From Dendrobates tinctorius (lineage: Eukaryota): a stretch of DNA of 64,000 nt. This document shows positions 1-64,000 of this stretch, piece by piece (positions within the stretch are counted from its first letter, which is position 1; every line of letters starts with the position of its first letter). The stretch lies in NCBI RefSeq assembly GCF_039654945.1, contig NW_027361806.1:27962001-28026000 (forward strand), in the 5' to 3' direction. A program made the translations under genes and the position numbers. The notes under the pieces were generated by a model that was given only the letters and a program-made list of their open reading frames with translations, ran no database searches and was not told the origin of the DNA.

Positions 1-68
1 CGGCTGTGATTGGTCGGATGGCAGCTGTACTTGGACCGTGTGAGAGGAGGAAGCCGCGGCTGACAGCG

Positions 69-78
69 ATGCAGAGGG
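69..78 (+). CDS. SAMD13: SAMD13 coding exon 1 (MQR+G)
   Basis: ATG CAG AGG G|gtgagt, a strong donor in CpG-rich context. Phase 1 fits the next exon. Confidence 0.75.
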
Positions 79-3000
79 GTGAGTGTCCGCTCTGTGGGGG
101 GCGGCTCTGACACACTGCACCGGAACGTCAGCGCCGGTCCCGTCCTGGTGACATGAAGTTTACAGTCCGTCACCACTGTCACATTGCAGAACACGGCGCC
201 GCAGCCCTCAGTGTGAACGGTGCACCTCGTCTTGTCGCCTTGGACTCGGGGTCTCCGGCGTCCCCTCAGACCGCTCCCACCTTGTTTCTGCACTTGTTGA
301 GGCGTTTTCGCTTGCGGTCAGTTTTCTGCTGCCGCTAAGGCCTCGTTCACACATCAGTTTTTTGCCATCAGTCAGAATCCGTCGGTTTTTGAAAAAAAGG
401 GATCCGGCGACTGATGCTGCTGGATCAGTTTTTGTCTCATAATAATAATAATTTTATTTTTATAGCGCCGACATATTCCGCAGCACTTTACATTTCAGAG
501 GGGATTTGTACAGACAATAGACATTACAGCATAACAATAATCACATAGATCATAACAGATACCAAGAGGAGTGAGGGCCCTGCTCGCAAGCTTACAGTCT
601 ATGAGGAAAGAGGGAGACACCCCTATTATAAAGCCTGGTAAAAAACGGGCTATTGTATATTGCTGGAAAGAGATGAGGTATAAGGCTGTGTGCCCTGTCA
701 GGTTTAATAAGTGGGATTTCTTGCTTTAGGCTGTGTGCCCACGTAGCGATTTTTAAGCGTTTTTGCCGCGATTTTCGGCGTGAAAACGTTTAAAAATCGT
801 GTACATGACGCCCCCCATGCATTCCTTTGGCATTCCGCACATGCTGTGCTAATGCTGCGCTTTTTTCTCCGCAGCGGAATCGCATCGCGGAAAAAATCGC
901 AGCATGCTCATTCTTTTGTGCGGAATCGCTAAGAATTGCCGCGATTCCGCACCCATAGGAATGCATGAGAATCGCTTACTTCCTGCATGTGGCTATGCCC
1001 ACCATGCGGGAAGTTAAGCGTCTCATGTGCGGTTGGTACCCACGGTGTGGAGGAGAGGAGACTGTCATCAGGCCCTGGGTACCATAACCCTGTAAAAAAA
1101 AGAATAAAAAGTAAAAAATCGGGGTATATTTACCTTCTGACGTCCCGCGCTGCATTCCCGGCCTCAGCGTTCCCAGTAATGCCTTGCGGCAAGGTCCTGT
1201 GATGACGTAGTCTCGCGAGATCGCTATAGTAACGCGAGACCAACGTCATCACAGGTCTCGCAAGGCATTACTGGGAACGCTGAGGCCGGGAATGCAGCGC
1301 AGGACGTCAGAAGGTAAATATACCCCGATTTTTTTTTTTTATTTTTTTTTTTTTTTATAATTTTTAACATTTTATCTTTTACTATTGAGGCCGCACAGGC
1401 AGCCTCAATAGTAAAAAGCTGCTCACACTTGTCAAACACTATGTTTGATGAGTGTGACCAACCTGTCAATCAGTTCTCCAAGCGATGCTTCAAATCGCTT
1501 AGAAAGTGCTTGAATATCGCACGCGAAAATCGCGGCAAAATCGCTTGGAAAGTGCTTGAGAAAATCGTGGTGAAATCGAGCGGAAAAAAACGCGCAATTT
1601 CTGGGAAGGAGTCTGGTTTTTATTGTGCGTTTTAGCACGCAATGTGGGCACATAGCCTAACAGTCAAACCAAATCTAACCAGCTGAAGCTGCCAATCCAA
1701 TCATGTGGTCAGAAAAGCCTGAATCATAGCAGCTAAAAACTGCACAATACTATTATAGCCCAAAAACCTAAAAAAACGGGGAAAATGGACATAAAGAAGA
1801 TGTATAAAAATTGATAATACGTGCTACCATCTGATAACAATTTCACTCAGCCGATGTGAAGAAAAGAGTGACCTGGCCCTATACCGAATGACTATCTGAA
1901 CACCTACCTAGGTGCGGAGGTTGGCACCCTAAGAAATACGAGAATGGCACCCCCGCTCGTGCGATGGCTATCCCTAATCTCCTATATCATCCTATAAGAT
2001 GACAGATTAGAAACAGAGGGCCAGACGGCCTGTATTCAGTCACTTAGAATATCTTCATGAATGCAGTAAAGTAGATTTATACAATCATATATGCTTGTGA
2101 GGAAAGGTAGAAAGTCCAGACAGTCTGAATAGATGCATAACACTCACACACAGTAGAACCAGTCACATATAAATTTGTAGCAAATTATGCCCTTTCCCAA
2201 AACCACTATGTTATGTATATGAAGTATATATAAAAATTGTCACATCAAGTACCCAGATAAAAAACTGCCCATTAGACACAATGATGAATCAATGGTAGGT
2301 AAACAGGAGCGGCTTATCTGATAACACAGTCAGAAATCATGAAAGCAAAGACACCACTGAATGTACCAGATTTTCAAGTCTCAGTGTAAATTAGTAGGGG
2401 TGCTACAGCCACTCCAGATATCAGATATATATCATACCCCTAGTTTAAGTCACCCTGATACTGACAACAATAGGCCCATTCATGGGAAAAAAACAAAAAA
2501 ACACAGTACTTATCTGTGAATATATACTCCTTCATAATGATATCCATAAGCTCCATGATAACATAATTCCTCAGATACAGTCTGCACACTCTCAACGCGT
2601 TTCCCCCTACTGCGGGTTCCTCAGGAGAGATGCATATTGGTCAGAGCGGTCTGGCAGTCGAGACTAATCCAATTGATGAGGCTGCAGCTGCAGGAATTAT
2701 CTTATCATGGACCTCATGGATATCATTATGAAGGAGTATATATTCACAGATAAGTAGTTTTTTTTGGGGGGGTTTCCCATGAATGGGCCTATTGTTGTCA
2801 GTATCTGGTGACTTAAACTAGGGGTACGATATATATCTGATATCTGGAGTGGCTGTAGCACCCCTACTAATTTACACTGAGACTTGAAAATCTGGTACAT
2901 TCAGTGGTGTCTTTGTTTGCTTTCATGATTTCTGGCAATTTGTTATCAGATAAGCCGTTCCTGTTTACCTACCATTGATTCATCATTGTGTCTAATGGGC

Positions 3001-6000
3001 AGCTTTTTATCTGGGTACTTGATGTGACAATTTTTATATATACTTCATATACATAACATAGTGGTTTTGGGAAAGGGCATAATTTGCTACAAATTTATAT
3101 GTGACTGGTTCTACTGTGTGTGAGTGTTATGCATCTATTCAGACTGTCTGGACTTTCTACCTTTCCTCACATGCATATATGATTGTATAAATCTACTTTA
3201 CTGCATTCATGAAGATATTCTAAGCAAATGGATACAGGCCGTCTGGCCCTCTGTTTCTAATCTGTCGTCTTATAGGATGATATAGGAGATTAGGGATAGT
3301 CATCGCACGAGCGGGGGCGCCATTCTCGTATTTCTTTGGGTGCCAACCTCCGCACCTAGGTAGGTATTCAGATAGTCATTTTGTATACGGCCAGGTCACT
3401 CTTTTCTTCACATCGGCTGAGTGAAATTGTGATCAGATGGTAGCACGTATTATCAATTTTTATACATCTTCTTTATGTCCATTTCCCCCCTTTTTTTTCC
3501 GTTTTTTGAGGTTTTTGGGCTATAATAGTATTGTGCAGTTTTTAACTGCTATGATTCAGGTTTTTCTGACCACATGATTGGATTGGCAGATTCAGCTGGT
3601 TAGATTTGGTTTGACTGTTATACCTTATCTCTTTCCAGCAATACAATAGCCCGTTTTTTACTAGGCTTTATAATATGGGACATCTGTGCAATTTTATATT
3701 GTTATTTTTGTACTTAATAAAAGTTATATTTTAATAGGGTTTTTTTCAGTTAGTCGGTTATAGGTAACCCTTGTTCACATTATACTTGTTAGTTGAAAGA
3801 GGGAGACACGAAAGGTGGGTGGTAACAGTTGTCCTGATTGTATGGACCAGCCATAATGTTAGGTGTGTAACAGTACAGACACAGAGGGCTAATGGATGCA
3901 TAAAGCATGTGGGAACATGATGCGGAGAACCTGGTTATGGTAAAACTTTTGGCTGTGCCACACAGGGATAGATTAGGTTAATGTGTTGAGGCGGTAGGCC
4001 AGTCTGAATAAATGAGTTTTCAGGGCACGCTTAAAATTGTGGGGATTGGGGACTACTCGTATTGACCTGGGAAGTGCATTCCAAAGAATTGGCGCGGCAC
4101 ATGTAAAGTCTTAAAGACGGGAGTGGGAGGTTCTGATTATTGAGGATGCTAACCTCAGGTCATCAGCAGAACGGAGGGCGCGGGTAGGGTGGTATACTGA
4201 AACAAGGGAGGAGATGTAGGGTGGTGCTGAGCCATGGAGGGCTTTGTGGGTGAGGGTAATAAGTTTGTACTGGATTCTGGAATGGATGGGTAGCCAGTGT
4301 AATGACTGGCACAAGGTAGAGTCATCGGTGTAACGATTGGCGAGGAATATGATCCTGGCTGCAGCATTCAAGACAGATTGGAGAGGGGAGAGTTTGGTAA
4401 GAGGGAGACCGATTAGAAGAGAGTTACAATAGTTGAGACGAGAATGAATAGGAGAAACAGTAAGAGTTTTTGCGGAGTCAAAAGTAAGAAAAGGTCGAAT
4501 TCTAGAAATGTTTTTGAGGTGCAGATGACAAGAGCGAGCCAGTGATCGGATGTGGGGGGCAAAGGAAAGCTCGGAGTCAAGTATGACCCCAAGACAGCGG
4601 GCATGTTGCTGGGGAGTAATAGTGGAACCACACACGGAAATGGCAATGTCGGGTATAGGTACATTAGTAGAGGGAGGAAACAAGGAGTTCAGTCTTTGAC
4701 AGGTTCAGTTTCAGATATAGTGAGGACATGATGTTAGACACAGCGTTTAGACAATCGCCGGTGTTTTCTAGAAAGACTGGCGTGATGTCAGGGGAAGCGT
4801 ATAATTGGGTGTCATCAGCATAGGGATGGTACTGGAAACCCTACTGATTGTTTTACCAATAGGGGCAGTGTACAAGGAGAAGAGGAGGGGGCCTAGAACC
4901 GATCCTTGAGGAACCCCAACAGTAAGGGGAAGGTGAGAGGAGGAGGAACCAGCAAAAGATACAGTAAAGGAGCGGTCAGAGACATAGGAGGAGAACCAGG
5001 AGAGAACGGTGTCCTTGAGGCCAATGGAACGGAGCATAGTGAGGAGGAGCTGATGATCCACAGTGTCGAATGCTGCAGAGAGATCCAAGAGAATTAGCAT
5101 GGAGTAATGACCTTTAGATTTAGCTGTTAGTAGATCATTAGAGACTTTAGTGAGGGCAGTTTCAGTAGAGTGTAAAGAGCGGAAACCGAATTGGAGAGGG
5201 TCAAGAAGAGAGTTATCAAAGAGATAGCGGATAAGACGGGAGTGGACCAGGCGTTCCAGGAGCTTAGAGATGAAGGGAAGATTAGAGGCAGGTCTATAGT
5301 TAGCGGCACAGTTTTGGTCGAGGGATGGTTTTTTAAGTAGTGGATGTATGACAGCATGCTTAAATGAGGAGGGAAAGATACCAGAAGAGAGAGGTTAAAT
5401 ATTTTAGTTAGGTGAGGGGTGACAGCAGGGGAAAGGGACTGGAGGAGATGTGACAGAAATGGGTCACTGGTGCAAGTGGTTGGGCGAGAAGATGCAAGGA
5501 GCCTGCTTACTACTTCTTCTGTGACTGGTTCAAAATCAGAGCGTGAGCTAGATGCAGTGGGGGAGGGAGGACAGTGCATGGAATGAGGTGATTGGGAGAT
5601 AATTTCCTGTCGGATCTGGTCAATTTTTTCTTTGAAGTAATTGGCCAGATCGTCAGCTCGGAGCTCTGTGGTTGGGGCCTGTACTCTTGGGTTGAGTAAA
5701 GAATGAAAAGTGTCAAAGAGACGTTTCGGGTTATTGGACAGTGAGGTGATGAGAGTGTTGAAATAGGTTTGTTTGGAGAGGTGAAGGTCAGTGTTGTATG
5801 TTCTAAGCATAAACTTATAATGGATGAAATCTTCGTGTAGGTTGGATTTTCTCCACAGACGTTCGGTGCACCTGGAGCACCGCTGCAGGAAACGTGTTTG
5901 CACCGTGTGCCAGGGTTGTCGCCGTCTGCGTTGTGGTGTTCTATTTATAGGGGGTGCAAATTCATCTAGGGCACTTTGAAGTGTTTCATTGTAATGCTTC

Positions 6001-9000
6001 AATGCAGAATCAGGACATGAGAGGGAGGAGATAGGGGCCAATGAAGACCGCAAGTTCTTCATAAGTTTCTGGGTGTTAATGGCCTGTGTGTTTCTATAAG
6101 TCTGGACAGTGGGGGTGACCTGAGCAGCCTGGCAGTTCTTAATAGAGAATGAAAGAAGATTGTAGTCAGAGAGCGGGAGAGGGGAGTTTGCAAAATCATC
6201 CACTGCACAAAGCCGAGAGAAGACCAAGTCGAGGGAGTTTCCGTCTTCATGCGTTGGAGAATTAGTAAGCTGCGAAAGGCCAAACGAGGAGGTTAGAGAT
6301 AAAAGGTGAGTAGCAGATGGTGAGAGGGGAAGAGCAATGGGGATGTTGAAATCTCCCATGATGAGGGAAGGGATGTCACAGGAGAGAAAATGTGGAAGCC
6401 AAGTGGCAAAATGATCCAGGAACTGATGGGAGGGGCCGGGGGGACGATACACCACCACCACTCGCATGGAGAAGGGGGTGTAGAGTATGACGGCATGGAC
6501 CTCAAAAGAAGGGAAGACTAGTGAGGGTAGTTCAGGGATAACCTGAAAGGTACATTTTGGTGATAGGAGCAGATCAACGCCTCCACCTGCTCTATTGTCT
6601 GATCTTGGGGTATGAGAGAAGTGTAATCCCCCGTATGAAAGAGCAGCAGCAGCGGTAGTGTCTGACTGCTGGATCCAGGTTTCAGTAAGAGCCAGGAGGT
6701 TAAGAGAATTAGAAAGGAAAAAGTAATGAATGAACGAGAGTTTGTTACACACTTACTCATAGACTTGTATTAGCGACGGATTGTGATGGATGGCCTCACG
6801 TTTCGTCCGTCGTTCACTGGATCTGTCAAAATTTTGTGTCCGGCAGCCGGAGACAACGGACAAAGTAACGATTATTGTGTCCATCGAAAAATCAGACAGC
6901 GACGGATCCAGCGCCGTCAAGATGAAAGCCTATGGGAGCAGGATCCGTCACTGTCCGTCAAATGACAGATGCCAGCGACGGATCCGGTTTTTTAACTGAG
7001 CAATGAGCATGATCCTGACAGGTTACAACACCAAAGAAAGAATAGATATATACACATAGAATATATACACTCACTGGCCACTTTATTAGGTACACCTGTC
7101 CAACTGTGTGTTAAGACTTAATTTCTAATCAGCCAATCACATGGCGGCAACTCAGTGCATTTAGGCATGTAGACATGGTCAAGACAATCTCCTGCAGTTC
7201 AAACCGAGCATCAGTATGGGGAAGAAAGGTGATTTGAGTGCCTTTGAACGTGGCATGATTGTTGGTGCCAGAAGGGCTGGTCTGAGAATTTCAGAAACTG
7301 CTGATCTACTGGGATTTTCACGCACAACCATCTCTAGGGTTTACAGAGAATGGTCCGAAAAAGAAAAAAAATCCAGTGAGCGGCAGTTCTGTGGCCGGAA
7401 ATGCCTTGTTGATGCCAGAGGTCAGAGGAGAATGGGCAGACTGGTTCGAGCTGATAGAAAGGCAACAGTGACTCAAATTGCCACCCGTTACAACCAAGGT
7501 AGGCAGAAGAGCATCTCTGAATGCACAGTGCGTCGAACTTTGAGGCAGATGGGCTACAGCAGCAGAAGACCACACTGGGTACCACTCCTCTCAGCTAAGA
7601 ACAGGCATCTGATGGCTACTTTCAGCAGGATAATGCGCCATGTCATAAAGCTCGAATCATCTCAGATTGGTTTCTTGAACATGACAATGAGTTCACTGTA
7701 CTCAAATGGCCTCCTCAGTCACCAGATCTCAATCCAATAGAGCATCTTTGGGATGTGGTGGAACGGGAGATTCGCATCAGGGATGTGCAGCCGACAAATC
7801 TGCGCCAACTGTGTGATGCCATCATGTCAATATGGTCCAAAATCTCTGAGGAATGCTTCCAGCACCTTGTTGAATCTCTGCCACGAAGAATTGAGGCAGT
7901 TCTGAAGGCAAAAGGGGGTCCAACCCGTTACTAGCATGGTGTACCTAATAAAGTGGCCAGTGAGTGTATATACACATGTCATTGAGACACACACACACAC
8001 ATATATATATTTATAGTTTATAGAGTTCTACATAGAATAGCCGCTGAATCAATCGCCGTCTTCTGTAAAATCATTCCCGAACCCGACATGAAATGACACA
8101 TGGTTACATACAGTAAACCATGTCATAGAATGGTAGAGTTGGAAGGGACCTCTTGGGTCATCTGATCCAACCCCCCTGCTCAATGCAGGATTCGCTAAAT
8201 CATCCCAGACAGATGTCTGTCCAGCCTCTGTGCGATGTCATAGCCAAACGATTTATATATGTCAGTGTTTAATCAATTTAGTAGTTTGTGTTAGGAAAAA
8301 TTTGGAACTCTAGGGGTTAAATGTAAGGCTATAATCGTGGAAAAATATAGCGTGGGCTCCCGCAGTAATTTCTCCACCAGAGAGGGAAAGCCAATGAGTG
8401 ACAGCAGATATTAATAGCCTAGAGAGGGACCATTGTGTTTGCCCCCCCCCCGCCGGCTAAAAAAAATCTGCCCCCAGCCACCCCAGAAAAGATGCACCTT
8501 TTCTGGCCCTCAGCCTCTCTATTCCACTGTCTTTAGCGGTGGCTAATGGTTTTATGTCACCTTGCTATTGGAAGGTGGCATTAAGCCGGGCTAATAATGG
8601 AGAGGTTCAATAAGACACCTATCCATTATTAACCCTAGAATAGAAAAGGGTTAAAAAAAGACACACACATTAATTAAAAATATTTTAATGATATAAATAA
8701 AGTTTTTGACCAAATTTATTATGCTGCCAATCCAAAAGAATCCCTTGTTCTGTTAAAAAAAAAACAAAAAAAAACAAACACCAATATCCATACCTCACCG
8801 CCGTTCAGTCAGGTCCCCTGCTGCAATCCACCACAAGGGATTAGCTAGTTTACAACGGGGACCAGTGCTAATGCTACTGGCCCCGCTGTAAACCACTACA
8901 GAATGAATGAATTCATCTCTGCGCAGGTGCCACGACTGACAGAGATGAACTGATTAGTGTGGGAAAGTTTCTGAATTTTTTCCCACGCTGTTAGTTCACC

Positions 9001-12000
9001 TCTGGTCAGCCAGGGACTCCACGCAGCCTCACCGACTACCGCTGACGTCAGTGAAAGCTGTACATCCCACTGTACAACATCCTGGTGGTCCCATATCCCA
9101 CTGTATGACATCCTGGTGGTCCTACATCCCACTATGTGACACCCTGGTGGTCCCACATCCCACTGTACAACATCCTGGTGGTTCTATGGTCCCACATCCC
9201 ACTGTGTGACATCCTGGTAGTTCCACATCCCACTGTACAACATCCTTGTGGTCCCACATTCCACTGTACGACATCCTGTTGGTCCTACATCCCACTGTAC
9301 AACATCCTGGTGGTCCTACATCCCACTGTACGACATCCTGGTGGTCCCACATCCCGCTGTACGACATCCTGGTGGTCCCACATCCCGCTGTACGACATCC
9401 TGGTGGTCCCACATCCCACTGTATGACATCCTGGTGGTCCCACATCCCACTGTACGACATCCTGGTGGTCCCACATCCCACTGTATGACATCCAGGTGGT
9501 CCCACATCCGACTGTACAACATCCTGGTTGTCTTACATCCACTGTACAACATCCTGGTGGTCCCACATGCCACTGTACGACATCCTGGTGGTCCCACATC
9601 CCGCTGTACGACATCCTGGTGGTCCCACATCCCACTGTACGACATCCTGGTGGTCCGACATCCCACTGTACGACATCCTGCTGGTCCCACATCCAACTGT
9701 ACGACATCCTGGTGGTCCCACATACCACTGTACGACATCCTGGTGGTCCCACATCCCACTGTACGACATCCTGGTGGTCCTACATCCCACTGTACGACAT
9801 CCTGGTGGCCCTACATCCCACTTTACGACATCTTGGTGGTCCCACATACTACTGTACGACATCCTGGTGGTCCCACATCCCACTGTACGACATCCTGGTG
9901 GTCCCACATCCCACTGTACGACATCCTGGTAGTCCCACATCCCACTGTACGACATCCTGGTGGTCCCACATCCCACTGTACGACATCCTGGTGGTCCCAC
10001 ATCCCACTGTACGACATCCTGGTGGTCCCACATCCCACTGTACGACATCCTGGTGGTCCCACATCCCACTGTACGACATCCTGGTGGTCCCACATCCCAC
10101 TGTACGACATCCTGGTGGTCCCACATCCCACTGTACGACATCCTGGTGGTCCCACATCCCACTGTGCGACATCCTGGTGGTCCTACATCCCACTGTACCA
10201 CATCCTGGTCGTCCTACATCCCACTGTACCACATCCTGGTGGTCCCACATCCCACTGTACCACATCCTGGCGGTCCCACATCCCACTGTACGACATCCTG
10301 GCGGTCCTACATCCCACTGTACGACATCCTGGCGGTCCTACATCCCACTGTACGACATCCTGGCGCTCCTACATCCCACTGTACGACATCCAGGTGGTCC
10401 CACATCCGACTGTACGACATCCTGGTGGTCCCACATCCCACTGTACGAAATCCTGGTGGTCCTACATCCCACTGTACGACATCCTGGTGGTCCCACATCC
10501 CACTGTGCGACATCCTGGTGGTCCGACATCCTGGTGGTCCTACATCCCACTGTAGGACATCCTGGTGGTCCCACATCCCACTGTACCACATCCTGGTGGT
10601 CCCACATCCCACTGTACCACATCCTGGCGGTCCCACATCCCACTGTACGACATCCTGGCGGTCCTACATCCCACTGTATGACATCCAGGTGGTCCCACAT
10701 CCGACTGTACAACATCCTGGTGGTCTTACATCCACTGTACGACATCCTGGTGGTCCCACATCCCACTGTACCACATCCTGGTGGTCCTACATCCCGCTGT
10801 ATGACATCCTGGTGGTCCCACATCCCACTGTACCACATCCTGGTGGTCCTACATCCCTCTGTACGACATCCTGGTGGTCCCACATCCCACTGTACCACAT
10901 CCTGGTGGTCCCACATCCTGGTGGTCCCACATCCCACTGTAGGACATCCTTGTGGTCCCACATCCCACTGTAGGACATCCTTGTGGTTCCACATCCCACT
11001 GTAGGACATCCTGATGGTCCTACATCCCCTTGTACAACATGCACTTGTCAGATGTCTCATTAATCTTTTGTGGTCTATTTCTTTTGGACAGTTATAGAAG
11101 CAGCCGAACTTTCCCAGGAGACGGAGACTATGGAGAGCAAAGAGAACGGCTCCACGGACTCCAAAAGGTAAATTCTGCGCTGTTCTGGCCATTGTGCGCC
11201 GCGTCATTGGGTGAAATTCATGAACACGAATGCGGTTTTGGTGAGCGGCCTCAGCGGCAGATCCTGCGCCGATTACTAAGTGTCTGTGTAGGGTCTGGGG
11301 ATTTCAGCCGATCTGATCCTTTTCTATAACGCAGATAAGTGTCGCCAGTGATGCAGAAAGCTCCTTATCCCCAGCACCATCCCCCACAGCCGCCTATGTC
11401 ACACATACGTCACCGGACGGGGAGGGACCCCCACACTGGGTGCCGACTGTTGTACAGCCGCCTCTCGGCCTTTAGTTGTCGCCATCGTTGTGCTCCCATG
11501 GGAGGCTTGTTGTTTTCCTTTTTTCTGCAGTTTTGAAGTATCGCAGTATGATCACTGGCAGAAGGTCTCTCAGGGGTTACTGCGATCCCAGACCTGCACC
11601 GATGCTCGGGATGATTCCTCTCGCTTCCAGGGACCACCACGTCGTTATTTTATGTGATGGAGCCAAAGAGGTTTTTGTTTTTCTTAAATCATTGTGCGAG
11701 AGGAATAACGTGTTGTTTCCTAGAATCAGATCTCTATAGATGCAGGGGTAACAATGATTTTTTAGTTTGTGCAGGGAAAAAAAGATTGTTACGGCTTGTA
11801 TTTCTGTAGTTTTGTAAATAGATCCATTTTCTATCATCACTTCGGTGCCGGGTGTTGATGCCTTGTGGGGTACATGTAAAGCCGGAGCTGGTGGGCTTCA
11901 GTACATGGCGGATATCTGGGTGTTATGGGGGACCTAATGCAAAAACCTGTATACAGTGAAGGAAAGAAGTATTTGATCCCTTGCTGATTTTGTAAGTTTG

Positions 12001-13488
12001 CCCACTGACAGACGTGAAGAGTCTATAATTTTAAGGGAAGGATAATTTTATCATTGAGAGACAGAATATCAAAAGTAAAATCCAGAATATCACATTGGTG
12101 AAGAAGCCGGCTGTCCACAGAGCGCTGTATCCAAGAATGTTAATGGAAAGTGGAGTTGAAGGAAAAAGTGTGGTAGAAAAAGGTGCACAAGCGACCGGGA
12201 TAACCGCAGCCTGGAAAGGATTGTTAGGAAAAGGCCATTCAGTAATGTGGGGGAGATTCATGAGGAGCGGACTGCTGCTGGAGTCATTGCTTCACACCGC
12301 ACACCGACGTCTCCAGGACATGGGCTACAAGCGTCACATTCCTTGTGTCAGCCACTCATGACCGATAGACAACGCCAGAAGCGTCTTACCTGGGCCAAGG
12401 AGAAGAAGAACCGGACTGTGGTCAGCGGTCCCAGAGTCTGGAGGAAGAATGGAGGCCACAATCCAAGCTGCTGGAGGTCTAGTGTGAAGCTTCCACCATC
12501 AGTGATGGTTTGGGGAGCCATGTCATCTGCTGGTGTAGGTCCACTGTGTTTTATCAAAACCAAAGTCGGCGCAGGAAATGTTAGACCACTTTGATGCAGA
12601 AGGAGGCCGACATTTCAGATTTTACAATCATTTTTCCAGCTGGTGTTATAAAGTATTCTAATTACTGAGATAATGACTTTTGGGTTTTCAATGGCTGTAA
12701 GCCACAATCATCAACATTACCAGAAATAAACACGGGACACAGATCACTGTGTGTAATGACTCTATAGAATAGAGGAGAGGCACTTTTTGCATTGAAGAAC
12801 TAAAATAAATTCATTTTTTGATGATATTCTGATTTTTGAGAAGCTCTTGTATGTACAGGACGTCCGTTTTAATCAATTGGGGCCGTAGAGTTTGTACTGG
12901 GTCATTGTTGTGTTATCGGTGGTGTCATGTTTTCCAGCTCCATAGAGTACGGGAGACCCCCGGATCCGGCGCTCTGGGCCATCGATGATGTCGTCAATTA
13001 CTTTAAAGCGGCCGGATTTGAAGAACAATCAGCAGCGTTCAGAGATCAGGTAGGAGATAATAAAGGGAAACCCCGATCTGACAGATCCTCTCTTAGTCTG
13101 TGTTCACACGGTCGGTGTTTGGTCAGTGGTTTCCATCAGTATTTCTAAGCCTCCTGAGCGGACAGCAGTGCGTCTTCTTAGATGCCGCTTTGCTGTATTT
13201 GGCCTGCAGGTGGCGCTCCCATCCAGCGTGTGACTGTGAGCAGTAACCGCACGGTTGCGGCTCCCCGGCTCGGATCCCGCGGGGTCTCCGATGACCCCCT
13301 CGTTTCCTTGCATTCATTGATCGTTTTTCTCTTTTTTCCATCAGGAAATCGATGGGAAATCTCTGCTGCTCATGACCAGGAACGACGTCTTAACGGGACT
13401 TTCTCTAAAACTGGGTCCAGCGCTGAAAATCTACGAATATCACGTGAAGCCGCTGCAGACACAGCACCTCAAGAGCGTCTCCCCGTAA
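69..13488 (+). CDS. SAMD13: SAM domain-containing protein 13, spliced CDS join(69..78,11092..11167,12938..13049,13345..13488), 113 aa
   Basis: Exons join in phase with GT-AG to give [113 protein letters not shown]. This matches vertebrate SAMD13, and the position next to UOX/DNASE2B is syntenic. Confidence 0.95.
339..440. mobile_element. Left end of a Harbinger-like MITE, interrupted by L2 (resumes at about 6756)
   Basis: TAA|GGCCTCGTTCACAC terminus. CTCATA lies at both L2 junctions (436-441 and 6756-6761). The right terminus was not identified. Confidence 0.55.
441..620 (-). mobile_element. 3' tail of L2 LINE, separated from its body by a later insertion
   Basis: (AAT)n...TATAGCGCC L2-type tail. 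The sequence continues at 3795 after the duplicated 15-mer GAAAGAGGGAGACAC. Confidence 0.8.
684..1657. mobile_element. PIF/Harbinger-type MITE inserted in the left arm of the Penelope-like element
   Basis: TAA TSD (681-683, 1658-1660). TIRs GGCTGTGTGCCC / GGGCACATAGCC, with a second left-end copy at 729. Internal palindrome about 1113-1335. The empty site is visible in the right arm near 3618. Confidence 0.85.
2583..2634 (-). ncRNA. Minimal type I hammerhead ribozyme (Penelope-type)
   Basis: Minus strand reads TGCA T CTCTC CTGAGGA A CCC GCAGTA GGG G GAAA CGCG TT GAGAG TG TGCA. This gives CUGANGA and GAAA cores, stem I CTCTC/GAGAG, stem II CCC/GGG, a palindromic stem III and a GUU triplet. 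Confidence 0.8.
3795..6752 (-). mobile_element. L2-clade LINE, 5'-truncated, frameshifted ORF2 (APE endonuclease + RT)
   Basis: ORF pieces 5127-6752 (LALTETW, YRPP, GDFN, SDY), 4768-5100 ([20 protein letters not shown]) and 4111-4683 (LHWLP). Confidence 0.95.
7068..7966 (+). mobile_element. Tc1/mariner DNA transposon, D36E spacing, internally deleted
   Basis: Perfect 29-bp TIRs CACTCACTGGCCACTTTATTAGGTACACC with TA TSDs. HTH N-terminus at 7216, then FQQDNAPCH...[12 protein letters not shown] in another frame. Confidence 0.95.
8123..8230 (-). mobile_element. CR1 LINE 3'-end fragment
   Basis: Reverse complement closely matches the CR1 3' end at 34575-34683. Confidence 0.85.
9059..11040. repeat. 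31-bp minisatellite (CATCCCACTGTACGACATCCTGGTGGTCCCA)n
   Basis: Direct tandem periodicity. Ends about 50 bp before SAMD13 exon 2. Confidence 0.97.
11092..11167 (+). CDS. SAMD13: SAMD13 coding exon 2
   Basis: cttttggacag|TT ATA GAA...AAA AG|gtaaat. Encodes MESKENGS, like MENKENGS of mammalian SAMD13. Confidence 0.9.
11954..12850 (+). mobile_element. Degraded Tc1 transposon remnant(s)
   Basis: TA|CAGTG-type end, the transposase piece [20 protein letters not shown], and terminal sequence shared with the copy at 46399-47650. Confidence 0.8.
12938..13049 (+). CDS. SAMD13: SAMD13 coding exon 3
   Basis: tttccag|C...CAG|gtagga. Encodes [19 protein letters not shown], the start of the SAM domain. 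Confidence 0.96.
13345..13488 (+). CDS. SAMD13: SAMD13 last coding exon
   Basis: ttccatcag|GAA ATC GAT...TAA. Encodes [38 protein letters not shown]. Confidence 0.96.
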
Positions 13489-13544
13489 CACGTGGGCTGT
13501 CATATGGCTGCAGAGTGACCCCCAAACATGGACCATCCACGAGG

Positions 13545-14615
13545 ACTGGGGGGAGGACGCAGGGACCGGCGGGAGGACGCAGGGACTGGCGGGAGAACGC
13601 AGGGACCGGGGGGAGGACGCAGGGACCGGGGAGAAGGACGCAAGGACCGGGGAGAAGGACGCAGGGACCGGGGGGAAGGACGCAGGGACCGGGGGGAAGG
13701 ACGCAGGGACCGGGGGGAAGGACGCAGGGACCGGGGGGAAGGACGCAGGGACCGGGGAGGGAGGACGCAGGGACCGGGGGGGAGGACGCAGAGACCGGGG
13801 AAGAGGACGCAGGGACCGGGGAGGAGGACGCAGGGACCGGGGAGGAGGACGCAGGGACCGGGAAAGGACGCAGGGACCGGGAAAGGACGCAGGGACCGGG
13901 GAAGAGGACGCAGGGACCGGGGAAGAGGACGCAGGGACCAGGGAGGAGGACGCAGGGACCGGGGGGAGGACGCAGGGACCGGGGGGAAGACGCAGGGACC
14001 GGGGGGAAGGACGCAGGGACCGGGGGGAAGGACGCAGGGACCGGGGGGAAGGACGCAGGGACCGGGGGGAAGGACGCAGGGACCGGGGGGGAGGACGCAG
14101 GGACCGGGGAAGAGGACGCAGGGACCGGGGAAGAGGACGCAGGGACCGGGGAAGAGGACGCAGGGATCGGGAGGAGGACGCAGGGATCGGGAGGAGGACG
14201 CAGGGACCGGGAAAGGACGCAGGGACCGGGGAAGAGGACGCAGGGACCGGGGAAGAGGACGCAGGGACCGGGGAAGAGGACGCAGGGACCAGGGAGGAGG
14301 ACGCAGGGACCGGGGGGAAGACGCAGGGACCGGGGAAGAGGACGCAGGGACCGGGAGGAGGACGCAGGGACCGGGGGGAAGACGCAGGGACCGGGGAAGA
14401 GGACGCAGGGACCAGGGAGGAGGACGCAGGGACCGGGGGGAAGACGCAGGGACCGGGGGGAAGACGCAGGGACCGGGGGGAAGACGCAGGGACCGGGGAG
14501 AAGACGCAGGGACCGGGGGGAAGGACGCAGGGACCGGGGGGAAGACGCAGGGACCGGGGGGAGGACGCAGGGACCGGGAAAGGACGCAGGGACCGGGGGA
14601 GGACTCGGGGACCGG
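13545..14615. repeat. About 21-bp G-rich minisatellite (GGACGCAGGGACCGGGGGGAA)n
   Basis: Tandem array beginning about 55 bp after the SAMD13 stop codon. Confidence 0.96.
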
Positions 14616-15464
14616 CGCCGCTGATCTCCGCTCCTTGGGAGGAGTTATTGTGCTTGTGATCCTATGAGGATGGGGGGTGCTGCACGGAAAAGCCCCTTTA
14701 TCTGTACAGAATCACCCCCTGAAGGGCACCGGACTTCCTGGTGGACGTCGGACAGGATGAACATGATCAATGATCCTTCCAGATTTATAAAGGATCCTGA
14801 GGACAAATGTGGATGGTCAGAATAAGGTGAATTATCAGAATTGTGAGAAATGAAATGGAAGTAAATATGTTTATGGGGGAAGGAAATGGGACCACCGTCA
14901 CCGCTATGGGGCCCACCATCACTGCCATACGTGGTCACCACTATAAGGGGCCCCTGTCACCCCCATAATTATTACAAGTGCCTCTCGCTCTTGGTGTGAC
15001 CGGACACACAATTAGCTCCAGACTGATCCCAGGTACCAGGTATAGACTGAATACGGGGGGGGGGGCGCTCTTTATTGCTCCCAGGGGTCCTTGAATCCTC
15101 ATATGATAGCTATATAGAAATAGTCTGCCTGTGATTCACATTCCTGTCCGCAGGGGGCAGTGTTGTAATGGCTGCTAATTAGATGGAGCTGAATTGTAAT
15201 CACACAAAGGGCTTAAAGGCTGACAATCACTTGTCGGTCCCTGCAGTTGTCACTTTCCTGCCCACATTGTTCTCTGCGCAAGAATATATGAACTGCAAAA
15301 CAGGACGTGTTCTGAACTGCAGTGTAAAGCAGGGCGGCTTCTATGGCAATGACCCCCACAGACTGCAGATGTCAGACTTGACCTGGAGCTGCAGATTCGT
15401 TTTATATCAAAGTATGTGACAATCACTGGAAACTTCCATAGAGATTCTGCCATAGCATTCACTA

Positions 15465-18400
15465 TATGGAGAAAGTATGTGCCCCCCACATCCACCTCCG
15501 AGGGCTTCTCTATCCTCATCTACATCCATAGACATTAATATGGAGGAAAGTATGTGCCCCCCACATCCACCTCCGGGGGCTTCACTGTCCTACTCTACAT
15601 CCATAGACATTAATATGGAGAAAGTATGTGCCCCCCACATCCACTTCCGGAGGCTTCACTGTCTTCATCTACATCCATAGACATTAATATGGAGGAAAGT
15701 ATGTGCCCCCCACATCCACCTCCGGGGGCTTCTCGGTCCTCATCTACATCCATAGACATTAATATGGAGAAAGTATGTGCCCCCCACATCCACCTCCAGG
15801 GGCTTCACTGTCTTCATCTACATCCATAGACATTAATATGGAGGAAAGTATGTGCCCCCCCACATCCACCTCCGGGGGCTTCACTGTCCTCATCTACATC
15901 CATAGACATTAATATGGAGGAAAGTATGTGCCCCCCACATCCACCTCCGGGGACTTCACTGTCCTCATCTACATCCATAGACATTAATATGGAGGAAAGT
16001 ATGTGCCCCCCACATCCACCTCCGGGGGCTTCACTGTCCTCATCTACATCCATAGACATTAATATGGAGGAAAGTATGTGCCCCCCACATCCACCTCCGG
16101 GGGCTTCACTGTCCTCATCTACATCCATAGACATTAATATGGAGGAAAGTATGTGCCCCCCACATCCACCTCCGGGGGCTTCACTGTCCTCATCTACATC
16201 CATAGACATTAATATGGAGGAAAGTATGTGCCCCCCACATCCACCTCCGGGGGCTTCACTGTCCTCATCTACATCCATAGACATTAATATGGAGGAAAGT
16301 ATGTGCCCCCCACATCCACCTCCGGGGGCTTCACTGTCCTCATCTACATCCATAGACATTAATATGGAGAAAGTATGTGCCCCCCACATCCACCTCTGGG
16401 GGCTTCACTGTCCTCATCTACATCCATAGACATTAATATGGAGGAAAGTATGTGCCCCCCACATCCACCTCCGAGGGCTTCACTGTCCTCATCTACATCC
16501 ATAGACATTAATATGGAGGAAAGTATGTGCCCCCCCACATCCACCTCCGAGGGCTTCACTGTCCTCATCTATATCCATAGACATTAATATGGAGAAAGTA
16601 TGTGCCCCCCACATCCACCTCTGGGGGCTTCACTGTCCTCATCTACATCCATAGACATTAATATGGAGGAAAGTATGTGCCCCCCACATCCACCTCCGGG
16701 GGCTTCACTGTCTTCATCTACATCCATAGTCATTAATATGGAGGAAAGTATGTGCCCCCCCACATCCACCTCCGGGGGATTCTCTGTCCTCATCTACATC
16801 CATAGACATTAATATGGAGGAAAGTATGTGCCCCCCCACATCCACCTCCGGGGGGCTTCACTGTCCTCATCTGCATCCATAGACATTAATATGGAGGAAA
16901 GTATGTGCCCCCCACATCCACCTCCGGGGGCTTCACTGTCCTCATCTACATCCATAGACATTAATATGGAGGAAAGTATGTGCCCCCCACATCCACCTCT
17001 GGGGGCTTCACTGTCTTCATCTACATCCATAGACATTAATATGGAGGAAAGTATGTGCCCCCCCACATCCACCTCCGGGGGATTCTCTGTCCTCATCTAC
17101 ATCCATAGACATTAATATGGAGGAAAGTATGTGCCCCCCCACATTCACCTCTGGGGGCTTCACTGTCCTCATCTACATCCATAGACATTAATATGGAGAA
17201 AGTATGTGCCCCCCACATCCACCTCCGGGGGCTTCACTGTCTTCATCTACATCCATAGACATTAATATGGAGGAAAGTATGTGCCCCCCACATCCACCTC
17301 CGGGGGATTCTCTGTCCTCATCTACATCCATAGACATTAATATGGAGAAAGTATGTGCCCCCCACATCCACCTCCGGGGGCTTCACTGTCTTCATCTACA
17401 TCCATAGACATTAATATGGAGAAAGTATGTGCCCCCCACATCCACCTCCTGGGGCTTCTCTGTCCTCATCTACATCCATAGACATTAATATGGAGAAAGT
17501 ATGTGCCCCCCACATCCACCTCCGGGGGCTTCTCTGTCCTCATCTACATCCATAGACATTAATATGGAGAAAGTATGTGCCCCCCACATCCACCTCCGGG
17601 GACTTCACTGTCCTCATCCACATCCATAGACATTAATATGGAGAAAGTATGTTCCCCCCACATCCACCTCCGGGGGATTCTCTGTCCTCATCTACATCCA
17701 TTGACATTAATATGGAGGAAAGTATGTGCCCCCCCACATCCACCTCTGGGGGCTTCACTGTCCTCATCTACATCCATAGACATTAATATGGAGAAAGTAT
17801 GTGCCCCCCACATCCACCTCCGGGGGCTTCACTGTCCTCATCTACATCCATAGACATTAATATGGAGAAAGTATGTGCCCCCCACATCCACCTCCGGGGG
17901 CTTCACTGTCCTCATCCACATCCATAGACATTAATATTGAGAAAGTATGTGCCCCCCACATCCACCTCCGGGGGCTTCACTGTCCTCATCTACATCCATA
18001 GACATTAATATTGAGAAAGTATGTGCCCCACACATCCACCTCCAGGGGCATCACTGTCCTCATCTACATCTATAGACATTAATATGGAGAAAGTATGTGC
18101 CCCCCCACATCCACCTCCAGGGGCATCACTGTCCTCATCTGCATCCATAGACATTAATATGGAGGAAAGTATGTGCCCCCCACATCCACCTCCGGGGGCT
18201 TCACTGTCCTCATCTGCATCCATAGACATTAATATGGAGGAAAGTATGTGCCCCCCACATCCACCTCCGGGGGCTTCACTGTCCTCATCTACATCCATAG
18301 ACATTAATATGGAGGAAAGTATGTGCCCCCCACATCCACCTCTGGGGGCTTCACTGTCTTCATCTACATCCATAGACATTAATATGGAGGAAAGTATGTG

Positions 18401-21400
18401 CCCCCCCACATCCACCTCCGGGGGATTCTCTGTCCTCATCTACATCCATAGACATTAATATGGAGGAAAGTATGTGCCCCCCCACATTCACCTCTGGGGG
18501 CTTCACTGTCCTCATCTACATCCATAGACATTAATATGGAGAAAGTATGTGCCCCCCACATCCACCTCCGGGGGCTTCACTGTCTTCATCTACATCCATA
18601 GACATTAATATGGAGGAAAGTATGTGCCCCCCACATCCACCTCCGGGGGATTCTCTGTCCTCATCTACATCCATAGACATTAATATGGAGAAAGTATGTG
18701 CCCCCCACATCCACCTCCGGGGGCTTCACTGTCTTCATCTACATCCATAGACATTAATATGGAGAAAGTATGTGCCCCCCACATCCACCTCCTGGGGCTT
18801 CTCTGTCCTCATCTACATCCATAGACATTAATATGGAGAAAGTATGTGCCCCCCACATCCACCTCCGGGGGCTTCTCTGTCCTCATCTACATCCATAGAC
18901 ATTAATATGGAGAAAGTATGTGCCCCCCACATCCACCTCCGGGGACTTCACTGTCCTCATCCACATCCATAGACATTAATATGGAGAAAGTATGTTCCCC
19001 CCACATCCACCTCCGGGGGATTCTCTGTCCTCATCTACATCCATTGACATTAATATGGAGGAAAGTATGTGCCCCCCCACATCCACCTCTGGGGGCTTCA
19101 CTGTCCTCATCTACATCCATAGACATTAATATGGAGAAAGTATGTGCCCCCCACATCCACCTCCGGGGGCTTCACTGTCCTCATCTACATCCATAGACAT
19201 TAATATGGAGAAAGTATGTGCCCCCCACATCCACCTCCGGGGGCTTCACTGTCCTCATCCACATCCATAGACATTAATATTGAGAAAGTATGTGCCCCCC
19301 ACATCCACCTCCGGGGGCTTCACTGTCCTCATCTACATCCATAGACATTAATATTGAGAAAGTATGTGCCCCACACATCCACCTCCAGGGGCATCACTGT
19401 CCTCATCTACATCTATAGACATTAATATGGAGAAAGTATGTGCCCCCCCACATCCACCTCCAGGGGCATCACTGTCCTCATCTGCATCCATAGACATTAA
19501 TATGGAGGAAAGTATGTGCCCCCCACATCCACCTCCGGGGGCTTCACTGTCCTCATCTACATCCATAGACATTAATATGGAGGAAAGTATGTGCCCCCCA
19601 CATCCACCTCCGGGGGCTTCACTGTCTTCATCTACATCCATAGACATTAATATGGAGGAAAGTATGTGCCCCCCCCACATCCACCTCCGGGGGATTCTCT
19701 GTCCTCATCTACATCCATAGACATTAATATGGAGGAAAGTATGTGCCCCCCCCACATTCACCTCTGGGGGCTTCACTGTCCTCATCTACATCCATAGACA
19801 TTAATATGGAGAAAGTATGTGCCCCCCACATCCACCTCCGGGGGCTTCACTGTCTTCATCTACATCCATAGACATTAATATGGAGGAAAGTATGTGCCCC
19901 CCACATCCACCTCCGGGGGATTCTCTGTCCTCATCTACATCCATAGACATTAATATGGAGAAAGTATGTGCCCCCCACATCCACCTCCGGGGGCTTCACT
20001 GTCCTCATCTACATCCATAGACATTAATATGGAGAAAGTATGTGCCCCCCACATCCACCTCCGGGGGCTTCACTGTCTTCATCTACATCCATAGACATTA
20101 ATATGGAGAAAGTATGTGCCCCCCACATCCACCTCCTGGGGCTTCTCTGTCCTCATCTACATCCATAGACATTAATATGGAGAAAGTATGTGCCCCCCAC
20201 ATCCACCTCCGGGGGCTTCTCTGTCCTCATCTACATCCATAGACATTAATATGGAGAAAGTATGTGCCCCCCACATCCACCTCCGGGGACTTCACTGTCC
20301 TCATCCACATCCATAGACATTAATATGGAGAAAGTATGTTCCCCCACATCCACCTCCGGGGGATTCTCTGTCCTCATCTACATCCATAGACATTAATATG
20401 GAGGAAAGTATGTGCCCCCCCACATCCACCTCTGGGGGCTTCACTGTCCTCATCTACATCCATAGACATTAATATGGAGAAAGTATGTGCCCCCCACATC
20501 CACCTCCGGGGGCTTCACTGTCCTCATCTACATCCATAGACATTAATATGGAGAAAGTATGTGCCCCACACATCCACCTCCAGGGGCATCACTGTCCTCA
20601 TCTACATCTATAGACATTAATATGGAGAAAGTATGTGCCCCCCCACATCCACCTCCAGGGGCATCACTGTCCTCATCTACATCTATAGACATTAATATGG
20701 AGAAAGTATGTGCCCCACACATCCACCTCCAGGGGCTTCACTGTCCTCCTCTACATCCATAGATATTAATATGGAGAAAGTATGTGCCCCACACATCCAC
20801 CTCCGGGGGCTTCACTGTCCTCATCTACATCTATAGACATTAATATTGAGAAAGTATGTGCCCCCCACATCCTCCGGGGGATTCTCTGTCCTCATCTGCA
20901 TCCATACACATTAATATGGAGAAAGTATGTGCCCCGCACATCCACCTCCGGGGGCTTCACTGTCCTCCTCTACATCCATAGATATTAATATGGAGAAAGT
21001 ATGTGCCCCACACATCCACCTCCGGGGGCTTCACTGTCCTCATCTACATCCATAGACATTAATATGGAGAGAGTATGTGCCCCACACATCCACCTCCAGG
21101 GGCATCACTGTCCTCATCTACATCTATAGACATACATATGGAGAAAGTATGTGCCCCCCTACATCCACCTCCGGGGGCTTCACTGTCCTCATCTACATCC
21201 ATAGACATTAATATGGAGAAAGTATGTGCCCCCCACATCCACCCCCGGGGGCTTCTCTGTCCTCATCTACATCCATAGACATTAATATGGAGAAAGTATG
21301 TGCCCCCCACATCCTCCTCCAGGGGCATCACTGTCCTCATCTACATCTATAGACATTAATATGGAGAAAGTATGTGCCCCACACATCCACCTCCAGGGGC

Positions 21401-22545
21401 ATCACTGTCCTCATCTACATCTATAGACATTAATATAGAGAAAGTATGTGCCCCCCACATCCACCTCCAGGGGCATCACTGTCCTCATCTACATCTATAG
21501 ACATTAATATGGAGGAAAGTATGTGCCCCACACATCCACCTCCGGGGGCTTCTCTGTCCGCATCTACATGCATAGACATTAATATGGAGAAAGTATGTGC
21601 CCCCCACATCCACCTCCAGGGGCATCACTGTCCTCATCTACATCTATAGACATTAATATAGAGAAAGTATGTGCCCCCCACATCCACCTCCAGGGGCATC
21701 ACTGTCCTCATCTACATCTATAGACATTAATATGGAGGAAAGTATGTGCCCCCACATCCACCTCCGGGGGCTTCTCTGTCCTCATCTACATCCATAGACA
21801 TTAATATGGAGAAAGTATGTGCCCCCCACATCCACCTCCAGGGGATTCTCTGTCCTCATCTACATCCATAGACATTAATATGGAGAAAGTATGTGCCCCC
21901 CACATCCACCTCCGGGGGGCATCACTGTCCTCATCTACATCTATAGACATTAATATGGAGAAAAGTATGTGCCCCACACATCCACCTCCAGGGGCATCAC
22001 TGTCCTCATCTACATCTATAGACATTAATATAGAGAAAGTATGTGCCCCCCACATCCACCTCCAGGGGCATCACTGTCCTCATCTACATCTATAGACATT
22101 AATATGGAGGAAAGTATGTGCCCCACACATCCACCTCCGGGGGCTTCTCTGTCCGCATCTACATGCATAGACATTAATATGGAGAAAGTATGTGCCCCCC
22201 ACATCCACCTCCAGGGGCATCACTGTCCTCATCTACATCTATAGACATTAATATAGAGAAAGTATGTGCCCCCCACATCCACCTCCAGGGGCATCACTGT
22301 CCTCATCTACATCTATAGACATTAATATGGAGGAAAGTATGTGCCCCCACATCCACCTCCGGGGGCTTCTCTGTCCTCATCTACATCCATAGACATTAAT
22401 ATGGAGAAAGTATGTGCCCCCCACATCCACCTCCAGGGGATTCTCTGTCCTCATCTACATCCATAGACATTAATATGGAGAAAGTATGTGCCCCCCACAT
22501 CCACCTCCGGGGGCTCCTCTGTCCTCCATAGACATTAATATGGAG
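15465..22545. repeat. About 74-76-bp minisatellite with higher-order duplications
   Basis: Unit ATATGGAG(G)AAAGTATGTGCCCCCCACATCCACCTCCGGGGGCTTCACTGTCCTCATCTACATCCATAGACATTA. Confidence 0.97.
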
Positions 22546-23049
22546 TTGCTCTTTTGCAGATATAACGGTCCTCGCTCTTCATATTTTAGAGGCATCTGTG
22601 TTGGTTTTGTTGCCCCTTCATCCAGAAGAGCATTTGTGGGCTCAGACCCTGATACTGGGGGGAGGCTGGGCTCACAATCTCCGGTGATGGATGGGGTTGG
22701 GGTACGGGCATGTGCAGCCGCTCATGTTCTCCCCCATGTCTGTATGGAGCTACTGTCATGGGGCAGCTGAGGTCCATCAGACGCCGATAGAGAAGTGCGA
22801 TCCGTCACCGCACAGAACACACTGACGGGAGTCAGCCGCACCCGCAGCCCTCTATTGTACGGAAGTTGTACACCGCAGTGTTTGAGGATAGTAGATAATC
22901 GGTAGAGCGATTAATGTTATGTTTCGTCCCGTCCTGGGCCTTTTTCAAACATCGCTAGATCAGTAGTATAGGGAAAAAAGGTAGTAACTGCCTGGAGGAT
23001 AGTCTCCTAGAGAGGACATGCAAGGTGCTATCCTGGGGCCGGGCGTACG

Positions 23050-24285
23050 CTCTTCCCGTGGTGACGTGCCCTCTTCCCGTGGTGGCGTGCTCTCTTCCAG
23101 TGGTGGCATGCTCTTTTCCAGTGGTGGGGTGCTCTCTTCCCGTGGTGGCGTGCGCTCTTCCCGTGGTGACGTGCTCTCTTCCCGTGGTGACGTGCTCTCT
23201 TCCCGTGGTGGCGTGCGCTCTTCCCGTGGTGACGTGCTCTCTTCCCGTGGTGACGTGCTCTCTTCCCGTGGTGGCGTGCTCTCTTCCCGTGGTGGCGTGC
23301 TCTCTTCCCGTGGTGGCGTGCTCTCTTCCAGTGGTGGCGTGCGCTCTTCCCGTGGTGACGTGCTCTCTTCCCGTGGTGGCGTGCTCTCTTCCAGTGGTGG
23401 GGTGCTCTCTTCCAGTGGTGGCATGCTCTCTTCCCGTGGTGGCGTGCTCTCTTCCCGTGGTGGCGTGCTCTCTTCCCGTGGTGGCGTGCTCTCTTCCAGT
23501 GGTGTCGTGTTCTCTTCCCGTGGTGGCGTGCTCTCTTCCCGTGGTGGCGTGCTCTCTTCCCGTGGTGGCGTGCTCTCTTCCCGTGGTGGCGTGCTCTCTT
23601 CCCGTGGTGATGTGCCCTCTTCCCGTGGTGACGTGCCCTCTTCCCGTGGTGGCGTGCGCTCTTCCCGTGGTGACGTCCTCTCTTCCCGTGGTGGCGTGCT
23701 CTCTTCCAGTGGTGGGGTGCTCTCTTCTCGTGGTGGCGTGCTCTCTTCCAGTGGTGTCGTGTTCTCTTCCAGTGGTGTCGTGTTCTCTTCCCGTGGTGGC
23801 GTGCTCTCTTCCCGTGGTGGCGTGCTCTCTTCCAGTGGTGTCGTGTTCTCTTCCCGTGGTGGCGTGCTCTCTTCCCGTGGTGGCGTGCTCTCTTCCAGTG
23901 GTGGGGTGCTCTCTTCCCGTGGTGGCGTGCGTTCTTCCCGTGGTGACGTGCCCTCTTCCCGTGGTGGCGTACCCTCTTCCCGTGGTTACGTGCCCTCTTC
24001 CCGTGGTGGCGTGCCCTCTTCCCGTGGTGACGTGCCCTCTTCCCGTGGTGGCGTGCCCTCTTCCCGTGGTGACGTGCCCTCTTCCCGTGGTGTCGTGCCC
24101 TCTTCCCGTGGTGTCGTGCCCTCTTCCCGTGGTGGCATGCTCTCTTCCCGTGGTGACGTGCCCTCTTCCCGTGGTGTCGTGCCCTCTTCCCGTGGTGTCG
24201 TGCCCTCTTCCCGTGGTGTCGTGCCCTCTTCCCGTGGTGTCGTGCCCTCTTCCCGTGGTGACGTGCCCTCTTCCCGTGGTGATGT
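23050..24285. repeat. 21-bp minisatellite (CTCTTCCCGTGGTGGCGTGCT)n
   Basis: Tandem periodicity. Confidence 0.97.
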
Positions 24286-24299
24286 GTGCACTTTTGTAC

Positions 24300-24305
24300 A
24301 ATAAA
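24300..24305 (+). terminator. Candidate SAMD13 polyadenylation signal AATAAA
   Basis: First canonical AATAAA I could find after the stop codon, in the context TTTTGTACAATAAAAG. Confidence 0.45.
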
Positions 24306-25119
24306 AGACTTGTCTAGCACAGTCTCTGCACATGCGGCTGACTGCCTTCAGTTTGTCTAGTTGGATTTATCCAGCTCCCAACCAAGTGGGCATCCTTACT
24401 ATTATCTACTGCACAGGACACGTCTCCTCCAGAGTCCAGTGGTGGTGGCCTTACACCACTCCATCTGATGCTCAGCATTGTGCTTGGTGATGTATAGCTG
24501 CATGAAGCTCCTGGCAGGGCGCAGTGTTAATACCAGAGGAGGTCGGGACTATACAATGGGGCTGAAGGAGAAACCTGAATTCACTGATTGCGCGATACTT
24601 TTCTCTATATAGTTTATAAGAAAATTGTAGAATAGCAATTCCATAATGTTATGTTATGTGAGATGGAAATGCCCCGTGACGTTAGGATCTTCTGTGACCA
24701 GGAGAGCACTTTAGATATTAGCTGCTCTTTGTGGTGGAGGCTTTACAGGAATGTTCAGCAGGAAATAAATATAATTAAATGCCTTTAAAATAATAAACCT
24801 ATATAGAAGAAACGCTGATACTTCAATGAAGGTTTTGAAGTTGCGCTGTCCGCCCGGGGTCCAGACTGTTCCTCGGCTCATGTTTGGCTCTGGAGAGCGT
24901 CCTCTGCATTGATCGGAGCGGTGTGTGCAGGGGGCGACCGAGCGACTGCTCATCTCAGTGGCTAAACCAGGCCCCTTCTGGGTGTGATCGGCCTAGGCGC
25001 TCGGGCAGCCCCATTCACACACTGCGCTGATGAAATACTGACACCGGTCTCCCCCGCCCCCCCCACTGTGGTTGCCAAACCAAAATGAGAAAACAAATCC
25101 ATAAAATCCCCTTGTCTGA

Positions 25120-25392
25120 TTTGGAAGATTTATTTGGCAAATTATATGGGAAAATAAGTATTTGGTCATTAACAAAAGTTCATCTCAATATTTTGTTATA
25201 TATCCTTTGTTGGCAATGACAGCGGTGAAACGTTTTCTGTAAGTCTTCACAAGGTTGGCGCACACTGTGGGTGGTATGTTGGCCCATTCCTCCATGCAGA
25301 TCTCCTCTAGAGCAGTGATGTTTGGGGCCTGTCACTGGGCAACACGGACTTTCAGATCCCTCCAATGGTTTTCTGTGGGGCTGAGATCTGGT
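25120..25392 (-). mobile_element. Tc1 transposon 3' fragment
   Basis: AAATAAGTATTTG terminal motif followed by a degenerate transposase C-terminus on the minus strand. Confidence 0.65.
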
Positions 25393-25999
25393 ATTTTTGA
25401 GGTTCCCCTTTAAGTTAACCATAACCCCGGAGTTCTCAAACCGCGTCGTAGCACAAGATTTCCAGCTTTACTTCCTCCACTGGAGTTTCAGTCTTGGTCG
25501 ATGGTGGAGAAAAACTTCCTATAATTTATGTCTCTAATGCTGGAGCCTTAAAGGGGAACTCTATGAGATCCGGAGCTGCACTCCCACTGCTGCTGGCGGG
25601 GATTCCTGCCTGATAGATGGTGGGAGTTGTAGTCTGGTTCTCTATGTAATAACCACCCGCTGGCTGTAATCCCCCTGCTCCTATTTCATGGGGTCTTCCC
25701 TCCTCCGGAGTCGGTAACGGCTCACATTTCCTCCAGTATCGGGTGAGTACGCGGCCGGGGCTGTAGAGTAAGAGGATGGCAGATTGCGGGAGGACTCAGT
25801 CGTGAATTTGCGCTCGTTGCCTCCTGATCTGACCGCACTTTTCCCCGGATCCGTCCGTGGCGCTCGCTCCGTCGTTTCTCTTTTGCTTCCTCTGATTTTT
25901 CTTCTATTTTGTGATGTAAATTAAATCAGAATTTTGGATTTCACTTTAATTTCTCCTTTTTTTTTTTTTTGTTGCTGTGATTAATATTCATGAAGCCGG

Positions 26000-26722
26000 T
26001 GTCCGTCTCGGCCTCCATCATGTCTCAGCCTCCGTCCGTCTCGTCCTCCATCGTGTCTCAGCCTCCGTGGGTCTCGTCCTCCATCGTGTCTCAGCCTCCG
26101 TGCGTCTCGTCCTCCATCGCGTCACAACCTCCGTCCGTCTCGTCCTCCATCGTGTCTCAGCCTCCATGGGTCTCGTCCTCCATCGTGTCTCAGCCTCCAT
26201 GGGTCTCGTCCTCCATCGTGTCTCAGCCTCCATGGGTCTCGTCCTCCATCGTGTCTCAGCCTCCGTGGGTCTCGTCCTCCATCGTGTCTCAGCCTCCGTG
26301 GGTCTCGTCCTCCATCGTGTCTCAGCCTCCGTGGGTCTCGTCCTCCATCGTGTCTCAACCTCCATGGGTCTCGTCCTCCATCGTGTCTCAGCCTCCGTGG
26401 GTCTCGTCCTCCATCGTGTCTCAGCCTCCATGGGTCTCGTCCTCCATCGTGTCTCAGCCTCCGTGGGTCTCGTCCTCCATCGTGTCTCAGCCTCCATGGG
26501 TCTCGTCCTCCATCGTGTCTCAGCCTCCATGGGTCTCATCCTCCATCGTGTCTCAGCCTCCATGGGTCTCGGCCTCCATCGTGTCTCAGCCTCCATGGGT
26601 CTCGTCCTCCATCGTGTCTCAGCCTCCATGGGTCTCGGCCTCCATCGTGTCTCAGCCTCCATGGGTCTCGGCCTCCATCGTGTCTCAGCCTCCATGGGTC
26701 TCGGCCTCCATCGTGTCTCAGC
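26000..26722. repeat. 33-bp minisatellite (GTCTCAGCCTCCATGGGTCTCGTCCTCCATCGT)n
   Basis: Tandem periodicity. Confidence 0.96.
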
Positions 26723-28329
26723 CTTGCTTGCCCCGTTCTCCTGCTCCAGATGACTTTTCTATATGGCTGACCCCTTTATTTTTATAGACGTGTGATTGCG
26801 CAGTGTCCGGCGTGTGCCGGTGACCCGCAGTGCACGGTATATACTATATATACAGACTGTCCGGTTCCGCTCTGCAGCCTCGAGGATGCGGCTCATTCAC
26901 CTTCCATCAGGACCAGTTCTAGTGGCCAGTGATGCTCAGACTTTGCAGTCATACAAAACTACAACTCCCAGCATGCCCAGACCAACTCTGTCTTCTCAGG
27001 ACATGCTGGGGGTTGTAGTTGTGCAGCAGCTGGAGAGTATTCGGCTGCAGATGAAATGTCTCCGTGGGCCGCCCCCTTTATGAAGCGCCCGAGTGGACCA
27101 GTGCTGGTGAAACGCACCGCTCCCCATCTCTGACCGCCGGGTCTTGTTCACACCAAGCAGATTAGCGGCAGAAAACGTTTGCAGCAAATTCAGGAAGATT
27201 GGCAGGAAACTTAGGTTGGTGCAGTCACCTGACATGACACATCCGCGCAGGAGGCAGAGAGTGAGCAACGGAGCCACAAAAGCTGCAGGGAAGGGGACGC
27301 AGAATATTGGGTGATCATTCCGCGACAAAGTGCGGGTGTGAGCGTCGCCCCGTGTCCGTCTACACGCGGAGAGTTCTGCAGCCTGTGGATTAGAGCTGCG
27401 TTCGCACCATGCAGATTATCCACCCGCTAACCTGGCAGAACATCGGCAGCTACAGTTAAGTGGTGTCTGCCCGCGGTGGGGTGCGCGGTGCTGGCGGTGC
27501 GGCCCGGGGCTTATCCTACACCCGTGGGCAGGAATGTCTGCCAGATGTCTCCGTATAGAATGACGGAGGAAGAGAAGAGGCACCAAGCCTGCACCATGGG
27601 CCGGACATCCAGTGACATTCCCATAATCCAGGATGTTGGATAATCCGGCATCTCTCCCGGATTACAGGCGCCTCACTGTAGATTACAGAGCGGTGGAGAT
27701 TATTAGTGATAATCCTGTGGGATAAATGACGGATCGGTCACCGCTAGTCCGCGTTCTCCGACCCGACTGATCCTACTCTGACCTCTGCAGAAACCGGACC
27801 GGAGTGCAGGAATCATCACAGAAGATGTCTGCCCTTTCCGGAGCTGGATGACAAAAGTGGATTTTCTCCATAGAGATCCACAGGAGACCCAGACGCTGAT
27901 AGTACAGTCCGCCCGATCATGGCGGCCGCCGTCACACGCTTCTCCATTCATCTTATGAACCAGAATACTCAGATCATGACACAAGAGATGTGGCCCCCGG
28001 CACGGAGCCCGGTTTTGCCACTGAGGACAGATTGGTCCGCTGCTTGCCCCTCTGTGCCCTGTCCTTGGGACGAGTCCACACATTTTTGGGGGTTTCTGTC
28101 ACCTCATAGCACCGGAGACAAGACCCACAGGGGCCAGGCCCCCATATTCTCCAGGGGCCCCACAGCAGCCACATAGTTTGCTTCTTACCTACGCCCTCCA
28201 CAAGATCCTACAACACCTGAGTATTAAAAGTAGGCGAGAAACGGCTATCAGAGGGGACGGGGCGCAACGGAGGGTAGATGAGGTATTGTCATCGGCACGG
28301 AGACGGGGGCACTGCAGCCATGGTGTCAA

Positions 28330-30005
28330 GTACTGTGATGGGGGCACTGTGCCCAGTAACTGTGATGGAGGCACTGTGACCGGTAACTGTGATGGAGGCA
28401 CTGTGGCCGGTAACTGTGATGGGGGCACTGTGCCCGGTAACTGGATGGGGGCACTGTGCCCGATAACTGGGATGGGGGCACTGTGCCCGATAACTGGGAT
28501 GGGGACACTGTGCCCGGTAACTGGGATGGGGGCACTGTGGCCGGAAACTGGGATGGGAGCACTGTGGCCGGTAACTGTGATGGGGCACTGTGCCCTGTAA
28601 CTGTGATGGGGGCACTGTGCCCGGTAACTGGGATGGGGGCATTGTGCCCGGTAACTGGGATGGGGGCACTGTGCCCGGTAACTGGGATGGAGGCATTGTG
28701 CCCGGTAACTGGGATGGGAGCACTGTGCCCGGTAACTGGGATGGAGGCACTGTGCCCGGTAACTGGGATGGAGGCATTGTGCCCGGTAACTGTGATGGAG
28801 GCATTGTGCCCGGTAACTGGGATGGGGGCACTGTGCCCGGTAACTGGGATGGGGGCACTGTGCCCGGTAACTGGGATGGGAGCACTGTGCCCGGTAACTG
28901 GGATGGAGGCATTGTGCCCGGTAACTGGGATGGGAGCACTGTGCCCGGTAACTGTGATGGAGGCACTGTGCCCAGTAACTGTGATGGGGGCATTGTGCCC
29001 GGTAACTGTGATGGAGGCATTGTGCCCGGTAACTGGGATGGGAGCACTGTGCCCGGTAACTGTGATGGAGGCACTGTGCCCGGTAACTGGGATGGAGGCA
29101 CTGTGATGGGGGGCACTGTGGCTTGTAACTGTGATGGAGGCACTGTCCCCGGTAACTGGGATGGGGGCACAGTGCCCGGTAACTGTGATGGAGGCACTGT
29201 GATGGGGGTCACTGTGGCTGGTAACTGTGATGGAGGCACTGTGCCCGGTAACTGGGATGGAGGCACTGTGCCCGGTAACTGGGATGGGGGCACAGTGCCC
29301 GGTAACTGTGATGGAGGCACTGTGATGGGGGGCACTGTGGCTGGTAACTTTGATGGAGGCACTGTGCCCGGTAACTGGGATGGGGGCACTGTGCCCGGTA
29401 ACTGGGATGGGAGCACTGTGCCCGGTAACTGGGATGGGAGCACTGTGCCCGGTAACTGTGATGGAGGCACTGTGCCCGGTAACTGATGGAGGCACTGTCC
29501 CCGGTAACTGGGATGGGGGCACAGTGCCCGGTAACTGTGATGGAGGCACTGTGATGGGGGGCACTGTGGCTGGTAACTGTGATGGAGGCACTGTGCCCGG
29601 TAACTGGGATGGGGGCACTGTGCCCGGTAACTGGGATGGGAGCACTGTGCCCGGTAACTGTGATGGAGGCACTGTGCCCGGTAACTGGGATGGGAGCACT
29701 GTGCCCGGTAACTGTGATGGAGGCACTGTGATGGGGGGCACTGTGCCCGGTAACTGTGATGGAGGCACTGTGCCCGGTAACTGTGATGGAGGCACTGTGA
29801 TGGAGGCACTGTGCCCAGTAACTGTGATGGAGGCACTGTGGCAGGTAACTGTGATGGGGGCACTGTGGCCGGTAACGGTGATGGGGCACTGTGTCCAGTA
29901 ACTGGGGTGGGGGCACTGTGGCCGGTAACGGTGATGGGGGCACTGTGTCCAGTAACTGGGGTGGGGGCACTGTGCCCGGTAACGGTGATGGGGGCACTGT
30001 GACCG
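28330..30005. repeat. 27-bp minisatellite (GGTAACTGGGATGGAGGCACTGTGCCC)n
   Basis: Tandem periodicity. Confidence 0.96.
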
Positions 30006-30273
30006 GTCAGTGGCATGGAGGTGCAATGCTGCTCCCATAATAGCGGCACAGTGTCGTGGCCCAGTATGGCGGCATTATGGCTGGTACTATAGGGCCGCTG
30101 CCGCTATCACTGTTAGGGACGGTGTGGTTGGCACCATGAGGGCATTGCAGGGGGACTAGTGTAGTAATGAGGGCACTACTACTGGACCACGCGCCTCATC
30201 ACAACCTCCGGATCTGGCGGTATCCCCGCTCCCTGCCTGGGATCAGACCACAACGCTCTCATGAAGCAGCCAT

Positions 30274-30279
30274 TTTATT
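30274..30279 (-). terminator. UOX polyadenylation signal AATAAA
   Basis: TTTATT on the + strand, about 70 bp downstream of the UOX stop codon. Confidence 0.75.
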
Positions 30280-30348
30280 ATCCCAGATCACCACAAATCC
30301 AATGATTAAATGACAGGAGCAGAATTATCGTCTGTCGCTCGAGGAACA

Positions 30349-30423
30349 TCACAGCTTGGATGAAGCTTTTCTCCTCACGGTGCCGGTGATGTTTCCATAG
30401 GGTTTATCTGAGGGCAGCAGGAT
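30349..30423 (-). CDS. UOX: UOX exon 8 ([24 protein letters not shown])
   Basis: cgcag acceptor, homology, TGA stop. Confidence 0.95.
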   Translation of the reverse strand: MLLPSDKPYGNITGTVRRKASSKL

Positions 30424-33400
30424 CTGCGGAGACATTGGATATCATCATGTAATGCCGCCATCGTGTACAATCACATGAAGCCGCCATCAATCTGCTACCG
30501 ATCTACAATCTCATGCCGCCCTCGTTCTCTGTACAGTGACATATATTGGGGTGACGCCCCATAGCTGCGGCCGGTGAACGCTGCGGCAGACGGTTCTCAT
30601 TACCTCATCTTTGTTGTTCAGGCCAAACTTGCTCATGTCGATGGTGAAATAATGTTTGTTCGGTAAAATAACCTCAATTTCTTCAATCTGCAATGAACAG
30701 AAGTGATTATAGGAACAAGGCCCCACGAGTAGCACGGCTAATGCAAGAACAGTTCCCAAAGCTGACACCTGCCCCCGATCACAGAGGACGGGACGAGTAA
30801 CGGAGGACGGGACGAGTAACGGAGGACGGGGCGAGTAACGGAGGACGGGACGAGTAACGGAGGACGGGGCGAGTAACGGAGGACGGGGCGAGTAACGGAG
30901 GATGGGGCGAGTAACGGAGGATGGGGCGAGTAACGGAGGACAGTATGAGTAATGGAGGACAGTATGAGTAATGGAGGACGGGACGAGTAACGGAGGACGG
31001 GACGAGTAACGGAGGACGGGGCGAGTAACGGAGGACGGGGCGAGTAACGGAGGACAAGACGAGTAGCGGAGGACGGGACGAGTAACGGAGGACGGGGCGA
31101 GTAACGGAGGACGGGGCGAGTAACGGAGGACGGGACGAGTAGCGGAGGACAGTATGAGTAATGGAGGACGGGACGAGTAATGGAGGACGGGACGAGTAAT
31201 GGAGGACGGGACGAGTAACGGAGGACGGGACAAGAAACGGAGGACAAGATCCTTAAAGGAGGTCAGGATGGCGGCACAGATTCAGACGTGACATAAATGG
31301 CCCAAAAATCTTAATCAGCTGAAACTTTTTCGCCACATACACTATGGTCAACTGAAAATGCAGGAGGTCTCTGTCCACAACCCTGTAACCCCCAACCCAG
31401 ACCCCTCTGTCCCCTACAGAAAAGAGGAAGGAGAATGGATGGATAAAGAACAGATGAGTCTGCACAATCAGATGGTGAGAAATTAGCTGAATGTCAGTCC
31501 CATAGTCCCGCGCTCCCCATCCTACGGTCCCGCGCTCCCCATCCTACGGTCCCGCGCTCCCCATCCTACGGTCCCGCGCTCCCCATCCTACGGTCCCGCG
31601 CTCCCCATCCTACAGTCCCACGCTCCCCATCCCATACTTACCGTCCTATAGTCATGCCAACACGCCCTACAGTGACCATCCTATAGTTCTGTAGTTCCCG
31701 TCCTATAGCCCTGCAGTTCCTATCCCATAGCCCTGCAGTCCCCGTTCTATAGTCTTACAGTTACCATCCTATTATCCGGCAGTCGCCATCACTCAATCGT
31801 GGATGGTAAGTCTGCGGAGTATAAGCCCTCTGAGGACGGACCCCATAACTTTGTATTAGACAATCCGCTGCACAGACAGAAGAAATTAATCGATGCCAAA
31901 TTGTGAACTTCTGGGATAAAACAATGTTGTTCTCGGAGACGGTGGATCCCTTTGATATCACACCGGACCACCTCCACTTACGACACTTCTGACCATTGCA
32001 CATATGGAGACCCCGGCCGTGTGTCCCCCGCTCCGTACCTGAGGGACGCTGCTCAGGCCCAGCACCTGGATGTCGTACAGCGTCTTCTGGACGGAGGGAG
32101 AATATTCTCCTTTGTCGTATGGACCAGAAAATTTGTCAAGGATGATTTGTTTCACGGTTCCCCTGGAGAAACAAGAAGACGTTGGTCAGATGATCGTCAC
32201 CCGGTGCTGGATTCATGATTGGGTATATGATCATTAGAGCAGGGACTAATGAGGACATACATCCATCCTGCACATCAGGAGCACCTAAGGCCCACCGAGC
32301 CTAGGGCCATGCTATCTACTGAGGACCTAACAATGTAAGGAGCGGTGGGGCACACAATCGCCCACCGCTCCCGTTCACACGAAGATCTTCGGAGCCCTAG
32401 TTCTTGGGATTTGTGGGAGACCGAGTATTCATACCCCAAGTTATCGGGAGGCTGTCCCTAACCAATGGATGGGGTGTAACTTCTAAACTTGAGCATGCCC
32501 TTGCAACTCGCTAGCAGCCGCTGCAGGGGCCTGTAGTGTAACATGGCAGCCGTTCGATAGAGTGGACCTCTCTTCTGGCTCATAAAAGGGACCACCCTCT
32601 ACGATGAGAAAATCCCAGGGCTGTGCCAGACACAAGGCCACTTACCAGATGGCATCAAAGTCGAGCCCCTTGTAGGAGCTGAACTTCCATTTGCAGTTGA
32701 CGATGGTGGAGAAGCAGCGGTCCTTCGCCTCGGGGAGTGTTGTGTATTGATCTTTTATAAAACCTTCGAATCCGGACTGTGTCGTCTTCAGAAGGCGCAG
32801 ATCTTTAATTCCTGAGTAAACAACGGGCTGACCTGCGGAGGAGACACCAAAATAACAACATCAGATGAAGGTGCGGACCCTACAACACCCGGGCAAGGAC
32901 AACCAGACTTGTTCCTGACGGAGTTCTCTTACCTCCTCGCTCCTGTTCTACTTCACAGAAATGGGTGCCCTCGGAGGAATAGATAAAGGCATGAACGTGG
33001 TCCACTCCGTCCTGCACCCGAAACAGAGGCATGAAGAGAGAAATGCATGAATTCCCTTATGTAATCAGATGGAAAACATCTGTTCTTTCTGGCAGAGTTA
33101 CCAAGCTTGTGCACGCATCACTTTTTCCCATTGGTATACAGGGAGCTCCCCCTAGTGGTGACTGCAGAAAGGATCTCATCATGTATCTCTGTATACAGGG
33201 AGCTCCCCCTAGTGGTGGCTGCAGACAGGATCTTATCATGTATCGCTATATACAGGGAGCTCCCCCTAGTGGTGACTGCAAACAGGATCTTATCATGTAT
33301 CTCTGTATACAGGGAGCTCCCCCTAGTGGTGGCTGCAGACAGGATCTTATGTATCTCTGTATACAGGGAGCTCCCCCTAGTGGTGACTGCAAACAGGATC

Positions 33401-36400
33401 TTATCATGTATCTCTGTATACAGGGAGCTCCCCCTAGTGGTGGCTGCAGACAGGATCTTATCATGTATCTCTGTATACAGGGAGCTCCCCCTAGTGGTGG
33501 CTGCAGACAGGATCTTATCATGTATCTCTATATACAGGGAGCTCCCCCTAATGCTTCAGCAAAGCATTTGACAAAGTCTCTCATACAATCCTTATTGAAA
33601 AAATGACTAAGTATGGAATGGACAAGGCAACTGTTAGGTGGATTCATAACTGGCTTAGTGATCGGACCCAAAGAGTGGTCGTAAATGGCTGTACATCCAG
33701 TTGGAAGAATGTCTCAAGTGGGGTACCACAGGGCTCTGTCCTGGGCCCTGTATTGTTCAACATCTTTATCAACGATTTAGATGAAGGAATTGAGGGTAAA
33801 CTGATTAAATTTGCTGATGACACAAAGCTAGGAGGGATAGCTAATACTAGAGAAGAGAGAGAGAGGATTCAAAAAGATTTAAATAAACTGGAGAAGTGGG
33901 CACCAACTAACAGAATGGTTTTTAACAGGGAGAAATGCAAAGTACTACATCTGGGCAATAAAAATGAAAAAAGCATATATAGAATGGGAGGAATAGGGCT
34001 AAGTGACAGCACATGTGAAAAAGACTTGGGTATACTAATAGATCACAGACTGAATATGAGTCAACAGTGTGATGCAGCAGCAAAAAAGGCAAATGCAATT
34101 CTAGGATGTATTAACAGAAGCATACAGTCTAGATCACGTGAAGTCATTATTTCCCTCTACTCCTCTTTGGTCAGACCTCATCTGGAATATTGTGTCCAGT
34201 TTTGGGCACCACATTTTAAAAAAGACATCAACAAACTGGAGCAAGTTCAGAAAAGAGCGACCAGAATGGTGACCGGTCTGCAAACCCTGTCTTATGAGGA
34301 AAGGTTGCAGGATTTGGGAATGTTTAGTTTGCAAAAGAGAAGACTGAGAGGAGACTTAATAGCTGTCTACAAATATCTAAAGGGCTGTCACATTGTAGAA
34401 GGATCAACTTTATTCTCATTTGCACAAGGAAAGACTAGAAGCAATGGGATGAAACTGAATGGGAAGAGACACAGATTAGATATTAGAAAAAACTTTTTGA
34501 CAGTTAGAGTGATCAATGAGTGGAACAGGCTGCCACGAGAAGTGGTGAGTTCTCCTTCAATGGAAGTCTTCAAACAGAGGCTGGACAGACATCTGACTGG
34601 GATGATTTAGCGAATCCTGCTTTGAGCAGGGGGTTGGACCAGATGGCCCAGGAGGTCCCTTCCAACTCTACGATTCTATGATTGGGTTTTTTTTTTTTCT
34701 ATGATTGGTGACTGCAGACAGGATCTTATCATGTATCTCTGTATACAGGGAGCTCCCCCTAGTGGTGGCTGCAGACAGGATCTTATCATGTATCTCTGTA
34801 TACAGGGAGCTCCCCCTAGTGGTGGCTGCAGACATGATCTTATCATGTGTCTCTATATACAGGGAGCGCCCCCTAGTGGTGGCTGCAGACAGGATCTTAT
34901 CATGTATCTCTGTATACAGGGAGCTCCCCCTAGTGGTGGCTGCAGACAGGATCTTATGCATGTCTGTATACAGGGAGCTCCCCCTAATGGCGACTGTTCT
35001 GCTTTATTTTTATTTTTGTAGTGGATTTTGAAATTTTTCAGAATGATAAAGCCTTTGACCAAGTATCTACAAATACCTTTTTAAAGCGTCTCCAGGGGGC
35101 TTCTTCGATGTCGGTCTGCACTCTTGTCACATGACTGAAGGATGTGAGGAAATGATTACAAATCTCCAGAGAGAAGTCCTCAATGGTGTTTATCTATGCA
35201 ATAAAACAAGATATAAAGTCATTGTTGCAGATGACGGCCGGGAGACGATATAATCCGACAGTCAAAGGCGACAGAAATGGAATAAATTGGGCCCTGAGCG
35301 TTAATAATCCCCCTGTGGTGAAAAATATAGGTGTGGAATGTCCTGGCTGCCACCAGAGGGCGCTAGCATACACATTCAATAACCACAAATAAATATGAAT
35401 GATTCTCACCCCTTTGGTCTTGGCCAGGGCGTAGACGGTATTCTTGATGGTATCGGTGGGAATGATGTCGCTGTTATCGCCCTCCAGGTAATCCTTCTTG
35501 GAGCTCAAGGTGAGCTGCACCGAGGCCTCGATCTCCCGGATGTAATGCCTCTCGCCGTCTCTCCGGATCTGCAGAACTTTCACAGCGTTCTTCCCATAAC
35601 CCGTCCGGACAAACTCCACGTCCTGGAGAACAAAAATCAAAAGCAAATTGTCATGTCAGTGATGAGAATCCGATGCTGCACTTCGTGGGGTCGTCCCGAT
35701 ATACGGACCTCGTAGAGACTCAGAGAAAGCGAAGAAACGTGGGTGATATCCGGCAGCCCCCCGCTTCTAACGTGCAGTTTTTATTCCGAGGGTCTTGTAG
35801 TACGCAGAGAGCAGGGGCGTCTGTACAGGGATTCTGCATGGGGATTCTGTACAGGGCGTCTGTATGGTGGGTCTGTATGTATGGGGATTCTGTATGGGGT
35901 GTCTGTATGTACGGGGATTCTGTACGGTGGGTCTGTATGTATGGGGATTCTGTATGGGGATTCTGTACAGGGCGTCTGTATGGTGGGTCTGTATGTATGG
36001 GGATTCTGTATGGTGGGTCTGTATGTATGGGGATTCTGTATGGTGGGTCTGTATGTATGGGGATTCTGTATGGGGCGTCTGTATGTATGGGGATTCTGTA
36101 TGGTGGGTCTGTATGTATGGGGATTCTGTACGGTGGGTCTGTATGTATGGGGATTCTGTATGGTGGGTCTGTATGTATGGGGATTCTGTACGGTGGGTCT
36201 GTATGTATGGGGATTCTGTATGGGGCGTCTGTATGTATGGGGATTCTGTACGGTGGGTCTGTATGTATGGGGATTCTGTATGGGGCGTCTGTATGTATGG
36301 GGATTCTGTATGGTGGGTCTGTATGTATGGGGATTCTGTACGGTGTCTGTATGTATGGGGATTCTGTATGGGGCGTCTGTATGTATGGGGATTCTGTATG

Positions 36401-39400
36401 GTGGGTCTGTATGTATGGGGATTCTGTATGGGGCGTCTGTATGTATGGGGATTCTGTATGGTGGGTCTGTATGTATGGGGATTCTGTACGGTGGGTCTGT
36501 ATGTATGGGGATTCTGTATGGGGCGTCTGTATGTATGGGGATTCTGTACGGTGGGTCTGTATGTATGGGGATTCTGTATGGGGCGTCTGTATGTATGGGG
36601 ATTCTGTATGGTGGGTCTGTATGTATGGGGATTCTGTACGGTGTCTGTATGTATGGGGATTCTGTATGGGGCGTCTGTATGTATGGGGATTCTGTACGGT
36701 GGGTCTGTATGTATGGGGATTCTGTATGGGGCGTCTGTATGTATGGGGATTCTGTATGGTGGGTCTGTATGTATGGGGATTCTGTATGGGGCGTCTGTAT
36801 GTATGGGGATTCTGTATGGTGGGTCTGTATGTATGGGGATTCTGTACAGGGCGTCTGTATGGGGCGTCTGTATGTATGGGGATTCTGTATGGGGCGTCTG
36901 TATGTATGGGGATTCTGTATGGTGGGTCTGTATGTATGGGGATTCTGTATGGGGCGTCTGTATGTATGGGGATTCTGTACGGTGGGTCTGTATGTATGGG
37001 GATTCTGTACGGTGGGTCTGTATGTATGGGGATTCTGTACGGTGGGTCTGTATGTATGGGGATTCTGTACGGTGGGTCTGTATGTATGGGGATTCTGTAC
37101 GGTGGGTCTGTATGTATGGGGATTCTGTACGGTGGGTCTGTATGTATGGGGATTCTGTACGGTGGGTCTGTATGTATGGGGATTCTGTACAGGGTCTGTA
37201 TGTATGGGGATTCTGTATGGGGTGTCTGTATGTATGGGGATTCTGTACGGTGGGTCTGTATGTATGGGGATTCTGTACGGTGGGTCTGTATGTATGGGGA
37301 TTCTGTACAGGGTCTGTATGTATGGGGATTCTGTACGGTGGGTCTGTATGTATGGGGATTCTGTACGGTGGGTCTGTATGTATGGGGATTCTGTACGGTG
37401 GGTCTGTATGTATGGGGATTCTGTACGGTGGGTCTGTCTGTATGGGGATTCTGTACGGTGGGTCTGTATGTATGGGGATTCTGTACGGGGTGTCTGTATG
37501 TATGGGGATTCTGTACGGTGGGTCTGTATGTATGGGGATTCTGTACGGTGGGTCTGTATGTATGGGGATTCTGTACGGTGTGTCTGTATGTATGGGGATT
37601 CTGTACGGTGGGTCTGTATGTATGGGGATTCTGTACGGTGGGTCTGTATGTATGGGGATTCTGTACAGGGTCTGTATGTATGGGGATTCTGTACGGTGGG
37701 TCTGTATGTATGGGGATTCTGTACGGTGGGTCTGTATGTATGGGGATTCTGTATGGGGTGTCTGTATGTATGGGGATTCTGTATGGGGTGTCTGTATGTA
37801 TGGGGATTCTGTATGGGGTGTCTGTATGTATGGGGATTCTGTACGGTGGGTCTGTATGTACGGGGATTCTGTACGGTGGGTCTGTATGTATGGGGATTCT
37901 GTACGGTGGGTCTGTATGTATGGGGATTCTGTACGGTGGGTCTGTATGTATGGGGATTCTGTATGGGGTGTCTGTATGTATGGGGATTCTGTACGGTGGG
38001 TCTGTATGTATGGGGATTCTGTATGGGGTGTCTGTATGTATGGGGATTCTGTACGGTGGGTCTGTATGTATGGGGATTCTGTACGGTGGGTCTGTATGTA
38101 TGGGGATTCTGTACGGTGGGTCTGTATGTATGGGGATTCTGTACGGTGGGTCTGTATGTATGGGGATTCTGTATGGGGTGTCTGTATGTATGGGGATTCT
38201 GTACGGTGGGTCTGTATGTATGGGGATTCTGTATGGGGTGTCTGTATGTATGGGGATTCTGTACGGTGGGTCTGTATGTATGGGGATTCTGTATGGGGTG
38301 TCTGTATGTATGGGGATTCTGTACGGTGGGTCTGTATGTATGGGGATTCTGTACGGTGGGTCTGTATGTATGGGGATTCTGTACGGTGGGTCTGTATGTA
38401 TGGGGATTCTGTACGGTGGGTCTGTATGTATGGGGATTCTGTACGGGGTGTCTGTATGTATGGGGATTCTGTACGGTGGGTCTGTATGTATGGGGATTCT
38501 GTACGGTGGGTCTGTATGTATGGGGATTCTGTACGGTGTGTCTGTATGTATGGGGATTCTGTACGGTGGGTCTGTATGTATGGGGATTCTGTACGGTGGG
38601 TCTGTATGTATGGGGATTCTGTACAGGGTCTGTATGTATGGGGATTCTGTACGGTGGGTCTGTATGTATGGGGATTCTGTACGGTGGGTCTGTATGTATG
38701 GGGATTCTGTATGGGGTGTCTGTATGTATGGGGATTCTGTATGGGGTGTCTGTATGTATGGGGATTCTGTACGGTGGGTCTGTATGTATGGGGATTCTGT
38801 ACGCTGGGTCTGTATGTATGGGGATTCTGTACGGTGGGTCTGTATGTATGGGGATTTTGTATGGGGTGTCTGTATGTATGGGGATTCTGTACGGTGGGTC
38901 TGTATGTATGGGGATTCTGTACGGTGGGTCTGTATGTATGGGGATTCTGTACGGTGGGTCTGTATGTATGGGGATTCTGTACGGTGGGTCTGTATGTATG
39001 GGGATTCTGTACGGTGGGTCTGTATGTATGGGGACTCTGTACGGTGGGTCTGTATGTATGGGGATTCTGTACGGTGGGTCTGTATGTATGGGGATTCTGT
39101 ACGGTGGGTCTGTATGTATGGGGATTCTGTACGGTGTGTCTGTATGTATGGGGATTCTGTATGGGGTGTCTGTATGTATGGGGATTCTGTACGGTGGGTC
39201 TGTATGTATGGGGATTCTGTACGGTGGGTCTGTATGTATGGGGATTCTGTACGGTGGGTCTGTATGTATGGGGATTCTGTATGGGGTGTCTGTATGTATG
39301 GGGATTCTGTACGGTGGGTCTGTATTTATGGGGATTCTGTACGGTGGGTCTGTATGTATGGGGATTCTGTACGGTGGGTCTGTATGTATGGGGATTCTGT

Positions 39401-42400
39401 ACGGTGGGTCTGTATGTATGGGGATTCTGTACGGTGGGTCTGTATTTATGGGGATTCTGTATGGGGTGTCTGTATGTATGGGGATTCTGTATGGGGTGTC
39501 TGTATGTATGGGGATTCTGTACGGTGGGTCTGTATGTATGGGGATTCTGTACAGTGGGTCTGTATGTATGGGGATTCTGTACGGTGGGTCTGTATGTATG
39601 GGGATTCTGTACAGGGTCTGTATGTATGGGGATTCTGTACGGTGGGTCTGTATGTATGGGGATTCTGTATGGGGTGTCTGTATGTATGGGGATTCTGTAC
39701 GGTGGGTCTGTATGTATGGGGATTCTGTACGGTGGGTCTGTATGTATGGGGATTCTGTACGGTGGGTCTGTATTTATGGGGATTCTGTATGGGGTGTCTG
39801 TATGTATGGGGATTCTGTATGGGGTGTCTGTATGTATGGGGATTCTGTACGGTGGGTCTGTATGTATGGGGATTCTGTACGGTGGGTCTGTATGTATGGG
39901 GATTCTGTACGGTGGGTCTGTATGTATGGGGATTCTGTATGGGGTGTCTGTATGTATGGGGATTCTGTATGGGGTGTCTGTATGTATGGGGATTCTGTAT
40001 GGAGTGTCTGTATGTATGGGGATTCTGTACGGTGGGTCTGTATGTATGGGGATTCTGTACGGTGGGTCTGTATGTATGGGGATTCTGTACGGTGGGTCTG
40101 TATGTATGGGGATTCTGTACGGTGGGTCTGTATGTATGGGGATTCTGTATGGGGTGTCTGTATGTATGGGGATTCTGTACGGTGGGTCTGTATGTATGGG
40201 GATTCTGTATGGAGTGTCTGTATGTATGGGGATTCTGTACGGTGGGTCTGTATGTATGGGGATTCTGTACGGTGGGTCTGTATGTATGGGGATTCTGTAT
40301 GGAGTGTCTGTATGTATGGGGATTCTGTACGGTGGGTCTGTATGTATGGGGATTCTGTACGGTGGGTCTGTATGTATGGGGATTCTGTACGGTGGGTCTG
40401 TATGTATGGGGATTCTGTATGGAGTGTCTGTATGTATGGGGATTCTGTACGGTGGGTCTGTATGTATGGGGATTCTGTACGGTGGGTCTGTATGTATGGG
40501 GATTCTGTACGGTGGGTCTGTATGTATGGGGATTCTGTATGGGGTGTCTGTATGTATGGGGATTCTGTACGGTGGGTCTGTATGTATGGGGATTCTGTAT
40601 GGAGTGTCTGTATGTATGGGGATTCTGTACGGTGGGTCTGTATGTATGGGGATTCTGTACGGTGGGTCTGTATGTATGGGGATTCTGTATGGAGTGTCTG
40701 TATGTATGGGGATTCTGTACGGTGGGTCTGTATGTATGGGGATTCTGTACGGTGGGTCTGTATGTATGGGGATTCTGTACGGTGGGTCTGTATGTATGGG
40801 GATTCTGTATGGGGTGTCTGTATGTATGGGGATTCTGTACGGTGGGTCTGTATGTATGGGGATTCTGTATGGAGTGTCTGTATGTATGGGGATTCTGTAC
40901 GGTGGGTCTGTATGTATGGGGATTCTGTATGGAGTGTCTGTATGTATGGGGATTCTGTACGGTGGGTCTGTATGTATGGGGATTCTGTACGGTGGGTCTG
41001 TATGTATGGGGATTCTGTACGGTGGGTCTGTATGTATGGGGATTCTGTATGGGGTGTCTGTATGTATGGGGATTCTGTACGGTGGGTCTGTATGTATGGG
41101 GATTCTGTATGGGGTGTCTGTATGGGGATTCTGTACGGTGGGTCTGTATGTATGGGGATTCTGTACGGTGGGTCTGTATGTATGGGGATTCTGTATGGGG
41201 TGTCTGTATGTATGGGGATTCTGTACGGTGGGTCTGTATGTATGGGGATTCTGTATGGAGTGTCTGTATGTATGGGGATTCTGTACGGTGGGTCTGTATG
41301 TATGGGGATTCTGTACGGTGGGTCTGTATGTATGGGGATTCTGTACGGTGGGTCTGTATGTATGGGGATTCTGTACGGTGGGTCTGTATGTATGGGGATT
41401 CTGTACGGTGGGTCTGTATGTATGGGGATTCTGTACGGTGGGTCTGTATGTATGGGGACTCTGTACGGTGGGTCTGTATGTATGGGGATTCTGTACGGTG
41501 GGTCTGTATGTATGGGGACTCTGTACGGTGGGTCTGTATGTATGGGGATTCTGTATGGAGTGTCTGTATGTATGGGGATTCTGTACGGTGGGTCTGTATG
41601 TATGGGGATTCTGTACAGGGTCTGTATGTATGGGGATTCTGTACGGTGGGTCTGTATGTATGGGGATTCTGTACGGTGGGTCTGTATGTATGGGGATTCT
41701 GTACAGGGTCTGTATGTATGGGGATTCTGTACGGTGGGTCTGTATGTATGGGGATTCTGTATGGGGCGTCTGTATGTATGGGGATTCTGTACGGTGGGTC
41801 TGTATGTATGGGGATTCTGTACGGTGGGTCTGTATGTATGGGGATTCTGTACGGTGGGTCTGTATGTATGGGGATTCTGTACGGTGGGTCTGTATGTATG
41901 GGGACTCTGTACGGTGGGTCTGTATGTATGGGGATTCTGTACGGTGGGTCTGTATGTATGGGGACTCTGTACGGTGGGTCTGTATGTATGGGGATTCTGT
42001 ATGGGGTGTCTGTATGTATGGGGATTCTGTACGGTGGGTCTGTATGTATGGGGATTCTGTACGGTGGGTCTGTATGTATGGGGACTCTGTACGGTGGGTC
42101 TGTATGTATGGGGATTATGTACGGTGGGTCTGTATGTACGGGGATTCTGTACGGTGGGTCTGTATGTATGGGGATTCTGTACGGTGGGTCTGTATGTATG
42201 GGGATTCTGTACGGTGGGTCTGTATGTACGGGGATTCTGTACAGGGTCTGTATGTATGGGGATTCTGTACGGTGGGTCTGTATGTATGGGGATTCTGTAT
42301 GGGGTGTCTGTATGTATGGGGATTCTGTACGGTGGGTCTGTATGTATGGGGATTCTGTATGGGGTGTCTGTATGTATGGGGATTCTGTACGGTGGGTCTG

Positions 42401-45400
42401 TATGTATGGGGATTCTGTACAGGGTCTGTATGTATGGGGATTCTGTACGGTGGGTCTGTATGTATGGGGATTCTGTATGGGGTGTCTGTATGTATGGGGA
42501 TTCTGTACGGTGGGTCTGTATGTATGGGGATTCTGTACGGTGGGTCTGTATGTATGGGGATTCTGTACGGTGGGTCTGTATGTATGGGGATTCTGTATGG
42601 GGTGTCTGTATGTATGGGGATTCTGTACGGTGGGTCTGTATGTATGGGGATTCTGTACAGGGTCTGTATGTATGGGGATTCTGTACGGTGGGTCTGTATG
42701 TATGGGGATTCTGTATGGGGTGTCTGTATGTATGGGGATTCTGTACGGTGGGTCTGTATGTATGGGGATTCTGTACGGTGGGTCTGTATGTATGGGGATT
42801 CTGTACGGTGGGTCTGTATGTATGGGGATTCTGTACGGTGGGTCTGCATGTATGGGGATTCTGTACGGTGGGTCTGTATGTATGGGGATTCTGTACGGTG
42901 GGTCTGTATTTATGGGGATTCTGTACGGTGTGTCTGTATGTACGGGGATTCTGTACGGTGTGTCTGTATGTATGGGGATTCTGTACGGTGGGTCTGTATT
43001 TATGGGGATTCTGTACGGTGTGTCTGTATGTATGGGGATTCTGTACGGTGTGTCTGTATGTACGGGGATTCTGTACGGTGGGTCTGTATGTACGGGGACT
43101 CTGTACGGTGGGTCTGTATGTATGGGGATTCTGTACGGTGGGTCTGTATGTATGGGGATTCTGTACGATGGGTCTGTATGTATGGGGATTCTGTACGGTG
43201 GGTCTGTATGTATGGGGACTCTGTACGGTGGGTCTGTATGTATGGGGATTCTGTACGGTGGGTCTGTATGTATGGGGATTCTGTACGGTGGGTCTGTATG
43301 TATGGGGATTCTGTACGGTGGGTCTGTATGTATGGGGATTCTGTACGGTGGGTCTGTATGTATGGGGATTCTGTACGGTGGGTCTGTATGTATGGGGACT
43401 CTGTACGGTGGGTCTGTATGTATGGGGATTCTGTACAGTGGGTCTGTATTTATGGGGATTCTGTACGGTGGGTCTGTATGTATGGGGATTCTGTACGGGG
43501 TGTCTGTATGTATGGGGATTCTGTACGGTGGGTCTGTATGTATGGGGACTCTGTACGGTGGGTCTGTATGTATGGGGATTCTGTACGGTGGGTCTGTATG
43601 TATGGGGATTCTGTACGGTGGGTCTGTATGTATGGGGACTCTGTACGGTGGGTCTGTATGTATGGGGATTCTGTACGGTGGGTCTGTATGTATGGGGATT
43701 CTGTATGAGGTGTCTGTATGTATGGGGATTCTGTATGGGGATTCTGTATGGGGCGTCTGTATGTATGGGGATTCTGTACGGTGGGTCTGTATGTATGGGG
43801 ATTCTGTACGGGGCGTCTGTATGTATGGGGACTCTGTACGGTGGGTCTGTATGTAAGGGGATTCTGTATGAGGCGTCTGTATGTATGGGGATTCTGTACG
43901 GTGGGTCTGTATGTATGGGGATTCTGTACGGTGGGTCTGTATGTATGCGGATTCTGTATGAGGCGTCTGTATGTATGGGGATTCTGTACGGTGGGTCTGT
44001 ATGTATGGGGATTCTGTATGAGGTGTCTGTATGTATGGGGATTCTGTATGGGGCGTCTGTATGTATGGGGATTCTGTACGGTGTCTGTATGTATGGGGAT
44101 TCTGTACGGTGTCTGTATGTATGGGGATTCTGTACGGGGCGTCTGTATGTATGGGGATTCTGTACGGTGGGTCTGTATGTATGGGGATTCTGTACGGTGG
44201 GTCTGTATGTATGGGGATTCTGTACGGTGGGTCTGTATGTATGGGGATTCTGTACGGTGGGTCTGTATGTATGGGGATTCTGTACGGTGGGTCTGTATGG
44301 GGCCTCTATGTATGGGGATTCTGTATGGGGCGTCTGGATACATTGGAGCTCTAAGTCGCCGTTCACTCCACAGAGCTTTCTACTTATTACTCCCTGGAGC
44401 TTCACCTTCTTTCCTCCAGATGGTTCCTGAGATCTGAGCCTTTATATTTAGCTCTAATTTTTATGGACTTGAAGAGGGCGACGCTCACTGGTAATTATGC
44501 AGAGCTGCCTAAAAACAGACCCACTTGGTAAAAACTAGAAAACAATTGCACTAAATAGAAAGCCCCATATCTCAGGAACCGTGCGGGAGGATTAAGAGAA
44601 GAACAAAAGACTCAGAGAAGCAGCGGGAATAAAATTAGAGCTAACGTTGGCACTGGAGACGCCACTCTGTAAGTGCAGTGTGAACGGAGCCTGAGAAGAC
44701 AACATTGAGGAAGTCTGTGATCAGAGAACTGCCGTGTGCAGATCGACGGAACATCATAGAGGCCGCAACAGCCAATCAGCAGCTTGTGATGTGAGGCGGC
44801 GGAGCGAGATCCGCCCTATAGGAACGCTGCACCGAGAATATGGAAACTTGTCCTAGTAACTCATGTAGGATCAGACCGATGTCATTGGGATCGTAATTTA
44901 CTGTGGTGTAAAACAGCAGGAAAGACGAGCCGCAGACAGCGAGGATGTGAACCCTGCCGGCCCCAAGGGGCAGCCGTCCCCGAGCAGCAGTCACCCTGAG
45001 GAGCAGCAGATGCCCCCCAAGGAGCAGCTGCCCTGAGGAGCAACCATCCCCGAGCAGCAGCCGCCTTGTCTCCATGTGACACAGTCTCCATGCAGGAACT
45101 TCATCAATCATGAGGCTACTATGCGTGTGTCCTGCAAGGTGACAGGGCGCAGCAGTACACGGAACGCTGCCCTGACCTCATACGCAGCTGGTAGAAATAT
45201 CATTATACTCCAGTCTTTTCTGCAATATTTTTTCCCGAATAAAAGACAGATCCGAAATATCAGACCGGTGGGGGCCCGACTCCCAATACCCCCCAATAAC
45301 CTGAAAGGACCCTGTCACTCCGCTCTGGAAGTGCGCCAAGTAGTCGCTGGACCGCTGCAGCATTGTCGGTCCCTGATTGGAAGTCGGTTCTCCATCAATC

Positions 45401-47961
45401 TGAAACTGATGACCTTAAAAAAAGCCAAAATCCATGTACAATATGTACAATGTGTGTGTATATATATGTAACCGAAGTGTTTCATAGCAGTACTAGTATA
45501 ATATATATATACATACTGTATATGTGTTTTGTATGGCGTTCTCTTCTCTTTCTGTTCTCCGTGCTTAGTGTGGCACACAGACACACAATGCAAAGACAGA
45601 GGCAACATCTCTCCTTTTTATCTCGTTTCTGATGTGATTTTCATATTGCCCACACTTGTTACTTGCCACAGGTGAGTGTAAACGAGCATCACATGCTGGA
45701 AACAAAGTTGTTTACCCACAATTTTGGAAAGGTGACAACGATTTTGCCGCGCCCATTTTGGGGGTTTTGTGAAATTATTTGCCCTTTTTCCTCTTTTTTT
45801 TTTTGTGTTGTTCCGATACACACAAAGGAAATAAACCTGTGTATAAGGCTGGTTTCACACTAGCGTATTTTACATGCAGCGCACAGCGCCGTTAAGCCCT
45901 GCCCCCTGCCCGCCCCTTCCAGTCATCTCCTCCTATCGCACGCGCATGTGATCTGCGCACCCTATCTTTAGCATAGAGTGCGCAGACCATGCGCTGGCCG
46001 TGCGTTAGTAGGATTTTTGCGTGCGCTGCGCACTTTTGAAGGTGCGCCAAGCGCGCCAAAATGCAACATGGTGCGTTCGGCGCACCTTCAAAAGTGTGCA
46101 GCGCATGCAAAAATCCTACTAGCGCACGGTCTGCGCATCCTATGCTGAAGATAGGGTGCGCAGATCGCATGCAGCCGTGTGCGATAGTAGGAGGAGATGA
46201 CCGGGCAGGGGGCGGGGCTTAGCGGCGCCGTGCGCTGCATGTAAAATACGCTAGTGTGAAACTAGCATCACAAAGCATGTGTAAAATGACTTTGTGCCAT
46301 AACTGTATGTGTGTATATGTATGATTTATATAGTGGTTCTAATAATATATACTGTGTTGCGGTATGTGTAGTGTATATGAGTAGCGTGTTTAGATCTACA
46401 GCTGCTTCCTGCAAAATGAGAATATCATCAAAAAGAGATTTTATTTCAGTTCTTCAATACAGACAGTGCCTCTCCTCTATTCTCTAGAGTCATTACACAC
46501 AGAGTGATCTATCTCACGGGTTTATTTCTGGTAATGTTGATGATTGTGGCTTACAGCCAATGAAAACCCAAAAGTCATTATCTCAGGATATTAGAATACT
46601 TTATAACACCAGCTGGAAATATGATTGTAAAATCTGAAATGTTGTCCTTCTGAAATGTATGATCAGTAAATGCACTCAGTACTTGGCCGGGGCTCCTCTG
46701 CATCAATGCGGTGTGGCATGGAGGCGATCAGCCTGTGGCACTGCTGAGGGGTTATGGAAGCCCAGGTCGCTTTGATAGCAGCCTTCAGCTCGTCTGCATT
46801 GTGGGGTCTGGTGTCTCTCTTCTTCCTCTTGACAATACTCCATAGATTCTCTATGGGGTTAAGGTCAGGCAAGTTTGCTGCCAATCAAGCACAGTGATAC
46901 TGTTATGTGTACACCAGGTATTGGTACTTTTGGCAGTGTGGACAGGGGCCAAGTCCTGCTGGAGAATGACATTTCCATCTCCATAAAGCTTGTCAGTAGA
47001 GGGAAGCATGAAGTGCTGTAAAATGTCCTGGTAGACGGCTGCGCTGACTTTGGTCTTGATACAACACAGTGGACCTACACCAGCAGATGACATGGCTCCC
47101 CAAACCATCACTGACTGTGGAGACTTCACACTAGACCTCCAGCAGCTTGGATTGTGGCCTCTCCACTCTTCCTCCAGACTCTGGACGGCAATTTCCAAAT
47201 GAAATGCAAAATTTACTTTCCTTGTGGAGTGTGTCAGTGACTGCCTTCTGGATATCGGTCAGGTCAGCAGTCTTCCCCATGATTGTGGAGCTACTGAAAC
47301 AGACTAAGGGACCTTTATAAACGCTTAGGAAACCATCATCAACATTACCAGAAATAAACCCGTGAGATAGATCACTCGGTGTGTGATGACTCTATAGCAG
47401 GGTTTCCCAACTCCAGTCCTCAAGGCACACCAACAGATCATGTTTTCAGGATTTCCTTTGTATTGCACAGGTGAAGCAATTATCACCTGAGCAATACTAA
47501 GGAAATCCTGAAAACATGATCTGTTGGTGTGCCTTGAGGACTGGAGTTGGGAAACCCTGCTCTATAGAATAGAGGAGAGTCACTTTTTGTATTGAAGAAC
47601 TGAAATAAATTCACTTTTTGATGACATTCTAATTTTGTAAGAAGCTCCTGTGCGTTTTATATATTTATATTATATAGCGGTACTAATAATGTACAGTATT
47701 GCAGTATGTGTAGTGTATACAAATGTAACGTGTGTAGATATATATTTTATATAGCGGTACTAATAATGTGTGCAGTGTTGTGGTGCGTTATTATCTTCCA
47801 AATTGAGAATTTGTGGGTAAATTGGAAGGTGCACTTGGGGGGGTTATCACTGAATTTGTGCCCCGGATGAAGACCTGCCTTCCTTCCTCTCGGGGTGGGA
47901 TATATTAGATGGGTTCCTCTTCATATCTTACCTTGAACGATCTCCAGTAGTTATGTGCCAT
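30349..47961 (-). CDS. UOX: Urate oxidase (uricase), complement join(47932..47961,35410..35622,35077..35193,32933..33011,32646..32832,32039..32162,30604..30687,30349..30423), 302 aa
   Basis: Eight GT-AG exons in phase (909 nt). Motifs [37 protein letters not shown] and LPNKHY, with C-terminal PTS1 SKL. Confidence 0.97.
30604..30687 (-). CDS. UOX: UOX exon 7 ([28 protein letters not shown])
   Basis: AG/GT boundaries and homology. Confidence 0.96.
30785..31245. repeat. 19-bp purine-rich minisatellite (GGAGGACGGGACGAGTAAC)n in UOX intron 6
   Basis: Tandem periodicity. Confidence 0.95.
31500..31635. repeat. 22-bp short tandem array (GTCCCGCGCTCCCCATCCTACG)n
   Basis: About 6 copies. Confidence 0.9.
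32039..32162 (-). CDS. UOX: UOX exon 6 ([41 protein letters not shown])
   Basis: AG/GT boundaries and homology. Confidence 0.96.
32646..32832 (-). CDS. UOX: UOX exon 5 ([40 protein letters not shown]...)
   Basis: AG/GT boundaries and homology. Confidence 0.96.
32933..33011 (-). CDS. UOX: UOX exon 4 ([26 protein letters not shown])
   Basis: AG/GT boundaries and homology. Confidence 0.96.
33133..33550. repeat. 57-bp minisatellite with a CTCF-like motif, left part
   Basis: Unit TATACAGGGAGCTCCCCCTAGTGGTGGCTGCAGACAGGATCTTATCATGTATCTCTG. Confidence 0.93.
33554..34683 (+). mobile_element. CR1 LINE, 5'-truncated, uninterrupted RT C-terminal ORF (33603-34610)
   Basis: [33 protein letters not shown] and RRLRGDL motifs, plus the 3' ATTCTATG terminal repeat. 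Confidence 0.97.
34707..34992. repeat. 57-bp minisatellite with a CTCF-like motif, right part
   Basis: The same unit resumes in register after the CR1. Confidence 0.93.
35077..35193 (-). CDS. UOX: UOX exon 3 ([39 protein letters not shown])
   Basis: AG/GT boundaries and homology. Confidence 0.96.
35349..35366 (+). promoter_or_regulatory. Candidate CTCF site
   Basis: GCCACCAGAGGGCGCTAG, a near-consensus CTCF core in UOX intron 2. Confidence 0.55.
35410..35622 (-). CDS. UOX: UOX exon 2 ([12 protein letters not shown]...[17 protein letters not shown])
   Basis: AG/GT boundaries and homology. Confidence 0.97.
35815..44335. repeat. 30-bp minisatellite (GTCTGTATGTATGGGGATTCTGTACGGTGG)n, about 8.5 kb, in UOX intron 1
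   Basis: Tandem periodicity, roughly 280 units. Confidence 0.98.
45847..46267. mobile_element. Palindromic Harbinger-type MITE
   Basis: TAA|GGCTGGTTTCACACTAGCG ... CGCTAGTGTGAAACTAGC. The whole element is an imperfect inverted repeat. Confidence 0.85.
46399..47650 (-). mobile_element. Tc1 transposon with long TIRs and degenerate transposase
   Basis: ORF pieces [17 protein letters not shown] and [10 protein letters not shown], with inverted ends of about 200 bp. Confidence 0.9.
47398..47559. mobile_element. hAT-type MITE nested in the Tc1 TIR
   Basis: CAGGGTTTCCCAACTCCAG ... CTGGAGTTGGGAAACCCTG near-perfect hairpin, with 8-bp TSD CTCTATAG (47390-47397, 47560-47567). Confidence 0.92.
47932..47961 (-). 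CDS. UOX: UOX exon 1 ([10 protein letters not shown])
   Basis: cggaggATGG Kozak context, a 30-nt coding part like mammalian MAHY..K exon 1, and an AAG|gtaaga donor in phase 0. Confidence 0.88.
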
Positions 47962-49067
47962 CCTCCGATCTGTGGCCGGAGCGGAGCAATGCCAGCTGTG
48001 TGTGGAGGGCTCCGGTCGGGGGCAGCTATTGTACGCGGACTTCGGGCCAATCCGAGTCTGTTTGTTCGGTTGAAGAGTAACCTCAACTCGGGGGTCACAG
48101 ATCTCTGATCGAGGTCAGTTATTTGTTAACTAGAAGTTTGTCTCCTCTCACGGACATTTTCAAGCCCAAAAAAAAAATCAACAAATGTTTCGGCCGTTCC
48201 GCATCGATCGCGCAGGCGGCTTCTCAATAAATGCCGCCATGACTTTAAACTTTGGCGTTAAAAAATAAATGGGAGATTATGAGGCTGAAATATCGTTTCC
48301 TGGACCCCGCGTCTAAAGATCCGCCCGATCCTTCAGAACGCACAATTTTCCACTTTAGTTTTTCTCTGTGAGTTTTCTGCGGGACGACTTGTACTTTCTA
48401 ATGACACCTTTAATTCTATCACTTATTAGGCTGGAAAACGGGAAAAAGTCCACGTGATGAAATAGAGAAAAACCGCGATTCCCCCGCTGCTCGATGCGTT
48501 TTCCTTTTGGGCCCTTCATTGTGGGTGACGATTCCCCCGGTCAGCGCCGTTACACCGACACCGGAGGTGGGGTGAATACATCACTGCTGATTTGTACTGC
48601 ACTTTTTGGGGAGGTTCGATTTTGGACCTTTGCAGAAGTGGAAATACCAAATATGTTTATTTTTGGATTGGGGAAGGGAGGGGCAAAGTAACAGGTTTTA
48701 TTTTTGTAATATTTAAACACTTTTTTGTTTTAGTCGCCGCAGGGCCAGTGGCTCTGGGATCAGTTGTGCGATCCTCTGCAATGACTCGGCGTCGTCCGCT
48801 CCTCTGCAGCAGAGGCTTCCATAGATTGTGGGGTCCACAGCGATCATTTATCATCTATTCCATGAAATGTTTTGTGTGCCTGGCCCTTTAACAAGTTTGT
48901 GGCCGGTCAGACACGTGGACGCCCAGTAACAGAACGTCGCTGGGATATTTCCACTTTCCCGGCAGTGAACGACGAGATCACATGATTTCACTTCCTGCTG
49001 CGGAGCTGAACATGAGAGGCCGGGACTTCTCCTTTACAGCCATTCTTGAACCATTCGGGGGGGGATC
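47962..49067. promoter_or_regulatory. Divergent UOX/DNASE2B promoter region
   Basis: Lies between two head-to-head ATGs. Contains CCAAT at 48047-48051, an HNF1-like GTTATTTGTTAAC at 48118-48130 and an HNF4-like CGGACTTCGGGCC at 48036-48048. Confidence 0.7.
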
Positions 49068-49168
49068 ATGTCCGGCCGCGGCTTGCTGTCTGCGCTCTGT
49101 ATGATCGGCGTCTCTCTGGTCACATGTGAGATCGCGTGTCGCAATGAAGGTGGAGATCCCGTAGACTG
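49068..49168 (+). CDS. DNASE2B: DNASE2B coding exon 1 (signal peptide + IACRNEGGDPVDW)
   Basis: ATG...GAC TG|gtaggt. Phase 2 fits the G at 56562 to make Trp. Confidence 0.92.
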
Positions 49169-52100
49169 GTAGGTGATGAACACTGATCGTTAGATTCACC
49201 TCTCTACTTGGTATAAGGCTGCATTCACACTTTGTGGCATCATGATTTAAAAACCGCTGCAAAATCTGTGCAGTTCTATCGCAGCTAAATAACGAGGCTG
49301 CAATGTGTGAACGCAGCTGTAAGAGCACGGACAGATCCGGAGGAGCTGCGGCGCTTTCTCCATGCAATGGATGGCCGAGGCCCCAATGCAGCACAGCCCT
49401 CCTGAATGGGGGCATCTGTTGCGCTGAAATCTGGGAAACTGTGCTGCAGCCCTCCTTGTACTCCTGTGGCCGGGGACCCTCTATTCTCTGGGGCCCCGGA
49501 GGACAGACCCCCCTACCCCTCTTATCAATCAGACCCGTTCCTGAATCCAGCGGACTATAGATCCCAGTACAATAACGGCCCCCTGTAGTGATACGATGTG
49601 TCAGCACTGGGAGTTCAAGATGTGCAATGGGGGTGGCTATATACAGAAGCAGTACATGGCCACACCCCCAGTGCACTTCCAAGCTAATTTGCATGTGGTT
49701 TCAATACTTGATTTCTCAGCGCCGGCACATCGGACCGGAATCAGGTTTATTGTACTGGGACCGATGTAGACATCCTGCTAGTTTTGTAGGGAAACCCTCA
49801 GACAGCCCCCCATATACGGCACCTGGAGCCAGTCAGTCCTATATGTGCCGGCAGCCACGTTACAGGGGTCTGGACCCATCTGTGCCTAGTGTGAACAGTC
49901 ACCTGCATGCGCTTGATGGCCGCCTCACGTGGCTGAAGTTGTGTCTGAGTCTTCTGGGCTCAGCCTCCAACATTTGTAATAAACACATCCGCCACCGGAC
50001 CTCACGCTACTGGCTGCAGCCCCCCGTGTCCTGTGGGGGAGTAGGAGGCCGGACCCTAAACTTTATGGCAGAGTCTTAAAGGATTTAACCTGATGGGATC
50101 TTTCTACATACAGTGCAGAGGAGAAAGCCGTTTATTTTTGCAGAGATTTTAATTAGTAAAAAATAAAATATACAAAATGTAAAAAAAAAAGCCCCCACAC
50201 GCAAGAATCCAGGGGGGACGATGGAGGGGGTCCCAGCGCACAGAGGAGTCCGGGGGGGGGAGGGTTGAGACGACGATGGAGGGGGTCCCAGCGCACAGAA
50301 GAGACCGGGGGGAGCGGGATGATGACGGCGGTCCCAGCGCACAGAAAAGAGTCCTGGGGGCGGGGACGATGACGGAGGTCCCAGCGCACAGAAGAGTCCT
50401 GGGGGCGGCGACTATGACGGCGGTCCCAGCGCACAGAATACAGAGGAGTCCAGGTAGGACGATGTCAGCCTGCAGGGGTCCTCTTGTCAATTGGCGGGGG
50501 TCTGCCAGTCAGTTGGGGCACTGGACGTCACTCGGCGGGGGCTCCGGGCATCATTCGGCGGGGGCTCCGGACGTCACTCGGCGGGGGCTCCGGGCATCAG
50601 TTGGCGGGGGATCTGTACGTCACTCGGCGGGGGCTCCGGGCATCAGTTGGCAGAGGCTCTGGACGTCACTCGGCGGGGGTACCGGGCATCAGTCGGCGGG
50701 GGCTCCGGGCATCACTCGGCGGGGGCACCGGGCATCAGTTGGGGGCACCGAGCATCAGTTGGCAGAGGCTTCGGGCATCAGTCGGCGGGGGCACCGGGCA
50801 TCAGTTGGTGGGGGCTCTGGACGTCAGTCGGCGGGGGCACCGGGCATCAGTTGGAGGGGGCTCTGGACGTCACTCGGCGGGGGCACCGGGCGTCAGTTGG
50901 CAGAGGCTCTGGACGTCACTCGGCGGGGGCTCTGGGCGTCACTCGACGGGGGCACCGGGCATCAGTTGGCGGGGGCTCTGGACGTCACTCGGCGGGGGCG
51001 CCGGGCATCAGTTGGCGGGGGCTCTGGACGTCACTCGGCGGGGGCGCCGGGCATCAGTTGGCGGGGGCTCTGGACGTCACTCGGCGGGGGCGCCGGGCAT
51101 CAGTTGGCGGGGGCCCGGAGGATCTTCACCTCGTCCCGCGGCCGGTCCTGGCTGTCCGTCTCCACCATCCCCAGCCGGTTCAGGGTCCCCAGGCCCTGAC
51201 ACACCCGCCCGAAGATCGTGTGCTTGCCGTCCAGCCACTGCGCCGGGGCCAGGGTAAGGAAGAACTGGCTGCCGTTGGTGTCGGGCCCGGAGTTGGCCAT
51301 GGCGAGGATCCCGGCCCCGGTGAACTTCAGCTCCGGGTGCAGCTCGTCGGAGAAGTGCTTCCCGTCATAGATGGAGCCTCCGCCGCGCCCGGTGCCCGTG
51401 GGGTCCCCGCCCTGCACCATGAAGTCCTTGATGATGCGGTGAAACTTGGTGCCGTTGTAGTAGCCGCGGCGGGAGAGCTCGGCGAAGTTCCTGCACGTCC
51501 GCGGGGCGTGCTCCCAGTACAACTCCACCGTGATCGTGCCCATGCTGGTGTCTAGACTGACGGTGGCCGGCCGCCAATTGTCCGGTGGGATCCCCGCCAT
51601 CCTACACACGAGTGACCGGGGAGCGCCGTCGCGGGTACACACTTCCGGTCTCCAAGCCTCGTTCTCAGACTCTCACTGACGCAGTCCGCCCGTGGCTCAA
51701 CTTCCGGTATCAATAAAGTTACTTTTGACTATGGCGGTAGCTCGGGGTCGATTGCTCATGTCAACCAATCAGAACGCTTTTTACATTTTAAAAACTCTTT
51801 TGAATGAATAATAAGCAGTAATGTGATTGGTTGCTGTGATCTGCGCTGAAACTCCTTCTTGCCGGACACCGGGAAGAGTCATCAAACCTGCCGGAAGGCA
51901 AAGTAATGACTACAACAGGAATTCCGGGATCTGAGGGGTTTATACAAAGTGGGAGATGGGGAAATGGTGTGAAAAAGTGTCATCAGGCCCCAAGTAATAA
52001 AAACGCCATTCATGAACAATGAGGTGTCAGTTTAGGGGGTCTCAGATCTTTATCAGTTTTAGGGGGTCTCAGATCTGTATCAGTTTTAGGGGGTCTCAGA

Positions 52101-55100
52101 TCTGTATCAGTTTTAGGGGTCCGGTCTGGGATCTGTATCAGTTTTAGGGGTCCGGTCTGAGATCTTTATCAGTTTTAAGGGTCCGGTCTGAGATCTTTAT
52201 CAGTTTTAGGGGTCCGGTCTGTGATCTTTATCAGTTTTAGGGGTCCGGTCTGGGATCTATATCAGTTTTAGGGGTCCGGTCTGGGATCTATATCAGTTTT
52301 AAGGGTCCGGTCTGGGATCTATATCAGTTTTAAGGGTCCGGTCTGGGATCTATATCAGTTTTAAGGGTCCGGTCTGGGATCTATATCAGTTTTAGGGGTC
52401 CGGTCTGGGATCTATATCAGTTTTAAGGGTCCGGTCTGGGATCTATATCAGTTTTAGGGGTCCGGTCTGGGGTGTATATCAGTTTTAAGGGTCCGGTCTG
52501 AGGTCTATGTCAGTTTTAGGGTCCGGTCTGGGATCTGTATCAGTTTTAGGGGTCCGGTCTGGGATCTTTATCAGTTTTAGGGGTCCGGTCTGGGATCTAT
52601 ATCAGTTTTAGGGGTCCGGTCTGGGATCTTTATCACTTTTAAGGGTCCGGTCTGGGATCTATATCAGTTTTAGGGGTCCGGTCTGGGATCTATATCAGTT
52701 TTAAGGGTCCGGTCTGGGATCTTTATCAGTTTTAAGGGTCCGGTCTGGGATCTATATCAGTTTTAGGGGTCCGGTCTGGGGTGTATATCAGTTTTAAGGG
52801 TCCGGTCTGAGGTCTATGTCAGTTTTAGGGTCCGGTCTGGGATCTGTATCAGTTTCAGGGGTCCGGTCTGGGATCTTTATCAGTTTTAGGGGTCCGGTCT
52901 GGGATCTATTATCAGTTTTAAGGGTCCGGTCTGGGATCTTTATCAGTTTTAAGGGTCCGGTCTGGGATCTATATCAGTTTTAGGGGTCCGGTCTGGGATC
53001 TTTATCAGTTTTAGGGGTCCGGTCTGGGATCTTTATCAGTTTTAAGGGTCCGGTCTGGGATCTATATCAGTTTTAGGGGTCCGGTCTGGGGTGTATATCA
53101 GTTTTAAGGGTCCGGTCTGAGGTCTATGTCAGTTTTAGGGTCCGGTCTGGGATCTGTATCAGTTTTAGGGGTCCGGTCTGGGATCTTTATCAGTTTTAGG
53201 GGTCCGGTCTGGGATCTATATCAGTTTTAAGGGTCCAGTCTGGGATCTTTATCAGTTTTAGGGGTCCGGTCTGGGATCTTTATCACTTTTAAGGGTCCGG
53301 TCTGGGATCTAAATCAGTTTTAGGGGTCCGGTCTGGGATCTATATCAGTTTTAAGGGTCCGGTCTGGGATCTATATCAGTTTTAGGGGTCCGGTCTGGGG
53401 TGTATATCAGTTTTAGGGGTCCGGTCTGAGATCTTTATCAGTTTTAGGGGTCCGGTCTGGGATCTATATCAGTTTTAGGGGTCCGGTCTGGGATCTTTAT
53501 CAGTTTTAAGGGTCCGGTCTGGGATCTATATCAGTTTTAAGGGTCCGGTCTGGGATCTATATCAGTTTTAGGGGTCCGGTCTGGGATCTTTATCAGTTTT
53601 AAGGGTCCGGTCTGGGATCTATATCAGTTTTAGGGGTCCGGTCTGGGATCTATATCAGTTTTAAGGGTCCGGTCTGGGATCTATATCAGTTTTAGGGTCC
53701 GGTCTGGGATCTTTATCAGTTTTAGGGGTCCGGTCTGGGATCTTTATCAGTTTTAAGGGTCCGGTCTGGGATCTATATCAGTTTTAGGGGTCCGGTCTGG
53801 GATCTTTATCAGTTTTAGGGGTCCGGTCTGGGGTGTATATCAGTTTTAAGGGTCCGGTCTGAGGTCTATGTCAGTTTTAGGGTCCGGTCTGGGATCTGTA
53901 TCAGTTTTAGGGGTCCGGTCTGGGATCTTTATCAGTTTTAAGGGTCCGGTCTGGGATCTATATCAGTTTTAGGGGTCCGGTCTGGGGTGTATATCAGTTT
54001 TAAGGGTCCGGTCTGAGGTCTATGTCAGTTTTAGGGTCCGGTCTGGGATCTGTATCAGTTTTAGGGGTCCGGTCTGGGATCTTTATCAGTTTTAGGGGTC
54101 CGGTCTGGGATCTATATCAGTTTTAAGGGTCCGGTCTGGGATCTTTATCAGTTTTAGGGGTCCGGTCTGGGATCTTTATCACTTTTAAGGGTCCGGTCTG
54201 GGATCTATATCAGTTTTAGGGGTCCGGTCTGGGATCTATATCAGTTTTAAGGGTCCGGTCTGGGATCTTTATAAGTTTTAAGGGTCCGGTCTGGGATCTA
54301 TATCAGTTTTAGGGGTCCGGTCTGGGGTGTATATCAGTTTTAAGGGTCCGGTCTGAGGTCTATGTCAGTTTTAGGGTCCGGTCTGGGATCTGTATCAGTT
54401 TTAGGGGTCCGGTCTGGGATCTTTATCAGTTTTAGGGGTCCGGTCTGGGATCTATTATCAGTTTTAAGGGTCCGGTCTGGGATCTTTATCAGTTTTAAGG
54501 GTCCGGTCTGGGATCTTTATCAGTTTTAGGGTCCGGTCTGGGATCTGTATCAGTTTTAGGGGTCCGGTCTGGGATCTTTATCAGTTTTAGGGGTCCGGTC
54601 TGGGATCTATTATCAGTTTTAAGGGTCCGGTCTGGGATCTTTATCAGTTTTAAGGGTCCGGTCTGGGATCTTTATCAGTTTTAGGGGTCCGGTCTGGGAT
54701 CTTTATCAGTTTTAGGGGTCCGGTCTGGGATCTATATCAGTTTTAAGGGTCCGGTCTGGGATCTATATCAGTTTTAAGGGTCCGGTCTGGGATCTTTATC
54801 AGTTTTAGGGGTCCGGTCTGGGATCTATATCAGTTTTAGGGGTCCGGTCTGGGATCTTTATCAGTTTTAGGGGTCCGGTCTGGGGTGTATATCAGTTTTA
54901 GGGGTCCGGTCTGGGATCTTTATCAGTTTTAGGGGTCCGGTCTGGGATCTTTATCAGTTTTAGGGGTCCGGTCTGGGATCTTTATCAGTTTTAGGGGTCC
55001 GGTCTGGGATCTTTATCAGTTTTAGAGGTCCGGTCTGGGATCTTTATCAGTTTTAGCGGCCGGTCTGGGATCTTTATCAGTTTTAGGGGTCCGGTCTGGG

Positions 55101-55719
55101 ATCTTTATCAGTTTTAGGGGTCCGGTCTGGGGTGTATATCAGTTTTAGGGGTCCGGTCTGGGATCTTTATCAGTTTTAGGGGTCCGGTCTGGGATCTATA
55201 TCAGTTTTAGGGGTCCGGTCTGGGATCTTTATCAGTTTTAGGGGTCCGGTCTGGGATCTTTATCAGTTTTAGGGGTCCGGTCTGGGATCTATATCAGTTT
55301 TAGGGGTCCGGTCTGGGATCTTTATCAGTTTTAGGGGTCCGGTCTGGGATCTTTATCAGTTTTAGGGGTCCGGTCTGGGATCTTTATCAGTTTTAGAGGT
55401 CCGGTCTGGGATCTTTATCAGTTTTAGCGGCCGGTCTGGGATCTTTATCAGTTTTAGGGGTCCGGTCTGGGATCTTTATCAGTTTTAGGGGTCCGGTCTG
55501 GGGTGTATATCAGTTTTAGGGGTCCGGTCTGGGATCTTTATCAGTTTTAGGGGTCCGGTCTGGGATCTATATCAGTTTTTTTGGGTCCGGTCTGGGGTCT
55601 TTATCAGTTTTAGGGGTCCGGTCTGGGGTATATCAGTTTTTGGCATCTCTATCAGTCTAGGGGGTCTGTTCTGGGCTCTGTATCCGCTCTGGGGTCTGTA
55701 TAAGTTCAGGGGATCATGG

Positions 55720-55762
<43 letters not shown>

Positions 55763-57187
55763 TTAGTTTTTCATAGACTTTGATACATATATATCTAATC
55801 TGATTATATGGACTGTGATTGCCCTTATTTATTCTTATTTGATCACGTTTATGCTGCTTCTCCGCTTTGTTTTGGGCTTTTTTTTATTAATGTCTTGTTT
55901 TTTTGTTTTTTTTTGCACATTATTATTATTATACATTTATATAGCGCCATTTATTCCATGGCGCTTTACATGTGAAAAGGGGAAATATAGACAAGTACAA
56001 TAAACATGTGTAAGACAAAGGACACACAAGTACAGGAGGAGAGGGGACCCTGCCCGCGAGGGCTCACAGTCTACATTATCACCTTATTTACCAATACATA
56101 TGTATATCCCTCCATGGTGTGTGAAGCAGTATATAGAGAATGTTGTGGACTGACCTATATCCTTTATGGGTCGTCTCTTCTATGTCGATACATATATTTG
56201 GGACGTTACTCTTCTTTTTCGGTGCTTTATTATCAGTGATTTTTCAGAAGGGCCATTATCATTATTATAGATTTTCAGAGATATATGATCCCAGATTTCT
56301 CATTTTGATCGTATTAACGTCGAGATTTTTTGATGTGAATGAGGAAAGTGGAGCCAGTGGCTGAAAAAAGTTCTGCAACTTCTGTGCTAATTTGGAGATT
56401 TCCTCATAAGCAACCAAACAGGCTGTGAAAGCTGCACAGAGGTGCGACCTGAAGCCTCTCTGTCCTCATGGAATATCTATAATCGCGCCCCCTACTGTCA
56501 TGCACCATTTATTACACCGTTGACTTTTTTCACTTTTTCTTCTCTCTTTATATTTCCGTAGGTTTGTGATTTATAAGTTACCAATGCGTCTGATCAATGA
56601 GTCGTATGGACCAGGCCTGGACTATTTGTATCTCGACTCAAAGTCGCAGGGATGGCAAGTCAGCAAATTCCTCATCAACATGACCCAGGGGGCGATGGGG
56701 CGAGTGCTGGAGCAGCTCTACCAGTCATACAAGGTGAGCGGGATCTTATCGCATGTCTAAATATTCTACCAAACTCTTCAGGACCGGGCGTCACATACGT
56801 ACAAACTGCGATGTGCACCATGGGGCGGATGGGATGTTTGTGTCTGTAAATGGAATTCTGTGTAAACCCCCAGTGTAATTCTATGCAAATCGGGAGACAC
56901 GAAGCTGCATTGGCCCCAGCAGTCGGTATACAGCGTGTTATGGATAAATGCATTTTGGGAAGCCTTTAAAATTGAGCTAAGAAGCTGTAAATATGAAGGA
57001 AATGTCAGACTGACAGTGAAAAGTCAATGTGATGTGTGCGATGTTTCCTGAGATTTGTGCAGGGTTCTTGCATCTGACAATATTTTCTTATTTTCCTTCG
57101 TTCAGAGAAACGACACGGCATACATGTTATATAACGATTCTCCGCCGGGAAGGAACAGCTCCTTCACAGACAGAGGGCACTCCAAGG
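49068..57187 (+). CDS. DNASE2B: Deoxyribonuclease II beta, 5' partial, join(49068..49168,56562..56733,57106..57187,...)
   Basis: MSGRGLLSALCMIGVSLVTCEIACRNEGGDPVDW-FVIYKLP...GLDYLYLDS...LEQLYQSYK-RNDTAYMLYND...GHSKG: signal peptide, DNase II N-terminal motif and first HxK motif. Syntenic with UOX. Later exons were not found in the window. Confidence 0.93.
50131..50136 (-). terminator. Candidate PPIL1 polyadenylation signal AATAAA
   Basis: TTTATT on the + strand, preceded in the transcript by a U-rich tract (50150-50190). Confidence 0.65.
50210..50445. repeat. Degenerate tandem repeat (GACGATGGAGGGGGTCCCAGCGCACAGA core)
   Basis: About 5 copies. Confidence 0.8.
50500..51115. repeat. 23/46-bp GC-rich minisatellite overlapping the PPIL1 stop codon
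   Basis: Alternating GGGCATCAGTTGGCGGGGGCTCT and GGACGTCACTCGGCGGGGGCGCC subunits. Confidence 0.92.
51100..51600 (-). CDS. PPIL1: Peptidyl-prolyl cis-trans isomerase-like 1 (spliceosomal cyclophilin), intronless, 166 aa
   Basis: MAGIPPDNWRP...NFAELSRRGYYNGTKFHRIIKDFMVQGGDPTGTGRGG...LAMANSGPDTNGSQFF...WLDGKHTIFGRV...ETDSQDRP. Full-length open frame with strong Kozak gtaggATGG. Confidence 0.96.
   Translation of the reverse strand: MAGIPPDNWRPATVSLDTSMGTITVELYWEHAPRTCRNFAELSRRGYYNGTKFHRIIKDFMVQGGDPTGTGRGGGSIYDGKHFSDELHPELKFTGAGILAMANSGPDTNGSQFFLTLAPAQWLDGKHTIFGRVCQGLGTLNRLGMVETDSQDRPRDEVKILRAPAN
51601..51900 (-). promoter_or_regulatory. Housekeeping-type promoter of PPIL1
   Basis: CpG-rich. 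Two ACTTCCGGT ETS/GABP sites (51641-51649, 51700-51708), YY1-like ATGGCGG (51731-51737) and CCAAT boxes (51765-51769, 51826-51830). Confidence 0.7.
52025..55640. repeat. 31-bp minisatellite (TATCAGTTTTAGGGGTCCGGTCTGGGATCTT)n containing TTAGGG
   Basis: Tandem periodicity, about 3.6 kb, in DNASE2B intron 1. Confidence 0.97.
55720..55761. repeat. (TA)n microsatellite
   Basis: Seen directly. Confidence 0.95.
55920..56075 (-). mobile_element. L2-type 3' tail fragment
   Basis: (TAT)n...TATAGCGCC...GACCCTGCCCGCGAGGGCTCACAGTCTA resembles 441-620. Confidence 0.65.
56562..56733 (+). CDS. DNASE2B: DNASE2B coding exon 2
   Basis: Polypyrimidine tract and tag|G TTT GTG ATT TAT AAG...AAG|gtgagc. Confidence 0.95.
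57106..57187 (+). CDS. DNASE2B: DNASE2B coding exon 3 (first catalytic HxK)
   Basis: ttcag|AGA AAC GAC...CAC TCC AAG G|gtaagt. Confidence 0.95.
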
Positions 57188-58822
57188 GTAAGTCACAGAC
57201 CCCCTATGTGCACACTGTGTGCTGACCGTGCGGGAGAATTCAGGGGATGTGCACACGTTGTGGATTGCTGTGCGGATTTTTCCGCGATGAATCTGCTTGT
57301 TTTGGCAGAATCCGCAGGTCACAATCCGCGCGTTTTACCTGCGGATTTCCTCTGCGTTTTTACACCTGCAGATTCCACACAAAGAATTGACATGCTGTGG
57401 AAAATAAACTGCTGCGTTTCCTCGCGGATTTTTCTGCAGCATGTGCACAGCGGTTTTCATTTTCCATAGATTTTCATTGTACTGTAAATCACTAGCAAAT
57501 CTGCAGCGGATCCGCAATGTGTGCACAGACCTTCAGACTGATGAATCCGGAGGTCACACAACCGGGATAGATATTGTGGATGCTGTGAAAAGATGCCACC
57601 GGTAGAGACAAATTATCCGGCGAGATCCCGCTGTGGACTTCACCCCTTCACCTCGTTTTCCCTACACTTCTTCCAAGAGACATAACTTTTTTACATTTCT
57701 GTCAATATAACCGTATGAGGCTTGTTTTCTGTAGGACAAGTTGTACTTTTCAATGACACCATTCATTGTATCATGTCATGTACTCAAAAGCAGAAAAAAA
57801 AAATTACCAAGTGCATAGATTGTTTTTATTTAAGTGGAAAAAAAAATTCTGAAATTTGTAAGAAAAAGGTTCTGCTTTTGTCGCCATTTTTTGAGACCTG
57901 TAATGTTTAATTTTTCGGGATCTGGGGCTGGTGAGGGTTTATTCTTTGCGCCCCGAGTTGACGTTTTCATTGATACCATTGGGGGACAGATACAATGTTT
58001 TTGTCGCCTCTTATTGCAATGTTGCAGCAACCAAAAAAAGCAATTTGGGGCTTTTTTGATTTTTTTTTTTGTTACACTGTTTACCAATCAGATTAATTTA
58101 CTTTATCATTTCATAGATCGGACTTCTCCGAACGCAGTGATACCAAACGTGTCACTTTTTATTATTGTTTTATTTTGAATGGGGCAAAAGAGGAGTGATT
58201 TTTTTTTTTTTTTTTTTTTCATATTTTTAAAAACTTTTTTTCTCACTTTTTACTTTATTTAATAGTCCCCTTAGGGGATTTGCAGCTGCGATCGTCCAAT
58301 CGCTTGTGCGATACATAGCAGAGCTGTAGAGGAAATCGGGAGGATCGTAATGACAGCCTCATGGGTCATCAGCAGACCACCAGCTGTCATGACAACCCAT
58401 TGACGCCCCAAGATCATGTCACGATCGTGCCGATGGGAGCGTGGAACATTGCGCCCCTTGCAGGTACGTGCCAAATCCTGCTGTCAGAGAGTGTCAGCGA
58501 GATTTAACAGGCTTTGATCCACCCACAACTGTTAGAGGCAGATTTTAGAGGCCATTATATGTGAGAAAAGATGCAACTCAGCGAGCGTGCCGCAAAGTCA
58601 GGGACACAATTTTTGATGTATATGAACCTCAAAGGTTGTGAAGGGGTTACATACAATCCAGAATCTCCGGAAATTTCCAAAAGCATCAGAACAAAGATGG
58701 AAAAGCTGTAGAAGTGTCGGGAGAGACTGGAGGTGATAGCGGAGGATGTATCAGGAGCCCGGAGAGACGCTTTTCCTTGCACCATGGTAGTCATGGACGT
58801 ACACCAATTTGGCTTGTCTTAA

Positions 58823-59192
58823 AGGGGTGTTGCTATTTAAAAGATGCTATCCCAATATGTAGTTGGTGTAGTAATAATAATAATAATATTAGCAAATACC
58901 TCCAGTTAGAAATGTAGTATAGTTCTTCTGATTCGCTATGTCTCTTTCCTCATGTGCAGGCTTTGCGGGACCTTAGGTATCCATAGTTACGACCACTAGC
59001 AACTAGCTGTCACTATCAGTGGTCATAACCATGGAGACCTAAGGTCCTGCAATGCCTGCACATGAGGAAAGAGACATAGAGAATCAGAAGAACTATACTA
59101 CATTTCTAATTGGAGGTATTTCCTAATATTATTATTATTATTATTACACCTACTACATATTGGGATAGGATCTTTGAAATGGGAATACCCCT
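58823..59192. mobile_element. T2/Kolobok-type MITE
   Basis: TTAA TSDs, AGGGG...CCCCT termini and long internal inverted symmetry. Confidence 0.88.
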
Positions 59193-60601
59193 TTAACTCT
59201 ACTTTTTTGATAAGATTGTTAGAATATCAGTGGGTTGTACAGGACTAGGAAATATGGCGGCTTTCTTCAACCTGCACCCTCACCAGTCCATGCGACCGCC
59301 TCTTGGTAAAACAATAGTGGGATTGATAACCCTTTTAATTCCTGTCGGAAGAAATCGTGCAGCGAGCGACAATAAACAAGGAGTCTGCAATGAATTTCTA
59401 GTAATGCAGCTGAAGGCGACATTTCTGCAGCAGCCGAGCGTCCCCCACTTTGTGGCGCCCACCTTAGTGGTGGCGCTGTTGGCAGAGGCCGCCGTCCTTT
59501 GTCCTCCCCGTCCCTCGGTTGAGCTTGTGTCGTTTTTCGGCCGATTTCACCTATATACCTGTGACGTGCCCTGTCTGCTTTCTTATTTCTTACCCAGCGC
59601 AGATTCACCGTACAACTTCAATCTAAATCCATTTTATAAAATAATCTGAAATCCTCAATAAAAGCTTTTTTGTAAATAATTATAATTTGATACCTGTCTT
59701 TGCATTTCGTCGCTGTGCTCTTGACCTGATGTTTCTGCTGCACTCGGCAAATTCACTCCAGATCCTGCGAACCCAGACATGTTCGTCCTCTTCACCTCCT
59801 GCCTCGCTGGGTTATATCAGGTATCTCAGCCGGCTCGGTATCCACCCTCTGCTCCTCCTCGCATCGCTCCTGGCGTGTCTCCATCACTCAGTACCCGCCT
59901 AGTGAGGGTTGATTACCGCCTCCTGGGGCCGGGTGTGTGACCCATGCGTGGTGGTTCCATCCTATAGATTCCCCGGCCCCCCGTGCATTTCATCATTCCT
60001 GCACTTTGGGGGTGTGGAGAATCCCAAACCATGACCCAATGTTCGTGTCATCAGCGGAAGAGGATCGAGACGCTGCCGCAGGAATCACGCGGCTAAAGAG
60101 AGAAGCGCTGCAAATCGCCAGCATCGGTGACACAAGTCCAGCGCTAAACTGCTGATGAGGGGTTTCAGGAGAGATCCGGGGGGACATCGTCACAGAAGAG
60201 CTGTCGCCGGGTCAAGGCGGGCAGTTTGTGCTCTAATTTTATTCCCGCGGATCCCCTTAGTGAGCAGCTGTTGTTGTTCTTTTTATAATTTCCAAGAGGG
60301 TGGTGCCCACAGGGTAATTTTCAGACACGACCCCACAAACTCTTGTGAGCCACACCCTGTTGGTAAAGACCATAAAAACTTACACCAAAGAAAAAGGTCC
60401 ACTTCTCTGGAACCATAAGAGAGATTAAAAAAAACAACAACCAAAAATGCAAACATCTGGCACCACGGGTCACCTTTATGTGCTGGCAGTCTGCGGTCAC
60501 CACTAGAGGGAGCACAGGAGCGTTCTGCATACTGCTCAGTGTATGGCCGGTATGCAGCACTGCCCCCCCGAGCGCCTCCTAGTGTTCACTAGAGGGATTT
60601 A

Positions 60602-60843
60602 ATAATCTTTATAATAATCTTTATATAGCGCCAACATATTCTGCAGCGCTTTACAGTTTGCACACATTATCATCGCACAATCTAAATTCCCTATCAGTAT
60701 GTCTTTGGAGTGTGGGAGGAAACCGGAGAACCCGGAGGAAACCCACGCAAACACGGGGAGAACATACAAACTCCTTGCAGATGTTGTCCTTGGTGGGATT
60801 CGAACCCAGGACCCCAGCGCTGCAAGGCTGCAGTGCTGCCCAC
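60602..60843 (-). mobile_element. tRNA-derived V-SINE with L2-type tail
   Basis: B-box-like GGATTCGAACCC, V-domain GGGAGGAAACCGGAGAACCCGGAGGAAACCCACGC and 7-bp TSD GGATTTA (60595-60601, 60844-60850). Confidence 0.88.
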
Positions 60844-60844
60844 G

Positions 60845-61341
60845 GATTTATGTAGCAAGTAAGGGGCAGACTACCAGGATCCACTATATGGAAGGATCAC
60901 AGGTCCCAAATCTAGTGAGAATCCCTCTTGTAACAGGAGCTTCCAGCGCTGAGGCTTCCGTATGACCTGGGATTGGAGTTTTCCTACTGGCCCCGTTGTT
61001 GTACACTGTGAACGTTTCGCCCCTGGGGAACATCACGCGGCTTACTCTGCTGTCCACGCAGCGTCCTGCCCTCGTCTGACCCCTGTCGCCATTCCTCAGT
61101 GATCACGTCATATAATGCGACCTGAACACGAAGTGCTGAGATTCTTTACCTGCACATCATGAATATTCATCTCTGCTCCAATTATTCATCTTTCTGACCC
61201 AGTGGAAAGTTTTCAAGCAGCAAAAGTCAGATTTAGAGAATTGTATCTGGAGAAATAAATTCCATCTGCTATAAAACAAAATCCTGCTGCTCAGTCCAGG
61301 CCTGGGGGAGCATCTAGGGGAACGCACACTTGTTGAAGGGT
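60845..61341. repeat. Direct repeat copy 1 (copy 2 at 63518-64000)
   Basis: About 490 bp shared with few differences. Confidence 0.92.
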
Positions 61342-61989
61342 GGACGGTTATTCTGGTCGTCCTGTGTAGCAGAGTGTTTGAGCTCTCCTTCCTCCCAATC
61401 ACTGAGCTCAGCCGATGTAGAGGGCAGGAGCCGCTGAGCTCAGTGATTGGCTGCAGCGGTGACCAGAGCGGCAGTGCAGACACAGCAGGACCTGAGGAAG
61501 AGAAATGGGCTAAAAAGGTTATAATAGGACAACTCCTTTAAATGGAAATATTTTGGACTAGAAGCCATTTATACTGTTGGGATTGGTTCGGCTTTGTTCA
61601 GCGTTTGCTTTTACAGGTTCTTTGTTTCCGGCACGTCGTTGGCTGCAGAGTGAACGGAGAATTTGTCGTTATTCTGACTTTTATCTTTCTTTTTCTAAGC
61701 TGGTTTATGACCCCATGACAGTTCTGCTGATCTCAGATGTTGTCACACACCTTGAGAAAGTCGGGATGGAGGACACACGTCAGTGTGACGCCATCATGCT
61801 GCACTTTACACGCCGACTTGTCTGCTAATTAGAGGCACTGACCACCATTGTCAGAGGACCTATGAGTTGTGTCTACCTTCCTCTCATGGCCCCTCTCTGA
61901 AGGTTCCTCTAGAGCCTTACAAGTGTCAGTTCATCTCCTGAACAGATGACTACTCCACCCAGCCTCCTCTTACATGAAATGATGGGCCG

Positions 61990-63060
61990 AGGAAGGCTAT
62001 GATCTGTGAAAGCCAGGACTTTGATTATTTCCTTGACGGGACGTCTGGTAAATGTTCGTCCTGCATGGATTGTGAGTAAACAGCGGAGATTCCTCATCTT
62101 CATCTCACTGATATCAGGGTGTGAACCATCGCTTGGTTGTTGGCACCTAATGGAGATATAGATGTACATGGCTCCCTCCATTGTGATCCATGGCATGGTT
62201 CAAGTAGAGCGAGCCGTCGGACGAGGCGGCACCATCTCTCTTCAGCTTATATGGAGAAGCTTTTGTCAGGAAGGCCGGACTTACCGAAAAAGAAGAAGGA
62301 ATCAAGATTTCTGGACCAATCACCAACAATCTTAAATGCGCAGACAATACAACATTGATAGTAACAAGCCTAGATGGAATGAAGGACGGATTCCGGAGGG
62401 TCAAGATGGAAAGCTCGAGCACGGGACTGCTACTCAACACAAGGAAGACAACGACACTGTCTACTGCCAGGTACGACCGACCGGGACACATCTGAGATGG
62501 ACGACGATGACCTGGAAGTGGTAAAGTTCTTCAACTTACTCAGATCAATAATCGCTCAAGATGAAGCGACAACACCGGAAGTCAATGGGAGAATAGTTAT
62601 GGGAAAATCAACAATGAGGTCACCGGACACGGCCCTTAAATCGAGGAACATTTCACTGGTGACAAAGACCCGGCTCGTACATCGTCTGGGCTTCACTGTG
62701 GTAACATACGGGTGCGAAACCTGAACGATAAAGAAACAAGACAGAAGAACAATCTACAAAATATGGTGGAGAAGGACGTTATCAATACCATGGATGGCAA
62801 GAAGAAGAAATCAAGCCCGACATGTCACTGGAAACAAGGATGACCGAGCCACGACCTGTGGACACATCATACGGAGAGAGCGATCACTGGAGAAGGACAT
62901 CATGGCGGGGAGAATAGAAGGAACAAGGAGAAGAGGAAGAGCAGCAGCCTGATGGCAGGGAAGACCCTGGTGACCGATCTAGTCTGCACAAGATCCATCT
63001 TCCTACAGAGCGCTCATCCACCAAGTCGCCATGGCCCGAAACCGAACCAAAGGCCTTTAA
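61990..63060 (+). mobile_element. Degenerate RTE-clade (BovB-like) LINE 3' fragment
   Basis: GIKISGPITNNLKCADNTTLI (degenerate INNLRYADD), KSRNISLVTKTRLV, TYGCET and SLEKDIMAGRIEGTRRRGR, with stops and frameshifts. Confidence 0.85.
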
Positions 63061-63517
63061 ATAATTATATTGTTATCATTTATCTTCTGCGGAGCCTCCA
63101 TTGCATCTCCAGGCTTTGCTGAGTGAAAGTGTGGACCTAAGTCCAGTGATCCGTTCCTTCCTCAGCTCCAGGGCCTTCGAATGCCGATTCAGATATTCCC
63201 GGCTGCCACCTGATGTTTGCATTTAGTCGCCCGCTCTTTACGCCGCACATAGGTGACATCACTACACTTTCTGCATATTAGTCTCTATATGCAGCTGCTT
63301 TACAATCTGCGATCGTCATCATTTCTCTCTGGCCGGTGACCGGACGGCGGCTTTCTGCTGCACATTATTGGTCTTTCTATCGTCACAATTTCTCCATAAT
63401 GCATTTACTGTTGGGGGAGTTCAGGGGATGTTTTGTGTGTAATAAATACTAATTAATTGTCCTATTTATTGCCGTGGTTATTAGTTCTGGATTGTTTGTG
63501 TAAGTGTTCATTAAAGA

Positions 63518-64000
63518 GATTTATGTAGCAAGTAAGAACCAGACGAACAGGATCCGCTACACGGAAGGATCACTGGTCCCAAATCTTGTGGCGCTTCCAG
63601 CCCTGAGGCTTCCGTATGACCTGGGATTGGAGTTTTCCTACTGGCCCCGTTGTTGTACACTGTGAACGTTTCGCCCCTGGGGAACATCACGCGGCTTATT
63701 CTGCTGTCCACGCAGCGTCCTGCCCTCGTCTGACGCCTGTCGCCATTCCTCAGTGATCACCTCATATAGTGCGACCTGAACACGAAGTGCTGAGATTCTT
63801 TACCTGCACATCATGAATATTCATCTCTTCTCTGCTCCAATTATTCATCTTTCTGACCCAGTGGAAAGTTTTCAAGCAGCAAAAGTCAGATTTAGAGAAT
63901 TGTATCTGGAGAAATAAATTCCATCTGCTATAAAACAAAATCCTGCTGCTCAGTCCAGGCCTGGGGGAGCATCTAGGGGAACACACACTTGTTGAAGGGT
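63518..64000. repeat. Direct repeat copy 2 (runs off the window)
   Basis: Matches 60845-61341. Confidence 0.92.

Follow-up and report, generated by a model that had tools for sequence, protein, structure and literature searches.

PPIL1 of Hyloid and Myobatrachoid Frogs as a Probable Ancient Orphan Retrogene Nested in DNASE2B

PPIL1 is a conserved spliceosome-associated enzyme, and its loss in humans leads to a severe disorder of brain development. The solved structure closest to the frog protein described here is that of human PPIL1 (2x7k; 313.7 bits, E = 3.4e-93, residues 1–163), for which 1xwn and the spliceosome entries 5mqf/5xjc are also available. The two proteins have the same length, share ~80% identity over residues 1–163 and possess a single Pro_isomerase domain with all catalytic residues. 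The frog gene differs in being intronless, in its GC3 of 0.95 and in its position, which is within DNASE2B and not the ancestral locus; the frog protein has one more Asp following SIY, as neobatrachians do, and a different set of last four residues.

Retrocopies that replaced their progenitors have been described as 'orphan' retrogenes, CHMP1B being an example (Ciomborowska et al. 2013, PMC3548309). Frog PPIL1 likewise copies a multi-exon housekeeping gene without its introns and is under strong purifying selection; as in the described cases, no parent is seen in the clade, as judged by annotation, and the gene has long been annotated under its ordinary name with its retrogene status unrecognised. 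What sets it apart is its restriction to a frog clade and the involvement of a core spliceosome-associated enzyme. No paper linking PPIL1 with a retrogene was found in a literature search. Functional retrogenes also have a higher GC content than the genes they derive from (Mordstein et al. 2020, PMC7181179). The frog retro copies similarly stand far above the parents in synonymous GC, within an intron of ~45% GC around PPIL1, but the shift is extreme (GC3 from 0.36–0.56 in intron-containing genes to 0.83–0.98 in retro copies) and the 3′ UTR holds GC-rich minisatellites besides. Biased gene conversion is a possible contributor to the shift.

The window, a stretch of 64,000 nucleotides of Dendrobates tinctorius DNA, contains the following features at this locus.

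49068..49168, plus strand: exon 1 of a DNASE2B-type DNase II gene, encoding a signal peptide and ending ...GGDPVDW; ATG at 49068, followed by GTAGGT
49169..56561, plus strand: DNase II intron 1 with GT...AG boundaries, host of the retrogene
50131..50153, minus strand: poly(A) signals, ATTAAA at 50153–50148 and AATAAA at 50136–50131
50140..51099, minus strand: PPIL1 3′ UTR, made up largely of GC-rich minisatellites (units of 46 bp at 50515–51119 and of 45/93 bp at 50272–50464)
51100..51600, minus strand: PPIL1 coding sequence, 166 codons plus TGA (reading frame, PPIL1 match, Pfam, RNA-like contigs with 0–2 mismatches)
51601..51791, minus strand: PPIL1 5′ leader (X1 contig 51093–51791, X2 contig 51029–51774; start site approximate)
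51641..51667, minus strand: block TGAGAACGAGGCTTGGAGACCGGAAGT, a KLF/SP-like box and an ETS site, shared with the parental 5′ region
51792..52037, minus strand: upstream flank with CCAAT boxes, conserved in dendrobatids only (Ranitomeya alignment); candidate acquired promoter
52038..55627, no strand: tandem array of ~116 copies of a 31-bp unit, directly upstream of the PPIL1 flank
56562..56733, plus strand: DNase II exon 2, preceded by AG and followed by GTGAGC; its peptide matches Pfam DNase_II at 7e-13

The initial annotation had read an intact single-exon PPIL1 gene on the minus strand at 51600–51100, and this reading is borne out. The frame (51600–51103, stop at 51102–51100) encodes 166 amino acids, matches human PPIL1 with E = 3e-93 and is identical in translation to the annotated protein P0129. 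The start lies in the strong Kozak context that had been noted (AGGATGG; A at −3, G at +4). Pfam Pro_isomerase (PF00160; 1.4e-52, residues 14–163) is the sole cyclophilin domain, the nearest database proteins all carry the name PPIL1, and other cyclophilins score lower (PPIL2 162 bits, PPWD1 155, CWC27/PPIL3 148, CypA 117). In an alignment of 19 sequences the catalytic columns are invariant, in agreement with the conserved active-site motifs reported earlier, and R55, F60, M61, Q63, A102, N103, F114, W122, L123 and H127 show no variation. The gene is predicted to encode a catalytically intact spliceosomal cyclophilin, since Arg55, Phe60, Gln63, Asn103, Trp122 and His127 are all kept. As a PPIL1 protein it would also be expected to bind SKIP/SNW1 and to take its place in activated spliceosomes. 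Plus-strand reading frames at 50276–51555 (257–354 amino acids) were rejected as coding, being stop-free readings of the GC-rich minisatellite.

Comparison with other frogs supports the retrocopy reading. The PPIL1 genes of Pelobates, Xenopus and four ranoids (Aquarana/Lithobates, Hyperolius, Gastrophryne) have four coding exons, with introns at codons 19 (phase 2), 71 (phase 1) and 94/95 (phase 1); none of these outgroups is intronless. These genes sit at loci without a DNase II gene as neighbour; in Hyperolius, for instance, PPIL1 lies between RPS10-like and seryl-tRNA-synthetase genes. The intronless copy, in contrast, is found antisense within the DNase_II gene also in Ranitomeya variabilis, Dendropsophus ebraccatus, Bufo gargarizans, Mixophyes fleayi and Pseudophryne corroboree, adjoining uricase at a locus unrelated to the parental one. 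All three parental introns are absent exactly, and seven frog species, belonging to the large groups Hyloidea and Myobatrachoidea, keep an intact reading frame. As the same intronless antisense copy occurs in both groups, its insertion would predate their split. A codon tree with its root on Pelobates and Xenopus unites the retro copies in a single clade, whose branching follows the species tree and whose long stem measures 0.64 substitutions per codon. The absence of a poly(A) remnant or target-site duplication, pointed out from the window alone, extends to the 3′ flanks of Bufo and Mixophyes, where none is recognisable either; for a very old event this is to be expected and does not disqualify an old retrogene.

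The PPIL1 retrocopy is under strong purifying selection. Pairwise dN/dS by NG86, which was used within each group because dS is saturated for retro-versus-parent pairs, is 0.08–0.15 among the retro copies and 0.06–0.09 among the parents. The maximum-likelihood codon model gives an omega of 0.032 for six retro copies versus 0.077 for five parents. Both estimates lie far below the value near 1 that would have spoken against a functional gene. The very GC-rich codons noted at the outset are likewise evident, with GC3 of 0.946 for the Dendrobates frame.

Expression is supported by RNA-like contigs that span ~51791 to 50140 and cover the reading frame and both UTRs; they come from two studies, with one further species besides. 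The runs (X1, X2, X21, X12) are RNA by our guess and are represented by contigs, which give coverage rather than strand, level or exact ends. In X1 and X2 the transcription unit is covered and the flanks are uncovered, the examined part of the intron at 49.2–50.1 kb being bare except for a short common repeat at 49661–49720. The depth of X21 is 40–54 over the PPIL1 unit versus ~5 beside it, and X12, the second species, has a contig of 98% identity. Over the 3′ UTR, contigs run from 50155 to 50553 in X2, from 50141 to 50552 in X21 (depth 40 versus ~5 beyond) and from 50322 to 50497 in X1. The high-depth contigs stop at 50141–50155, by the poly(A) signals; the AATAAA noted downstream is present at 50136 on the minus strand together with ATTAAA at 50153, and the 3′ end of the Bufo copy, which also carries AATAAA, can be aligned with this region.

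The 5′ region shows traces of the parent. The leader is conserved with Bufo to 51731 and farther with Ranitomeya. Its block TGAGAACGAGGCTTGGAGACCGGAAGT aligns at equal distance from the ATG between the retro copies and their intron-containing counterparts in Pelobates, Xenopus and Aquarana, and in the comparison of Mixophyes with the latter three none of 300 shuffles reached the score. The block is short (~25 nt), weak in Bufo and, in the 5′ alignment, absent from the Hyperolius and Gastrophryne genes. Parent and copy are homologous in the coding sequence and this short leader only, and no homology is recognisable between the 3′ UTRs of parental genes and retro copies. The ETS/YY1/CCAAT promoter of the initial annotation stands in part: the upstream sequence does contain CCAAT boxes, a GCCAT core and two CCGGAAGT sites, but contigs reach 51774–51791, so that at least part of the proposed promoter is transcribed in some molecules. 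The flank at 51792–52037 has no X1 contig and one low-depth X2 piece (51902–52037). Beyond it lies the 31-bp array, which has a homologous array in Ranitomeya variabilis (L001, ~6683–8972).

The two DNase II exons proposed to flank PPIL1 join in phase through the split codon TG|G, giving W, and a contig of X21 crosses the junction, exiting at the exon 1 donor and continuing into TTATAAGTTACCAATGCGTC, which is DNase II exon 2 sequence. Exon 1, conserved with Mixophyes (L006, 12787–12878), is separated from exon 2 by PPIL1 and is spliced to that exon, and the nested arrangement does not give way to a first exon downstream of PPIL1. The suggested three-promoter UOX/DNASE2B/PPIL1 unit was not established: UOX exon 2 lies at ~35.6 kb, 13 kb off, and a search for UOX exon 1 did not locate it. 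UOX was also considered as the host, with PPIL1 in its intron 1. The Dendropsophus UOX model begins downstream of PPIL1 while those of Ranitomeya and Mixophyes have first coding exons upstream, and since these upstream exons are mutually unrelated this host was rejected. They are treated here as read-through or alternative 5′ exons and not as the ancestral layout.

Two protein features had been ascribed to the retrogene. The extra D of SIYDGK is no peculiarity of it, as the 19-sequence alignment places this residue in all neobatrachian PPIL1 proteins including those of intron-containing ranoid genes; being common to the latter, the insertion is older than retroposition. The altered C-terminus (RAPAN*) is real, but it is dendrobatoid-specific rather than generic to the retrogene, being shared by Ranitomeya, Phyllobates and Anomaloglossus. 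The final codons and the stop fall within the first unit of the 46-bp minisatellite.

The fate of the parent was approached through annotated proteomes, with a protein search that scored the 8000 candidates sharing most words. When all frog PPIL1 clusters were enumerated, each of 15 hyloid/myobatrachoid proteomes contained one PPIL1 protein, and ranoids, pelobatoids and pipids had exactly one each, of the intron-containing kind. From the single protein in each of the 15 it follows that the intron-containing parent was probably lost in Hyloidea and Myobatrachoidea, a conclusion with an annotation basis, which is blind to a pseudogenised or unannotated parent. The earlier suggestion that the copy replaced its parent thus has indirect support only.

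Taken together, these results make it very probable that the Dendrobates copy serves this frog as its working PPIL1 gene and that it is an ancient orphan retrogene. A processed pseudogene with a chance open frame, read only within DNASE2B pre-mRNA, is scarcely credible. The intronic site means that unstranded contigs could in principle derive from pre-mRNA, yet the unit is covered while the neighbouring intron is left bare save for the repeat, contig ends coincide with a poly(A) signal, and the pseudogene reading is effectively refuted by omega of 0.03 and by a frame that has stayed intact in seven species on both sides of a very deep split. Loss of introns in place, or duplication at the DNA level with no RNA intermediate, could appeal to the lack of a poly(A) tail and target-site duplication; this origin is highly improbable in view of three introns removed exactly with the frame unchanged, the unrelated locus and the restricted homology to the parent.

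The remaining alternatives concern number and age. An intron-containing parent might persist in the Dendrobates genome, either missed by annotation or not included in the protein collection, making the retrogene an extra functional copy, and the single-copy count does come from a protein search rather than whole-genome DNA. We consider this quite improbable, because 15 independently annotated genomes have one PPIL1 each and other frog groups have one of the other kind, and because the retro omega does not exceed that of sole-copy parents, which does not suggest redundancy. Insertion on the neobatrachian stem before Ranoidea, with Ranoidea losing the retrocopy and Hyloidea and Myobatrachoidea losing the parent, would suit a source mRNA that had the neobatrachian Asp and the GGGSIYDGKH signature common to ranoids. 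It is unlikely, as it requires one more loss than insertion after that split, and no annotated ranoid proteome has a second PPIL1.

For the preferred reading, an orphan retrogene inserted after the separation from Ranoidea, the following history may be proposed. The mRNA of a four-exon neobatrachian PPIL1, with the extra Asp of SIYDGKH already present, would have been reverse-transcribed and inserted antisense into DNASE2B intron 1, ~2 kb from exon 1. Shared structure and position would date the insertion before the Hyloidea/Myobatrachoidea split, which frog timetrees put probably more than 100 million years ago. Homology shows that the copy brought along 85 nt or more of the parental 5′ region, the KLF/SP-like box and the ETS site among them; these bases may give it promoter activity. 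The present transcript would be unspliced and ~1.65 kb long, from ~51.79 kb to the ATTAAA at ~50.15 kb. Synonymous sites would later have moved to extreme GC, which fits the known tendency of intronless genes of long standing to depend on GC-rich sequence for their expression but could also stem from biased gene conversion, and the intron-containing original would then have been lost in the hyloid/myobatrachoid clade. GC-rich minisatellites seem to have arisen later and independently just past the stop codon in dendrobatids and Bufo, the dendrobatoid one probably rewriting the last four or five codons with the fold untouched. A bolder version, possible but on balance doubtful, holds that the copy came from a transcript begun upstream of the usual start, so that the parental core promoter was carried in and was functional on landing, and that the event belonged to an early-neobatrachian period in which several essential multi-exon genes were replaced outright by self-sufficient retrocopies. 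If true, one of the replaced genes makes a component of the intron-removing machinery itself.

The finding bears on the replacement of essential genes by RNA-derived copies and how such copies get promoters, as well as on why long-lived intronless genes turn GC-rich. It affects inference of orthology and synteny and the design of knock-out and expression studies in hyloid frogs, and the shared insertion is a clean rare-genomic-change marker that unites Hyloidea with Myobatrachoidea and leaves Ranoidea out. The data indicate that these two groups, both large among living frogs, depend on a PPIL1 retrocopy whose surroundings differ, whose codons are extremely biased towards GC and whose 3′ UTR is full of repeats.

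The initial annotation had proposed an intact, intronless PPIL1 gene, and this is borne out by an open frame of 166 codons (window 51600-51103, minus strand) with the start context AGGATGG and a TGA stop, in a window free of N stretches. The encoded protein is made up of one cyclophilin domain (Pfam Pro_isomerase, 1.4e-52). Among solved structures human PPIL1 comes closest (313.7 bits, E 3.4e-93, residues 1-163), and the other cyclophilin subfamilies score far below PPIL1 (PPIL2 162 bits, CypA 117). Alignment with 18 vertebrate PPIL1 proteins revealed unvarying cyclophilin catalytic positions. The protein matches exactly the annotated protein P0129 of a public assembly. Among named proteins it is most similar to the PPIL1 of Ranitomeya, Phyllobates and Anomaloglossus, which makes its bearer a dendrobatoid poison frog.

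Coding features around PPIL1 in the window
49068-49168, plus strand: DNase II exon 1, with ATG at 49068 and a signal peptide, ending in ...GGDPVDW and followed by GTAGGT
56562-56733, plus strand: DNase II exon 2, preceded by AG at 56561, beginning FVIYKLP..., which completes the split Trp codon, and followed by GTGAGC
30408-35622, minus strand: uricase coding exons, with a coding peptide at ~35607 and the C-terminal ...SSKL stop at ~30408

The read data employed here are Logan contigs, which come without strand or depth information, from runs guessed to be RNA: X1 and X2 of one study, X21 of another and X12 of a second species. An X21 contig follows the genomic sequence up to the donor of exon 1 and from there switches to TTATAAGTTACCAATGCGTC, the exon 2 sequence, and so the 49168-to-56562 junction is in use. 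Together with the split Trp codon, this spliced contig upholds the proposed joining of the two exons across PPIL1, and PPIL1 is nested antisense in intron 1 of the DNase II gene. The exon 2 peptide matches Pfam DNase_II (7e-13). The uricase tail, ...SSKL, resembles a peroxisomal-targeting signal; its 36-aa exon 2 peptide is by itself below Pfam significance, and uricase (UOX) exon 1 was not located in the window. Gene calls place uricase beside the DNase II gene in other frogs as well, and this synteny marks the host as the presumed DNASE2B.

Several side observations concern this neighbourhood. The uricase models of Ranitomeya and Mixophyes have a first coding exon that lies upstream of PPIL1 and shares its strand (locus L001 of Ranitomeya variabilis 3209-3267, MLSAAQTSGQEESAEMQRQ; Mixophyes locus L006 9446-9475, MEHLKKMKLK). 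These exons are without relation to each other, and the Dendropsophus model begins downstream of PPIL1; possibly they are read-through or alternative 5′ exons across the retrogene. Low-depth X12 contigs at 48090-48240 and 48791-49074, with a 16-nt deletion at 48904, lie immediately before the start codon region of DNASE2B, extend 6 nt into it and may represent the DNASE2B 5′ UTR or a divergent transcript. At 49661-49720 in the DNASE2B intron, 33-67 nt are matched at 90-95% by many unrelated contigs of all four runs, with contig depth up to 126, which gives this segment the look of a piece of some abundant dispersed repeat or transcribed element.

The loci that encode PPIL1 were compared across frogs. 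Exact exon reconstruction gave four coding exons for PPIL1 of Pelobates fuscus, Xenopus laevis, Aquarana, Hyperolius riggenbachi and Gastrophryne carolinensis, separated by introns at codons 19 (phase 2), 71 (phase 1) and 94/95 (phase 1). In these frogs and Lithobates the gene extends over 1.7-15 kb; the Lithobates structure was obtained from tblastn matches to separate exon pieces only. There is no DNase II gene at any of these PPIL1 loci, and in Hyperolius PPIL1 lies between genes for an RPS10-like protein and seryl-tRNA synthetase. PPIL1 is one exon of 501-504 bp in Ranitomeya variabilis, Dendropsophus ebraccatus and Bufo gargarizans (Hyloidea) and in Mixophyes fleayi and Pseudophryne corroboree (Myobatrachoidea), and in all five it lies on the opposite strand within a spanning DNase_II gene with uricase next door. 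Moreover, on both sides of PPIL1 the two DNase II exons of the window (1 and 2) can be aligned with their counterparts in Bufo and Mixophyes. The same intronless exon at the same antisense site in both superfamilies adds up to a single insertion at one site, inherited by Hyloidea and Myobatrachoidea. A codon tree with Pelobates and Xenopus at its root unites all retro copies in one clade, borne on a long stem, and otherwise matches the species tree. The possibility that PPIL1 is ancestrally intronless was also considered; the outgroups Pelobates and Xenopus have four coding exons. As a separate observation, Bufo gargarizans carries an inverted partial copy of the retrogene (residues 111-167; locus L002 8171-8350), 1.65 kb upstream of the intact gene, with 72% protein identity to Bufo PPIL1 and 89% DNA identity to window 51240-51112.

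The extra Asp in SIYDGK, previously taken as a peculiarity of the retro copy, does not hold as such. GGGSIYDGKH is present in PPIL1 of all Neobatrachia, including the intron-containing ranoid genes, whose exon 3 is 72 nt vs 69, and GGASIY-GKQ is found in non-neobatrachian frogs, axolotl, coelacanth and mammals. Since SIYDGKH is common to retro copies and ranoid parents, the source mRNA was already of neobatrachian type, which dates the retroposition between the Asp insertion and the Hyloidea/Myobatrachoidea split.

Among the frog PPIL1 clusters returned by the protein search, all 15 hyloid or myobatrachoid species have one PPIL1 each (the window's species, two Ranitomeya, Phyllobates, Anomaloglossus, two Bufo, Eleutherodactylus, Dendropsophus, Engystomops, Hyla, Rhinoderma, Leptodactylus, Mixophyes and Pseudophryne); Dendropsophus has two entries, one from the chromosome and one from a 37-kb haplotig. 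The count is likewise one each, of the intron-containing kind, in ranoid, pelobatoid, pipid and other early-branching frogs. The suggestion that the copy replaced its parent thus finds good but indirect support, and the parental gene was probably lost in Hyloidea/Myobatrachoidea, as judged from a count of annotated proteins to which a decayed or unannotated parent is invisible.

The frame is intact in 7/7 intronless species examined. Pairwise dN/dS (NG86) is 0.08-0.15 among retro copies vs 0.06-0.09 among parents, and the maximum-likelihood omega under a GY+F3X4 codon model is 0.032 for six retro copies vs 0.077 for five intron-containing genes; these values are not near 1, the figure that a processed pseudogene was expected to give. 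Contigs of X1 (51093-51791) and X2 (51029-51774) cover the ORF and 5′ leader with 0-2 mismatches and further pieces cover the 3′ UTR (X1 50322-50497; X2 50155-50553). As the PPIL1 unit is covered and its flanks carry no X1 or X2 contigs, bar the short common repeat at 49661-49720, this was taken as a transcript-assembly pattern. X21 contigs have a depth of 40-54 on the unit vs ~5 beside it, in the same run as the spliced DNASE2B junction, and an X12 contig over the ORF is 98% identical. The high-depth 3′ contigs stop at 50141-50155, at ATTAAA (50153-50148) and just before the AATAAA (50136-50131) that had been noted downstream; this stretch aligns with an AATAAA-bearing 3′ end in Bufo. The contig extents and the 3′ ends at poly(A) signals thus give an unspliced transcript of ~1.65 kb, as far as RNA-like unstranded contigs indicate.

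The block TGAGAACGAGGCTTGGAGACCGGAAGT (window 51667-51641; GGAGACGGAGGCGTGGAACGCGGAAGT in Mixophyes) precedes the ATG by 40-85 nt in 6/6 retro copies. It recurs equally far from the start codon in Pelobates (GAGGCGTGGAACGC identical to Mixophyes), Xenopus and, partly, Aquarana; for Mixophyes against these three, 0/300 shuffles score as high locally as the real sequences, and the aligned positions agree. In comparisons with Hyperolius and Gastrophryne the block is weak or missing. This homology argues that the copy brought along 85 nt or more of parental 5′ sequence, with a KLF/SP-like box (CCACGCC) and an ETS core; the sequence may be 5′ UTR only or may include a working core promoter. Further upstream, hyloids have in common TATTCAAA(A/T)G(T/C)AACTTTATT and a CCAAT box, absent from the myobatrachoids and parents compared and presumably gained at the new site. 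Of the ETS/YY1/CCAAT promoter proposed earlier, the ETS core and CCAAT box are present, but some motifs lie inside contigs reaching 51774-51791 and are therefore part of the transcript in some molecules at least.

The very GC-rich codons reported initially are real: GC3 is 0.83-0.98 in six retro copies vs 0.36-0.56 in five parents. The GC-rich, CpG-rich stretch is limited to 50.2-51.7 kb, in a DNASE2B intron of ~45% GC. Functional retrogenes exceed their parents in GC content, and a high GC content aids expression of unspliced mRNA (PMC7181179); biased gene conversion is a possible alternative cause of the rise. Directly at or after the stop, GC-rich minisatellites differ in three hyloid lineages:

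Minisatellites 3′ of PPIL1
window 50272-51119: 46-bp unit
Ranitomeya L001 10501-10750: ~21-bp unit
Bufo L002 10504-10860: 37-bp unit

No minisatellite follows the Mixophyes stop. The differing units suggest that repeats arose more than once, and apparently independently, in the 3′ UTR of this one retrogene. Open frames of 257-354 aa on the plus strand at the minisatellite were rejected as repeat artefacts. The altered C-terminus is genuine but common to dendrobatoids, whose last codons and stop (…GCC AAC TGA) fall within the first repeat unit; their tail is RA(P/S/N)A(N/T) vs RAYPQG in other hyloids, and residues 1-163, the entire fold, are unaffected. Apart from these, an array of the 31-bp unit GGTCTGGGATCTTTATCAGTTTTAGGGGTCC (~116 copies, 93% matches) at 52038-55627 adjoins the PPIL1 flank on its upstream side and takes up half of DNASE2B intron 1. 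Ranitomeya variabilis has a homologous array in the corresponding position (L001 ~6683-8972), which indicates an old dendrobatid satellite.

Retrocopies that took over from their progenitors were termed orphan retrogenes by Ciomborowska et al. (PMC3548309). The PPIL1 copy resembles them in its strong purifying selection and long annotation under an ordinary gene name and, with parent loss read from annotated proteins, it is probably one of them. The literature searched returned no paper on PPIL1 together with "retrogene". The case is of interest because a component of the spliceosome is here a retrogene and because a parental 5′ block came along with it.
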